Shown here in pieces: positions 1-64,000 of a DNA stretch of 64,000 nucleotides. The stretch is taken from positions 1,240,001 through 1,304,000 of the forward strand of contig NEEC01000016.1 in the NCBI GenBank assembly GCA_002189035.1, written 5' to 3'. A model generated the notes under the pieces. That model ran no database searches. It saw nothing but the letters and a program-made list of their open reading frames with translations, and was not told the DNA's origin. Every line of letters begins with the position of its first letter. Within the stretch, counting starts at the first letter, position 1. This stretch comes from Utricularia gibba (taxonomy: Eukaryota; Plantae; Magnoliophyta). The position numbers and the translations under genes are program-made.

Positions 1-231
1 CTTAAAAATCGAATTTTTAAAATCAACGAATCTCACACCTATTTTGGTGCAACCTACGTTTTGAAACTGATCGAATTACTACACATTTTTTAAAACATTG
101 AATAAATTGCACAGTCGCGTATCCGACGCGTGCACGCGCACCACGCTAATTAGTATTCTATGACACTCGAGTCGCCTGCCACGGGAATAACTAATAAATT
201 AATTATTTGATTTTCTTTTTTTTCTCTTATT

Positions 232-245
232 TTTAGGGTTTAGGG
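232..245 (+). repeat. Two interstitial plant telomere repeats (TTTAGGG)2
   Basis: tttagggtttaggg directly visible just downstream of the first bHLH copy. Confidence 0.6.
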
Positions 246-367
246 TTTTTATCTGGTTGTCACGTGACTGCGAATCAGAAGGCAACGTGGAATAGAGATG
301 ATCCAGTAACAAAACCCAATCTTGAAGCTGGTTGTCAAATAACCTTCCCGTCGTTGGAGACGACGGG

Positions 368-883
368 TCACTGGGCGGCGGCGGCCGCCGGCCGAATAGC
401 GTCCCTAACCAGTGTCACGACTTCTGCAACCGTCAAATCGAACCGTTCCTCGAGCTGATCAATGGACAAAAAGTGGTCTTATTTTCAGCTGGAGTAAATG
501 AGTAACGTGATCGTACGTACCTCCGCCACGATCGTAATGTCGAGGAGGAGGTTTCCGAAGACGGAGGAATTGGTGTTCACCACGACCATGTTGAGGCTCT
601 CCACCTTGGACAGCAACTTGGCAAGAACCCCTCTTTGTTTCTCGCATTGGATGCGGAGCAGCATGCGGTTTTCGTATATTCGACCTTCGATCTCCGGCAG
701 TGGGACCGCCACGGTGCTCCCATTTCGCTCCCCGTCGTCCTCCTCCGCCGCCAGCCGTGTCCTTGTCACCACGGTCACCGACTCCATGGAAGTTCTCCCC
801 TCCGCCTCCTCGAGCGTTCTGACCCTGTCTTGCAGAACCCTCATGCATTTTATAGCATCCGCAAAAACCGAACCTCCATCCAT
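368..883 (-). CDS. Subgroup IVa bHLH paralog, 5'-truncated: only helix 2 + ACT-like domain (149 aa); possibly a pseudogene
   Basis: Exon 883-521 (MDGGSVFADAIKCMRVLQDRVRTLEE...PLPEIEGRIYENRMLLRIQCEK...DITIVAE), GT-AG intron 520-455 (66 nt), exon 454-368 (LEERFDLTVAEVVTLVRDAIRPAAAAAQ*). Collinear with the neighbour at 2096-3060. A T-rich AG acceptor lies immediately before the ATG, but I found no basic/helix-1 exon between 884 and 2095. Confidence 0.65.
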
Positions 884-2095
884 CTTTCAAAAAACAAAAA
901 AAACAAAAGAAGAAGAAAGTTACAAAGGAATTGAATGACGCTTGAGGTGGAATTTGCATGGATAATGTATATGAGAGCACCGAATGGCCTTTTCTTCATT
1001 ATTTTATTGTCTGCATGGAGGTATAGGGCCATTTTTTTATTGCTAGCGTCCTTCAATGACGATTTGCCCAACACCCAGAAGCCAGAAAGAGAAGATTCCT
1101 TGCAACAGTTCTGGTATTTCCCAATGCTTTTAGCAAATATAAACATCGAAACTGTTGATATATTTATTATTGAGAGAGTAAGTTACTCCACATGCACTCA
1201 TATTATATAGTTTATATACAATTATACTTATCAATAGTTAGTGATGATTGTATCGGTTTTATAATGAATTACTTGAATCTTGATAATATTCGATCAAAAT
1301 ATGTGATTAAAAATACTTTTACGAAATTAGATTTCCATGTCTGTAACTTTACTTTGGTATTCCTATTCCATCGACGCTCTAATTTACGCTTATGTAGTGA
1401 TCAGAAACTTTTGTGGTTGGATTTATTTGAACAAGAAGTTAACTTGTTCTATTCAACTGATTTTCGTGAAAATTGGATAGGAGGACATGTAGATCAACCT
1501 ATGACTCGAATATTACCTACAATAAAAAAAAAAATTAATCGCACCATAGTCAGTTTGACTTAAAAGCACATAATAGAATAAATAATTTCACATAAAAAAT
1601 TAAAGTAAAATAATTAAACATAGAAGATATTAATGATTATTAACATTTGATTAGATCTAATATTTTAAAATATTATTTACATTTTTTATATATTTTGGTT
1701 TTACCCACATGTTCATCCGACACATCAAATCCTTAATTTTTACATTAGTAGCCCAGAAAATGCAACAATCAGTTGAAAAATCGGATCTTGATGCTGGATG
1801 CAATACCAACATTTGATGGGCTGGCATGAATATGTCTGGAGGCCCAACTGTTTGGGGCCATATTGATAATTATAGGATTTAGGCCCACTGGATTTTGCAA
1901 GATTATTATCAAGTTTGTGCAATCCCGGCGACAATCCAATGATGCCTGCAATGCGATATTAGTGATACCTATTTAAGGAAACATGTCGACCCCGACTGTA
2001 ATTCTGGGTTTAACCTCTTCCATGGCGTTGAAAGCTCCACGTGAATTGATTTACGCATTAAAAAAGTCGTTACAGTTTCTGGGAAAGTAAATGCT

Positions 2096-3060
2096 TCACC
2101 CAGAAAGAGCAGTTGCAGACGATGGGTTTCGGGGCTGCAGAGCTTCCCGCATTCTCGTCACCACTTCCTTAACGGTCAGATTGAACCCCTTCTCCATCTG
2201 CAGGAACGGTGGATGCAATTCGCGAGTCCGATCAGTGTTAATGGACTTTAAACTGAGAGAAAATGTATAGAAATCTACCTCTGTGACGATGGTGACATGG
2301 TGGGCGAGGCGGCCGATGGAGGCGACGTATGTGTTGACGACGGAGAGATTGAGCTTCTCCACGTTGTAGATTATGTTGGCGAGGATGCCTTTCCGGTACT
2401 CACACTGGATCAGAATGAGGATCTGGGAGTTGCACAGTCGGGCCTCGATCTCCGGCAGAGGCTCCGCCACGCCGCCGACGTTGTCCTCCGCCGTCGATTT
2501 CCTGATCAGGACAACCGATTCGATTGACTTTTTCGACGTCTGCTCCTCCAGAAGCTGGACTCTTTCCTGGAGAAACTTCAGGTACTTGATCGCGTCACCT
2601 AGGACCGAAGTCTTGTCCGTCTTCTTCAATCCGGGACGATAGCGGAGAGAGCGAGGAACCGTTGGCTGAGCTGCTCACGGCGTTTCCTCTCAGCGATGAT
2701 GTGATCGTACGTCTGCGAAGGGGGGCGAATGCGGCTGGATCTTCGCACGGGTTGCGGAGCCTTGGGCTCCTCGTTCGGACTGTCGGACCCCCCGGGGCTC
2801 AGAGTCGTGGAATTTGCAGACGGTGGTTTTTCTGGTCCAAAATTGAGGATGATAGGAGTTGAAGCTACCCGAGGAGGAGCTGTGACAGAGGAGTGGTTGT
2901 TCGTTTTCTGAAGCTTCGCCGGCGGCGGCGTGAATTCGTTCATCCGCGATAAACATGGGATCTCGAAGTTTTCCCCGAGAACTGCCGCCAATTCTTCGTC
3001 CATCTCTTCCAGGAGATCAAACTGATCGGAGAACATGGGATTGTCCAGTCCCTGGAACAT
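2096..3060 (-). CDS. Subgroup IVa bHLH transcription factor (bHLH18/19/20/25-like) with ACT-like C-terminus; 1-bp frameshift at ~2631-2635
   Basis: DHIIAERKRREQLSQRFLALSAIVP then, in another frame, LKKTDKTSVLGDAIKYLKFLQERV; one added base restores VPGLKKTDK. 81-nt GT-AG intron 2278-2198; last exon MEKGFNLTVKEVV...SG*. Start uncertain (ATG at 3060 or an unlocated upstream exon). Confidence 0.85.
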
Positions 3061-3263
3061 CTCCTCCTGTTCCCAAACAAAATGCAACACACCAGACACC
3101 GATTAAATTTCTTTTCTTAAAAAAAGAACCAATAAAAAAATATTTCACCAACGTGCTTATTAAAGCAGTTAGTTTTCTATGTAGAATTAACCAACGGTAA
3201 AAGTAACGACTCTGTTGCACTCCGGGGAAAAGCAACAAAAATGATGACACAGTTGTCAGTGGG

Positions 3264-3284
3264 CATGTGTGAGGGTGCCACGTG
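3264..3284. promoter_or_regulatory. CATGTG and G-box CACGTG upstream of the IVa bHLH
   Basis: CATGTG 3264-3269 and CACGTG 3279-3284, about 200 bp upstream of the ATG; MYC-type sites, function not demonstrated. Confidence 0.3.
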
Positions 3285-3519
3285 TTCATTTATTTTAATT
3301 TTAACGGTTTTATTAGTCTAAAGCAGTCACTTTCGTCGGCAAACACAAACCTAAATAATTGAACTGAAATCCCACTAAGAAAAAGTGTAGCACCAGCTCG
3401 ACTCTGGTTACGTTCCCTTTTGCTTCTCACGCCTATCTCCTCCCTCCCCAACATACACACGCAGACACCATTTAACTGGTTAATTCCTTCTTAAGCAGTT
3501 AATCGGGACACACCCCAAA

Positions 3520-4750
3520 ATGGAGCTTTGGAAGGCATCTAGCTGGTTCGGGATGAATGATTCTGGAGGTGTAGTGTTTTAGAACAGTGGAGGAGAGACT
3601 CCTAACAGCGCCCCTAATCCTCAAACCCCGACATGATTAGTAAAGAAATCAGGAAAGACAGTGATTAGTATGTTGGATAGGGGTTTAGTGTTGTTCTTAA
3701 GGTTGGGTGTTGGATAGGGGTTTTCCAAGTAAGAGTCTGGGTGTTTTTTGATTCCCAAAGAGAGTTTTAAAGTTCATTCGAGAAGGAGAAGGGAAGGCTA
3801 CCACTTCTGCGAGCCACGGAGCTGCGGAGGAATCCACCGATGAGAACATTGCTTCGTCTGCAGAAGTGGAAAACATCGATGCTCAAAGAAGATGGGGAGC
3901 CGTCGGGAATCGCGATAACATAAAGAAGAAAGAAAACGCACCTGTGACCAGAGAGTTGCAGATCATTTGAGGAGAAGAAGCAGTATGCATAGGTTAAATA
4001 GACAGTCTTTACGCATTACGAGAGGCTACAAATGTGCCACTGCTTTGTCCGCTTCCTGGAGTAGGCCCCCTCACATACAATCTCTAGTATAATCAATCAC
4101 AAACCAGTAGGTTATAGGCCAATTTATGTGTACAGCCCAAACCAGAAGCTTCACTCTGAAATGACCTCCTCATTCTTTTCATTTTGTGATATCCAACCTA
4201 ATGGATCAACTATTACCCGGACCTTCTTCCAACCCGCTACACACTGAGTTTCTATACGCTTCCGGTTGCCATTTACAGGACAGCAGAATTCGTGCCTCTG
4301 ACAACTCTATGTACAGGGAACTAGGGGTTCGGGTTCCTTGGTAGTTATGTTGCATGGAATGGAATGAAGATGAGCTCATGAATGGCTGCTCTCCATGGAC
4401 TCGTCAACATCCTTAAACAATGGCGAGAGTTACATTTCATGAGTTCCCCAAAATACTACGCTCGCAGAAGACAAAAGGGCATTTAGCACATTCGCCTCCG
4501 TCTCCCTGATGTGACCCCAGACCTGGAAATTTGCACTAGGAACTCGTGTAGCTGCCGAGCTTGACTGCTGCGCCATTGCTGCTCTCCACTGAGGAATAGG
4601 ATAGTCCGCCATGATCATCTGCAACGCCCCTCCCAAGAAATAACCCTCCATAACAACACACATTCGTCGCCTCGGATGGAATTCATCTGCCTCTAAATCT
4701 AAGATGCAGAAGTGGCCCAGAGGAAAAAGAATCATCATCATATGATTCAT
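3520..4750 (-). mobile_element. Possible highly degenerate LINE (RNase H-like region) remnant
   Basis: Coding-like composition without an intact ORF; minus-strand fragments RWIPP...G and GLGALLG weakly resemble the LINE RNase H motifs WxPPxxG and AGxGxxxRD. Confidence 0.2.
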
Positions 4751-4787
4751 TCCTCATTTTTCACAACTTGTGCACCATGTGTTTCTT

Positions 4788-4815
4788 TTATTATTATTAT
4801 TATTATTATTATTAT
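4788..4815. repeat. (TTA)n microsatellite
   Basis: Direct tandem trinucleotide run. Confidence 0.9.
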
Positions 4816-7800
4816 CCCCAATCATATTCTTTTGTTTCAGATCATCCCATGCCACAATAACCTTCCTTTTTCGAGTACAAATTAAAAATATACATTTTTA
4901 TAAAAATAAAAATAATTTATATAATAAAATTATTTTAAACGTTCCTTAAAATAGTTACATTTCAGATAGTTTGAAACGACGTAGGTTTTGGATAATGAGA
5001 AAGGTGGGTAATGTTTTTTGAATGGTAATAGTATATATATTACATGTATTTAAATTAGGGTCCTTTTGAAAATTAATCATTCTAATTTTATTTCTCAATT
5101 TTTTACATATATTGATTTTTATTACATTCTCAAGGGATGATGCCTAATTTTATAATACATGTATTAAAAGGGGTGGGGGTGGGGGCCGGGTATTGGTGAA
5201 ATTAATGGTGTGCCCAAGGTGCCCTCTGACCGATGTGCCGTGGCGGACTGGACCACATGGGGAGAGGAGGAGTGGTGGGGCCGGGGTGGATGGGGCAGTT
5301 TTGTCCTTGTACTATTATTTTGTCCCCGGGATAAGATTCCGCGTCCTCTTAGCCGCTCGGGAATCGTATGGACCTCTTTAACAATCCCAACAATATCCCC
5401 ACCAATTTTCTTCTTTATTATTTTCCATGGACACCATTGGAATTGCACAAAAACCTTTTCCCGCATTACTGGACCCACACCCCCCCTATTTATTTATTTA
5501 TTTATTTATTTATTAATAAAAAATACACAAATATTCTATTTTCACCCCAAGCCAGCCGGGTAAAGCTAAATCCCAGATCTACTTTCCCAACTCTCGGTTT
5601 TCATTAGCTATTTTCTTTTTTTTTTTGAAAAATACTCTTGATAAAATAAAAGTTATTTTACCTCGAAAAAGTGCATATACAGTACACGTTCGAAAATCAA
5701 TTCCATACTAATAAATTCAATTCGATTCAGTTAGGATTGATTCTAACTTCCAAAATATGTATCTGATTGTGTTTTATAAGAATAGATTTTTGAGAATTAA
5801 TTCAATTCTTTGAAAAGCATGTATGTGTAGTTTCTCATGCATAATTGTGTTTTAAGAATTGATTTTAACAAATGAATTACTATTATACTCATTTATTAAT
5901 ACAGAATCACAATTAATACTATTTTGAAAATAAATACTAATTTGATAATATTATTTAAGAGTTTGATAAATATCGATATTATATAATATATTTTATTTAA
6001 ATAAATTAATGAAATATGATTATCAATCAATATGAGTAAATATATAATTTATATAAAAATAACTTTTTAATTCTTTTATACTTCAAACATTAATCACTTT
6101 TATAATAACCATTTTTTTCAAATATATATCAATTTTAAAATCTTTTGAAATCAATTTTGGAACGATTTTGAAAAGCGTTACAATAAATTCCCAACTTGTG
6201 TTTTGAATTGCTTTTTAAATTGAAGAAACGAATCCCGTATGGTTGATTAATTTAAGGGGAAGAGGGAGCGGATTTGTCGTCTGAATTTCCGATTTGGGAA
6301 AATAGGAAGGCGACAATATACATTCATACGTATCCCATCCTTGAAAAGTCCTAATGAACGGAAAAGAAGAGGTGATGGGTCTCCATCAGAGAAGGGAATA
6401 AAACGTGCATTATGACTTGTGAAGAACAGCAACTTGATGTATTGCCGAACATTGTCTTTTATCTACTGAAAAGGGGAGCGGGAGCCGACGCTGTAACGGC
6501 CCGCCCTTCCATGGAGCTCCATAGTGGACATGATTCACTCCTGATGGCAAGCCTACTCCAGGAGGCGCTAACTTGTAACGACCCATGTCCGACTTCGCAC
6601 GATATCTGGTGTAGGGAGTCACCCATCTTCACATAATTTCATGCCGAATACGCTTAATTTTAGATTTACTGCCAATGATCCTCCATCATGTTTGAAAAAA
6701 ACAAGATAAAATCGAGTAAATTATTAGTGATTCACAATTTCTTATATATATGATTATTTCACTTTCAAATCTTAATGTGAGATCGTTTGTTCTAATATAT
6801 GCTCTCAAATTGAACTAATATTTGATTTAGTCAAGACTTGTTTTTTTGTGTGATTGTAAATATTGTTCAGATTATAGATTAATCTAACTTTTGTCATTTA
6901 ATTTCATTGTATCTCTTTATTTTTTTAATCCGCAAGACAAACGCTTTGATATCATGTTGAAACTAAGGATTTAATGGATTGAATGAGTACATATGAAGTT
7001 CAAATATATAAAACACGTGAATCATATTAAAAAAGATTAGGCTAAATCAATTATTAATGATCCATAATCTATTATATACATGATTATTTTATTTTTAAAT
7101 CTGGATATGGTATCATTTGTTCTAATACGGTTTGAAACTCAACCTCTCCTTTGAGGTGGGTTCACGAATGCACACCGTTTGGATTTTGAGTAACTGCTTG
7201 ATTGGGCTGGTTTTGGAAGGAGTGAGGGACAGACATCTTCTGAATGGGGGGCTGGCTGCTACTGCTACTACTACTACCAGTGAGCCTAAATACTTAAAAG
7301 CCCATGACTATGAAGGTGCTTTTGTCCAAAAGTGGGCTGAAAATGATATTGTTTTGTAAAAAAACATTTTTGTTTATAGACTTGTTGAAGAAAATAAAAA
7401 TGGTTTTGGAGTCTTGCTTCGAGGGTTCCTTCTTACAATTTTCTTTCCAACGACAATTTTTGTCGGAAGCGCTGCCCCCAATCAATCATATCCGGATTAT
7501 ATTCCGTTGCTTGTTGATCCTCCTTTTTGGTGAGTTTGAATTTCGGGTTTTGTGTGTGAAAATTGTTTGGTTTTACTTGCTTCCTGTGGTGTTTTGTTTG
7601 GTTTTATTTTAGGTGACTCGTTTTTTCAAATGGTTGATGTGTTCGAAGTTGTTTTTCCTATGTTTCTGATCGGCAGGCCTGCGTCAGATTGGGTTGATTG
7701 GTATGTATGATGAATGAAACGAATGTGTAGGGGAGTTGGAGATATTCCCGTTGAACGGTGGCTTTTGTGTATTTGTTATATACATCTTGTAGTTCCAGTC

Positions 7801-7963
7801 ATACATGTATTCTAGCTTCTATATTTCCCAACTCAAAGATTGCAGCTTTTCCGAAGACGTTTGAGACATCGTGAGAAAGTTTCATTTTTGTTCCTCATTT
7901 GTATTGTAGGTGTTAATGATTTCCTTTGACGGGCATCTAAGTTGGTTATTTTGAGATTTGCGG

Positions 7964-9124
7964 ATGGAGTTGGATCCTATCAAAGATGCATTTGACCATG
8001 TAACAAAGAAGCAAAAACTTGCATCCTCAAAATGTCAAGAAATGGTTCAGAAGATTGAAGAGGAGATAGCAGAAGCCCTGTCAAGACTGAACTCCCAGGA
8101 GGATTCTGCATGTTCTTTGGATCATAAGTCGGTCCTCAGCAGTTTGAGCATAGGATTGAAGACTCTGGATTTGGTTAGCCAGCTTGAGGGCGCCCAAAAA
8201 GAGCTGAATGCTGCGGCCACCAAGTATGCGAAACTTCTTGAGAAATGCTTCAATCCTGAAATCTCAAGAGCATGCCGTGATGTGGATTTTGATAGCCACA
8301 CAGTGAACCAAATCATCGCAAGCCACTTCTATCGAGAGGGCCAATTTGACCTCGGTGATTGCTTTCTTTGTGAGGCCAGTGAACCTGAGGCATTGTCTGG
8401 GAAGTTACCCTTTTTGGAGCTTTTTCAAATTATGGAAGCCATTAGATCTCGGGATTTGGAGCCTGCAATCACCTGGGCCGTAAAGCATCGTGAACAGTTG
8501 ATGGAGAACGATTCACAGATTGAGTTGAAGCTTCATCGCTTACAATTTGTGGAAATGTTGCAGAACAAGGGCAGAGATGAGGCCCTCAAGTATGCCAGAT
8601 CAGTGTTTGCTCCATTTTCTGAAAAACACATGTCTGAAATCCAAAAGCTTATGGCTTGTCTGTTATGGGCTGGGAAGCTTGATTCTTCTCCCTACGCTGA
8701 ACTGCTGTCCCCTGCGCACTGGGATAAGCTTGCCGAGGAAGTGAAGAGGCAGTTCTGCAATCTCATGGGACAATCATACGATTCTCCACTGAGTGTAACA
8801 GTTGCCGTCGGTGTTCAGGCGTTGCCAACTCTTCTGAAGCTGATGAATGTGATGTCGGGAAGGAAACAGGAATGGCAGACCATGAAACAGTTGCCTGTCC
8901 CCGTGGATTTGGGAACCGAGTTCCAGTTCCATTCCATATTCGTCTGCCCCGTGAGCCGCGATCAAGCAACCGAGGAAAACCCACCCATGTTGCTGCCCTG
9001 TGGGCATGCTCTGTGCAAGCAATCCATCACCAAGTTGTCCAAAAACAACAGCACTCGACCCTTCAAGTGCCCCTACTGCCCTTCCGAGGTCGAGGCAGGT
9101 CAGTGCAAGCAGCTGTTTTTCTGA
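7964..9124 (+). CDS. RMD5: RMD5/GID2 homolog, CTLH-complex RING E3 ligase (386 aa, intronless CDS)
   Basis: MELDPIKDAFDHVTKKQK start; LisH/CTLH/CRA-type region (IASHFYREGQFDLG, LELKLHRLQF equivalent); FQFHSIFVCPVSRDQATEENPPMLLPCGHALCKQSI...FKCPYCP degenerate RING. Confidence 0.95.
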   Translation: MELDPIKDAFDHVTKKQKLASSKCQEMVQKIEEEIAEALSRLNSQEDSACSLDHKSVLSSLSIGLKTLDLVSQLEGAQKELNAAATKYAKLLEKCFNPEISRACRDVDFDSHTVNQIIASHFYREGQFDLGDCFLCEASEPEALSGKLPFLELFQIMEAIRSRDLEPAITWAVKHREQLMENDSQIELKLHRLQFVEMLQNKGRDEALKYARSVFAPFSEKHMSEIQKLMACLLWAGKLDSSPYAELLSPAHWDKLAEEVKRQFCNLMGQSYDSPLSVTVAVGVQALPTLLKLMNVMSGRKQEWQTMKQLPVPVDLGTEFQFHSIFVCPVSRDQATEENPPMLLPCGHALCKQSITKLSKNNSTRPFKCPYCPSEVEAGQCKQLFF

Positions 9125-9681
9125 TATTACCTGCTGCATCGAAGATATCTACTGTTGTGGAATTGTATCTTCGTCTAGATAGAGTGTGTTCTCATAGCAT
9201 TGTTGCTTCAAAGTAAGACGATGATGTTTCAATGGGAAAGTTTGATGTCATCGTCTTGCAAATGTACTCAAAACTGTATCTGGAATCGAACACGGTTTCA
9301 TGTCACGCAAGGAAGCTTCAAGCTTCAGATCATGGGATCCCAAGCTCCACTAAATCCTCCATGGCCGCAGACACTCGACTTTCATACTCAAGTAACTAAG
9401 AATCGCGGAACTGATAATTTAGTAGCGGGGGACTTTCCCCTAGAGACAGATGAACAGCAGAGAACATGTCAAACAGGCAAACAAATAGTTGATCACATGA
9501 ATTCAGTACAGCACAAACTTCAGATTGATCCGAATAGGTGAAGTAGACAACTTCTAATATCAGACACGGTATATAACTATCATAGCTAAACTCAGATGGA
9601 AAGATGCACATTGTCCAGGTGAAGAACTGTTCACCATCAGAAATACTCCTCAGGAAGCCAAAAGAAAGCAGCAGCGCTTTG

Positions 9682-11117
9682 CTACGTCCGGTTTTTAGCC
9701 TTCTCCATTGACCCCGGGGCTGTGACAAAAGGAAAGCACAGGGATAAGTAGATTTTCCAGATTTAAAGTGGCCAACGGTTACAGTCAGTGTATAAGAGAT
9801 TCATGGGGTAGAAAGCATGAATCTTTCTATAAGAAATCACAAAATCTAAGACGTGGAACTTACCTAATCCAATAGCATCAGAGCCCTTCATAATTTTCAG
9901 TCGCTTGCATGAAGCAATGAACATCCTGTAAAGTTGAAATTTGTTATGCTATACATTGCTTATCTGATTCTTGAAGCAGCAAATGAGAATAAAATTTAAT
10001 GACTTACTCCCAAGGGACATCACCAACTAGCATCCAGTCACCATCTTTATCCTCATAAGTCAGCACATATTCGGATCCATGCAAATCCCTTGACTTACTT
10101 TCAGTCAACATTTCTCTGTTTGGAGCTTCTGGAGATACATATTGTCCTAAAAAGAGAGAGTCATCATGTTTATTCCTTCAGAAAACAAGTGAGGCACGAA
10201 GGATTACCTGTAATATAGCAGCTGAACATCTTCTCCAGAGCAGATGAAAGGTCTTGATATGCCGAATACATCCTCAAATCCACCTTCCGAAGGTATGGAG
10301 CACCATCCATGCTGACCTTAACAAAGAGAGAACCAGCACCTGGCTTACCATCAACCTTGTCATTATTTTTCGACGTTGTTCCAAGGGTATTTTTCCAAAA
10401 TGACCGAATAGGTGGCCAGCCAACCATCTGTGCCCTGTGGATGAAAGCATAAAATTCCAATGGTGCACTACTGATGCAAGTTATTTTATTGCAAATGTTC
10501 ACAACTTACTTGGCTGCAGGGGCAGCGTTGGTGCTAGAATAATTTATCTTGTCATTACCATCCTGAGATGCATCAAGATCCGTCTCAACAGTCGCAGGAG
10601 TTGCACACGAACCATTTGACATCAAATTTCCAGTTAACTTTGCATGTCCCGCATCAGAGGCTCCCACACCGAAAATCCACTTCCCATCAGAAAAAATAGC
10701 ATTTCTGGGCTCAGCCAGTCCGTCCACTGTGTCAGAAAATCCTCGTTTGTTCCCAGAAACGATTTGTTTTTGGGATGAATAGCAGATTACATCTTTTGAG
10801 GGAGCCAAGGGAAACAACGGCTTCTCATCATGTTTCACCAAGCTGAAGAGGTTAAAATCAGATTCGTGTTCTGGGGATTGGGATCCAGGAAGACTCAGTC
10901 TCAACTCAGTCGCCTTAAGATTAAGACAGCTCTTGTTTTCCTCAGGCGATGCAGAGACAGACGAACTGTCCACTGAGGAACAATCAGACAATCCTAGGTA
11001 GTTCCTTTCTCTCAGTCCAGATTCCTTGGGAGAATCAGAATCTGGCGATGCAGGGGAGCCCATTAAAAAAGCATTGCACTGACCTTGGCCCCCCACCCCT
11101 AAAAGTGGCGGAGACAT
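9682..11117 (-). CDS. Aux/IAA repressor, IAA8/IAA9-like; 5 coding exons
   Basis: Exons 11117-10510, 10434-10208, 10146-10008, 9925-9864, 9719-9682, all GT-AG and in phase. [10 protein letters not shown] start, [16 protein letters not shown], domain I ELRLSL, degron [42 protein letters not shown]. Confidence 0.95.
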
Positions 11118-12144
11118 CAAGTTAAGGAATCCAAGATGCAAGCCTGTAAAAACAAGACCACCCAACAACCAAACATTTCAATTGTATACTGAAGAAGCAT
11201 TTTGAACTCATAAAGAAACGGCATTGTGTAGTAACAGAAATTCGCGTTAGGCAGCATGGTGATTCCACAGAAGGAATCCTAGTCATAATAACTTGAAGTC
11301 ATAGGTGCTCAAAACACGTTTAGCAACCAAAATAGATGGAAACAAAGCCCTCCATAGCAAGAATAAAACAGGGAAAGATGAAGATGAAATCAAAAATTGT
11401 ATTTTAAAACTACATACATAGAGAGGAAGAAGTTATTGCTTTTGAATGAGGGTATTCCTAGAAGCAAGCAAAGAGATCAACCTGTTAACTACACCCAAAT
11501 ACAGGCAGCATGGAACCAAGCAAGAAAGCACATTCGAACGTTAGCAAAAACTAACTAAAGAACCCATTAAATAACGAATACGCACCAATGGGCAGTCCAC
11601 AGCTACAACGAACTAGAAAAAAACTGGATGACTGATTTTGGACAACTACCCACAAGATCTGAGCTTTTTGAAAAGACAAAGAGCCTCTTCAATAAATTTC
11701 TTCCTCCAAAATACAATTGTAAGGAGAAACCATCGACAAAGAGCTCACCTGAAACCCAGTCTTCAAAGCTCCACAGCAACCCACAACCCTCAAATGGAAA
11801 TGAAGAATCTCGAGGCAAGATTAACAAACCAAAAGCACACTACACAGAATAAACTTCTGTTTAAGGTCCTTCCATCAGAAACAGTTCAAGAGAAATGAAG
11901 TGCCCGTGCGTAAATGTGTGAGAGAAGAAAAAGGCAGCAGCTCTTTCTCTCTGTATATATCTTCGGCCCAGAACAGAAAGATCAGGATGAGCAGCGCAAG
12001 CGTAAAAATTAAAACTTTGGAAAAAGCGAGTAGGGGTATTGGTGGAACTTTTCTAGAGGTCGGAGGCGAACGGCGGCGATTGATTCTTCATGGATTCTCA
12101 GCCGTTGAATCATGCGAGGGAGGGAGCAGTGCAAAATAATTACC

Positions 12145-12659
12145 TGTCGTTCTTGCAGGGAAGGGGGGTAAATGGCGACAGCCAATTATACCTTTTTACA
12201 GTCCCTCGATCACAGTGTGCTTGCTGCCCACACTGCCCGCTCTCCTGCTTTACACATTTCCCGGGTAGCTTTCCAAATGACCCTTTTACCCTTTCCCACC
12301 CTCCACCCAAAAGGACGATTTTATCCTTAACCCTAATACCGATTGTATTTAAAAAAGGTCCACAATAACCCTCCCAAAGAAACGTGTAACACCCCGCGTA
12401 ATCATTGAAATTTTCAAACCCCACTACAGACATTCCAAGTTCGAATTCATTATTAGCTTAACGTGTCAATTCACATTCCAAGGGGTAAAAATGTAATTAG
12501 CACAACATGACGGGGGCAAAACGGAGAAATCAGAAGAATGGCGTAGGGGCATTGTGTGATGGGGGAAAAGAGAGAGTGGGGGACACAAGAAACCCGAAGG
12601 CGGTAAATATTATTATTTTTTGGGGGACAAGAAGCGGCAATAAACCCATCCTTTGTCGG
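12145..12659. promoter_or_regulatory. Candidate auxin-response elements upstream of the Aux/IAA
   Basis: TGTCGT 12145-12150, GCGACA (TGTCGC reverse) 12175-12180, TGTCGG 12654-12659. Confidence 0.35.
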
Positions 12660-13468
12660 GGGGGGGGGCACCCGGCCCCACACATACAAAAAATTTAATT
12701 ATTCTTTTCATACAATATCTGACTCATGCTTAATTTACTAATTCATCCTTTAAACTCTAATTAAAAATAATTAGTAAGCCAACACCGACACATCACATCG
12801 ACTTTCTAATTTTTAATTCTATTATCGTAAAATTATAAATTCAATAAGTTGATTTCATAAATTATTAAATTTAATATAATTTATTGTATAAAAGTTTATA
12901 TATTCTTTATTTAATGAAAACTTATAATATCTATAAAATTAAATTTACAATCTGATAATTGATTCTATTTTATATAATTTGAAAGGTTCCTAGCCTAACA
13001 ACCGTCCAATTTAGTTCGGTAATGTCCATTTCTGCAACAAAATAAGTTTCACGACTTGATGTATTATACAGGACATTATTTTATACAACTTTGAACTGAA
13101 TTGCGCGTAGGAATGATTTCAGCAACCGTGATGAGGTTAGTTGGGCAGACTGGCGGCAGGCATCATGAGGAATCAGTGACGTTCGCACGCTCGGACAGGG
13201 CATTTTTAATGATATTCCTAATCAAGTATGTTTACTCATAATTATTTCTTAATAACTAACCATGCCTCAAATCATGTAGTATTAAAACGTCCAAAGATTA
13301 ATGTTTCTCAAAAAACCCCTTCCAACAATTGATGATAAAAAGATAAAAACTTAGTCTACGTAATTTATTAAAAATAATAGTGTTTATCAATTTTTGTTTT
13401 TTTGGATAAAAAATCAATTCATATTTTATAATAATCAGGCCTAATCAAGACGGGTGAGCTTTCTTCAT

Positions 13469-13704
13469 CAGTGTTTTAAAAACGGGTTCAATTCATGATC
13501 CAAATTATTATTGATTTTAGGTTGAATTTTTTTTATAATGTATTGAATCGGATTTAACTCATTATAAATGAATATTTATATTTAATATTTCTAAATTTCA
13601 GAATTTTTTAAGTTTTATAAAAAAATATTGGATTTGAATCCAACAAATCATGAAATTCAATTGAATCGGATTGAACCCGGATTCAAGATATATTTTAAAA
13701 CATG
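13469..13704. mobile_element. Degenerate hAT-type MITE, same family as 15945-16460, opposite orientation
   Basis: Starts cagtgttttaaaaacgggttcaa (reverse complement of the 16460 end of the other copy) and ends ttttaaaacatg; no TSD recognisable. Confidence 0.55.
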
Positions 13705-14720
13705 GCCCCCAGCTTGTGCAATCCAATTTCGAGAGTACCTAAACTCCTGCCCAGCGGATAAATTAGAATTTGGTCATATATAAACATTGTGTGAAAAAAA
13801 ATAATGATCATATATGTATCTTTTTATATTAATGTGAGAGATAATGTGACATTGTTCACTTTTCTAAATGACTTCATGCCTAGCACTCGAGTGAAGGAAA
13901 CTCTAGAGTAATATCACCAAGCTACGGATGGTCTCTTGGAGGAGGCACGATAATTTATCTTTTATTATAAAGGTTTGTTGTATTACTTTAAATTATTAAT
14001 ATATTAGATTTTATATACATACGTTTTGTTTGGTTAAAATTAAAAATATATTTGAGTTATAAATATATGTTTTAAAATGATATGTTTGATTAATATGTTT
14101 TAAAGAATTTTTGAAAATATTATTAGAGGGGTTACTATGCTATGTTTTTTGAGTAATTTTCTTTTTTAAAAAATATTAACCTCTAAATTCTTTTAAACGT
14201 AAAAAAAATTTATTTTGTTCGTTGTTGAATATTACTAATCTTATTTAAATAAAAATGAATGATTTAAAAAATATAATTATGTTTGTAAACAGTGTTTAAT
14301 TTAAAAAAAAAATTATTTATATCATATTGTAAAGAAAGTTTTATAATTATTTTATATAAAATATTAATAAAATAATCAAAACATATCCAATTAACATAAC
14401 ATACATCTTTATTATTGAATAAGACCATTGAGAAATAACTACAACCACTCTATGTTATGAAGATGATATCAATAATAATAATAACTATATATATATTTCA
14501 TGTGTAGGGTTTTGGGAAGTGAAGTAGCAACTGTGGATGCGTATCTCATATGTAAAAAAAGGAAATATCTGCTAACAATTCCAACACACATACACAATAC
14601 AACAGGTGACCACTTTTGCGAACATTCGATGATCAATTTACAGCACAACAGTATGTATACCAGGGAAGGGGGAAAGGTTGCAGAGAGTAGATCGGCATCC
14701 TTGACAGCACAGAGGCGCAC

Positions 14721-15009
14721 TCAGCTCTCCATATAGTTAGCACATGTCACGCAGGAAGCGATAACGGACATACAGGTAGCGAAAACCTTCCACATGCCAC
14801 ACAGTAGCTTGCTGCAAGAATGCAACCAGATTACAAGCAACTCAACAGAGAGTAGAAGAAAAAGGATGAAGGAATGCATGAGCTGGTTACCAGCATCCCT
14901 TCTTCTCTGAGCTGCTCCCCGAACCGGCATCAAGAGCAAACGTGAGTAGGAAAACCCATCCATGGTGATGGTGGATTGGCTGATCCAGAAACGTACCTTG
15001 CGTAGTCAT
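14721..15009 (-). CDS. Cys-rich transmembrane-module (CYSTM/PCC1-like) microprotein, copy A, 45 aa; intron-1 acceptor reads CG instead of AG
   Basis: Exons 15009-14997 (ATGACTACGCAAG|GT), 14924-14891, 14811-14721; intron 2 is 79 nt GTAACC...TTCTTGCAG. Product MTTQGSGSSSEKKGCCKLLCGMWKVFATCMSVIASCVTCANYMES. Model derived from copy B. Confidence 0.65.
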
Positions 15010-15035
15010 GGCTTGCTGCTGCTCTCTGGGGTGGG

Positions 15036-15063
15036 TTGACTCCCCTTCCTGCTTCTATATAAA
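15036..15063 (-). promoter_or_regulatory. Core promoter of peptide gene A (TATA box plus W-box-like TTGACT)
   Basis: Minus-strand CCCCCTTTATATAG about 50 nt upstream of the ATG and TTGACT at 15036-15041; both conserved in copy B. Confidence 0.55.
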
Positions 15064-15944
15064 GGGGGAAGACCTGGAGGAAAGACTGGAGAGAGAAGGG
15101 ATGGGATCATCATTATGTGGCCGACATTGCTTGACGGTGGGGACTGGCGGCTTTGAGACCAAGTCTAACATTGCGGCTTCAAACTACCAGCATTAATTGG
15201 TAATGCATCAACGGAACCACATCTGCATGATTGGAGGCTAAAAATTACGTGCAAATGGTTAAAGATTCCAATTTTTATTGAGATTTAAAATATTGGTGTT
15301 AATTAGAACAAATCCCATACCCATCTTCCTACTTATTGAGGGTGATTTTGAAAAATAAACCCTATAAAATGATTGTGTTAGAAAACTACCCAATTTATGT
15401 GTAATTTTTTGTGCTTAGTATATGTGAGAAAAATGAAGGATATATAGTTTTATAAACAACCTTACTTATAGGCCTATGTGCGATACAAATTAATTTAATG
15501 TAGGATGTATTCATTTTGTTTATATAAAAAAATCGTTAATCGTTTGATATTAATTAGGTTAAATTCGAAGCATTTTAAAATAAAAAAATGAATTATAACT
15601 CAATCAAAATTCAATTATGATTATATCATAATTTGTTACAAAAGTATTTCATTTCAAAAGATGGGGTTCAATATAAAGCAATGATGTGGAGCAATCAGCA
15701 ATGTGGCCAGGAATCGCTTCACAAGTCAAGCCTGGTGGTTTTAAATCAGTCAAATAAGCCGGCTTTAAATAAGTGCACTACAAATATGGTATCATATGTG
15801 TGTAAAAAACTTATCATTTTTATATTAATTTTTGGATTTTGATTACTATTTTTTATTGTTTTTGTATTTTTATAATTATTAGTGCTGTGTCAGCTAGCAG
15901 GCCTGATAAGCGATCTACATTAACAGACATAACTTGGTCATCGG

Positions 15945-16264
15945 CAGTGTTTTAAAATCGTAGGTTCGACCCGGTTAGATCCAAACCCATGTTTTAGTGG
16001 GTTGGATCCAACTCTATTCTTTACTTTTATTTTTTTTATTTTTTATTATTTATTTTATGATAATGGTTATGAATAAATATAAAATATATTATACATATTT
16101 GATATATATTTTAAATAAATCTTAATAATTATATTTTTATATATGTATTTATATTGATAGTAGAAAATAATTATTTGTATTTAAATTACACATTATTTTA
16201 ATGAGATATGAGATGATAAATATGATTTTGATTAAACTTTTTAATATAATTGTATCAATTATTG

Positions 16265-16296
<32 letters not shown>

Positions 16297-16460
16297 TTTC
16301 AATATTTTGATGTACTAAATTATGATTTTATAATTATATTCTAATATTTTGATAAATATAATTCAAAATTAATGAATTTGATTCAACCCATTTTAAAAAT
16401 AGTTGAACCCAAAATCATAGTTAGACGATTGAATGGGTTCAACCCGTTTTTAAAACACTA
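15945..16460. mobile_element. hAT-type MITE (516 bp)
   Basis: Terminal inverted repeats CAGTGTTTTAAAA / TTTTAAAACACTA; 8-bp target duplication gtcatcgg / gtcatagg (7 of 8 match); absent at the matching site of duplication unit B. Confidence 0.85.
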
Positions 16461-17823
16461 GTCATAGGATATGGGTTAGTAGTTCCTAATAGAACTTGAG
16501 GACAGACGCATCACCGGGTAAAACCAGCCTATCTCTTGGAATCATCTGCATACTCATGTGTTGGAAATAAGTATGTGATAATCGGACGAGCATACATAAT
16601 GTCTAAGTGAAAATGTAAATCATATTAAAAAATATTAAATTCAATCGATTATTAATTATATGTAATTTATTATATATTTAACTACTTAATTTTAATTTTA
16701 CAACATGGGATTTTTTATTCCAATATCTGTCATCAATTTGAATTGATCTTTGATTTGATTATACTATAAGTCAATCTGATTTTTTTACCTAAGTCTAATA
16801 TATCTTTTTTTATAGCAGAATTTAAATTAGTACGAAATCTATCTTTGCCACCTAAGCCATCCCGTGAAACAAATGTTTTCATAACATGTTGAAAATAAAG
16901 ATCCGATAAATTAAACAAACACACATGAAATAACTAATAAAAAAAATTAAATACAATCGATCACTAATATAAGCTTCACTCATAAACTCAACTCACATGT
17001 TCATATCTTAGAACCTAACCCACTTTTATATTTTGTGAAGTGAGGTTGGTTATTTAATAAAAAGATGGGCATCAAACTTTTGGTTTGGTATCAACTCACC
17101 TATTTTATTATGTAACCAAATTTCGACACATTAAATACAAGGATGTTGATAGATAGAAATCAATTATATTATATGATTGCTTATCTTAAAAATGAGTCAC
17201 ATTTGATGATTTGGAATAAAAATAAATGTAGGAAAATATTTTTTTGTTCATTCCACATTAATCTCACTTGATCTCTCATCAATATTTCAACAAATTTCGC
17301 AACTACATTGTTGGAATCCTCTACTTACATGTCATGCAGCACCCGCTTCTACCAAAATTTGTTCCTTTGTGAAACCACAGTTATTGTGGTTGGGCATGGA
17401 CTTTGGCTCGCTTTGCATATATTCCCCTCTCCTATCGAGCCCTCATGTAGTTTGCTCCCGCACCTCATATTTGACCATATTAGCCTACCTAATCCATACG
17501 TTTTCGACTCTATGGCAACACAGAGCCAGATCGCGGGTGCTTCTCATACCAAATTGTAATGATCTATTCCAGTCTTATCCAAAAGTACAACATTTTTCAA
17601 CATCCTGATGTTCAATAACATCACTTCAATTTTGGCCTATTCATTTTTTTATAAGAGGAGAAGTACTCTTGAAGTCACTCTGCCCACCCCTCGAGTGCTC
17701 TGTGTTTCTTCGTAAAAATTGCAGTGTAGTTCAACATTATAATGTGTGGTATCATTATTTGGATTCTTGCATGTTTGCCATTTATAAGAAGGAATGTGCT
17801 TTCGACTGCATGGACTACTTTTA

Positions 17824-18275
17824 GGTAGTATTTGATTGATAGAATTAATTAGATTTAAAAATTAAATTATAAATTATATCGTATTTATTTTGTAACTTTT
17901 AATGAGCTCGACAAAACGAGGTCTTTTTTTAAATTCCACATATATTGATTTATTTAAATTATCTCTTGTCTTTACTTTACTTCATATTAGTTATAATCCT
18001 ATTAGGTAGCATTTGTTTGATAGAATTAATTAGATTTATTATAAATTATATTATATTTACTTAGTGCCTTTAAATAAGCTAGAGAATAGGAGAATTTTTT
18101 TAATTCCGTGTATACAGATTTCTTTAAAATCATGTCTCTTTCTTAGTTTATTTAATATTAATTTTAATTCTAATAACTAAACATTATCTAAAAAGATTAT
18201 TCTTCTACATCACTTTTATTTAAATTCAAGTTAATTAAATCCCTTTTATGTTAATTCCATAAATCAAATATTTCC
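17824..18275. mobile_element. PIF/Harbinger Tourist-like MITE with a duplicated left end
   Basis: Left end TTA|ggtagtatttgattgatagaat repeated at 18005; right end attccataaatcaaatatttcc|TTA is an imperfect inverted copy; TTA flanks. Confidence 0.55.
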
Positions 18276-18604
18276 TTACGGTGAAATGTGTCCCATTGAG
18301 ATGCTTCTAATACCGTCTTTAGAACAAGAAAATTTTGAATGACTTTCTCATTGATAACTATAGGTTATATACAGAGATTATAAAAAAATACCGAAAATTA
18401 AGCTTATAATATAGCCCATAAATACAATATTCTCCTAAAATATAGAACGTAAATATTAACAGGATCAATCTTGGTTAACTTTTAATTCAATCCCGTACCA
18501 TATTTTATAACATGATCCACATCCTTTGTGCAATCCAATTTCGAGAGATGGAGTTTTGTCACCAAACTCCTGCCCAGCCCTCGGGGGAAATAAACTCCGT
18601 CGTT

Positions 18605-18812
18605 ACGCCAAGATTGACCGGCCGGTTAACCGGTAACGGATTTCCGGTTTTTCAAAACAGATGGTGGCCCACTTGTGTAAAGTTGATCAGCTTTAAATAT
18701 TGGATTTCCAAAATCCGGTTTTGACCGGTCAAATCCGAATTTCACCGATCATAACCGGATTTTGAACCGGTCCCTTACCGGTTCGGTTTGAAAACCCGAT
18801 TTGAAAACATAG
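18605..18812. mobile_element. Truncated MITE rich in ACCGG subterminal motifs
   Basis: Many (A)ACCGG/CCGGTT motifs; ends ttgaaaacatagg (hAT-like terminus); present only in duplication unit B. Confidence 0.45.
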
Positions 18813-19614
18813 GGATTACGATAACCAACGATACGGATAGGAGGCACGAGCATTTCTATTTTATTGTAAAGGTTTTTATATCATATTTTAATTGGCAATA
18901 TATTTGTTTTTATATACATACTTTTCGTTTGATTAAAAGTAAAAATATATTTGATTTACAAATTTTATAAATATATGTTTTAAAATGATATGTTTGAAAG
19001 AATTTTTGAAAAAAATGATTAGAGGGGTTATTATACTATGTTTTTTGACATATTTTCTTTTTTTTGAAAAACATTAATCTCTAAATTCTTTTAAACCAAA
19101 TCAAATTTAATTTTTTTTGTGTTAAATAATACTAATCTTATTTAGATAAAAATGAATGATTTGAAAAATATAATTATATTTATAATGAGTGTTTTTTTTT
19201 TAAAAATAATTATCTAGATCATATTGTTCAGAAAGTTTTATAATTATTTTTATATTAAATATAAATAAAATACTCAAACACATATAAAATAACCTACATC
19301 TTTATTATTTAATAAGACCATTGAGAAATAACTACAAGCACTCTATATTATAAAGATGATAATACTACCAATAATAATAATAAATTTAGTAACAAAAAAT
19401 AGGTATATTTTATGAATTTGAGTTTCATGTGTAGGGTTTTTGGAAGTGAACTAGCAACTGTGGATGCGTATCTCAATATCTGCTAATAATTCCAACACAC
19501 AAATCACAAATTTAGCAGTGACCGGTTTTGCGAACATTCGATGATCAATTTACAGCACAAGAGTATACCAACAAGGGAGGGGGACAGGTTGCAGAGGCGC
19601 ACTCAGTTCGCCAT

Positions 19615-19891
19615 TTAGTTACCACGTGTCACACAGGCAGTGATCAAGGACGCGCAGGAATCCAAAATCTCCAGCATGCTACCCAGTAGATCGCTGCAAG
19701 AATGCAACCAGGTTACAAGCAACTCAACACAGAGTAGAAGAAGAAGGATGAAGGAATGCATGAGCTGGTTACCAGCATCTCTTCTTCTCTGGGCTGCTCC
19801 CCGAACCTGCGTCAAGAGAAAACGTGAGTAGGAAATGCATCCATGGTGATGGTGGATTGGCTGATCCCAGAAACGTACCTTGCGTAGTCAT
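19615..19891 (-). CDS. Cys-rich transmembrane-module (CYSTM/PCC1-like) microprotein, copy B, 41 aa
   Basis: Exons 19891-19879, 19806-19773, 19693-19615; introns 72 nt (GTACGT...TTTTCTCTTGACGCAG) and 79 nt, both canonical and pyrimidine-rich. Product MTTQGSGSSPEKKRCCDLLGSMLEILDSCASLITACVTRGN. TATA box upstream at ~19945. Confidence 0.7.
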
Positions 19892-20058
19892 CGCTTGCTG
19901 GTGCTCTCTGGGTTGGGTTGACTCCCCGATGCCGCCTCTTGCTTCTATATAAAGGGGGAAGACCTGGAGGCGAGATTGAGAGAGAAGGGATGGGATGGGA
20001 TAATCATCATGTCACAGTTGATGGTGGCGGCGTTGAAACCAGGTCTAACATAGCGGCT

Positions 20059-20180
20059 TGCCTGTTTGGTTGGTGGATAACGCCCTCAGGTTTGGGTTTC
20101 GGTTGGGTTTATAGGCAATACCCATATGAAAACCTAGGTATCAAACAAAACCCACCTAATCTCTTCAACCAAACGCGTTC
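20059..20180. mobile_element. Small Tourist-like MITE remnant
   Basis: gcctgtttggttg ... caaccaaacgcg imperfect inverted ends; homology to unit A breaks exactly here. Confidence 0.35.
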
Positions 20181-20183
20181 TTA

Positions 20184-20325
20184 GGTTTCCCCGTATTGAG
20201 TCAAATTAAGCTGCAGGGTCCGGTCCACTTCTGATGGTGCACTTTCGTCAATTCCTTTAAATTTCAGCCTTGCGACCATACTACCCCTGTAATCCAAAAA
20301 CTTTGATTTCTCATAAAGTGCCGGC
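20184..20325 (-). rRNA. Degenerate 18S rDNA fragment (non-functional)
   Basis: Reverse complement matches the conserved 18S segment ...ATGAGAAATCAAAGTTTTTGG...GTATGGTCGCAAGGCTGAAA.TTAAAGGAATTGACG...CTTAATTTGACTCAA.ACGGGGAAAC with scattered substitutions. Confidence 0.9.
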
Positions 20326-20329
20326 ACGA

Positions 20330-20451
20330 TACCCCGTCCTACAATCGAGGGGTGCAATGCTGACCGACCTCGATTGAGAAGGGTTAGAATGAGCATACCT
20401 ATCGGGACCCGAAAGATGGTGAACTATGCGTGAGCTAGGCGAAACGAGAGG
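20330..20451 (+). rRNA. Degenerate 25S/26S rDNA fragment (non-functional)
   Basis: Contains GACCGACC...GAGAAGGGTT...GAGCAT.CCT.TCGGGACCCGAAAGATGGTGAACTATGC, a conserved large-subunit rRNA segment. Confidence 0.9.
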
Positions 20452-20469
20452 TTCAGGGTTTAGGGTTTA
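20452..20469 (+). repeat. Telomeric repeat tract TTCAGGG TTTAGGG TTTA fused to the 25S fragment
   Basis: Directly visible immediately after the rDNA match ends. Confidence 0.65.
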
Positions 20470-20866
20470 AGTGCATCAACGTAACTTGGATGCTGAAGAT
20501 TCCATTCCAACGTGCAAATACACACGATTTGCTTGTCGTTTTGTTATAAAAGTAATTCATTTCAAAGTCATCGCTCTCCTTGTGCTCTTGGGGTCGTCCT
20601 CCACAATGCCATCTCGGGGTCAATATTGTGGATCCAGAGGCGTGAGTGCCTGGACAATCACCATGTGGCTAATTGTAAAAAAAACTCACCATTTTTATGT
20701 TAATTTTATAACTTATATTTATTGATTTAGATAATTATATGATGATTGAATTTCTGTTACTTATATTTATAAATTTTGATAATTATTTTTGATTGTTTTG
20801 TATTTTTATCATTATTAGAAGATATTTGATAGTATAATATAAATAAATTATAACCAAGTTTATACA

Positions 20867-20893
20867 TAAATAAATAAATAAATAAATAAATAA

Positions 20894-20939
<46 letters not shown>
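20867..20939. repeat. Compound microsatellite (TAAA)n(TA)n(TG)n
   Basis: Direct inspection. Confidence 0.95.
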
Positions 20940-23934
20940 TTTGAATGATTATATCATTAACGCACTTATTTTTTTTGAATATATGGATGATGTAAACAAA
21001 TAAAAATGAGTTTAATTATATTTATACCATTTATATATTTAAATCTCTACAATCCAACGATATTTTAATATTTTACAACTAGCACCTTTGATAAGGGATC
21101 AACCTTGGTAGACATGACTTGCTCGTAGTCTTGTAGATATGGATTAGTCGTTCCTGATAGAGCTTGAGGACATACGATGGCATCACAGATAGTGATGTTG
21201 TTGAAAAAGATCATCTCTATGAAGTGATAATGATAGAGGAGATAAGGTGGCTGATGTGTTTAAACGAGAGTGTTAAAATCATCCGATAATCTAAGTTATC
21301 CAAAGTCGACATGGTGTAGCTCAATCTATTAGGGCATCTTTATTCATGTTCGGAAATGATGATGTGGATGTATGTTTTTAACATTTAAATTTTCGAACAT
21401 TAATACAGGCAACTTTCCGATTTCCGAAAACTATCTTTGCGAAAACCTAGTTTCTACTGGGAAACTCAGTAAAATAAAAGATGATTTTTCCTCATTCTCT
21501 ATTCACACACACTGGATTAGGTTATGCAGTAAAATAAAAGCTTTTTCGGAAATGAATGTGAAAAAGTGGAAACCCATTTATTTGATTTCCGGAAGGTTAG
21601 TAATCTTATGTGGAATTGCATGTTTCCGAACATCAATAAAAATGTCCTTAGAGAAATTATGGCAATCGGTTATAACTTTTGAAGAATAAAATGATTCTAG
21701 CACATGGAAGGAATAATTCTAACATGCATGGAAACTTGATCCACCCCAAGAATTGCTGCTATTCGGATGGAAGGATGCTGCTTTTAGTATTTTGAGCATC
21801 CTCACCATAATTAATGTTTTTTTACTTATTTATCTTTTCATTTGTAATGTGTGAACAATGTGTGGTGAACAATTGAGTCATTTTCTCTTACCTCGTGCTC
21901 TTTTCTAGCCCTCTTATTAAAATAAATAATTTTACATTGAGATTTTAAAATAAAATAATCAAATATATAATAAATTATAAATCATTAATAATCAATTGAT
22001 CTCAATTTTTTTAATATAATTTATGTTTTTTTATATACTTGGACTTCACATGTGCTCATACATCTATCGAATCCTAAATTTTAACATAGTATTAAAGCAT
22101 CTTGACACTGCTTGAGATGATCAAGATGAATTTTGTATTGATCTGAAATTTGGTTTTAAAAATAAGAAAGAAATGTATTAGGATTAGACAAGAAATCGGA
22201 TGTACCTAAAAGAAAATTTGGTCTAGACCAGCATCTTCAACAACATGCCCTGATCACTTAACATAATTCCCGCTGCCCCCGGCTGATGTCTTGTAGCCTG
22301 TACCACTCGTGCCACCAGCTCCATCACACTTGGGCGCCCCTTGCCATCCGTCCACACCACGTGCGTGCCTTCCTTCCAGTCGCACACTTGCCCAAGTCTC
22401 ACAGAAACACTTCCATGTTTGATCCTTATAGCACCTGTGTATGCTCCTGTCGTTATCAATGGAATATGCTCCAACGAACGCATTTTGCTCCCGCATGATG
22501 TCCCTGTGCTACATCCCTGCGCGACTCCGTATTTCCAGAGGTTCAGTCATGGGTAGCTTCATTCTGTTGACGCCGCCGATGCTGATTTCAATGGATTCCG
22601 TCTGGATTTTAGATCTGAAAATCAAATTGAAATCGCTTCTTGCGAATTTATCATATTTCAGACGCATTTCCTGCTGTGATAATAACGCCAGGGGAGGATT
22701 CTCCCAAGTTCGTCGCGTTGCCGTGTCCCGGTGAGCCTCCGCATCGGAACAAAATCACGTTTCAGGCATCCAGGTACACTTCACATTTGGGATCAAGGGC
22801 TGTGGAAGACCAGCTCGTTTTGTGTTGGACTCATCATACGGCCCAGGTTTACATTGGGCTTCTTAGGTGGGCCTGAGCCGGGCAGACAGGGAATACGTCA
22901 AAACAAAAACCCAGAAAGAAACAGACAAATATTGTATTATATCTATCTATCTATCCATCATCGCTGCATCATTGACAATTCGTGGATTCCCGATCCCGTG
23001 TGTCTCCCAGCCTTTTTCTTGTCCAGGTCGTGCTTTCACTTTCACCAAACAACAACAAGTAGACAGTCGCAATCGGAAATCGGAATACGATTCTGGGATT
23101 ATTATTTTTTTATCTGCCGGAAAAACAAGACTTGGGAATCAGAAAGAAAACCCTTTTTACTCCCCGAGAATCATATCCCTGCATATCTTTCGGAAACTAT
23201 GTCGTTTTGTGTTGGCTGCTTCTCCAGCGAATCATTTCTCTTCGTTGAGTTGTCCGGATTTTACCCTTTTATTTATATTGTGTTCTTACTCTTATTCAAC
23301 GGACAATGATGTAAAAGCTGCGTGCTGACATGAAAGCCAACTGTTTTACATTCAGCTTTACTATGAGGTGTTTCTGTAGCTTTTCTCCAGCTGCAGTGTT
23401 CTTCTTACTTCCTTCCAGGAAGTCACACTTCGAAGCCAGCTTATGAGCATTCGAAGATGCTATGCAGAGGGATGGCATGCATGCATGTGGCTTCTCCACG
23501 AAACCCCATGCATCTGCATAACTCTGTATCCGGCTTTTCAGAGAAGGGACCCTTATCTTTTTTCCTTCTCCCCCATCCCTTAATGCGTGTTGGTTTCCCT
23601 CTTTGTGAATGAAAATATGACAGTTGAGTGTGTGTTTTTCTGTGTTTTGTCTATAAACAATGCTGTGTATGACAGTATCCACTGTGGCCTTGACAGAAAT
23701 TCTTATCTAGATACAGAAAAAACGTTTCTTGAATGCAGGATTGTTTTGATAGATAAAACCAGGCGGCCAAAGCCATGGATATGGCTTCAGACAAGAAGTC
23801 ATGGCCATCTCCGCAGCCTATTACAGTATTGTAGTAAGCAGATAATGGTTTGGTTTGAAAGATATCCAGCAACACCAATCCGATCCTCATCCATCTGATG
23901 GATTCCATGAATTTTGGAGAGCAAGCAGGGTGTT

Positions 23935-25144
23935 TTAGAGATTTCTCCCTCCACAGCCTGCATTCATGAAGAGGGCTTGCTTTAAGTCTTCACAGCTAAC
24001 CAAAGGGCCACTCCCAGCAACCTGAGAATGTAAGATTTGTTACTAATGACGTGAATGGTTTTGTTGATGGCAGAAGAGGAACTGCGTGCATACTTCAATA
24101 CAAGAAGCTCGGAAAGCGAAGTCATTGAAGCAGCTGATGACACACTGTTCAACATCAAGGCCTAGAGAATCAAGTGTGCTGAGTGTTGACAACAAAAGGC
24201 CCGGTTTGGGAGCGCAGCAAACTTCGATATGCATCTCATCGTTTTGCCGGTTTACTTCGAACTGAGAGCTGTCAAAGATTAATGCCTGTTCTCATCATAG
24301 ATCTGCTTGAAAAATTATGAGGTTTGTACCTTGGGTGGGCTTCTTGCTAGCAGCTCATTCATAGATTGGTCCCTTGAGGTGTTGCTTGTCTGATTCATCT
24401 GTTTGTTGGTATCATCAATGCCTTCTTCTCTTAGCTTGTTGATCTTGTCATATAGCTCCTTTAAGTAATCAATTGTGTCTCCAAGTATAGATGTCCTATC
24501 CATCTGTTCAACCATAAGCATACAAAGCAACAAAGGTAGCATGTTACCACGAAGAAAACATGTTAAGTGGTGTAAATGATTGTGTATTTTGCCTTGCTGA
24601 TCTTGGGGACGATGGACCGGAGCATGGAAAGCCTGTCGTTGAGCCGTTTCCGGCGTCGCCTTTCCGCCATCAAGTTCTTGGATGGCAGCCCATCAGGCTT
24701 CTTACTTTTCCAGCTCCTTTCTCCGTACGGACCAATATCAGCTGCTGCGATCCCAACTTTAAACATGTTCACACTGTCTTCAAATTGGCTCTTGGAATTT
24801 TCATCGAACACCGTGTGCCCATTCCCCATCCCTGCTTGGTACTCCTCCTGCGCCACTTGCAATGGCTGAAAATTAACACCTTCACAAAAAGCGCCATCAA
24901 GAAAGGGCTGAAACTCCCCGAGTAAACAAGAAAAAGTAGACTCTTGCGGGGCAATCAGTTCCATGAACGAAGATGTGTAGGTTTCCGACGGAAAAAGTAC
25001 TTCCTGGGGCTGATCTAAACATGTAAAGCTCTGTGGGACTTGAATCTCATTGCAGAAAGATGAATGCAGAATCCTCGGATCCATCATCATCATCATCCTT
25101 TCACGAAGAGCGCTGTGCATAAATTGCTGCTGCTGCTGCTCCAT
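23935..25144 (-). CDS. bHLH93: bHLH93/bHLH61-like (subgroup IIIb) transcription factor; 4 exons, first intron GC-AG
   Basis: Exons 25144-24593, 24503-24330, 24261-24094, 24021-23935. PSKNLMAERRRRKRLNDRLSMLRSIVPKISK|MDRTSILGDTIDY; ACT-like IEVCCAPKPGLLLSTLSTLDSLGLDVEQCVISCFNDF; ends KQALFMNAGCGGRNL*. The ORF-track start at 25183 is a GTG. Confidence 0.92.
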
Positions 25145-27110
25145 TCCGTGTTCCTTCTTTTCCCCGGTTGCTTCGAAACCCACCTAAAGGACGTGGGGCG
25201 TTACTTCTTCTTCTTCTTCCCCCAGAGGAATCTTTCCTCACTCTATCATGTTCTGAACTTAGATATAGCTTTTTCTTCGTCATGTTCTGAACCGCCAGCG
25301 AACCGGGTCTACCTGTATTTTTTATTTTTTATTTCTAAATCCACGTGGATATTTCCATAAAAAATAAAAATCCCTTCCATTTATTAAGGGTGATTTGTGT
25401 TGTAAAAATTGATATTTAATTACATTTATATGGATTTTAAAGTGTGAAAATAGTAAGAAAATAGAATGGTGCCAAGGGAGGAGGAGATGTAGAAGCAACA
25501 GTCATCGTGAAGCGTATCTGCCCCCACGATACACACCGCCAAGGCATGCGTCGGCTTCTGGGGGCTTTTTGGCAATTTTCAATTTTCGTAGATTCCTTCT
25601 GCCCGGTCCCACTGTCCCACACCCACGCTTGATAATGGAATTGTTTTGTTTTCTATTTTTAAATAACATTTACACTTTATTAAAAATATTTTAAAGTTAT
25701 TTTCTATACATTTGTGTTGTCAAATTATGGTTTAAGTTGTTAAAAACGGGTGGTATTTACCAACGGACTTGGAGCTACCGTTTGTATAAATAATTTAAAT
25801 TTCAAAATTCGAAATTATGTCATATGTTACTCAAACTTGTTTTTTATAAATAATTTATCTTCAAATTTATAAAAATATATATTTAAATCTTTATGTTATC
25901 AAAACTAATTGATTTTGACTCTAATCTTGTTACAATGGTGAATCATGCAAGATATAAAGATAAAAACGATATAACCATCATCAATTTGAATTATACAAGA
26001 CACAAATGTAATATAACTCTGATAAACGTATCATTCTATTTGTCAATTTTCATACGCGAATTTCAAGAATGCTAATATGAAATTTTGTTGTGTTTGAAAC
26101 TACCGTCAGTTCACAATATCATTAACCGATTTACTTTTAAAAAATTTTGAAAAATTGTTTGGCTATTCGTTGACGATTGTGATAACTTGATTAATTTTTT
26201 TTACAATCTAAAACTTAAAGTTTAAACTCTTTATACTTGTCAAAACTTAAAGTGTTTTTCTTGAATTTTTATATATATTAAAAACTGATGTTTTAAATCA
26301 TGAAAAAAATCATAAATTGGTTGTGTAAATGATTCTTAGTTTAAACAGTTTCACTACACTTAAAATCATGATTAATGTTTTTTGTTTTTTAAAAAATGAA
26401 AAAATATTAAATAATTATTAAATCATAATTGAATCATGATTGAATTATCATTTATTTATTTTTTATTTTAAAACGATTCAAATTTAATTGAATTAATTGT
26501 GGTCTTATTTAAATGGGCCGGCATCAATAGGTGCAACCGATTGGGCCTGATGACCAGATGGGAGCACAATAAGCCCGGGATTGCTTCTATTGAACCGTGT
26601 GTGTGGTTCTAGGTTTTTGCTGACGTAAAGTGGACAACAAAGAAGTTGCTGTAATATTCATGACTTGTCGTATGGGGGAAAAAAGCTATTTTTAAAAAAT
26701 AAATAATGAAGGTATTTTCCAACACCCAACGGCCTTTCCATCTTTTATAGTTTCCGTGTGGACCCTGCGAAGCCCATACCCGTACAATGCACCCACATGC
26801 ACCTCAGCCTGCAATTCACTCCACCAACTCTTGGATATTCAGAAAACTTCCCCAAGGGAGATCCTTTGTGGAAAATAGTACAAAAAGAGGGGTCGATTTT
26901 GTAGTTATTGCATATTATAGGGAAAGCGTGAAATTTGGAAAATAAAAAAGAAATTGAGTTTCTTGAGGGGTTTCATGATAATTTGAAAAGTGTAGGGGAG
27001 ATATTGGGTATTTTTAAATAATATTAATATCCGATGGGAAAAGAACCATACCAGCCAGCCAAGTCAGAACGTTGCTGAGTTGCTCTCGAATCTTCGTACA
27101 CGCCGCTACG

Positions 27111-27760
27111 ATGGAGAATCAAAGCTCGTCGTTCAACAATGGCGGAAAGGTGAAATTGCTCGTCAGCTACGGAGGAAAGATTCTCTCCCGTCCCACGGAG
27201 CGCCACCTGTGCTACCTCGGCGGCGAAACCAAAATCCTCGCCGTCGATCGCCGCGCCAGGTTCCGTGAAATTGTTGTAAAACTCAATTCTCTCGCAAATA
27301 GAGCTCCTGACTCCGAGATTTGCGTCAAGTACCAGCTCCCGGCGAGGATCTGGACGCCCTCGTTTCCTTGATCGACGATGAGGACGTGGCACAAATGATG
27401 GTGGAGCACGACCGCGCGCAGCGGATCTCATCCAAACCGGCGCGTCTCCGTCTCTTCATCTTCGACACCCACGCGCCGCCCACTCCCCCACCAGCGAACC
27501 CGGATTATCTGTTCGGGTTCGATAAGGAGTATCAGCCTAGCGTTGCCCCGTCTTTGAATCTTTCGCAGATTCCTGGCGTGGATCTGGCCCACAACCAACG
27601 CTGCGGTGACAACCACCACTCCAGCAAAGAAACCGCCACCGCAACGGCGCCGGCGGCTTCCCGTCTTCCCGATGCGGCTAACGGGGGACCGTACCAAAAG
27701 GGGCAACTCCCATGCGCGGTTCCGAAAATGGGGAAATTGGCAACCAGGAGCAGCAGGTGA
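27111..27760 (+). CDS. PB1 (octicosapeptide/Phox/Bem1p) domain protein, intronless; 1-bp frameshift at ~27338-27342
   Basis: KVKLLVSYGGKILSRPTERHLCYLGGETKILAV...KYQLP then, in another frame, GEDLDALVSLIDDEDVAQMMVEHDR...RLRLFIF...PDYLFGFD; one added C restores YQLPGEDLD. Confidence 0.88.
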
Positions 27761-28023
27761 TGATCAAGATAAAACGGTTAAAGGAGTTTCTGACCGCGGT
27801 AATTTCTGTAACTGGTTTACCCGGCAGGGTGAACTTTATTATTAATTAATTCTATGTGGATATTGCAAATTCTTGATAAAAAGAACAAATTATTTTTGAA
27901 AAATATTCCAAAAATAATACTACATTAATTTTTTTTTCTGAAATTTCTAATATTCCAGAAAATTATAATTAAAAAACCTAATTTCAGATTCGTGGCCTAT
28001 TGAGGCAATTTCTAAAAATAAAC

Positions 28024-29888
28024 TTAGCTTCCGGAATCCGCCTCCTCCTCCCCTTGCTGGTCTACCTCAGATTTGGCGTACTGTTGCAAGTACTCCTTTT
28101 CGATGGTTTCCTTGAGGATGAAGAGTCTCTGAATCACAATGGGTTGACCCATCTTCTTTGCTTCCCTGATATCAGTCTCTTCTTTATTCAGGTAGTAAGC
28201 ATCGAGCATGATCGTCACCCATTTGTGCAACTCCTTGGGTGTTCTGCCCGCCACATCCACAAGTTTCGCATGGATTATGTTTTCTGCAGGAATCAAAAGC
28301 TACAGAAACACATTTCTTACGTGTAAACGGCGTTTGGTTCTCTGGTATCCAGTTCGTCTCCAGGGCAGAATGAAGTTGCTAATGCTGAGAAGCGCTCTTC
28401 GGGGTCTGTGATGTTGAGCAAATGCTTGAGCAATTTGATCTCTTTTGGGGACATGCTTCTTAAGCTACTCTGTGTGGACTTGTAAATACGGTGCATTATT
28501 TGTTTAACCTGCAAAAACAAGCACCTTGTAGTTCAGCATATCTTGTTGAAAATCGAACACCAAATCAATCTAACAAATTAGATCCTATACGCACGCAAAG
28601 TTCCACTTATCATCAAGATCAAAGGAAGGTTATCTTATATAAACTAGTTGAAATAGATTTCAACTAGTAATGTGGGATTACACACCTCTTCTCCAATATT
28701 AAATTTCCAACATATCTAACATTTTGGATTTGTGGAAAAGGATGTATCCATACCTCGGTTTTCATGGTTTTCGACTCTTTTGCGGATGCCCATGCCCCAT
28801 TTATCAGCAGAATCAAGGATGAGTCCAGTTCTTTGGCCTTGGCAAGATGTTTGATCTTCTCACAGGCCTCATCGATTGAAGGGGAATTGAGAATCTCATC
28901 AAACTTGCTCTGTGCAGTGTCCAAGGAACCGACAATTTCCAAGGTGTTATCAAAGGAACTGATTGCTGATAAGCATCTGGCTCCCAACCGAGAGATCGCT
29001 GATCCATTCACATGTACATTAAAGATTACCCCATGAACAAGACCATGAGACTTCTTACTTCATGCTTCAGAATCACTAAACAACTGATCATTACCATCAC
29101 GATCTTCCAGGTTGTCGCATGTTTCTGCTAGCAAATTGAGATGCTGAAAGAAGTCATCGGAGAAGTCTCCGCGCCGTTTAGTCACAACAGAATTTATATC
29201 CCGAGGATTGTCTTGTATCTCTTTAAGAAGCTCAGAATGCTTCTCCATTTCCTCATCAATCTGCAAAATTCATGCTTTTTCCAGTAACTATAAAAGGTTT
29301 GACATTCGGATATTCTAATGCCCCAAAAGCACAACAATCACATCATGAATCTTGCTTTAGAAACAAAGATGCAATTACCATTTTCACTTTTCTGGATAAC
29401 TCATTCAACTTTTGCTTCACTTCGGGATCTTTTTCAGCATCGGCTCGCACTGTACACCGATGATAGAACTTCTCTCGGTACTTGAGCCAATCATCCCTGA
29501 AAATCAGGTACTTTTTCCAATATTTAGGCCTGGGCTTCTCGTTCATAAAAAGATCGATGATCTTATCGCAGAATTGAGTCATTGTGAACCCATCTGCAAC
29601 TTCGGCATCTTCTTCTTCCCCCGCCACCGCCGTATCAGTTGCCCATAGCCCTGACAACCAGAAAAATAAAAACAAAAAATGAACAGGAACGTCCCAGGGA
29701 TGCGGTGAAAAAAAAACGACAGTTTCACCCCATGCTCTTCCCGATTTCCCGGTGGCTGCAGCGTGAGGAAACTGCAACGTCTGAACAAATGGAGAAGGAA
29801 AAAGTAAGGAAACTTTCGGAGCATCAAACGGTAACTCTGCTCGAAAGGTGAAGAGATTGGAGCCAAAAAATGCGAGCTTGGAAGCCAT
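28024..29888 (-). CDS. Plastid-targeted protein of the At4g37920 family; about 6 exons
   Basis: Transit-peptide-like N-terminus; FTMTQFCDKIIDLFMNEKP, IDEEMEKHSELLKEIQ, LDTAQSKFDEILNSPS, PKEIKLLKHLLNITDPEERFSAL, TPKELHKWVTIMLDAY, QPIVIQRLFILKETIE match the family as I recall it. Confidence 0.9.
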
Positions 29889-30316
29889 CGTCGTCTGCTC
29901 GCTAGGTCTATGAGATCAACGCAGCTCCTGAACCTGAAGATAGGATGAAGGAAATGCAAACGAAGCGAAAACGATGTCGTTTCCATAAACCCGCCTTGAA
30001 CCTTCTGGCGTACAAACGACATCGTTTCCATGAATAGAGAAATTTGAGGCTATTTAATGAAATGGGCCTGGCTCAAGGCCCATTTCATGATGCGTTGCGA
30101 CAACGCTAGGTACTTTTGTACTCCTTGCATCGTAAGTTGTACACTTGTATGATGGTTATGTAGCCGACGCAACAATATAGCCTCCTTTTCATTTCATTTT
30201 CCGCGGTTTATTCCTTTCTCGAATTCAAAATTTGGGGTCGCTGCAAGCAAACCCTAGCTATCTACCTATCCATTTCCATTTAGCCGGAGCATTGGCCGCC
30301 GTAGGGAGAGCGTCCA
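29889..30316. promoter_or_regulatory. Shared bidirectional promoter (428 bp ATG to ATG)
   Basis: Head-to-head genes; 13-bp perfect inverted repeat atgaaatgggcct/aggcccatttcat (30057-30088) containing two site II (TGGGCC) motifs; telo-box AAACCCTA at 30249. Confidence 0.7.
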
Positions 30317-33300
30317 ATGAAGAAAGGAGCTAAGAAAAAGGCTGCAGGCCGTGGGAGGTCCGGGAAGGAGCCGGAGGAATCGAAAGATGAGGTCGGTCAA
30401 CCATCTTGCCCGCCCCCGGAGGAGAATAACAAGCCTGATGAATCAGTGAACGCGCAGCCAGAGGAGCAGCCGGAGGAGCAGCCGGAGGAGAAGCCGAAGG
30501 CGGAGCCTAGCAAGAGCAAAAAGGAGGCTGCTAATGGCGCGGGCAAGAGAACTCGAGCTTCAAAGGCTGAGCCAGAGGAGGAACGTAAGGCGGAGCCTAG
30601 CGAAAAGGAGGCTGTAGCTGGCGCTCGCGCCCGTAAGAGAACCAGAGTTTCGAAGGCGGAGCCTAGCAAAAAGGAGGTTTCCCGGAAGAGAAGTAAGGTT
30701 TTGAAGGTTGAGAAAGAGACAGAGTATTTTCAAGAGAAACGAAATTTGGTACAGAAATTTTCATTTAGTATATTTCAGTATTATGTTGAAAGCGATGTTG
30801 AGTGGCGTAGTACGCGTATTTCACATAATAATATTTTAATATCCTTGTTTTTCATTTTGGGAATCTTTTGTGAAGGAGGACCTGTGGAAGCATGCTTTTC
30901 CAGTTGGTTTGGAGGTTGCTCTATATTTTTTTGAAGTACTTATTTCCATTTGGTAGCTTTCTGCTTCACATTCACGTTTCTCATTCTTTCAATCTGGCAG
31001 TGGGATCAGATGCAAAAGGTTTATCAGTACAATTGGAATTTCTCGAATTTGGAAGTAAGTGATCAACTTCATGTCCTGTCTCAACGTTTTATCAATGTTC
31101 TGTGGTTATAACACTACAGAATGGAGATATAATTATTCTTTTTCTTAAAAATTCGCTGGGGTACTGGCAGGATGCTTTTGAAGAAGGTGGCGAATTGTAT
31201 AACAAAAAGGTCTACTTGTTTGGCGCCACTGAGGGTGTGTACTCATTGTTGGCTCTACTCTTTTTTTGTTCTACCATGGAATTGTTTAGTTGTTGCAGAG
31301 AATGGTTCAACATAATACATGGACAGTCATCATCTATGCAGTTTTTTCTCTCGATGGTATTTTTAGTTACTTTAGTTTATGCCTTTCGCTCATCAAATGT
31401 TCTCTCTGCAGCTGAAATGCTTCCTTTTCAAGGCGAGACGATATTGGTCATGTTTCCAGTTGTTGTTGCTGTAAGTCATGAGCCTTACATCCATAGAAAT
31501 AACTCATCTGCAATTAATGGTTACCCATTCAATAAGTGAGATCCATATGTATTTAGTATACATACCATTTTGATTTGGGCAACCACTTGTAGTGGAATAA
31601 TGCTGGTTTTCAGTCAATCTGGGTGCTCATATTCCTTACCGGATTTTGGTATACGTTTGGCGATCCTGTTATCGTATTCGTTCACTGAAAGCTTTTACCT
31701 ATCCAATTCTCTGTGATTAATCGTTTGTTTTCTTTCCAACTTTTTTCTAATAGGTAATATCACCCTTCCCACCTTCTGATAAGATTGGAGTTACCTCAGT
31801 TCAATGTGAGACTGAAGAAATTATTCCAATGAAGGAGATGAAAATGGACTGGGTTCCTTATATTCCACTTGAACAGAGGTATAATTAAATGTGTTGCACG
31901 TTTTTCTTTTTTCAGTAGTATTCTCAGACACCATAACTTGTTCTGAACAGGGAATCTCAGGTCGAAAAGCTTAAAAAATCACAGATATTCATCCTAGGAT
32001 GTACTCAAAGAAGGTACATTTTTTGCAATGCAACGGAATCAGGCTTATGTTGAGCGTACTTTTTTTTATGGGAAATGTATATTCTTATGCACTTTGGAGT
32101 ATTACTGTTGGCAATGTTCTTTTTTCCAATGACTGCCTTGATATGGCCTGTTTGTTTGGTCTAATAAGATTTGTGGTTGAATTGAGTGCTACATATTGAT
32201 TGTTGCAGAGCTGGTTTGAAGCATTTAAAGGCTGACCGTGTAAAGAAATTTGAATATTGTATACCATGTGAGTAAAATCCCGAATTGATTTCTTTTATAT
32301 GTTTTTTTCTCCCACGTTCTCCAATCTTTCATCTTTTTATGTCGCTGGCATTGCTTCTTAAGAAGTATGTTTGCATAATGTACGTATTTTTCCTTGAGTT
32401 GGGGATGAAAATGGGTCGTAGTTACATTCTACAGTAGTACATGATGTAAACATTCCATTTACCATCTTTTGCAGACTTTTACAACCCGCTAAAAGAAGAC
32501 GAACTTGAACAGAGTACAGAAGTGGAAATCCTATTTCCCCTTGATCCTCAGCCTGTAAGATCATGCACGTGGTGCAAATGCCCCCCCTGTACATCAATTC
32601 ACAACTGCAAAGATTTTTCCCACAGTGCGTGGGTGGTTTTGCTTGTTTCATAATATCGAGGGCTACAATTGCAAGTTAAGTTAATCTTCGTTTCTGCAGC
32701 TTGTCACCTCCTTTGATTGGGAAATGGACCAGCTCAGCGTACGTTTCTTTCTTCCAAATCCTTATATGAACACATAAGCCCTTCCCATCATGTGAAATTG
32801 ATACATATGCAGGAGTTTGTCGATCAACTTATCGAGGATGAATCACTTCCTGCTGACCAGAAAGATCCCTTCAAGGTAATCTCACATCCGCTTCTCTATC
32901 TGCACAATCTCCTTTTCGTCTTATGCAATTCCTTGATGCTGGTCGTTGCTGTGGTTGTATTAGGATTTCATCAAGCAAAAGGTCCGTGAAGCCAAGAAGT
33001 CAAATAATGAGGTACGGCCAAGCGAACATTAGTGTCTGCATTTTGACCCGCCCTGCGCATACTGATCTCTGCATCTATCTCGTAGGCCAAAGAGGCACGT
33101 AAAAAGGCTCTAGAAGAGATGAGTCCTGAAACAAGGCTTGCTTACGAGAACATGCGGTTCTACAAATTTTACCCAGTTAAATCTCCTGACACTCCTGATT
33201 TGTCTGGAAAGAAGGTGAATGCTCCCTCGTTTGCATATCCTGTCCCTCGGCTGTGCTTCATTCATCTAATTTTCATACATTGACTGCCCTGTTCCTCGTT

Positions 33301-33358
33301 CGCGTTGCAGTCTTCCTTCATTAATAGATACTACGGGAAGGCCCACCAGATCTTCTGA
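30317..33358 (+). CDS. HIT4: HEAT INTOLERANT 4-like chromocenter protein; about 14 exons
   Basis: Lys/Glu-rich N-terminus, EYFQEKRNL|EDLWKHAFPVG, WDQ...NWNFSNLE|DAFEEGG, SPFPPSDKIG, MKMDWVPYIP, RVKKFEYCIPYFYNP, FDWEMD, MRFYKFYPV, FINRYYGKAHQIF*; GT-AG junctions in phase. Confidence 0.9.
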
Positions 33359-34078
33359 TGTTTCAGTGCAGAAGGGATTTTTTTTGGTTACCGTATGTCG
33401 AAGATGGATGCAACTCGCAGAGTCTGTTCTGGTACATGACACGGGTTATTGTCCGTCACTCGCACCAGTTATGAACTTAAAAATGAGGTGAACGACGAGA
33501 GAAGGTTCTGTTGGCCCCCAGATTATTTTGCTGTTGTAAGAGATGTAATGATTTTTCATCCCGATGTGTTTCATCATTGTTTGCCAAGTCCAAAATGGTT
33601 CAGAATTCGTTGAGCAAAAGCGGGATCGTCAGTGCTCGATCCTATGAGGTACTCTGCCTCCCTCTTTCATGATAATGACGCATTATTTTATTATTAGTAT
33701 GATTCCCTTCTCCCCTTTTGTAATTTCCCAACGGAAGTGTTGAACTCCTCGCGAATGCGAGGTTCGGCACCGGCGCTGCAAGTGCGCATTCCCCCCTCGC
33801 TGGCTTGACGATTAGGTCGTCCACTGGGTTCACGAGCCTATTCGTCATCCATCAAGATTTATTCAGCTTCAGGGCTGATTCTCATAACTGCTTTATATGC
33901 ATTACTGCCAGTCAAAGGGGCTTCATAGCATCAGCATTCAACAATTGAGTTAATTTGAAAAATACCAAAGGGGAAGTTTCAGAGCAGAGGGATCACACAG
34001 CGCCACACAAAAAGGAGGCTGTGCTCGCATCTGCTCCATTTACAACACGCGTCTGGTGTTCGGCCATTCTTAGTCTCG

Positions 34079-34826
34079 CTAATCTCGCCGCTTCTTGTGG
34101 GAGTTTCTGGAACTGGAGTCAAAGCCAAAGCATTTAAAAATGGCTTTCATGTAGCTGCACGGATGAACCTGGCCGCGGAAAACCTGCAGAACTACAGGAT
34201 CCTTCAGCGAAGGAGGAGACTCATCTCCGTCCTTGTCTTCTTCTGTAACCAAGTAGTCCCCTATTCCTTCACCCCCCTCTGCAACATCCTCATCCTTCAC
34301 AAAAAAATAAAATAATATATACTCAGCTTCTCTACACTCATAATAAACTGCATTACTCCAACCTCACATTCTCATCACCTAAATAAGATCTCAATACTCA
34401 CACCAAACTTTTACCAGTTTAGTTTCTCAAGGGCTGCAAAAAAAGCTTCTGAAAATAAGGAACGGAAAGCAAAAACCCTAGTGATAAGGCGATTTGAACA
34501 ACAACCACAGTCGAGAATTTTTCTCGTCCGGGAATGCAGGAACCTTTTAAAAGGTCCTGATCTGTGTCTGCTGAGATAGAAGAAACAGGCAACTTCGATG
34601 TACTAAAGGGAAGATGCCATTGAAATGGACGGACCTTGATCAAGGAATTTGAATCCGCCGCAGCTCCGCTGAGGAGCGGTGGTGACGGCGACGGCACGGC
34701 GTCAGACGTAAGAAGAGTAACACCAAAAAAGAAAAAAACGAAGAGAAGAAACATGACGACGAGTTGGATCCAAATCAACCATGGGACTTTGAAGCTATCG
34801 AGGATCAGCTCATCCCCAAACTCCAT
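34079..34826 (-). CDS. Uncharacterised single-pass membrane protein (PWLIWIQL...HPC...FKCxG type)
   Basis: Exon 34826-34635 MEFGDELILDSFKVPWLIWIQLVVMFLLFVFFFFG...IK|GT and exon 34294-34079 DEDVAEGG...VHPCSYMKAIFKCFGFDSS...RRD*; phase-0 join; an additional micro-exon is possible. Confidence 0.7.
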
Positions 34827-37824
34827 CTTCCTACTACTCTCACAGAGAAAATTCACTTTCTCACGAAATTGACGACCAAGGGGAGAGAAGGTAGTAGAAG
34901 AACTGAGGAGGCGGCGATGGGGTCCGCCAGAGAATAAAACACTCGCTGGCTTCCACGACGCTACGACGCAGAAAGCAAGAAGATTACCAGCAATTTCACT
35001 TTAGGCCCTTGACTTTAGTATCAATAGCATATAGGTACTTCAAATCTACGATAATTCTCACTTACGCCCCAGAAATACCTACAATTTTCTCCGCCGGCCT
35101 TCCGGATACTCTTTATGGACCTAAGTCCTCTCCACAACTAACACTGCAGCTTTTCTCAAACGATAATTCCCAGATACATCACTTATCACCGTCTATCCAC
35201 AAACTCCACCCAATTTTTCAACACCGTAAATCCAGCAGAACCAGAGGTCTCCGAATCGAATTATTTCATCACTACAAATCGGATCCAGCAATGAGAAAGT
35301 AGATATCATAAATGCAACAGTTGAAATCAGTGCAGACAGCGGAGACGACGTCCTACATTTGTGCATTCAAAATTCTACCACCATATTCACGAAGGTATAG
35401 AACCTGATCGGCTGTGGAGATGAAGCCGATCCATCGGTTTCCCACGGCGCGGAGTTGGAAATGAAATCTCCTGGGCCGATTTCTTCGGCTCCCGGAGATA
35501 CATTTCGTTTTGGAGAAATTCCCATCGATGCCAACAGTTAGCACAACACGAAACAAGAAGACGGATTACTGGGCCTGGTTTGGGCTTTTCAAGCGTCAAT
35601 TCATGGGCCACCTAAATTAAACAACAAAATATTAATTAAAATGCTTAAAAAACAGAAGAAAAAGATTTTTTAGCTACATAATTAGTACTTCTTAATAGTG
35701 AAAAATGAACCCGGTTTGGTTCGTTTGGGACTTCCGTCGAACAGGAGGCAGGCGCGCAAAACTGAACCCCAACCGAGATACTCCAGCAAGATTCATCCAA
35801 AAAGGCAAGAAAAGATGGCCGGAAACAGCCGATTTTTAAACCTGAGGAACGTCGGCGGCCTGGCGCTCGGCCACATAAATCAAACCCCGACTAGACTGCA
35901 TTACAATGCCAACAGTTGCGTCGTCGCGGTACTTTCTCCTTGCGTATCATACATACTTCCAACATCTCCGGAATAGTGTGATTTTATTGAATAATGATAC
36001 AAAAATAAAAAACGCACAATGTGCGCGTATCATTAGTGTCCACGATATTGACGTGTCGTTGAGCTCTTCACGCGCTGACTGCCGCGTGTGATTTGATGTG
36101 TATAAAATTTGAAAAACTAATTAAGTTCAATAAAAAATATACTTTATGTTGATTGCTAAATGTTTGCCTATGTTTTGGAATTAGAGGATTAGGGTAAAAA
36201 TATTTCAATTTATTTCAATCTAGATAAAAAATGATGTAATGAAATTAATTTTTTATATAATGTTTAATTAATGGGTAAACGAGAAGAGAGATGCAATATA
36301 TACATCATTATTCTTGAAATTAAACAAAACTTTCTTAATCTAGAGTTTATTTGAATCAATTAGAAAAGCAGCCATGTATCATAGGGTACGTTTAAAAAAC
36401 AATCATCTTATATGTAAATTCTTTATCTTAGTCTACATGAGATAACTTTTCTAAATAACTTGAATTTATTTAAACCTAAATACAACATACTTTTTGAATA
36501 AATTTATGTTAAATCTTATTAAAATACAACACTAGGTATTTTCTAAACCTATGTGGTACATAGGTTCAAAAAACTAACCACTGCACTAATGAGTAATGAC
36601 ATTTTTGTGCTATTTTCCCTTCTACAGTAGACTTATTATGAGTTTGTTTTTGATTGTTGAATCCGTTGGACACGCATATATTCTAAATTCATGATAAAAA
36701 CCCATAGTATTATTTATATATTAGAAATTTAAATACAAAAGACCCAATATTTATATATAATTCATGATTCAACTCATATAATATACACATTCGGCAGGAA
36801 TTTATTTATGTGGGTTCGTGTTAGGAGCGATCACATCAAATCCGATAGTTGGACACTGCAAAAGCTGCTCCCCTACTCTGCTCCTATCTGCAATAAAATA
36901 CGAGTAAAATACGAATTTCCATGAATTTGGACTCCGGGCCCGGAGTGGTTGCCGTCGGTGATGGTTTGATCTCAGCCAGAGACACGCATCGGGCAATTAC
37001 TTGCCGGCCCCCCTGAGTTTTATCACATGACCCATCCATGTTCTCATCTCCTCCGCCTCCGGTCAAATCCCGCCATCCATTCCCGGCGCAACCCACCCCC
37101 TACCGCCAAATCTTTTTATTTCAAAATCCAATTTATTCAAATTTATAATTAAATTACAAAATAAAATGCTTGTTATTCATATTTTTATGATTTGTAAAAT
37201 ACGACTATTATCATTTTAGTTATATTTATCTAATTAATGCTCTTCATAGGAATATTTTTATATTGTATATAATAATAATTTAAATAAATTTATTTATTTA
37301 ATAATTCAAATAGATTATTAATTAAATTAATACTTGAAACTAACTGTTGATATCTTTTTTTTGTATGAGAATAAAATTTTTGGTTAAATCCACGTGGCAT
37401 GTTATAAAATGTTTTCAAGGGAGTTATTTTTTGTATGCATGTGGAGGTCCACTTTGACTTGACTCGGTATTAATTTAAAATATTTTAAATAAAATTAATT
37501 AATATAATATTAATTCAATAAAAATATGGAACCTGAAGAGGAAAAACAATTAATCGGATGAATGTGATTGAAAAAAGGTATATTGAAATCCTAAATTGGT
37601 GAATTATTAATTTGAACGTCATGAACAAATTATTTACTTAAAGAGGAAATTCATGATTAAATTTATCACCATTTCGTGCTTTTGATTTCAAAATCTGATT
37701 ATTTTTTATAATAAATTATTTTGTTACTAATCACCACTATAAATTCCGCCCATCAATTCCTTGAGTCCATACCAACTTTCAGCCTCAGCTTCTGTAGTGT
37801 GAAGTGTGAGGGAGGTGTACGGCC

Positions 37825-39502
37825 ATGGAGTTTGCGGCTAAGGATTCAAGCTGGTGGGTGTTTACACTCCCTGCGTTTCTTGGATTCGATTCCATTCTCG
37901 ATGGATACCTTCTTTTGGCAGTTTTTCTGGCATTTCTCTCTGCGGGGATCGTCACCTGGTTTTACTCCCCTGGCGGCGCCGCCTGGCAACATCGCATGAA
38001 CAGAGCAGGCTCAACTCAGATTCCTGGGCCAATAGGGCTGCCGATTTTCGGCAGTTTGTTTAGTCTCAGCAGTGGGTTGGCTCATCGTACTCTGGGGGGA
38101 TTGGCGGAGAGGATGAATGCGAAGCAGTTGATGGCGTTCAGTATCGGTGCGACGCCGGCGGTGGTTTCTTCAGACCCGAAAATCGCGAAGGAGATTCTGA
38201 CGTCACCGCATTTCGCCGATAGACCGATTAAGCAATCCGCGCGTAGTTTGATGTTCACCCGAGCGATGGGGTTCGCTCCAAATGGTACTTATTGGCGTCT
38301 CCTACGCCGCATCGCGGCGTCGCATCTCTTCGCACCGCGGCAAATAGGCGCCCAGGAATGCGGGCGTTTACATGATTGCGCTGTGATGGTTAGGGGGATT
38401 TCTGGGGATATGGCCCGCGACGGCGTTGTCTCTGTGAGGAAACATTTACAGGCGGCGTCGCTGAATAATATAATGGGTAGCGTTTTTGGGAAGAGGTACG
38501 ACGCTGCGGCAGAGTGCGAGGAGCTCAGAGAACTCAAAGAAATGGTGAGAGAAGGATTTGAGTTGCTTGGCGCTTTCAATTGGACGGATTTTCTGCCGTG
38601 GATGGCGTACGTTTACGACCCGCATCGCATTATTAACCGCTGTGAGAAGCTCGTTGTTCGTGTGAGGAAATTGGTGAAGGGGATCATCGAAGAACACAGA
38701 GCGAAGGAGAAAAATTCATCGGGATCCCAGGATTTTGTTGACATTTTGCTTTCGTTGGACGGTGAGGAGAAGCTCGGAGAAGATGATATGATCGCTGTTT
38801 TATGGGTAAGTTTTGCTGTGAAGGCGAATAGCTCTGTTTCACTTGCGCCGTTGCTTACAGGATTTGTTTCTGCAGGAAATGATCTTCAGAGGAACCGACA
38901 CAACAGCTTTACTGACAGAATGGGTTATGGCGGAATTGATTCTGCATCCCGATATTCAATCGAAACTCAGGCAAGAACTCGACGCCGCCGTCGCCAACAA
39001 ATCGTCACTAACACCCGGAGACCTCGCATCGCTGCCGTATCTTCAAGCGGTTGTGAAAGAGGCTCTCCGCATCCATCCTCCTGGCCCGCTTCTCTCATGG
39101 GCTCGTCTCTCCACCGCCGAAGTTCATCTCAGCAACGGCATGGTCGTCCCCGCCGCCACAACCGCCATGGTGAACATGTGGTCAATCACCCACGACCCCC
39201 AGGTCTGGGAAACCCCACTGCAATTTACACCAGAGAGATTCGTGCCGAGCATGGGCGGCGAGGAAGTCGACGTCCGTGGCGGCGATCTCCGACTCGCTCC
39301 GTTCGGCGCCGGCCGCCGTGTTTGCCCCGGGAAAAATCTTGGCATGATTACAGTCACTCTCTGGGTGGCGGAGCTTGTGCGCCGCTTCGAGTGGTTGGAG
39401 GACCCAAAGAATCCAGTTGATTTGACCGAGTTGCTGAAGCTATCATGCGAGATGAAGTACCCGGTGTCGGCGGTGGCGGTTAATCGGAATGTTCCGAACT
39501 AG
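37825..39502 (+). CDS. CYP78A: Cytochrome P450 CYP78A (CYP78A7-like), 535 aa, 2 exons
   Basis: Exons 37825-38805 and 38876-39502 (70-nt GT-AG intron at AVLW|EMIFRGTDT); [18 protein letters not shown]; heme motif [11 protein letters not shown]; N-terminal [15 protein letters not shown]. Confidence 0.95.
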
Positions 39503-40899
39503 GGCTTCCTACTTTGCTGACCTTTTTGGTTATATTACTGCATTTTATTCCAATAAATTAAGGAAACAATATTTCTAAATCTTTTTTACAAAATATAAAA
39601 AAAATACTTAGATTCAAAATTCAAACCACGAAATTGTTATCCGAAGTCACAAGCATCCAAAACACGTGATAAAAGTTGGGTTGTTATGACATACCATTCG
39701 CATGGGCATTGCAAATTAAAATAACAATTTCTGTAGTACCTACCATATATGCCCATCTGCGCATATATTTTATTCCAGGCTTTACTGGTAGAAGAGAGTG
39801 GTGAAGACTGGTTGGTAAATATAAAAAACCTACATTCGAGAGAAACTGTTATATTTGCATTAGCCTATGAGTTACCGTGCTCTTCAATTAGTGCTGGTGC
39901 CTCGATTACAAGTACACAATTAATTATGTATTGGGTTGTAATTTGCACCCTTTTGTTTTGCTCAAGTTTTGAGTAATTGAGGGTAAGTTACAACCACATA
40001 CCCAGTTCGATTGTGTTGTGTACTCTTTTGCAAGTTTTTATATAGATTTCTTTGGTAGTACCTTGAAATAAATTTACTCTTCATAATCTTCTTTATCTCA
40101 ACCAAAGTTCAAATTGATTCTTTAGTATTCCATGTTATGTTGAATACTATCTTGTCCTACCAAATAATGGTGTAATTCATGAACTCAACAATAACTAGTT
40201 TAATTTTCTTGGAATTAGAATAAATATGGCAATAAAAAACATTCTACACACTTTGAAAAAGAAGAATTTCTCATTAATGTTATCAAATTATTTGTAATCA
40301 TGTATGTGTCTTCTCCTTTCTCTTTCAATATTCCCTCATATCGAATTGATCATCAATTTTTTTGATATCTTATTTCCATATCATCACTATTGGAAGAATC
40401 ATACTCAATATGATCATTGCTAGTATTTTTACATCAATCTCTCGATTGTTAGAGTATCTAAATTCATGTTTGCCTAAATCAATTAGTTTTTTTAACATTA
40501 TCTTTTATATATTTCACATCATATTTACTTTAATTAAATTTAACTTTAAATATTACACATGATACTTTCGTTCACTTTCACATTCTTGTATAGACATTTG
40601 ATTTTTTAATAATTAATATTTATCTATTTTTATCTTAATTAACTTATTTATTTATTATTTAAAAATACAACAACAATTCAACATAAAAAAACTTAATACG
40701 ATAAATTTTAAATTAATGAAACTTAACTCAAATGTGATCAATCAGATCCATCTTGAGTTATATGCAACACTTCTTCTCTATATTTTATAACATCGTCAAC
40801 ATAGTTTTCGAAAATGAGAACATTTTGTCTCAAAAGATTGGACAATTATGCAACATTTATTTGATCGTGATCTCTAGAATTTGGTTGCCCCTCATCGCC

Positions 40900-42300
40900 T
40901 TTATCTTCCATTATCATATTATATAAAATTATTGTGATATACATAATATCGATAAATATCTGATGATTCTATATCCTAACTTGTGAGTAAATGATTCTAA
41001 ATCTTGCTTGAGGTATCCAAACATCATGTTTTTGATAAATTATTAAAAAAACACAATCTATTATTTTGAAATAGTATAATGACTTTTAACAAGTATGCAA
41101 ATAGCATTAGAATACTTGCACAACACAGATTATATAAATAAACATTATTCTACCAGATTTCAGGTTCTAAAATAGCAAGCATATAGTTTTTGATCCTAAA
41201 ATTGGCATTCATAAAGAAATTAACTATATTCATCTCTTCAAAGTATTTTTGGAAAAGTTTTTGTGAAATTCCAAAACACTACTATTGATTTCAAAGGGTT
41301 TGGACAGAGGTGTCAAAGGGGAATGGAGTTAAAATATAAAGTTTTGAAAACAAAAAAAGATCTTGTCTATGGAAATAGAAAGAACGATGATTGATTTTGT
41401 TCGAACTTTCAAGATTGTAGTATTGGTTGGCAAAAAAATAGAAATGATAGATTAACTAAATAGGGTGTCACATTGGATTTGGGCATCAAGCGATGGAGAT
41501 GCTTTATGGCTCATCATAAAGATGTAGTTATTGATTTAATCGAACTATAGTTGATTATATATTTGAAGATTAGTCAGATCAACTCCAAAAAATAGAAAAA
41601 AACATAAATATATTGATTGTGCCAATAAATTTGGAAACACTCGTCTAATGACTAATTATTTTTCAATGTCAAGAGAGACATGATGTAATCTATTGTATCT
41701 TTTCAACAATAATGCTAACATATAATAATACCATGCGAACGATAACGATGACATATGGATATGATGCAAATGTTTGTGAAGAATATTTTAAGTTGATTAG
41801 TTTACTACCCTCAAGTGCTTAAGGGTTCTTATAATCAAAATTCGTAATATGTTAAAAATAGAATATATAAGATATGTCAATTCAAATAACATTAAAAGAC
41901 TACTTTAATGAGATAAAAAATATGTTATCTATTATATTGTGAAGTATAAATTATATACATTGAGAATGAAAAAAATATTTTGTAATTTAGAAAAGGTCAA
42001 TATATTCATGGACATTGACATTCAACTATCATATTAAAGATCATTGCTTCAAATGACACATGGGTATAGGATTCGCTTTTTGATGTTTCGAATTCAAATG
42101 ATAATCTCAATATGTTATCTCATTTAACAATATTTGACAATTTGAGTTTAGGTATTGCCATCTAATAAAAAAACAATACTTTTTATTATTATACAACATA
42201 CTGTAAGATAGGATGTAGAATGAGTTTTAAGATTGTTAAAAACAAAATTTTAAATTATTTATTCACTTGTAAGCATATGCGATCATCAAATTTTGATCAA
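40900..42300. mobile_element. AT-rich, heavily decayed DNA-transposon-like sequence (family unresolved)
   Basis: No ORF; faint plus-strand fragments (HWIWASSD, DVIYCIF) reminiscent of Harbinger transposase motifs GWEGSAxD and ACCxLHN. Confidence 0.2.
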
Positions 42301-42713
42301 TATGAAGTAAATGCTACTCAGTTAGGTCATGAAGATTATGATCAATTAACATAATAATCACATGATTAGAACAAAACATTCACATTTTTTGAAGCACATC
42401 TTGTTGGAATTGTGAAACTAAGTAAATAAAATTTCAAAGACAAGCGAAAACAAATTTGGTTAAACATATTTGAAATGAATTTAATTAATTTTAGTTTATT
42501 ATATTATTTATCTTTTTAAATAGTAATTTCTTATATTTTTAAATAACAATTATTATTGCATTTGAATAATCATGTAAATTAATATAAAATAAATAAATAT
42601 AACATTCTAAAGGTAAAATATCTGGACAAAAATGTAAATGTATAACATTATTCTAGTGTAAATACACTCCTGGAGCACAACGTGCTCTTCTTGGTGAAAC
42701 TCCAAGTGCATCA

Positions 42714-44365
42714 ATGGATTCCGGTGATCAATCTCTGCAATTGATTCTCATCCCATGGCCAGTAATGGGCCACGTTCAAATTGTTGAATTCGCCAAGCTC
42801 CTTCTTCCCCGTATGCAACTTCGTCTTCCTCCGGGTAACTGTTTTCTTTTGCTCTTCTTGGTTGCTGACATACACAAAATCTCTTTTTCCAAGGTCAGAT
42901 CTAAGTGTTGGCAGTACCAGGAGTTTCGTGTGTTTTTCGTTGCTCCGATTTTGGTCTAAACTAATTTCTTGCACTTGATCCATACTTCCACAGGGAAGAA
43001 GCTTTCGATCACAGTGTTGCTAATGAGACTCCCTGATTCAATCGACACTGTGAGCGGCTCCTTTTCCGACCAACTTTCGGCTTCCTCCGTCACCCCGCTC
43101 AACTTCTACAGCCTCCCTAGTGTTGACCCGGCACCGGAATGGAGCTCTAGAACCAGGGGATACTTCATTCATAGCTTGGTCCTCCGCCAACGATCAAATG
43201 TTTCAGAGTTTTTATACCCCGGAAGCAATCCATCGCCGGTATCGTCGTCGACATGCTCTGCACCTCGATGATTGGGGTGGCACGGGAGATGAATATCCCT
43301 AGCTACATATTCTTCACTTCTCCGGCGAGCTTCCTTGGGGCAATGCTCCATTTTCAAGCCCTCAATAATGAAGAGAATCAGAATGTGGCTGAGCTTAGAG
43401 ACTCAGAGACTGAGTTGCTGGTACCAAGCTTTGCGGTTCCGGTTCCCCCTAATGTCTTGTCACAGGTGATTGTGAACAAGGAACAATGGAAAACCAGATT
43501 TCTTCACTACGCAAGAGATTACAGAAAGACCAGTGGTATAATTATCAACACTTTCATGGAGTTGGAAACACATGCCCTCAACTCATTCTTGGCTGATTCA
43601 TCTTACGGTTCCAGTGGACTCCCTCCCGTGTTTGCAGTTGGCCCGATTATAAACCGGGCTCCATTTGTCGATGAATACCGATCGGATATAGTTCAATGGC
43701 TGGACAAGCAGCCACCAGGATCAGTGGTGTTTGTTTGTTTTGGGAGCCAGGGGAGCCTAGACAAGAACCAGGTTCAGGAGCTGGCTAAAGGGCTGGAGCA
43801 AAGTGGAAGCCGTTTCCTTTGGTCTCTCCGCCGACAACCATCGAACACACAGCGTGCAAGTTTTCCAACTGAGTACACAAGCTATGAGGAAGTGTTGCCA
43901 AAAGGATTCCTGGAGCGCACCGCAGGGATCGGAATGGTGGCCGGTTGGGTGCCGCAGCTGGAGGTACTCGGCCACACGGCTGTGGGTGGTTTCGTTTCAC
44001 ATTGCGGTTGGAATTCGGTGCTGGAGAGTCTATGGTTCGGGGTTCCGATCGCAACATGGCCTTTGCACTCCGAGCAGCAGATGAATGCATTTCAGCTTGT
44101 GAGAGAGCTTGGTTTGGCGGAAGAAATAAGCATCAGCTACTTGGTGAGCGGCGAGGAGCGGCCATTGATCTCGGCGGATGAAATCGAGAGGGGGATCAGG
44201 GCGGTGATGGCGGAGAGAAGCGAGGTGAGGAAGAGAGTGGTCGCCATGAGGGAAAAGAGCAGGAGCAGCGTTGCTGAAGGTGGCTCCTCTCACATCTCTC
44301 TCAGTAAATTCATCGAACATGTTATGTGCAACTCACTTCCCCAGTCTGATAACATATATAAGTAA
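42714..44365 (+). CDS. UDP-glycosyltransferase, UGT71-like (group E); one 5' intron and a 1-bp frameshift at ~43217-43231
   Basis: LILIPWPVMGHVQIVEFAKLLL, intron ending CAG at 42993, KKLSITVLLMRLP, IAGIVVDMLCTSMIGVAREMNIPSYIFFTS, PSPG box WVPQLEVLGHTAVGGFVSHCGWNSVLESLWFGVPIATWPLHSEQ. Confidence 0.88.
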
Positions 44366-44792
44366 TGAAATAAAATTCCTTCTTCACAAAATGCTTGTTA
44401 TTTTACTGATCCAGAAGTCTAAAATATTAAAAACTACATTTAATAAAAAAAATTGCATGCAATGGCAATGCAAATGTGGGAATATCCATCCTGTAAGTTG
44501 AAGAAAGTTGAAGTCATTGCTGAATTTATGTGAATGGCCCAATACGCATCGTCCTCCTCATTTGTTTACTTATCTTGAATGGGTGTTTCGGGGACTCCGT
44601 TTTGAAGTTTCGGCAAGGATAATTTGCTGCTGTCACCTCCTCGTTTTTGTGAGTTAAAAATCAAATCTTTATACACATTTGTCAAATACGCCACTCGCGT
44701 CGTACTCATTTTTTTAGGTACTCTGAGTACTAATTTTTACCTGCGGTTTGGATTATTTGTGTTCCCTTTACCAGAAATTGGTGTAGGTTGTA

Positions 44793-47199
44793 ATGGGCCC
44801 GGTCACATCAGCTGTTGATGCAATGTCTCTGGGTAACTCTTGAGCCACATTTTATGTGTTTGTCTGCTTAATGTTCTAATTCTCTGGGAACCGATTGACA
44901 AAGAGTGCCCCTAAGGTGTTCGGTGCTTTGTAGATACATCAAACACGAGGCAAGGCCTTAAGTTGGAAGGAAGACAATGCTTCGCCGCAGTTAATTTGAG
45001 CGATGAGAAGCCATTTGATTTTTTTCGTATATTCTCAGGCAGGAGGAATCAATTTCTTGCAGTTTTTTTGATAAACATAGTTGCATACTGGTTACTGTAC
45101 TTGCATTCATATTATGTGGCTTAAGAAAAAGACTTTGTTACAAACGTCTCAGAGGGTGTTATAGCTGGTGGAACGGCTGGAGTTGTGGTTGAAGCAGCTT
45201 TATATCCCATTGATACAATAAAGACTCGCCTACAGGTTTATTTTCATTCTTACAGTCTTCCAGATTCATTATATTATTGTGTGTGCATTGTGTTTTTGTG
45301 AGGAAATATAATTGCACATTGTTTCATTCTTTTCTAGCGTTGCTATGGTTTATTTCTCTTGCAGGCTGCCCGTGGTGGAGGTAAAATAATCCTAAAGGGG
45401 TTGTATTCTGGACTCGCTGGAAATCTTGCTGGGGTCTTACCGTAAGGACATTGAACCGCATATTTATTTGTATAAGAAGTTATGACATGCCGCTTATCAG
45501 TTACATAATTTTACACTGGTTGATATCAGTGCATCTGCTGCTTTTATTGGTGTGTATGAACCTGCGAAGCAAAAGCTTTTAAAAGTGCTTCCTGAAAACC
45601 TCAGTGCTGTTGCTCATTTGGTAAGAATATATTCATTCATTAGATGTATCTTCTGGGATTTGGATAGACTATTAGCTTTTTTTTTCCGGCATGAACCCAT
45701 AGACGTACCATGTGAACGTGTACCCCAATATTAGCTTCAAAGGATAATTGCATGGCACTGATTTGCAGAAACGTGGAGTTTTGTTCATTTGATATAGCTG
45801 CCTGTATTTTTTTTTTTTCATGTAGGCTGCAGGTACTCTTGGAGGCATTGCAGCTTCTTGCATTCGGGTCCCCACTGAGGTAATCTATCTTGATACCAGT
45901 CTCCTTGCCTTGATACAACTCTGCCGCTTGTCTCCCTTTATCATTGTGTCCTGAACTGTTGATCTCTCAGGTGGTTAAGCAGCGGCTTCAGATGGGACAA
46001 TTTGCTTCAGCCCCTGAAGCGGTTAGACTTATTGTTTCCAAAGAGGGCGTCAGAGGTCTTTATGCGGTGTGTTCCCTCTCCCTGAAAGCCTAACCTTATG
46101 GCTGCAGCATTTTTAAGTTGATGTCATTGCAGGGATACGGATCTTTTCTGTTGAGAGATTTACCTTTCGATGCTATCCAGTTCTGCATCTATGAACAGCT
46201 GCGACTTGGCTATAAATTGGCAGTATGCATTTCACCTCTGCTTTACTAATTCCTTTGCTGGCATTGAGCCGAAGGATCCCTTTTATGGGCAGACTCTATT
46301 AGATCGTCCTCCCACTAAACTGGCAGAAACTGATGTTAACCGTATTCTCTTATCTTTCTCTAAATCAGGCAAAGAGAGATTTGCATGGCCATGAAAATGC
46401 AGTAATTGGCGCCTTCGCTGGTAAAGTAATAGTGCCAGCAATTTGAACTATGCTTTCCCATAGGAATGCACAATGTTTTAGCAGTAAAATATGTTTGGAG
46501 AACTAGTTATGTTCAATTTCTAAAATCCAAACGATTATGGAAGCAGATGAGCATATTTTTGTTTTTTCAATGGGAGTAATATTTCATCTTCAGCTATACT
46601 GCTTATTCGGTCGATTCCATCTTTATTGCAGGCGTCCTGTCCCATGCATATCTTTACTGAACCGTAGAATCTTCATGAAATTACAGAACTTGGGTTTTTT
46701 CGTAGGTGCTCTTACTGGAGCCATTACTACTCCTTTGGATGTGATCAAAACACGCTTGATGGTTCAGGTAGCTGATCATCAACGCCTAGCATCTTCCTAT
46801 TCCTGGTACTTCTGTGTGCTGATCATCAAGAATAAGTGGTTACTCGTACTTTCATCTCTTCATCACAGGGATCAGGGAACCAGTACAAGGGCATCCTCCA
46901 CTGTGTTCAGACTATTGCGAAAGAGGAAGGACCAAGTGCTCTTCTCAAGGTTAGTGATACTACACCTAGGCATCTTTGTATTATGCTTCATATTTGCCAA
47001 TGGAACTTGGTGCACTAGGGGCTCATTTCCTGAAGCTGTAACTAGTCTCTGTGTCGTGCTTTAAAATCAGGGCATTGGACCAAGAGTTCTCTGGATCGGC
47101 ATCGGTGGTTCGATATTCTTCGGAGTTCTTGAGAGCACAAAGAGATTCCTGGCAGAGAATCGCCCCAACAAGCAGCAGCAGCATTCTGATGCAAAGTAG
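44793..47199 (+). CDS. SAMC1: S-adenosylmethionine carrier (mitochondrial carrier family, SAMC1-like)
   Basis: MGPVTSAVDAMSL|D...DEKPFDFFRIFS|EGVIAGGTAGVVVEAALYPIDTIKTRLQ, RVPTEVVKQR, FLLRDLPFDAIQFCIYEQL, TTPLDVIKTRLMVQ, GIGPRVLWIGIGGSIFFGVLE; carrier signatures Px(D/E)xx(K/R)xR present. Confidence 0.95.
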
Positions 47200-47729
47200 A
47201 TGGCAGGATAATTCTCTGAGATCCATCATGGTTACATATTTTGTAGGTGGGGATTGAATGCATGCGTTCTTTCTTTCTTGATATAAACAGCAAGTATCAT
47301 TATCTTTCAGTGAAGTGAATAATACAGCTGTGTAGTCACAGAGTATGGACATGCTCCATTCATTCATTGTACAGCTTCCTTGCTGGTGCAAAAACCAAAT
47401 CTTCTTGCATACCCAGCTGTTCCATCCTGTCTGAACCTTGTTGGAGATCTGCAAACGAAAGAAATTTATGCTTAAATATAAAAGCCTGGATGTTTGAAAA
47501 TGGAATTTTGGAGACACAGGTTGGTGATGCCTCTTTCTCACTCCCACTTCTCTGTAAATGCCCACCACATCCTATTGCTCCCTTCCCATGACGAAGAGGG
47601 GCGTCCCTACGTGGCATTGTCAACTGGATATGTATCTGGAAAATAAATAGTCCAGGGTTTCTGGATGATCTGTGATCAAACTCAATATTCTTATTCTCCT
47701 TTCTCCCTGCAATCATTTGGAGGTGTGGA

Positions 47730-47892
47730 GTGGGTAAGAAGCGGAAATCAGATTCGACGCGTCTGGATGAGGAGGCTGGTATAGGCATGGTCTCTTTTCC
47801 TCCTGCAGCGCAGCTAATTCCCTTTCCCAGCTTTCTACTCGGAACCCGTGCAGCAGCGGCTCTCCTTCCAATCCGGCGAACGTCATGCCATG
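47730..47892 (+). pseudogene. Decayed first exon of an At5g64780-type (MGKKRK...AANSLSQLY) conserved unknown-function gene
   Basis: GTG-GKKRKSDSTRLDE, then in shifted frames CSAANSLSQL and QQRLSFQSGERHAM|GT; start codon is GTG, at least two frameshifts, no later exons found. Confidence 0.7.
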
Positions 47893-48023
47893 GTCTCTTT
47901 GTGTGCCACCTTTTGTGCTTTCTTTGGTTCCCTTAGATTTTTTTGGGTTAGTTTGGGCTTTTTGTATTGTGGTGGTGAATAGTTGAGTTGGAGTAATAAA
48001 GTGCTTGGTATATGATTTCAGTT

Positions 48024-51000
48024 TGCTATAATTTGTACTATCATAATTCACTACAACAACAAGACATATAAATTAATCTAATACAATATGACATTGACAG
48101 AAAAATAAAACATCTATTTTAAGAAATTTAATATTATTGCATTTCTTTTTCTTCCTTGAATCATCGTGTTTTTCATATATGGTAACTTCATTGATTTTCA
48201 CTTTGGCACTAGTGGACGGCTTCATCGCTCATAGTTTTCTCTTGTCTTGAGTTTCTACGTAAAATCACTGTGTCTCTCTTTACTCTTCTTGTTTTCTTGG
48301 TCAAGCTTTTAAACATACCATCATGTAAAGTTTTGATTTTTTAACACATATGAGCACAAACGATCCTTTCAAAGTGGTATCAGAGTAGGTTGGGCTCATG
48401 CTTGAAGATCGTTGTCATTTCTTATGCCTTCTTATGAGAGTTATCTATGACATTATGACTTACATGAGATGTGATATTCAAAAGCTCGAATGAAGTGGAA
48501 TTCGGTTTACTATTTAGAAAATGAAGATGAAAGCCATGTTAAATCAGCTTGATTTAGATGTTGTGATCCAAAGTGTTGGTAGAGTTCACAAAACATTATG
48601 AGGGATTAGAAAATCATGAATCACATTTACCATCATCTTTCTAGTGATCTTTTTGCAAGATGTACCAAAAGAGAAAACCATAAAAGATCTATGGAAGAAA
48701 TTAGAAGAAATCTGAATTTCGAAATCTTTTGGTGATAAACTTCACTTAAAGATGAAACTTTATCCACATAGATTACAAGAAAGTGGTATTGTAATGAGAT
48801 TGTGGCTGATCTTACAGTAGTTGATGCTGCCCTCTCTAAAGAACTAGAGATGATGTTATTGTGCTCTCTACCTTTCTTGTACGAGAGCTTTAGAGATTCT
48901 CTCTACTGCACCAAACACAAGATCAATCTAGATGATGTTTATGATGCTCACTATTCCAAAAGCAAGGCTAAACAAATTATCTTTAGAACTACCTCACAAG
49001 GTGAAAGGATCAAAAGGAAGCAGAGACAATCAAAAGGAGAAATGATCGAAATCATCTGTTGGAAAATAGAAGAAATTATGTAATTACTATAAGAAGAAGG
49101 GACATTTGACATCAAAATGTAGAAAATTGCAGCAAAAGGAAAAGACTCAATTTAGAGACCTCGAAGAAAAACAAGAAAAGGGAGATAATTCTAAGAAATA
49201 TAAACCACAACCACAGGGTTAAGCACACCTTGTCATGTAAGATAATAGTGAAGGGAAAATGTTGGCAATTGCTCAAACAACTCCTGACTCTTGGAGAGAT
49301 TGGATTTTAGATTGTACATACACATATCATTGTACATTCAAAAAAGAATGGTTCTCTACAAATTGAGTATAAGTTTGGAGATGTTGGGATTGGAACTATA
49401 AAGTTAAGACTTCATGATGGTTTTACAAAAATTCTAGTTTCGGTGAAGCACATACCTTCACTTAAGAAGAATTTAATATCCCTTTATACTCTTGATAAAA
49501 AGGGTTATAAATTCATTAGTAACAATATGATGCTTAAAGTTATGAAGTATGATGTTGTCATGCTGAAAAGAATCATGGGGCTGGCTGATTTTTACATTTT
49601 ACAAGGTATCACAAAATTTTCTTATGTCAATGCAATGACTAGTAGCAACAAAAATTCCTCACTTTGTGGCATTGTCGGCTAGCACACATGAGTGAATGAG
49701 GATTGAAAATTTTGAGTTCTCGTGGCTTGCTGGAAGGATGGAAAATTACTAAGCTTGATTTCTATAAGTTTTGTGTTATGGGAAAATACAAACGATCAAG
49801 CTATAAGCCAAAACTTCATACAAGTCTACACCATTTGGCTTATCTCCATTCTAATTTATAAGGACCTATTAATACTTCTTTTGGTGGTGCAACTTACTTC
49901 ATGTCCAGCATTGATGATGTTCTCGAAAATTATGGATTTTCTTCCTCAAGCACAAGTCTGAAGTTATCGAGAATTTTAAGACTTGGAAGATAATGATCGA
50001 AAAGCAAACATACATGTATGTGAAGAAGTTGAGAACTAATAATGATCTTGAATATTGTTCAATTGAAGCTGATGCTCTTTGTAAGGAAATTGGTATTGTG
50101 ATAGATAAAACAAATAAAAATACTCCAATGCAAAATAAGATGGCCGAGAGAATGAATTTTACGATTATAGAAAAATTATGATATATGTTTTTCATGGCTA
50201 GATTCTTTTAAAAGTATTGGGTGAAAGCAGCATCATATATAATAATGATCATCAATCAATTACCTTCAAAACCTTTTCAATGGCAAGATCTTGCTTGACT
50301 TGTGAAAAAGAGAATCAAGTAAATACTCTACACAAAAAAATATTTAATTCCCCCAACACATGATTATGTCAATGACAAAAAGTTAAAGTCGAGAGCTTTG
50401 AAATGCATTTTTATTGGCTTCAAAATCAAAACCAAAGGCTATAAGCTATGAAGTCCCTACCTAAAATGTGTGATTACGAATAAAGATGTCATATTTGATG
50501 AAAAGACTCTTATATACAGAAAATCCAAGAAAAAGAAAAATGCTAAACCTATTATCCAAAAGGCTTCCTCAAATAAAAACTAGTTAAATATTGAATTTAT
50601 AGAACCCCAAGTTAAAAGAAATGCCATGAATGATGCCTCTAAGGATGCTGACCAACCATCCACAACTCTTGAAAATTCAAAACAACCCATAGCTATTTGA
50701 TGAACTTGAAGAGAAGTTAAAATCCTTGCTCGATATACTAAAGCTAACCTAATAGCTTTTGTTCTTGCAACAACTAATGATCTTGAGCTGGAAGATGAAA
50801 CTAGCACTTTTCAAGTTGCCACAAAGTTCAAAAATTCAAAGCAATGCCATAAAGCCATGGATGAAGAAATTGTTTATGTGCATAAAAATGAGACATGGTC
50901 TCTTGTTCCACTTCATGTAGGAAAGAAAGATGTAAAGTGCAAATGAACTTACAGAATTAAGGATGTAATTCTTGGAGTTGAACCAAGAAGATTTAAAGTA

Positions 51001-52560
51001 AGGATGTTGATCAAAGGTTTTAGTCAAATTCCTAATTTTGATTCTAATGATGTTTATTCTGTGGTAGTTAAACTCGTTACCAGTTATCTTGAGTTTGGTC
51101 ATAAGGAATAATTGAGAGCTACATCAAACGGATGTAAATACTACACTTTTAAATGGGACACTCAATGAGGAGATTTACATGCTTTAAACCAAATGATACA
51201 TTAAACAAGAAACTAAGAAGCTTGTGTGCAAGTTGAATAAAGCTCTTTATGGGCTTAAGCAATTGCCTCGACAATGGTATAAGCAATTTGCTACCTTTTT
51301 ATTTAGAATTGACTTCACACGAAGTGCTTATAATCCTTGTTTCTTTTTCTTAAAACAAGTTAATGATGCTGATATGATGTTCTTATTATTATATGTTGAT
51401 GATATACTTTTTGTTGCAAAGTCTACTTCTGTTTTTCAACAATTTAAACATAATCTTGTCTCAGAGTTCAAGATGAAAGATCTTGGAGAAGCATTAAAAA
51501 TTCTCTGCATGAAATTTTTTTGGGATAGGTTAAAATGCACTTTGCTGATAACTCAAGCCTCTTATATGCCAAACGTTCTTGAAATATTTCGTATGTTTGA
51601 TGCAAAATCTATTAGTGTTTCTCTTGCTGCTCACTTTAAGTTATCAACATCATTGCAACCACAAAATGTAGAAGAAGTGCAAGAGAATAGAACATGTGCC
51701 TTATGCTTGTGTGATTGACTCTTTGATGTATTGTATGATATGCACAAGACCCAATCTTTCTTATGCTATAAGTGTGTTAAGTGGATATACAGGAAACTTG
51801 AGAAAAGAACATCGGCTTGCTGCTAAATGGGCCTTGAGATTCCTTGCTAAAACTCAGAACTTTGGTCTTCTATTCACTTCTGTAGATTATGCATGTGATT
51901 TGGAATCTCGAAAATCCCTTGTTGCTTATATATTCTTATTGGGAAATATAGCTATATTATAGAAGACAATGTTACAATATTCATAGGCACTCTCTATCAT
52001 TGAGGCTGAATTTACGTCATTTATTGAAGATATCAAAGAAGCTATTTGACTTATTGATTTTCTCTTTGAGCTTAGTGTGCAGAAATTGATGAAAGGAGTT
52101 CAATGTGATAGTCAAAGTGATTGAGAAATATTAAGTGCAAATTAAGAAAGTTGACACTTCTATAAATGTTGCCGACATGTTGACCAAAGATTTTTTGGGT
52201 CTATGCTTTCAATTTGTTGTAACTTGGGTCATCATAATTCAGCTAAATGACAAGACATGAAGTTCATTTCACACAGCATGGCATGTATAGAGATATAATA
52301 CATTTTTTTCAAAGAATTTAATGCTGCTATATTTCCTTTTTTTCCTTGAGTCATTGTGTCTTCTATGTATAGTAATTTTATTGATTTTCTCCTTTGCAAT
52401 AGTAGACAACTTCATCGTCCATAACTTTCTCCCGTCTTGGGTTTCCACATAAAATTGACGTGTCTCTCTTTACTTTTCTTGTTTTTTCAATCAAGCTTCC
52501 AAACATATCATCACATAAATTTTTTATCTTTAACATATACTAGCACGAACGATCCTTACA
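48024..52560 (+). mobile_element. Ty1/Copia LTR retrotransposon (Tnt1/Tork-like), old and degenerate
   Basis: Diverged LTR pair ~48024-48371 and ~52215-52560 (both ending cRaacgatcctt(t/a)ca); PBS TGGTATCAGAG 48375-48385; integrase KKLRTNNDLEYC...TPMQNKMAERMN; RT CKLNKALYGLKQ...LLLYVDDIL; RNase H ADMLTK; many stops and frameshifts; TSD and PPT not recognised, so left boundary approximate. Confidence 0.9.
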
Positions 52561-52569
52561 TAAAGTGAA

Positions 52570-53300
52570 AAGATAAGATTTTTATAACCATTTTGATCGA
52601 TGCATGTTTGATTGAATCCAAAGAATACCCTTGGTTCTAACAGCTTATGAATCTTCACTTTCAACTCTTCTTCTTGTGCTAATGAGAGTTCATCGTAGAT
52701 ACTTTTTACCATAGGAAAGGTGCTATGGTTGGATGTTGAGGAACTAGAAGGAAGGGGACAAGGTGGCATCTAGTGCCATAAATGTAGTTGTCCCTATAAA
52801 TGATCCTAGAAGTTCACTTCTTGAGTTTTGGTTGATAAATCAGTCTTCCCCATTCGTAGTAGCTCTTCGATGTAAGTAATTTTGAGCTTTGGTTTAAAAT
52901 TGTAGTAGTTCAGATAGGCCTTTTGTGATTGGTATCCCATCAACCTCATTACTTGTAGACCTTGCATAAAAATGTGAATGGGTTAGTTGCTCAAATGACC
53001 TTACAAGCATGCATTTGTTTCATACATGATGAACTTGACCATGCCAATGAGGAGCAATCACAGCCCCCTAGGCTTCCATTGCAATCGAACCATAGCCAAG
53101 TTTCAATTCAACATGGAATTCTAGTATCTTCTAATGCTATTGGACTTGCAACTATTTGACAAGGGGCTATGGTAAGGCCACTCCGATTAATCCAAGAGCT
53201 CAAATACACCCTCAAGTCTAATGAGACACAACCTTTAGAACTATCGTTTGTCATGGGGCTTATGATGTCAATGACCATTCACAAGCTAATGACAACAACA
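52570..53300 (-). mobile_element. Second, more decayed Copia-like fragment (protease to GAG-pre-integrase region)
   Basis: Minus-strand fragments WSSSSCMKQM (cf. WYxDSGCSxHM), YNFKPKLK (cf. VYFxPxLK) and FLW*K (cf. LWHxRxGH). Confidence 0.35.
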
Positions 53301-54223
53301 ACAACCCAACTCTTAAGTTGATCTTTGCAAGAGGAGAATGTTGGTTGAGACACACAAGTTAACATAAACTGCTCAAATTATTGTGTCAAAAGTTAAAAGC
53401 TTGGAAATGGCCTTAAAAGCTAGAGCAATTCATTTTTTGTTCAATGGCATTGCCAATGATTATACTCTATCTTGTACTGTTTGGTATTATCTTTGTTATC
53501 CTCTATTTCACTCCAAATATCTTTCCTAAATTCCTCTAGGATGCTTTCAAGTACTCTACATAGTTTATTCATATCTTTAACATTATGGTTTTTCTAGATC
53601 ATATTCCTTATGATCATTGTTGGTTGAAAGTAATTAAAACATACAAAATCAATAAACCATAAGTTCGATAATTCATTATATTAAAGGTATTTCTAACCAT
53701 TCGGAGTTACTTTCAGAATTCAAGTGATTTGTTATGAAATTAGAGACTCCTTTTTATAGAGCAGAAACAACCGAATAAAATGCAACCAAATTCGTAAAAT
53801 TAGGAAATCTAATCAATTCTACCATTTCCTAGTCTTAAACTAGGAATTTGCTATGACAATTCAGAATTAAACCAAATCTTAGATTAATTTCCTCTTCCAA
53901 TAATTCTATTATTGTAATTAAAATATTACAACAATCATTATCGAAAACTAGTTCCATCTCATACCAATTCTGCTCCAATCCCACGAATGAAGAAAAGATC
54001 AACGGGACAGAGCAGATAACTTGCAGTACAAGAAGTTTACGTAATTTACAATACGGACCCAACAAAATGATTTTATTATTATTTGACCTATTTTATTATT
54101 ATATATATATATACACACATCGTATTTCGTAAGAAGCTTTATTCCTACGCTCTACAGTTCCAGGGTTCCCGTTTTCTTCTTTCTTGTGGTCGAAGATCGC
54201 TTGGCCTGCACTCTGTAATCAAT

Positions 54224-56921
54224 ATGGTAAGATTTTTAGGCTTTGTGAGCTCGACGTTCTGTACATTAATTTGTGTGATTTTTTTAAAATGGTTGAGCAG
54301 GACGACGAATCTGGGAGTTTGGAGGAGAGGATAGATGCCCTACTCAATACGGAGAAGCAGATGAGGCAATTGGGTGACGTTGCGGGAACACGGAAGGCGG
54401 TGACTGAAATTCTGGAGCTTTGCTTCCAAGCAGCGCAGTGGAAAATACTCAATGAGCAGATTGTGTTAATATCCAAGCGCCGTGGGCAGTTGAAACAGGT
54501 TTTTTTGGCTTTTTAGTCTCTTGCTGTAGTTGAAATTATGCGTCTTCTGCCGTTTTTTCCATTTCTGGTATGGTTTTTGTTGGTGCCTCTCAAGTTTTTT
54601 TGCTGGAGGTTATGCGCATATTGGGGTTTGATATGGATAATATTAAGGCACCTTTTCTTAGCACGAAAATTCTTCCATGGGATTTTTTTTGTGGATTCTG
54701 TTAGATGAGGTCAGAATAGTTATGAATGCAAGTTTGGGAGTTGTTTTATTGTTCTATGGGGGGATTCGCTGCTTCGAATTTTGGTATCTTTTATTTTAAT
54801 TTTATATCCTCTTGTAGGTTGTGCAAGCTATGGTTCAACAAGCTATGCAATATATTGATCAGACTCCCGATGGTGACACTAAAGTAGAGCTGATTAAAAC
54901 ACTGAACAATGTTTCTGCTGGAAAGGTGAGTTTCATAACACCTAAAAGATGTTCAGTTTAAATCAAAGATTCTCGTCTTGACGGTTGTTTAAATTGGTTA
55001 TAGATATACGTTGAGATAGAGAGAGCTCGGTTGATCAAAAAACTTGCAAAGATTAAGGAAGAACAAGGACTTATAGCTGAGGCTGCTGAGTTGATGCAAG
55101 AAATCGCTGTGAGTTGACATGCTGGTGTCAGAGTTTTTGGCCTGATGATTTGGCCATTTCATGCTCATCTATTGAACTTTTTTTTCTGTGTGATTCATTT
55201 GGTTGACAGGTGGAAACATTTGGCGCAATGGCAAAAACTGAAAAAATTGCTTTCATTCTTGAGCAAGTATGTGTTTCTTCGTTTATCCTTCTTGAAATGC
55301 CACAGAGCATATGATGGTATCTCATTATCCTTGTATTCCAGGTTCGCTTGTGTTTGGATCATCAAGATTATGTTCGTGCCCAAATACTCTCCAGAAAGAT
55401 AAGTCCCAGAGTTTTTGAAGCTGATACTTCAAAAGAAAAGAAAAAACCAAAGGAAGGTGAAAGCATTGTGGAAGAGGCTCCTGCTGACATTCCTTCATTG
55501 TTGGAGTTGAAGCGCATCTACTACCAACTAATGATTCGGTAAATGAATTATACTCGAGTTGGTGTTTAGTGGGTCATTTTACTAGCGGCATGGTTTACAG
55601 GTGCAATTTTATTCCTGGAGTAAGACTTAAAATGACTATTTTCCTTCCTCAATTGTAGGTACTATTCTCATAATAATGATTATCTTGAAATATGTCGATG
55701 CTACAAGTCAATCTATGAAATTCCCTCGGTGAAAGGCGACCCTGCTCAATGGGTTCCGGTATAATCATCCAGCCACTCCTGGTTTAAACTTATTTTTGTT
55801 GGTTTTTCTTTTGTACTGCTTACCCAGATGAATGTGTTTTCCTCTGTGTTATTGTTTCTCCATCTGAACTGATCTTGATTTGTACGGCAGGTTCTGAGAA
55901 AAATATGCTGGTATTTGGTTTTGTCACCTCACGATCCGATGCAGTCTAGCCTTCTCAATGCAACCCTGGAGGATAAGAATCTTTCAGAAATTCCTCATTT
56001 CAAGTCAGATTTCATGATGAATAAAGTTTTTCCCTTCAAGTATTCTGAGATGTAAATTATTATATCTTGTTCACATTTTGCTGCTTTGCAATCAGGGTGC
56101 TTTTGAAACAACTTGTTACGATGGAGGTTATTCAATGGACTTCTTTGTGGGCCATGTTTAAAGATGAATTTGACAATGAAAAAAGTTTTCTCGGAGGTTC
56201 TTTGGGTGACAAAGCAGCGGGGGATCTGAAGCTGAGAGTAATAGAACATGTAAATCCGACCTCAGTATTTAGTCTTCTTCATTTCCATTTTTTTACTTGG
56301 TTTTGCATTAGTTGTATTATCATGTTTATGCCTAATTGAGCTCAATTTTCTCCTCCCAGAATATCCTTGTTGTTTCAAAATACTATTCAAGGATAACATT
56401 GAAGAGACTTGCGGATCTACTGTCTCTTACTGCACAGGTCTATCCATGCCCCTTTGAAAAAATTTTTGCATTCTTGATGAAAGCTGACTGGTCACTGTGT
56501 CTCTGAATTCGTGTTTACTCGTTTAGGAGCCTTTTTTATTCCATATTACAGCTCATTACGTAAAGCTTTAGCAAAAAGAAGAGCATGTTCTGAAACCAGT
56601 GGAGTTCTAAATAACTCCCCGCATTTTATTCTTGTTTTAAAAGAAACCACCAGTATCTCGTGGATAGTTATGCCTCTGAAGATCATCCCTTTTCCACCAC
56701 AGGAAGCGGAAAAGCATCTCTCTGACATGGTTGTCGCCAAAGCTCTCCTTGCGAAGATGGACAGACCTTTGGGTGTCATCTCTTTCCAAACCGCCAGAGA
56801 CAGCAATGAGATTCTAAATTCATGGTCAACCAACTTGGAGAAGCTCCTTGACCTGGTCGAGAAGAGTTGCCACCAAATTCACAAGGAGACTATGGTTCAC
56901 AAACTCGCATTGAAAGCCTAA
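54224..56921 (+). CDS. RPN5: 26S proteasome non-ATPase regulatory subunit 12 (RPN5), multi-exon
   Basis: ATG-only first exon (54224-54226|GTAAG), then [89 protein letters not shown]-type [30 protein letters not shown]. Confidence 0.95.
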
Positions 56922-57458
56922 CAAGGTGAGAGTGTTGTATCCCCTGTACCACCCATCGCCCCCTCCTCTACACTCATAAAGTCCACTCATTCTTTCTTAT
57001 AGCTTGGGAAGACTGGTGGCAGGCACATCCGGATCTTCGTTCCCTCGAGACAGCGCCAGTGTTGAATATTTGTTTTTCTTTTCATCACCCTTGACATGAA
57101 ACAATTCACTACGTTGTTTGGATTTTACCATCCTGAGACAGCTGAGCTGATAGGATGTGTTTCTTTACAACTCTGAACTGCTGGTCCTCTACATTGTGTG
57201 GATTCGAATTTGAATTCGATGTTGAAATTGCAAGGTTAGATGATTTCCTGTCTGGTAGATGATACTGAATTCTATTTGGGGTGCAACAGGAGAGATAACG
57301 AGGCCAACACTGTGGAAAGCTTCATGAAACACTAATAGCCATGTTTACAGGTTCGAGGAGGGACAAGCAAGCCGGCAATGTAAAAAATATATGTATGTGT
57401 TAAATGGACTCGTGTGAGCTTTTCCCGAGTCTGATGGCTAAGCCCTGAAAGCCTCCGA

Positions 57459-58286
57459 TCATGGAGTCCAATGGAACTCCGGCCCCCCGCTGCTGTATCC
57501 GCCCATTTCCGGCCATAATTCTGCGATGATATCCGGCTGCAGAGACGCCGTGGGGTAATCGGCAACCGATGGGTAAAACATCATCGGTTCATCCAGCATG
57601 CTCCACGCGTTGTACTGATTGTCGTAATCGGAGTTGTTTCCCTGAATCTGAGGTTGGGTATGAGCAGTCGGAGGGGAAGAATTGGATGATCGGCGTTCAT
57701 CCTTGGGAGGAGCGTTCGAAGACTCTCTACTCGCGAGCTTCACGTTTTCAGGGAAATTGAGTTTGGCTTTGTTCCCGCGAAACCTAAGCGCCGCCATGTC
57801 GTACGCCATCGCCGCCGCCTCTGCGGAATCGAAAGTCCCAAGCCACAACCTCGCCGCCTTAATGGGATCCCTAATCTCGGCGGCCCACTTCCCCCACGGC
57901 CGTTGCCTCACTCCCCTGTATTTCCTCGGCGACGAATCCCGGTTCAGGGTCACCGAGGTACTGTAAGTATACACCGCCGGTTCCTTCACTATCGTCACAA
58001 CACTCTCCGATTGCACACAAACTCCACCACCACCTGCTACTCCCCCGTCTGAATTTCCGGGAACGAAGTTTGTCGGAGTGGACACCATTGCTGGCATCTC
58101 AAGCTCCCTGGCGTAACCAGGTAACATCCCGTAGTTGCCATTGCCCCCATGAAAGAATTGGTTCTGGGCTGTTTCCGTATCCATCTCCATCTCCATCTCC
58201 ATCCCCATCTCTCCTCCCCATGGGTGGAACTGGAAAGCTTCCTGTGGAGTGTCCTCCACTTTGAAGTCACGCATATACAGAGTCAT
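57459..58286 (-). CDS. ABR1: AP2/ERF group X transcription factor, ABR1-like (275 aa, single ORF)
   Basis: AP2 domain [20 protein letters not shown]...[33 protein letters not shown]; group X motif ELEMPAMVS (cf. EMSAMVSAL); N-terminal MRDFKVE resembles ABR1 MCxxKVA. Confidence 0.85.
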
Positions 58287-59500
58287 TCTATCCAGGGGAA
58301 GAAACCAAGAAAGCTAGACTTTTTGCGAGTCAAAGCTGAGATGAGAGAGCGTTGAAGCCGGTGAAGTTTGTCTATATATAGCATGGAGATAGGGGAGAAG
58401 TGGGGCCCTCTCGCACCTGCAAGGAAATCACCAACGTCGGCTCCCTAACCAAATAGGATTTAATTTTTTTATTAACAAATATATATAATATTATTTTTTA
58501 AAGTTAAATTAATTTACAAGTATATAATATTAATTTCAAAATTTAAATGACATTTCTATTAGATAATTTTTCAAAAGCCATCCCATGGATCAATTGTCAA
58601 ATCTTATTAATTTAAAAAATTAAGATAATTTACAAATTACATATGTTTTAATGATTTTGATGATTCCGGTGCACCGAGTGCAGAGTGTGACAAATCCGGT
58701 GCATTGGCTTTTTTAATTTTAATATTTTTAATCACTAGTTTTAATAATTAATTAAAACTCTAATTCAGTCACTTTATTTTACCATATTTTTTACTCCTCT
58801 TCATCTTGAATGCTCATTTTCGAATTGAATTTGTATTGTTTTATACATTTGAATACTATTTCAAGTTTTAGTAATTTTTAATAAAAAAATCACTTTATTT
58901 TAATATTTTAAAAAATAATTTAAATATTATAAATTAAAATTATAATGATGTATCCATAATTTTTCAAATTATAAATCAACATACTCAAATTTGTGAATTA
59001 ATGAATACACCTACTTGCACATGTATATCTAGGATGATCATTCACTTTTTAAATTATTTGTTAATATTTCATAAAAAAAATATAATTAATTTTTTAATTA
59101 AGATGCTTAGCTGACTATTATGATGAATTAAACACTAAATAAAAATGGAAACGAAGTGATGGTGACAGGTGGATTGAGTTGACTGGTAGAGGTAAAATGC
59201 TAGTCAACGCCCAATGATGACGCCAATTGGCGTGCTGGGTGTTCACACTTTGGCGCTGACAGAGACGTGTGGTGTTTTGTGCCGACGAAATATTATTTTT
59301 TAAACCCCTTTCTTTGGCCATGTGATTAAATTTAATAAAAAAACATCTCCTTTCGCATTTTCCTTTTTCCGTCCATCAGGCAACGCAGTCCTGGTCCCGC
59401 AAAGCATGTGTGGATTTGATTCATAAGAGGATCGAAAATGAGTTTGTGTATTTTTTAGATTTGATAATAACTAAGCTATTTTCGTTTGATTTGTTATTGG

Positions 59501-60771
59501 CACGTGATTAATGATGTAAATGTGACATAATTTTTCTTATGAAAAATCGAAAAACTCCATATGAAATACGAAATTGTTAAAATCTAGTGTTGAATTTATT
59601 CATACTCAACAGTATTTGATACCCTCAAGGCACACAATATGATCCCAATAAGTCGATTTGCAGCTCCCTGATGCGTGATGTTCTCTTGTTGATGAGCATT
59701 GAGTGGAGGGGGTTCGTTGCTCCACTTGGAAAGAAGACTTTAGAAATAGGGATTCATGAATTAGATACTGAGTATAGGGGTTGATATCGAATGAGAGTAT
59801 TGAGTTTGTAAAAAAATGGGTTTGATATAATATGATAGGAAAAATTAGTATTGTATGAAGCAAATAAGTTCGACATCGAATATAATGGAATGTAAAATTT
59901 GATAACTATATCAATTGAAAATTCCTTTATTTTATTGTATTTCATTCTTATTTTACATATTTTTTCATCTCTTTTCTTACAAATTCAACAATTTTTCCTC
60001 CAAAGGATCAAGATAATTCCCATCCGAATGTGTCATTTAGAAAAATGATCACTGTATATTTTATCTCATATATCAAATTAAGAAATTTACATTAATGATG
60101 ATCATTTTTTTATACAATATCTGACATATGATCGAATTTTTAATTTATTCTAGTTGAGATTCTATCAACTTTAATGGTTGTTCCAAAAACTATCTTGATA
60201 TTTTTTTATGGCCATAATAATAATAAATTATAAATGAATTAATATTCTTGTTTATTATACACAGAGTGAGTTGCTGGTGCCCGGTATCCGAATGCGATCC
60301 CCAGCTCAGGAAATGAGTACCCGACAACGACCACAGCCGGAGGTGGCTGACTACCGGCCGATATGAACCACGTGACAACTGTTCGCCGGAAAAGTATTGG
60401 ATTACTCTTCGGTTGGTGGAATTTTATTCTAATTCCATAGTTGCAAGAATTAACTATTTCAAAAATCAGGATACAGAAAATATAATAATTTGGACAAATG
60501 TGGGTCCCACATCCGAGTTGGCATATCTAAAATCAGGATAATAATTGTGACGGTTTTCTTTTCCTTTTTTTTTTTTTTACCGAAATAGGGGTTTGGTAAC
60601 GTAGAAAGAGAAAAGGAAACAAATAGTTATGTGGGGCCCACGGATTGGAATCAAATTCCATAGCCGACACGTGCTTTTCTTTTCTCTTTCCTGATGAAAA
60701 GCAAATTAATTAATTAAATGCAACCAACATTGGCCACCCTCACCGGTTGAAACTTGGGACCTCGAGCCGAC
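59501..60771. promoter_or_regulatory. G-box/ABRE and DRE/CRT motifs upstream of the ERF
   Basis: CACGTG at 59501, 60369 and 60668; GCCGAC at 60663 (overlapping the G-box) and at ~60766. Confidence 0.4.
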
Positions 60772-60966
60772 ACCTGCACCATGAGGGATAATGTAGAGCG
60801 GGGCCCACACAAAAATAAAAAGAAATAAACCAATATATACTAAATTCAACAAAATTGTAATTTCTTCATTTCTTGGAATATAAAAAAAGGAAACTACAAA
60901 ATTCCTCATGATGATTCATGGTTGAAACAGTATTAGAATTTGTTGAATCGGATTATAGTTTTAGAA

Positions 60967-61500
60967 TAGGGACGTAAATGGATGGGATCGAATTCAATTG
61001 CATATATTCAAAACTAATCCGAAAAAAGATAACTAAATTCAAAAACTAAAAAATTTAAATCAAAATCGTAATTGATTTAAAAATATGATTAAAACTATAT
61101 CCAAATTCTAAACCTAATCTATCCGATTTTTCATTAAATAACTATAAAATATCAAAAAAAATAAAAATTTCATATTCTTATAAATATTATTGAAGTAATC
61201 GTTACTTGAAAATAATTTACAAATAAAGCTAGTAATAATTGATTTGAAGTTTTGTGTAATTTAATAAAAAAATTTAAAAGTTTGATTTTTATCATAATGA
61301 TTAATAGTTATTAATATGTTAATTTAATGAAAATGTAAATGGACCAAATGGGTCGAATTGGGTTTACATATATTAATTTGAAATCAGTTTGAAAATGAAT
61401 TTGGATCATGGAAATGAAATCGAAATTCAATTTAAATAATAAATGATTTAATCCATAAATGATACGGTTGAGTGAATCCAAATGTACTGTTTTAAACCGT
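60967..61500. mobile_element. Truncated AT-rich MITE-like element
   Basis: Begins tagggacgtaaatggatgggatcg (TAGGGATG-type hAT terminus); no matching right end. Confidence 0.3.
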
Positions 61501-61589
61501 AGACATTTTTTTTTTTTTACTAGCACTCCAGTCTCCCCGTTGGGTTGTTGCTTTTGAGACTCGTTTCGGTTCTGTAGGGCTCAGCAAGT

Positions 61590-62000
61590 GTGGAGAGCTG
61601 GAGCAAGACATTCAGCATGCAATTTGTGCCATCTTGGAGTCATCGTCTTCTCCATCTCTCTGAGCTTCTTTCGTGCGGCCTCGCAGTCCCTGCAACACAT
61701 TCATCATTAGGAATGACAGACAGACATACAGGAACTAGAGGAGGCTGAGGGCCGCCTACATTTTTCTTTGGATCGGTGGTGTTGACTGTGGATTCCCGGC
61801 ATCGGCTACGGCACTTGTTCTTAGATAGAGTACATTCCTGACTTCAAGCATCTTTGTGCAAAGAACTCAGACAAGAGGAAGTGATTCAGCATTACAAGAT
61901 ATGGATGGGGGGTGTGGAATGGTTAAGAGATGCAAGGAGGTTAGCTTTCGAGCTGTGGGTTCATCCATATGAAGGTTGAGCTCTCGTCTCTGTAGCAACC
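61590..62000 (+). mobile_element. Possible LINE 3' remnant (zf-RVT / RNase H-like)
   Basis: KCGELEQDIQHA resembles CxxCxxxxExxxHA; WVHPYEG weakly resembles WxPPxxG; stops in all frames. Confidence 0.25.
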
Positions 62001-63304
62001 TCGATCTGGCTCTGGTTCTAGTCCCATACGGTGGTCCGGATACACAAAATAGTATAATTTGAATGAAGGATGACATGTAGATAGCCAGCAAGTTCAATCA
62101 AACAACTTGGAAACCATACTTTTAAATCGATGTTAGCTCCTAAGGAATGCTGAAAATATTCTGCAAAGAACAACCATTCTCGTACATTATCATGTTCATA
62201 AGTACAGAAATTTAAGATTCTCATCTTTGACATTGTAACAACTCAGGCCCGCATTATCTAAAAGTGAATCATTTTTCAATATCTTGATGTCTAGTGCTAT
62301 CATCCCAATTTTGGTTTGTTTATATTTTATAAAAGGAGAGGTACTCTCAAGGTACCTCACTCTTGAAGTGTTATGTGAGTTTCTGACTTTTCATGAAAAT
62401 TGAACCTTAGTTTGACACTCAGACGCCTGGAGAATCATCTTGGTTTTGGCGTATTTGTCATTTATAAGGATGAAAGTGCTATCAATGGATGCTCGAACTA
62501 CACTTAGGGTGCCCATCGGTGTGCCATGTGCTTGTGTTGTGATTGTGTAGCTCATTGAGTTGCTAAGATTGTTGTCACATTTATAGAAAAGAGCCTAAAT
62601 TACAAAAGCTCACGCATGCACATCCCATGTGTGCTTCCCTAGTTATACTCCCTACGTGCTCCTAACCTCATATGGTCACTCTGCACCTTTATTTCTGTTG
62701 CCATTCAACTTGCTATCTATAAGGATATGTAAGGGTCAGTCCTCCTTTTTACCCAAATTGTAACTTGCCAATATAACAACTTAGAAGAAAAAGGAAATGC
62801 TAGATTATGGGTGGTGTCGAGTCTCCCTTACTTGGCACCATGACCATCGTGCTATCGTGCCCATGCACAGTCCATGCTACAGCCTCGGCTTGCCTTGGCC
62901 TCACCCTCTTCCACTCATGACATCTCATCTTAGACTCTCATGGACTTTAACATAAGTCCTTTATCATGATGAATCAAATACCAAAAACTAATCAAAACCT
63001 CATGCACATATACACACTGTCTTAAATGATTTATCGATCCATCAAGATTTATGAGGCCTATCAAGAACAAGATCTTGATATACAGAAATTAGTCGAACAT
63101 ATTAAATATATAGAAGTTGGCATCAATTCTTGTTAGATCTAATACAATGAGCTCACAATTATTATTCTCAATTATTTTTGAATGTTGTAAGGTTGTTGCT
63201 GCTCTTTTATTCGTTTTAAAAATATGCAAGTTTGTGTGAATGTCCAGCACCTTGATTTTAATCCTATTTACTAATGCATGTCTACATGAATTTGTGATGT
63301 CGAT

Positions 63305-63970
63305 GAGGATCATGGAAAAAGAGTTTGGGTCGAGGAAGAAGAAAAAGTCTTGATACTTGCTTTCAAATAGATAATTGCATATAAGTGAAAGTGCGATAAT
63401 TCGTCTAAGCCCCGATATCTTGATGTATTGGAGGATATCTTGAAGAAAATATTACTAAGGGCTACCATTAAGGATAACCCTCACATTTCTTCTAAGTATA
63501 AGGTTTGGAAAAGAAATTTCAAAAAAGTACACAATTTTGTTTCAAGATCTAAAAATAACCTTGATTCAATCACGCATAAGATTGATGAGACTAAGGATCA
63601 TTGAGATGAGTTGTTAAAGGTACAATTTAATTAACCATCGATTTAAAATTATGTATACTAACTCGTAAAATTTTATTGCTTTCTTTTCTTTTGTATAGCA
63701 TGATAGGAAGACCTATATTGCTTTGAAAGATAAAGCTTTTCCCTACTATAATGATAAAGATCTTTGATAAAGATCTTGCAAATGGAAATGATACAATAGA
63801 TGCAACTGATGAAGGATTAAAGTATATTGCTGCCTCTTCGCCCAACCTTGCAAGTGAATTTGGATTTTCACCACATATGGAAACTGGTGCTAATCTTGAG
63901 GAGTCTCCTTTAACTTGTGATGAAAGTAGTAGGTCAAAGAATAGGAAAAAGTTGATAATATTGGGATAGA
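63305..63970 (+). mobile_element. PIF/Harbinger Myb/SANT-like ORF remnant
   Basis: RVWVEEEEKVLI...KCDNSSKPRYLDVLEDIL...IKDNPHISSKYKVWKR, LKDKAFPYY, KDLANG match the WTxEEE...KxDNxFKxGYL...PHIxS...FPxY...GKDxAxG pattern; internal stops. Confidence 0.7.
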
Positions 63971-64000
63971 ATGAAGGCTTTTGCGAAAAGAAACAATGAC

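Follow-up and report, generated by a model that had tools for sequence, protein, structure and literature searches.

Does a stretch of the Utricularia gibba genome (the window, 64,000 nucleotides in length) hold a tandem pair of three-exon genes so small that they escape ORF lists, as the original prediction proposed, and, if so, do their products belong to the CYSTM/PCC1 family, to which they were assigned? The observation itself is confirmed: two tiny three-exon genes lie next to each other on the minus strand, and these are the only two family members within the 64 kb window. What had been described as a ~4.8 kb duplication is in fact two homologous minus-strand units of ~1.25 kb each, spaced ~4.9 kb apart (blastn, MAFFT), with an identity of ~79% by blastn and a mean column identity of 87% by MAFFT. 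The TATA boxes announced for both copies are present (TATATA at 15061-15056 and 19951-19946), and both promoters also share a GCCGCC, the core of the GCC-box, identified by consensus match only.

13953..15179, minus strand: duplicated unit A (promoter, gene and ~600 nt of AT-rich downstream DNA), from the blastn/MAFFT comparison
18852..20059, minus strand: duplicated unit B, from the same comparison
15056..15061, minus strand: TATA box of copy A, inside a conserved block
19946..19951, minus strand: TATA box of copy B
15146..15151, minus strand: GCCGCC in the copy A promoter
20026..20031, minus strand: GCCGCC in the copy B promoter

The exon sizes are as predicted in both copies, with 13 nt for exon 1, 34 nt for exon 2 and 79-91 nt for exon 3. 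Translations of the spliced products are identical to those given in the prediction, and the peptides, noted there as missing from the ORF track, are not in the mechanical ORF list either. Copy B had been called fully canonical, and this holds: both of its introns are GT..AG and are spliced in RNA at the predicted sites.

19516..19919, minus strand: copy B transcript (5' UTR, three exons, 3' UTR), from RNA contigs
19879..19891, minus strand: copy B exon 1 coding part, 13 nt (ATG at 19891 plus 10 nt, phase 1), from sequence, with the junction confirmed in RNA
19807..19878, minus strand: copy B intron 1, 72 nt, GT..AG, spliced, with the RNA joint at 19804/19877 (cut +2)
19773..19806, minus strand: copy B exon 2, 34 nt (polar head, KKRCC), from sequence and RNA contigs
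19694..19772, minus strand: copy B intron 2, 79 nt, GT..AG, with the RNA joint 19693/19773 in runs X1 and X2
19615..19693, minus strand: copy B exon 3 coding part, 79 nt (25 helix codons and the stop TAA), the only open frame

A single contig of 239 nt from run X2 maps to 19531-19693, 19773-19804 and 19877-19919, and thus joins 19693/19773 and 19804-6/19877-9, the two junctions that the original prediction had named as its test, in one contig; a contig from X1 extends the transcript to 19516. The predicted product of copy B is 41 aa long. In all four RNA-seq runs, depth is 0 over 15168-19391 between the copies, and this 3.6-kb spacer with zero depth indicates that the signal does not come from DNA; the GT..AG orientation of the introns places the RNA on the minus strand.

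Copy A is the more complicated case. Its intron 2 is canonical (GT..AG), whereas intron 1 ends in CG (14926-14925) in the reference.

14553..15032, minus strand: copy A transcript, from an X10 contig on 14553-14811 and 14891-15004 and a loose end at 15032 in X1
14997..15009, minus strand: copy A exon 1 coding part, 13 nt (ATG at 15009), from sequence
14925..14996, minus strand: copy A intron 1, GT..CG in the reference, retained in the X10 and X2 contigs
14891..14924, minus strand: copy A exon 2, 34 nt (KKGCC), from sequence and RNA contigs
14812..14890, minus strand: copy A intron 2, 79 nt, GT..AG, with the joint 14811/14891 in X10, X1, X2 and X9
14721..14811, minus strand: copy A exon 3 coding part, 91 nt (29 helix codons and the stop TGA), a high-divergence island with an AlphaFold2 helix

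Four runs, drawn from three studies, document the removal of intron 2 from the copy A transcript. The 5' end of this transcript (15032, X1) lies 29 nt downstream of the TATA start and carries a non-genomic tag ending in GGG that looks like template switching. In the reference genotype, intron 1 of copy A has no AG acceptor, and the abundant mRNA of this copy retains the intron; in the X10 and X2 contigs, the retained intron has one extra base after 14984, at a G-run (14984-14986), which makes it 73 nt long and shifts the frame, whereas X1 shows both an AG-acceptor variant and a spliced joint. The product of copy A is 45 aa long provided that intron 1 is spliced out; with the intron retained and the additional base included, the reading frame extends over no more than 26 codons before it is broken, so that the protein would be truncated. 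Copy A thus appears to be a splice-site-disabled or polymorphic copy, and, given the loss of its acceptor and retention of the intron, copy B is the intact gene. The acceptor difference between samples amounts to a natural knock-out that can be used for genetic tests.

Overall, each copy yields a short mRNA of ~250-380 nt from which two small introns are removed, and the two copies are differently regulated: in X10, the depth is 63 for copy A and 0 for copy B, whereas in X2, both copies are at ~52-54. Copy B is represented in runs X2-X5. The reading that we favor, with moderate confidence, is that these are real, TATA-driven RNA-polymerase-II micro-genes of a Lamiales-like dicot with Cys-helix peptide products, that is, an orphan pair of probably membrane-associated microproteins. 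The first AUG would open the reading frame, of 41 aa in copy B and 45 aa in copy A. Alternatively, the transcripts might be spliced, polyadenylated non-coding RNAs in which the short ORF is incidental and any function belongs to the RNA itself or to the process of transcribing it, a reading that we consider possible although clearly the less probable one. The high expression of copy A despite a retained, frame-breaking intron fits a function at the RNA level, or no function, equally well. No Rfam family matched the transcripts, which is a point against this explanation. (The 18S rRNA scores seen in Rfam scans were discarded, as only a 28-nt match remained in a scan of the uncut region.)

Several features of the ORF itself argue against its being incidental. 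No frame other than the predicted one is open in both copies. The start codon of the ORF is the first AUG, which has a purine at -3, and the spliced copy B mRNA contains no other ORF of at least 15 aa. Across the 88 coding nucleotides of exon 3, there are no indels, whereas the 171 nt that follow have 43 gap columns, the 3' UTR being rich in indels. Differences between the copies are distributed 12/4/5 over the three codon positions, with the second-position changes, the most radical ones, being the rarest, and both tail Cys codons common to copies A and B differ only synonymously, with one difference in each. With two copies to compare, these are modest signals: the probability that the frame stays open after 21 random changes is ~0.55, and that both shared Cys survive such changes is ~0.17.

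The divergence pattern cuts both ways. The Jukes-Cantor (JC) divergence between the copies is 0.34 in the exon 3 coding part, 0.04-0.07 in the introns and 0.14-0.23 in the flanks, so that conservation within the gene is lowest in the exon presumed to be coding and highest in the introns and UTR blocks, as might be the case for non-coding RNAs; a neutral RNA, however, would be expected to diverge at the rate of the flanks. The excess is significant both for all exon 3 differences relative to the flanks (p = 0.008) and for the non-synonymous rate relative to the non-coding rate (p = 0.002-0.004), and conservation of the introns and UTR blocks exceeds that of the flanks (p = 0.001). Within exon 3, dN is 0.41 and dS is 0.19, a ratio that is not below 1, consistent with a non-coding RNA, and a difference that, for two copies, is not significant (p = 0.37). 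Run X9 contains a third allele or paralogue with three changes in the exon 3 coding part, all of them non-synonymous by manual reading. Together, the comparisons suggest that exon 3 is either under diversifying selection or free of constraint beyond the helix, its hydrophobic face and the Cys residues. The divergence island could partly be a product of gene conversion that homogenised the part from the promoter to intron 2.

Gene conversion, acting patchily, would also account for the island if the pair were a young, decaying duplicate without function, in which a copied promoter drives transcription while the ORF drifts. The splice acceptor of copy A is already lost, only two members exist in 64 kb with none detected elsewhere, and the amino acid identity of the tails (10 of 25) does not exceed the expectation under random substitution, all as decay would predict. 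We nevertheless find this scenario improbable: strong expression of both copies recurs across several independent studies (contig word depth ~50-60), their regulation differs, copy B has suffered no damage to its promoter, splice signals or ORF, an AG-acceptor allele or paralogue is spliced in another sample, and conservation of the introns and UTR blocks beyond that of the flanks is not what decay would leave behind.

Returning to the microprotein reading, the pair probably encodes Cys-containing helical peptides of 41-45 residues that change unusually fast. The product would consist of three parts, namely, a polar, Ser/Gly/Thr-rich head (13 residues here, 13-16 in the comparison with CYSTM below), a basic Lys-Lys-x-Cys-Cys hinge and one hydrophobic-to-amphipathic alpha-helix of 25-29 residues. 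Cys residues occupy positions 15, 16, 20, 29, 36 and 39 in copy A and 15, 16, 29 and 36 in copy B; the longest Cys run in either copy is two, located before the helix. AlphaFold2 models the exon 3 part of copy A as a single helix over residues 2-29 with a mean pLDDT of 90.6, a value to be read with the caveat that short hydrophobic peptides tend to come out helical. The helix reaches to within 1-3 residues of the stop, with Met-Glu-Ser, including an acidic residue, at the C-terminus of copy A and Arg-Gly-Asn, without one, in copy B. The best 19-residue Kyte-Doolittle window scores 1.64 in copy A and 1.49 in copy B. In copy A, 19 uncharged residues lie between Lys24 and Glu44, with a mean hydropathy of ~1.5 (manual sum), whereas the helix of copy B has three acidic residues, with Glu24 and Asp27 inside it. 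A tail-anchored membrane protein would have one C-terminal transmembrane segment of ~19-21 uncharged hydrophobic residues and no signal peptide. Judging from its composition, the tail of copy B is probably too polar to form a classical segment of this type, and a bilayer span is unlikely.

The N-terminus is polar and lacks a signal peptide, so the peptide should stay in the cell. Most likely, by analogy with small Cys-rich tail proteins, it would sit at the cytosolic face of a membrane, anchored there through its helix and an S-acylated di-Cys hinge; membrane binding of this type has been described for Cys-rich tails that are acylated (PMC10840359). The two invariant Cys of the helix are seven residues apart and therefore fall on the same face, and the peptide could use this conserved hydrophobic/Cys face to bind a second copy of itself or a membrane partner, as PCC1 dimerises via its tail (PMC3903633). 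The remaining helix surface would be the part that changed much faster than the surrounding non-coding DNA. Helical periodicity of the conservation is suggestive but not significant (p = 0.08-0.12). More speculatively, and with little confidence, we propose a lineage-restricted family of ~40-aa, helix-only, non-secreted peptides in which a Leu/Met/Val/Cys face (Cys i, i+7) is fixed for membrane or partner binding while the opposite face is under diversifying selection, in an intracellular host-pathogen or other arms race, with an on/off polymorphism of the splice acceptor in one copy.

Do these peptides, then, belong to CYSTM/PCC1? The nearest known system is indeed the CYSTM/CYSPD superfamily (PF12734; Arabidopsis PCC1/PCM, CYSTM1-13, pepper Bs5, Digitaria CDT1 and yeast Cpp1-3), and the original prediction regarded the pair as a miniaturised branch of it, that is, as true but extremely shortened and divergent tail-anchored or palmitoylated stress/defence proteins. 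Several features speak for this view: these are short, non-secreted peptides in which a polar head is followed by a hydrophobic helix that bears Cys and closes the chain at its C-terminal end; acylated-Cys attachment is a plausible common mode of membrane association; the GCCGCC core is kept in both promoters; the genes are arranged in tandem, like Arabidopsis PCM/PCC1 (PMC8049917); and, as in CYSTM genes, there are three exons with the Cys tail in exon 3 (PMC12853963; PMC10030403). Of these, the three-exon layout with the tail in exon 3 is the one feature confirmed as shared, and it is common and not diagnostic. The CYSTM hallmarks are a tail with 5-6 Cys, including a patch of 3-4 consecutive ones, followed by an acidic residue, and, towards the N-terminus, a strand element and a head rich in Pro/Gln (PMC2804304), in proteins of 60-150 aa (PMC10840359). 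In the pair, by contrast, the patch of CCC(C) inside the helix is replaced by a mere CC ahead of it, the 4-6 Cys are scattered with i, i+7 spacing, copy B is limited to 4 Cys and lacks an acidic residue behind its helix, the Pro/Gln-rich head and the strand are absent, and the length of 41-45 aa is about half of the family minimum. Furthermore, CYSTM tails show strong conservation across eukaryotes, in contrast to the fast-evolving tails of the pair. A Pfam-A hmmscan with both spliced peptides, run at E up to 10, returned no CYSTM row; its sole row was DUF7032 (E 0.057, far below its cut-off). Placement of the pair in CYSTM/PCC1 is thus not supported, and we consider true membership quite unlikely.

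Wider searches yielded no homologue outside the window, in databases that had little chance of containing one; together with the Pfam result, this is compatible with an orphan pair and also speaks for non-coding RNAs. A word-index homology search with peptide A gave no candidates; an exact look-up found neither peptide, a blank that says little because two neighbouring ORFs of the window are absent as well, which places the annotation of this organism outside the collection; a two-row exon 3 profile run with HMMER against 1.8 billion proteins returned 0 hits, with almost no power at 30 positions; the best match to the exon 3 part in the ESM Atlas had a score of 0.75 and a recognition value of 1371, both below the useful range; and two exact-pattern scans of metagenome contigs with conserved exon/intron strings gave 0 hits.

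Two other groups of peptides invite comparison with the microprotein pair. Sarcolipin and phospholamban of animals and Pmp1 of yeast are single-helix micropeptides of pumps and transporters, with clearly transmembrane, conserved helices. Like these, the pair comes from overlooked tiny genes and combines ~30-50 aa, a short polar head and one helix without a signal peptide; unlike these, it evolves fast, and the helix of copy B is amphipathic with acidic residues. The diversifying Cys peptides of plants (defensin-like, SCR/SP11, LURE) are secreted by means of a signal peptide and adopt a disulphide-knotted fold. Like them, the pair is a tandem duplication in which the non-coding and leader sequences are conserved while the mature part is hypervariable and the Cys are retained; it differs in its lack of a signal peptide and its single helix.

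Genes of this size, whose first coding exon measures just 13 nt, go unseen in ORF lists and by most annotation pipelines, and here, splice signals read by eye predicted such genes exactly, in agreement with public RNA data. If the peptide is made, the pair adds an orphan, fast-evolving member to the little-understood Cys-bearing, membrane-associated microproteins of plants, among which PCC1/PCM, Bs5 and CDT1 affect disease resistance and metal tolerance. As for the neighbourhood of the pair, a P450 that, as a CYP79 next to a glycosyltransferase, would have suggested a cyanogenic cluster proved to be CYP78A7-like, and this assignment was rejected.

The gene models put forward in the original prediction, a tandem minus-strand pair with 13-nt and 34-nt exons of which copy B is canonical, proved correct, and the peptides are indeed missing from the mechanical ORF list, where the pair is represented only by fragments reading across introns. 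Of the proposed ~4.8 kb duplication, the spacing stands at ~4.9 kb (4.88-4.93 kb from start to start), but the duplicated DNA itself consists only of ~1.25-kb units that extend from the promoter through the downstream DNA:

13953-15179: homologous unit A, ~1.25 kb
ATG at 15009, minus strand: copy A, exon layout as in copy B, 45-aa product
18852-20059: homologous unit B, ~1.25 kb
ATG at 19891, TAA at 19617-19615, minus strand: copy B, with a 13-nt first coding exon, 72-nt GT..AG intron, 34-nt exon, 79-nt GT..AG intron and last exon, 41-aa product

The 3.6 kb separating the units is unrelated DNA, AT-rich and MITE-like; MITE-like inverted or direct repeats in this silent spacer, at 15940-16490 and 18600-18830, were probably inserted after the duplication. 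Beyond A and B, no further copy of the gene unit was found within the 64-kb window. Both copies carry TATATA 52-60 nt, and retain a GCCGCC core ~140 nt, 5' of the ATG. Just outside the transcript ends, a 53-nt block (14496-14548 and 19423-19475) is 96% identical between the copies, exceeding the identity of its surroundings, and contains on the minus strand AAACCCTA, a telo-box-like motif.

Public RNA runs from the same organism contain both units. Contigs from four runs (X1, X2, X9 and X10) of three studies were placed on 14400-20150. Depth is 0 across 15168-19391 in all four, indicating that the coverage comes from RNA rather than from contaminating DNA. A 239-nt X2 contig matches 19531-19693, 19773-19804 and 19877-19919 of copy B, and the gaps it skips read CT..AC on the plus strand, that is, GT..AG on the minus strand; both junctions predicted from the sequence (19879/19806 and 19773/19693) are thus present. 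Intron 2 of copy A is removed in X10, X1, X2 and X9. One X1 contig end, at 15032, bears a 23-nt non-genomic extension with GGG at its end, in our reading a tag added by template switching that would mark the 5' end of a capped RNA. This position is 29 nt past the start of the TATA element, on a C/A initiator-like step. Word depth in X10 is 63 for copy A and 0 for copy B, whereas in X2 both reach ~52-54, so the two copies are differently regulated.

Intron 1 of copy A has CG at its 3' end where copy B has AG. The X10 and X2 contigs agree with the reference at this acceptor, cover exon 2 and intron 1 without a gap and reach into exon 1 (14891-15004/15009); copy A is splice-impaired in reference-like plants, and copy B is intact. 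An unspliced X1 contig placed on copy A has an AG acceptor; at several further positions it reads like copy B, and at one it matches neither copy. Another X1 contig joins exon 1 of copy A to exon 2, skipping 72 nt (short side 26 nt). Together these imply that X1 has a spliced A-type sequence, either another allele or a further paralogue. The X10 and X2 contigs also have an additional base following 14984, within a G run (14984-14986), and RNA contigs differ from the reference by another additional base at 19574, within a G/C run; because both recur in runs of two studies and fall at homopolymer sites, the reference probably has two consensus errors. The base at 14984 decides whether a retained copy A intron 1 keeps the frame: with it, the intron is 73 nt long and the retained-intron mRNA ends after 26 codons, whereas with the reference letters the intron is 72 nt and a 69-aa product results. 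As written in the reference, intron 1 (19807-19878 and 14925-14996) is 72 nt long and lacks in-frame stops in either copy, so that a retained-intron mRNA would read through (40-aa ORFs; 69-aa product); such read-through might be coincidental or represent an exitron-like alternative.

We consider it likely that the pair codes for protein. The first AUG opens the ORF and has a purine at position -3, the spliced copy B mRNA has no other ORF of at least 15 aa, and in exon 3 the predicted frame is the sole frame open in both copies. In the alignment of A and B, exon 3 has no indels over its 88 coding nt, and the following 171 nt contain 43 gap columns. The 25 shared tail codons differ at 21 sites (12, 4 and 5 at the three codon positions), three of them synonymous, and two of these three fall in the two Cys codons common to both tails. 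Chance limits the weight of these features: in simulations of random change, the frame stayed open with p ~0.55 and both shared Cys were kept with p ~0.17, and dN and dS within the exon do not differ significantly (p = 0.37).

Divergence between copies A and B by segment (Jukes-Cantor distance)
Promoter: 0.23
5' UTR: 0.12
Exon 1: 0
Intron 1: 0.07
Exon 2: 0.06
Intron 2: 0.04
Exon 3, coding part: 0.34
3' UTR: 0.20, an overestimate owing to misaligned indels
Downstream: 0.14-0.19

Exon 3 thus forms an island of divergence, compared with both the introns (p = 5e-6) and the downstream DNA (p = 0.008). In exon 3, dN is 0.41 and dS 0.19, and non-synonymous sites have diverged faster than non-coding DNA (p = 0.002-0.004). 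The introns for their part are better conserved than the downstream DNA (p = 0.001). An X9 contig on copy A has three changes within the exon 3 coding part (Val32Ile, Ser35Ala and Met43Val), all read as non-synonymous. Diversifying selection is the simplest reading of the island; a mosaic of gene conversion is a possible alternative, given that the comparison rests on two copies.

In the predicted peptide, residues 1-11 make up a polar head of Ser/Gly/Thr type, and a Lys-Lys-x-Cys-Cys hinge links it to a helix. AlphaFold2 modelled the exon 3 translation aligned with copy B as a single helix (28 of 30 residues, mean pLDDT 90.6), which is modest support because short hydrophobic peptides are readily modelled as helical. 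Identical or conservatively replaced positions (18, 19, 22, 25, 26, 29, 32, 33, 36 and 37) are spaced 3-4 residues apart, along one helix face that includes Cys29 and Cys36, a periodicity that is not significant (p = 0.08-0.12); the charge-changing replacements, at 17, 24, 27 and 39, lie off this face.

Membership in the CYSTM/PCC1 group, as originally proposed, is not supported: the Pfam CYSTM profile had no match to the pair even with E values of up to 10 allowed, and the pair lacks several of the defining features. CYSTM proteins are defined by an N-terminal strand element, a variable, usually Pro/Gln-rich head and a helix at the C-terminus that carries 5-6 Cys, including a run of 3-4, and has an acidic residue after it (PMC2804304). 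Judged by this published description, what the pair clearly shares is only that the proteins are small and non-secreted, with the module at the extreme C-terminus; as to the acidic residue, copy A ends in Met-Glu-Ser, which has one, and copy B in Arg-Gly-Asn, which has none. CYSTM genes of Brassica and Arabidopsis and pepper Bs5 have three exons with the tail in exon 3, as in the pair (PMC12853963, PMC10030403), a layout that is not diagnostic of CYSTM. The pair is best described as orphan, fast-evolving, Cys-bearing helical microproteins, which are probably membrane-associated. The hydropathy of copy A (1.64) is borderline for a membrane span and that of copy B (1.49), with Glu24 and Asp27 within its helix, is below the threshold, so that peripheral attachment, which would be aided by S-acylation of the hinge Cys, fits both copies better than a transmembrane tail. 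Peripheral, acylation-aided membrane binding has been found for yeast CYSTM proteins (PMC10840359), and the Cys-rich tail of PCC1 serves in plasma-membrane anchoring and homodimerisation (PMC3903633). In function the pair may resemble CYSTM proteins.

Peptide, profile, exact-pattern and atlas searches found no homologues of the pair, at low power because the collections are without proteins of this organism, have almost no 40-aa ORFs from short RNA contigs among their entries and include no plant genomes. Around the pair lie genes of kinds usual in plants (bHLH, CTLH/RING, glycosyltransferase, mitochondrial carrier and AP2/ERF) and a copia fragment; the neighbours include:

37825-39420, plus strand: CYP78A7-like P450, best identities ~70-73% to Genlisea, Paulownia, Sesamum and Olea
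43253-44365, plus strand: UDP-glycosyltransferase ORF, ~4 kb from the P450
51224-51718, plus strand: copia-type reverse transcriptase fragment (Pfam RVT_2, E 8e-23)

The atlas label of the P450, "tyrosine N-monooxygenase", is misleading. From the P450 matches, the best of them at ~73% in Lamiales, the organism is probably an asterid of Lamiales type. Larger 18S rRNA scores in cut regions are truncation artefacts; 5' of copy B, at 20259-20286 on the minus strand, 28 nt match a conserved hairpin of 18S rRNA almost perfectly (positions 1118-1145 of Rfam SSU_rRNA_eukarya).

Follow-up and report, generated by a model that had tools for sequence, protein, structure and literature searches.

Conotoxins, snake venom PLA2, and the SCR/SP11 and DEFL peptides of plants belong to families in which a conserved leader precedes a diversifying mature peptide. 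Scorpion toxins share this layout, their leader being hyper-conserved and their mature domain diversifying, and when their intron was taken as neutral, the leader proved more conserved than the intron (PMC2651877). Another group of proteins is defined by the CYSTM module (PF12734), a C-terminal transmembrane (TM) helix with five or six Cys residues, three or four of which are consecutive and form the hallmark Cys patch (PMC2804304). This module occupies the extreme C-terminus, carries a conserved acidic residue just past the TM helix, and follows a variable, non-globular N-terminal segment that is enriched in Pro and Gln (PMC2804304).

In the window, i.e., the 64-kb stretch of a lamiid plant genome analyzed here, a unit of ~1.2 kb is present as a tandem duplicate, its copies lying ~4.9 kb apart and both on the minus strand, as are the features described below. 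Using blastn of the region's two halves followed by alignment, copy A (~1.24 kb) was placed at 13940-15180 and copy B at 18839-20059, and no third copy was found within the window at either the DNA or the peptide level. Judging from its signals and reading frames, each copy is a small predicted transcription unit with a TATA box, three exons, and an ORF of 41-45 codons that has no detectable relatives. The TATA box of copy A (TATATAG; 15055-15061) sits in a stretch identical between the copies, 52 nt 5' of the first ATG, and that of copy B (19945-19951) lies 60 nt 5' of the ATG. Predicted exon 1 spans 13 nt from the first ATG past the TATA box (14997-15009 in A, where the donor is AAG/GTACGT; 19879-19891 in B). 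Intron 1 would be 72 nt long in both copies and is canonical (GT...CAG) in copy B (19807-19878), whereas in copy A (14925-14996) it ends in CCG where CAG is expected, leaving no canonical AG acceptor; the copy A intron also has no stop in the frame of exons 1 and 2, and since an in-frame AG lies 18 nt downstream, copy A may either retain intron 1 or splice at that site. Exon 2 (14891-14924 in A, 34 nt; 19773-19806 in B) is Ser/Gly-rich and ends in a Cys-Cys codon pair divided by intron 2, which has 79 nt in each copy (14812-14890 and 19694-19772) and in copy A runs from GTAACC to TTGCAG, is 43% T, and contains an in-frame ATG at 14879. Exon 3 of copy A (14721-14811; 91 nt including the stop TGA) has 29 codons, encodes a hydrophobic stretch, and holds four Cys, while its coding part in copy B (19615-19693) has 25 codons and a TAA stop at 19617-19615, two Cys, and a net charge of -2. 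An AATAAA poly(A) signal lies 307 nt past the stop in copy A (14408-14413) and is conserved in copy B, 308 nt past the stop (19301-19306).

The predicted peptides resemble CYSTM/PCC1 tail-anchored peptides in being small, with a non-globular N-terminal head, a hydrophobic C-terminal segment, and several Cys in or beside that segment. The segment is C-terminal in both copies, and its Kyte-Doolittle 19-residue maximum is borderline (1.64 in A, 1.49 in B). We also considered a shift in copy B from a TM helix to an amphipathic one, which was not borne out by the hydrophobic moments (0.41 and 0.40). Unlike CYSTM proteins, however, neither peptide has a patch of three or four Cys: the Cys of copy A comprise a single CC doublet, which falls at the exon 2/3 junction, and four isolated residues, and in copy B the doublet is accompanied by two. 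The head of 16 residues is rich in Ser, Gly, and Lys rather than Pro and Gln. As for the acidic residue past the helix, copy A has a penultimate Glu, six residues after its last Cys, and copy B ends in Arg-Gly-Asn and has none. Furthermore, the exon 3 translations did not match the profile even at E up to 10 in an exon-wise scan. The pair is not a member of the CYSTM family. Pfam hmmscan returned no family for either exon 3 translation (exon-wise, E up to 10) or for an antisense ORF, and word searches yielded no candidate with either of two contiguous genomic ORFs, one of 52 aa (exon 3 preceded by the in-frame portion of intron 2) and one of 40 aa (running from exon 1 through intron 1 into exon 2). 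An exhaustive HMMER search of 1.84 billion representative proteins and metagenome DNA scans with conserved 24-25-mers each gave 0 matches, and the best ESM Atlas score (0.76) was at noise level. The best relatives of the neighboring RMD5 gene are at most 75% identical, and synteny guided by this gene led to five loci (in Perilla, Catharanthus, Genlisea, Andrographis, and Cinchona) that have other neighbors and no trace of the duplicated unit.

A sequence-only reading of this locus had singled out exon 3 as diverging far faster than the adjacent intron, and its counts proved exact: 24 of 91 nt differ in exon 3, with 0 indels, as against 3/79 in intron 2, 2/34 in exon 2, and 0/13 in exon 1. The changes that it listed in exon 3 are likewise present, namely two codons altered purely synonymously, an earlier stop in copy B (TAT to TAA), a fall in Cys from six to four between copies A and B, and the replacements K to D, K to E, and A to D. 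The tail encoded by exon 3 of copy B is thus shortened and has gained three acidic residues, with its charge reversed from +1 (A) to -2 (B). The sequence-only reading had overlooked the CCG at the intron 1 acceptor of copy A, the intermediate divergence of the 3' flank, and the much higher GC content of exon 3 relative to that flank. The path-averaged counts for exon 3 are 3 synonymous and 21 nonsynonymous changes. The contrast between exon 3 and the adjacent tract, from the core promoter to intron 2, is not due to chance (Fisher P = 7e-7), and it stems mainly from an unusually conserved 5' part rather than from a fast exon 3.

To locate the change in rate without bias, we used a change-point scan in which the switch could fall anywhere. 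The best single change-point was at 14811/14810, i.e., the intron 2/exon 3 junction (delta lnL 13), with observed/expected divergence of 0.31 upstream and 1.01 downstream, and an added hot segment was unsupported in this model (bootstrap P 0.41-0.44). A three-segment fit delimited a low-divergence tract at 15117-14811 in copy A (18 differences vs. 56 expected) and 19693-19997 in copy B, with a ratio of 0.32 compared to 1.76 upstream and 1.01 downstream; the support intervals for its boundaries in copy A are 14835-14798 (3') and 15119-15079 (5'). This ~300-bp tract, running from the core promoter through intron 2, is at 0.31x the neutral rate (P about 1e-8) and is a contiguous segment significantly less diverged than both flanks, which is a mark of gene conversion. 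A second such mark is that the reduction is independent of functional class, with differences at 5/61 sites in the promoter, 5/71 in intron 1, 2/34 in exon 2, and 3/79 in intron 2 (3.8-8.2%, and 0/13 in exon 1); the introns differ from the flank at P 4e-4. Since conversion predicts equally low divergence in promoter, introns, and exons and selection does not, the conservation of the 5' part is most likely a result of conversion, which the sequence-only reading had named as its main alternative and which would account for most of the pattern. Conversion tracts typically run from tens to hundreds of base pairs, and ~300 bp is a typical length. The tract still differs by 6% and holds 3 indel events (vs. 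~1 expected at its apparent age), so that conversion, if any, is not recent. That a tract should end so near a splice junction would be a coincidence, and this counts against pure conversion.

An explanation that we regard as improbable is that the 5' part is instead held by purifying selection on a functional element, for instance a short RNA or a promoter that includes regulatory or splicing signals, with exon 3 and the flank unconstrained. This would be in keeping with an indel density in the tract that is normal or high (the 3 events) though substitutions are few, with the very short introns (72 and 79 nt), which are largely splicing signals, and with a local purine/pyrimidine hairpin that both copies have across the exon 2 donor. 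However, conservation is equal across introns, exons, and promoter, and both exon 2 differences are nonsynonymous. In addition, the RNA folding z-scores are only -1.2 and -1.4, the minimum-energy folds differ between the copies, and an Rfam search of the conserved 5' part returned no family.

As a neutral yardstick we used the 3' UTR and flank of copy A (13940-14720), where 112 of 717 sites differ (15.6%), with 10 indel events and uniform divergence over three sub-blocks (14.6-16.2%). This downstream comparison, which the sequence-only reading had called for, puts the flank between the 5' tract and exon 3. The two regions differ in composition: exon 3 has a GC content of 0.48-0.51, the flank 0.23, and within the flank G/C sites differ at 25% but A/T sites at 12.7%. 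With composition corrected, 17.2 differences are expected in exon 3 and 24 are observed (P 0.049), and this holds with gap-adjacent columns dropped, when divergence is 1.30-1.41x neutral (P 0.046-0.095). At G/C sites, exon 3 divergence equals that of the flank, leaving no excess. Exon 3 ranks first in divergence among the interior 91-nt windows of the duplicated unit. It looks fast because it adjoins a probably homogenized tract and because it is GC-rich, with G/C sites mutating ~2x as fast as A/T sites here. The strong diversifying selection on exon 3 that had been proposed is not supported. The outcome that the sequence-only reading had itself named as refuting it, a conversion tract ending at the intron 2/exon 3 boundary with exon 3 no more diverged than the flank, comes close to what was found: the best estimate for the end of the low tract is that boundary, and exon 3 is at 1.3-1.4x the flank.

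There is nevertheless a residual hint of selection in the kinds of change, and it is here that the reading of exon 3 as a recognition or arms-race module has to be weighed. According to this reading, exon 3 is under positive diversifying selection, and the 5' part is kept alike by conversion or constraint, selection barring conversion from exon 3. Exon 3 has 21 nonsynonymous changes vs. 13.1 expected from flank-calibrated neutrality (P about 0.012, from two sequences and 30 codons), whereas synonymous changes are at expectation (3 vs. 3.9), and half of the changes, 12 of 24, fall at first codon positions (P about 0.01, conditional on the total). The charge reversal with its K to D, K to E, and A to D replacements, the rank of exon 3 among interior 91-nt windows, the rate switch at an exon boundary, and the precedent of toxin families with a hyper-conserved leader and diversifying mature peptide (PMC2651877) all point the same way. 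However, the dN/dS of 2.3 falls short of significance (P 0.25), there is no excess at second codon positions (6/30), a hot segment is unneeded (P about 0.42), and the total excess is marginal and disappears at G/C sites. The Cys framework is also lost, unlike in genuine diversifying Cys-rich peptide families, one splice acceptor is gone from copy A, and copy B is cut short by its earlier stop. Neutral simulation, in turn, matches what is seen: two of the four exon 3 Cys are kept in copy B (2.6 expected, P 0.45), and 44-55% of runs acquire a stop in the first 25 codons, so that Cys loss and ORF survival fit neutral drift. Because there are just two sequences and 30 codons, and because the locus was picked post hoc out of a very large scan, the nonsynonymous excess hints at selection without establishing it. 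The case for an arms race is weak, and we consider diversifying selection unlikely. A fuller version seems to us rather doubtful: the pair may be a genuine family of tail-anchored and possibly S-acylated microproteins confined to one lineage, in which positive selection after duplication turned the basic, Cys-rich membrane helix of one copy acidic, with conversion keeping promoter, head, and introns identical and selection blocking it at the exon 3 boundary.

The open reading frames of the region suggest two further possibilities. Translation might begin, without splicing, from the ATG that lies within intron 2 (position 14879 of copy A, 19761 of copy B), giving a signal-peptide-like leader followed by a hypervariable secreted mature peptide. 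The frame is open across the whole of intron 2 in both copies, its N-terminal 23 residues are hydrophobic, and the layout of conserved leader and variable mature part is that of toxin-like families (PMC2651877). Yet there are three upstream ATGs between the TATA box and the 14879 start, all 3 differences in the putative leader are nonsynonymous, an acidic residue falls within the hydrophobic core, and canonical T-rich intron signals stand precisely where the three-exon model requires them; moreover, no relatives emerged from the word search, the HMMER scan, or ESM Atlas. We consider an unspliced product very unlikely. Alternatively, the exon 3 stretch might be coding on the plus strand, where half of the changes become third-position changes and the frame is open in both copies to a common TAG (14805-14807, 19687-19689) and preserved by a 30-nt indel, with dN/dS of 0.23 (P 0.004). 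This antisense reading was rejected, and we find it barely credible, since its implied dS (0.93) is five times that of the neutral flank, which purifying selection cannot yield. The frame also has no ATG and no plausible upstream exon, meets a stop inside the 30-nt insert of copy A, has no Pfam match, and is one of six, picked post hoc.

A further, highly improbable idea is that a third and older paralogue, located elsewhere in the genome, donated a short conversion patch to exon 3 in one of the copies, which would make the divergence there reflect an older split. The excess divergence is indeed localized, and exon 3 has runs of 2-3 adjacent changes, but synonymous differences are not raised (3 vs. 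3.9 expected), the 64-kb window has no third copy, and adjacent-difference pairs are no commoner than in the flank (3 among 24 differences vs. 36 among 112).

On balance, we favor a tandem pair partly homogenized by conversion, in which exon 3 and the flank keep their full divergence since duplication and exon 3 appears to be without purifying constraint. In this sequence of events, duplication would have come first, and the units would then have diverged by ~16% (JC 0.175). Later, a tract of ~300 bp running from the core promoter through intron 2 would have been homogenized, most likely by ectopic gene conversion, and it would stop at, or at most ~25 nt from, the intron 2/exon 3 junction. The whole post-duplication divergence would have been retained in exon 3 and the 3' flank, with exon 3 drifting at roughly the background rate. 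Since the exon 3 peptide would be under no purifying constraint, one or both copies have probably ceased to be functional as membrane peptides, if the ORF encoded such a peptide in the first place. The nonsynonymous excess and first-position bias in exon 3 and the 3 indels in the tract count against drift and conversion.

The main value of this locus is methodological, in that a contrast between exon and intron divergence in duplicates can arise almost wholly from a homogenized neighboring tract and a difference in composition. Divergence should be judged against a flank of matching composition that lies beyond the tract, rather than against the adjacent intron. Should the nonsynonymous excess prove real, the pair would offer a compact plant case of an orphan microprotein gene divided by an exon boundary into a converted and a diversifying part, which would be moderately interesting to those studying small ORFs and de novo genes.

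Like the leader/mature toxin families, this pair of tandem duplicates has a conserved 5' part and a variable last coding segment in which nonsynonymous changes exceed synonymous ones. Unlike those families, it has, under the three-exon model, a polar head instead of a signal peptide from the first AUG, and its Cys framework is not preserved, two of the four exon 3 Cys being lost in copy B. Compared to scorpion toxins in particular, the introns here are as conserved as the leader, and the excess over neutrality is marginal. Conversion is usually proved by phylogenetic incongruence shown with a third sequence, and a donor and direction likewise take more than the two sequences available here. 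The pair does, however, resemble tandem duplicates subject to ectopic gene conversion in having a contiguous ~300-bp tract whose divergence is far below that of both flanks and equally low in exons, introns, and promoter.

The DNA of the window is plant nuclear, with two tandem bHLH-type genes at its left end (485-883 and 2096-3099, minus strand) and a third at 24315-25183 (minus strand). A single-exon RMD5/CTLH-RING gene (7958-9124, plus strand) and an Aux/IAA gene (10170-11168, minus strand) sit between the left-end bHLH pair and the pair of small peptide genes, copies A and B. The closest relatives of the RMD5 homologue (7964-9121) in a collection of 5.8 billion proteins were 74-75% identical (Genlisea, Perilla, Catharanthus, and Salvia), with none above 75% and the best from Genlisea and Perilla. 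Five RMD5-anchored loci of other lamiids had different neighbours and no synteny, and the peptide-gene unit was not found in them. The RMD5 matches place the source among the lamiid asterids, with no close relative and no annotation of its own in the protein collection. Sampling of the lineage is poor, and gene order around RMD5 is not conserved. The peptide genes lie in a duplicated unit of ~1.2 kb on the minus strand (copy A, 13940-15180; copy B, 18839-20059), of which no third copy was found within the 64-kb window. In both copies exons 1 and 2 measure 13 and 34 nt and introns 1 and 2 measure 72 and 79 nt; exon 1 has a good donor, intron 2 is T-rich (GTAACC...TTGCAG), and the final exon comprises 91 aligned nt. 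The TATA box lies 52 nt upstream of the first ATG in copy A and 60 nt upstream in copy B, and an AATAAA signal lies 307 or 308 nt past the stop, depending on the copy. Copy A alone carries a 30-nt indel (~14680-14709), a multiple of three in length, 11-12 nt past the stop codon and directly 3' of a stretch conserved in A and B; the 3' flank has further indels of 16 and 34 nt. Between the copies, a short repeat-rich, MITE-like stretch with repeated ccggtt motifs (18590-18790) matched mir-3045 of Rfam only weakly, its 21 bits (E 0.77) falling below the gathering score of 90.

The sequence-only reading had proposed diversifying selection on exon 3, and its hand counts proved exact: 24 of 91 positions differ in exon 3 without an indel, compared to 3/79 in intron 2, 2/34 in exon 2, and 0/13 in exon 1 (exon 3 vs. 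the stretch running from the core promoter through intron 2, Fisher P = 7e-7). As a neutral reference we used the 3' UTR and flank within the duplicated unit (717 columns without gaps), where divergence is 15.6% and uniform (14.6, 16.2, and 16.2% in three blocks), above that of the 5' part (5.8%) and below that of exon 3 (26.4%). In this flank 25% of G/C sites and 12.7% of A/T sites differ, and GC content is 23% in the flank and 48-51% in exon 3. Composition-specific rates predict 17.2 differences in exon 3, so that the 24 seen amount to 1.4x neutral (binomial P 0.049), and at G/C sites exon 3 and flank divergence are equal. After removal of the columns nearest to gaps (up to 3, 5, or 10 nt away), exon 3 stood at 1.30-1.41x neutral (P 0.046-0.095). 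By the same yardstick ~49 differences are expected in the 5' part and 15 were seen (ratio 0.31, P ~1e-8); therefore, it is the 5' part that constitutes the large anomaly.

Change-point models that scale the composition-specific neutral expectation by one factor per segment placed the best single break between 14811 and 14810, at most one base from the intron 2/exon 3 junction (delta lnL ~13). The ratio is 0.31 on the upstream side of this break and 1.01 on the downstream side. An optional third, hot segment (14810-14655) ran at 1.46x neutral, and its gain in fit was equalled or exceeded in 41-44% of parametric bootstrap runs under the two-rate model. With its upstream end also fitted, the low-divergence tract spans 15117-14811 in copy A (support interval of the 3' boundary, 14835-14798) and 19997-19693 in copy B (minus strand), and inside it promoter, introns, and exon 2 are all equally low in divergence (introns vs. 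flank, P = 4e-4). In tests for a structured RNA in this 5' part, no Rfam family matched, folding z-scores were -1.2 and -1.4, and the structures differed between the copies. The sequence-only reading had allowed that its proposal would fail if a conversion tract stopped at the intron 2/exon 3 boundary and exon 3 were as divergent as the neutral flank; the low-divergence tract does stop there, and exon 3 comes near to flank divergence. On balance we lean toward a homogenised 5' tract of ~300 bp, most likely produced by ectopic gene conversion, next to a GC-rich last exon that would be free of constraint and evolving about neutrally. The conversion would be roughly one-third as old as the duplication.

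Diversifying selection on exon 3 is possible and not demonstrated, and we regard it as rather unlikely. Nei-Gojobori dN/dS is 2.3 in the frame originally proposed (Fisher P 0.25). From Monte Carlo runs that imposed the flank substitution spectrum on exon 3, 13.1 nonsynonymous changes are expected, fewer than the 21 seen (P ~0.012), and 3.9 synonymous changes, against 3 seen; first codon positions hold 12/24 changes (P ~0.01 given the total), and no excess was found at second positions. Both exon 2 differences are nonsynonymous. Some nonsynonymous excess persists, but its basis is two sequences compared over 30 codons, at a locus picked post hoc. Synonymous divergence shows no increase and the 64-kb window contains no donor copy, which makes a patch from a third paralogue very unlikely. 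The sequence changes noted earlier were all confirmed: TAT to TAA, six Cys down to four, and three replacements (K to D, K to E, A to D). Relative to copy A, copy B stops four codons earlier, loses two Cys, and gains three acidic residues. Exon 3 keeps 2/4 Cys vs. 2.6 expected under neutrality, and 44-55% of neutral runs have a stop within the first 25 codons; constraint is therefore evident neither in the Cys pattern nor in the open frame. The segment encoded by exon 3 carries a net charge of +1 in A and -2 in B, with Kyte-Doolittle maxima of 1.64 and 1.49 and similar hydrophobic moments (0.41 and 0.40).

Other coding arrangements were considered. A plus-strand frame over exon 3 (14691-14807 and 19522-19689) is open in both copies to a common TAG, has a dN/dS of 0.23, and has third codon positions that absorb half of the changes in exon 3; however, it has no start codon, copy A has an in-frame stop inside the 30-nt insert, and its dS would have to be 5x neutral. 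Alternatively, an unspliced ORF could start at an ATG inside intron 2 (14879) and run into exon 3, as the frame is open through intron 2 in both copies (14724-14879 and 19618-19761, minus strand) with a hydrophobic, leader-like N-terminus of 23 residues, but three ATGs lie further upstream, the leader differences are 3/3 nonsynonymous, and the intron signals are canonical. With intron 2 retained, the first-AUG ORF terminates 6 nt ahead of the internal ATG. The intron 1 acceptor is CCG in copy A (14925-14927, minus strand) vs. a canonical CAG in copy B (19807-19809), and retention of intron 1 or use of another acceptor site may occur in copy A. Because intron 1 keeps the reading frame open in A and B alike, and an AG in frame is available 18 nt downstream, copy A may still encode a related product. 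The purine-rich run of exon 2 can pair with the pyrimidine-rich run of intron 2 (14850-14915 and 19735-19797, minus strand) in a hairpin that spans the exon 2 donor in both copies and contains one exon and one intron change; the overall fold there is not significant.

Exons were searched as contiguous genomic references including in-frame intron translation, which limits sensitivity and bounds the finding of no relatives: Pfam gave no match, word searches with 52-aa and 40-aa stretches no candidates, an exhaustive HMMER search of 1.84 billion representatives and metagenome DNA scans 0 hits, and the ESM Atlas noise-level scores only. In general architecture the pair resembles CYSTM proteins, whose definition calls for 5-6 Cys in a C-terminal TM helix, including a patch of 3-4 consecutive Cys, with an acidic residue after the helix and a Pro/Gln-rich head in front (PMC2804304). 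However, the pair has a CC doublet and scattered Cys only, its head is Ser/Gly-rich, and the family profile is unmatched; membership was rejected on Cys patch, head, and profile alike. A conserved front and variable back also recall toxin families such as scorpion toxins, which retain their Cys scaffold and for which the intron was taken as the neutral yardstick (PMC2651877). Unlike those toxins, the peptide pair has introns conserved as much as its exons, and its Cys are not kept.
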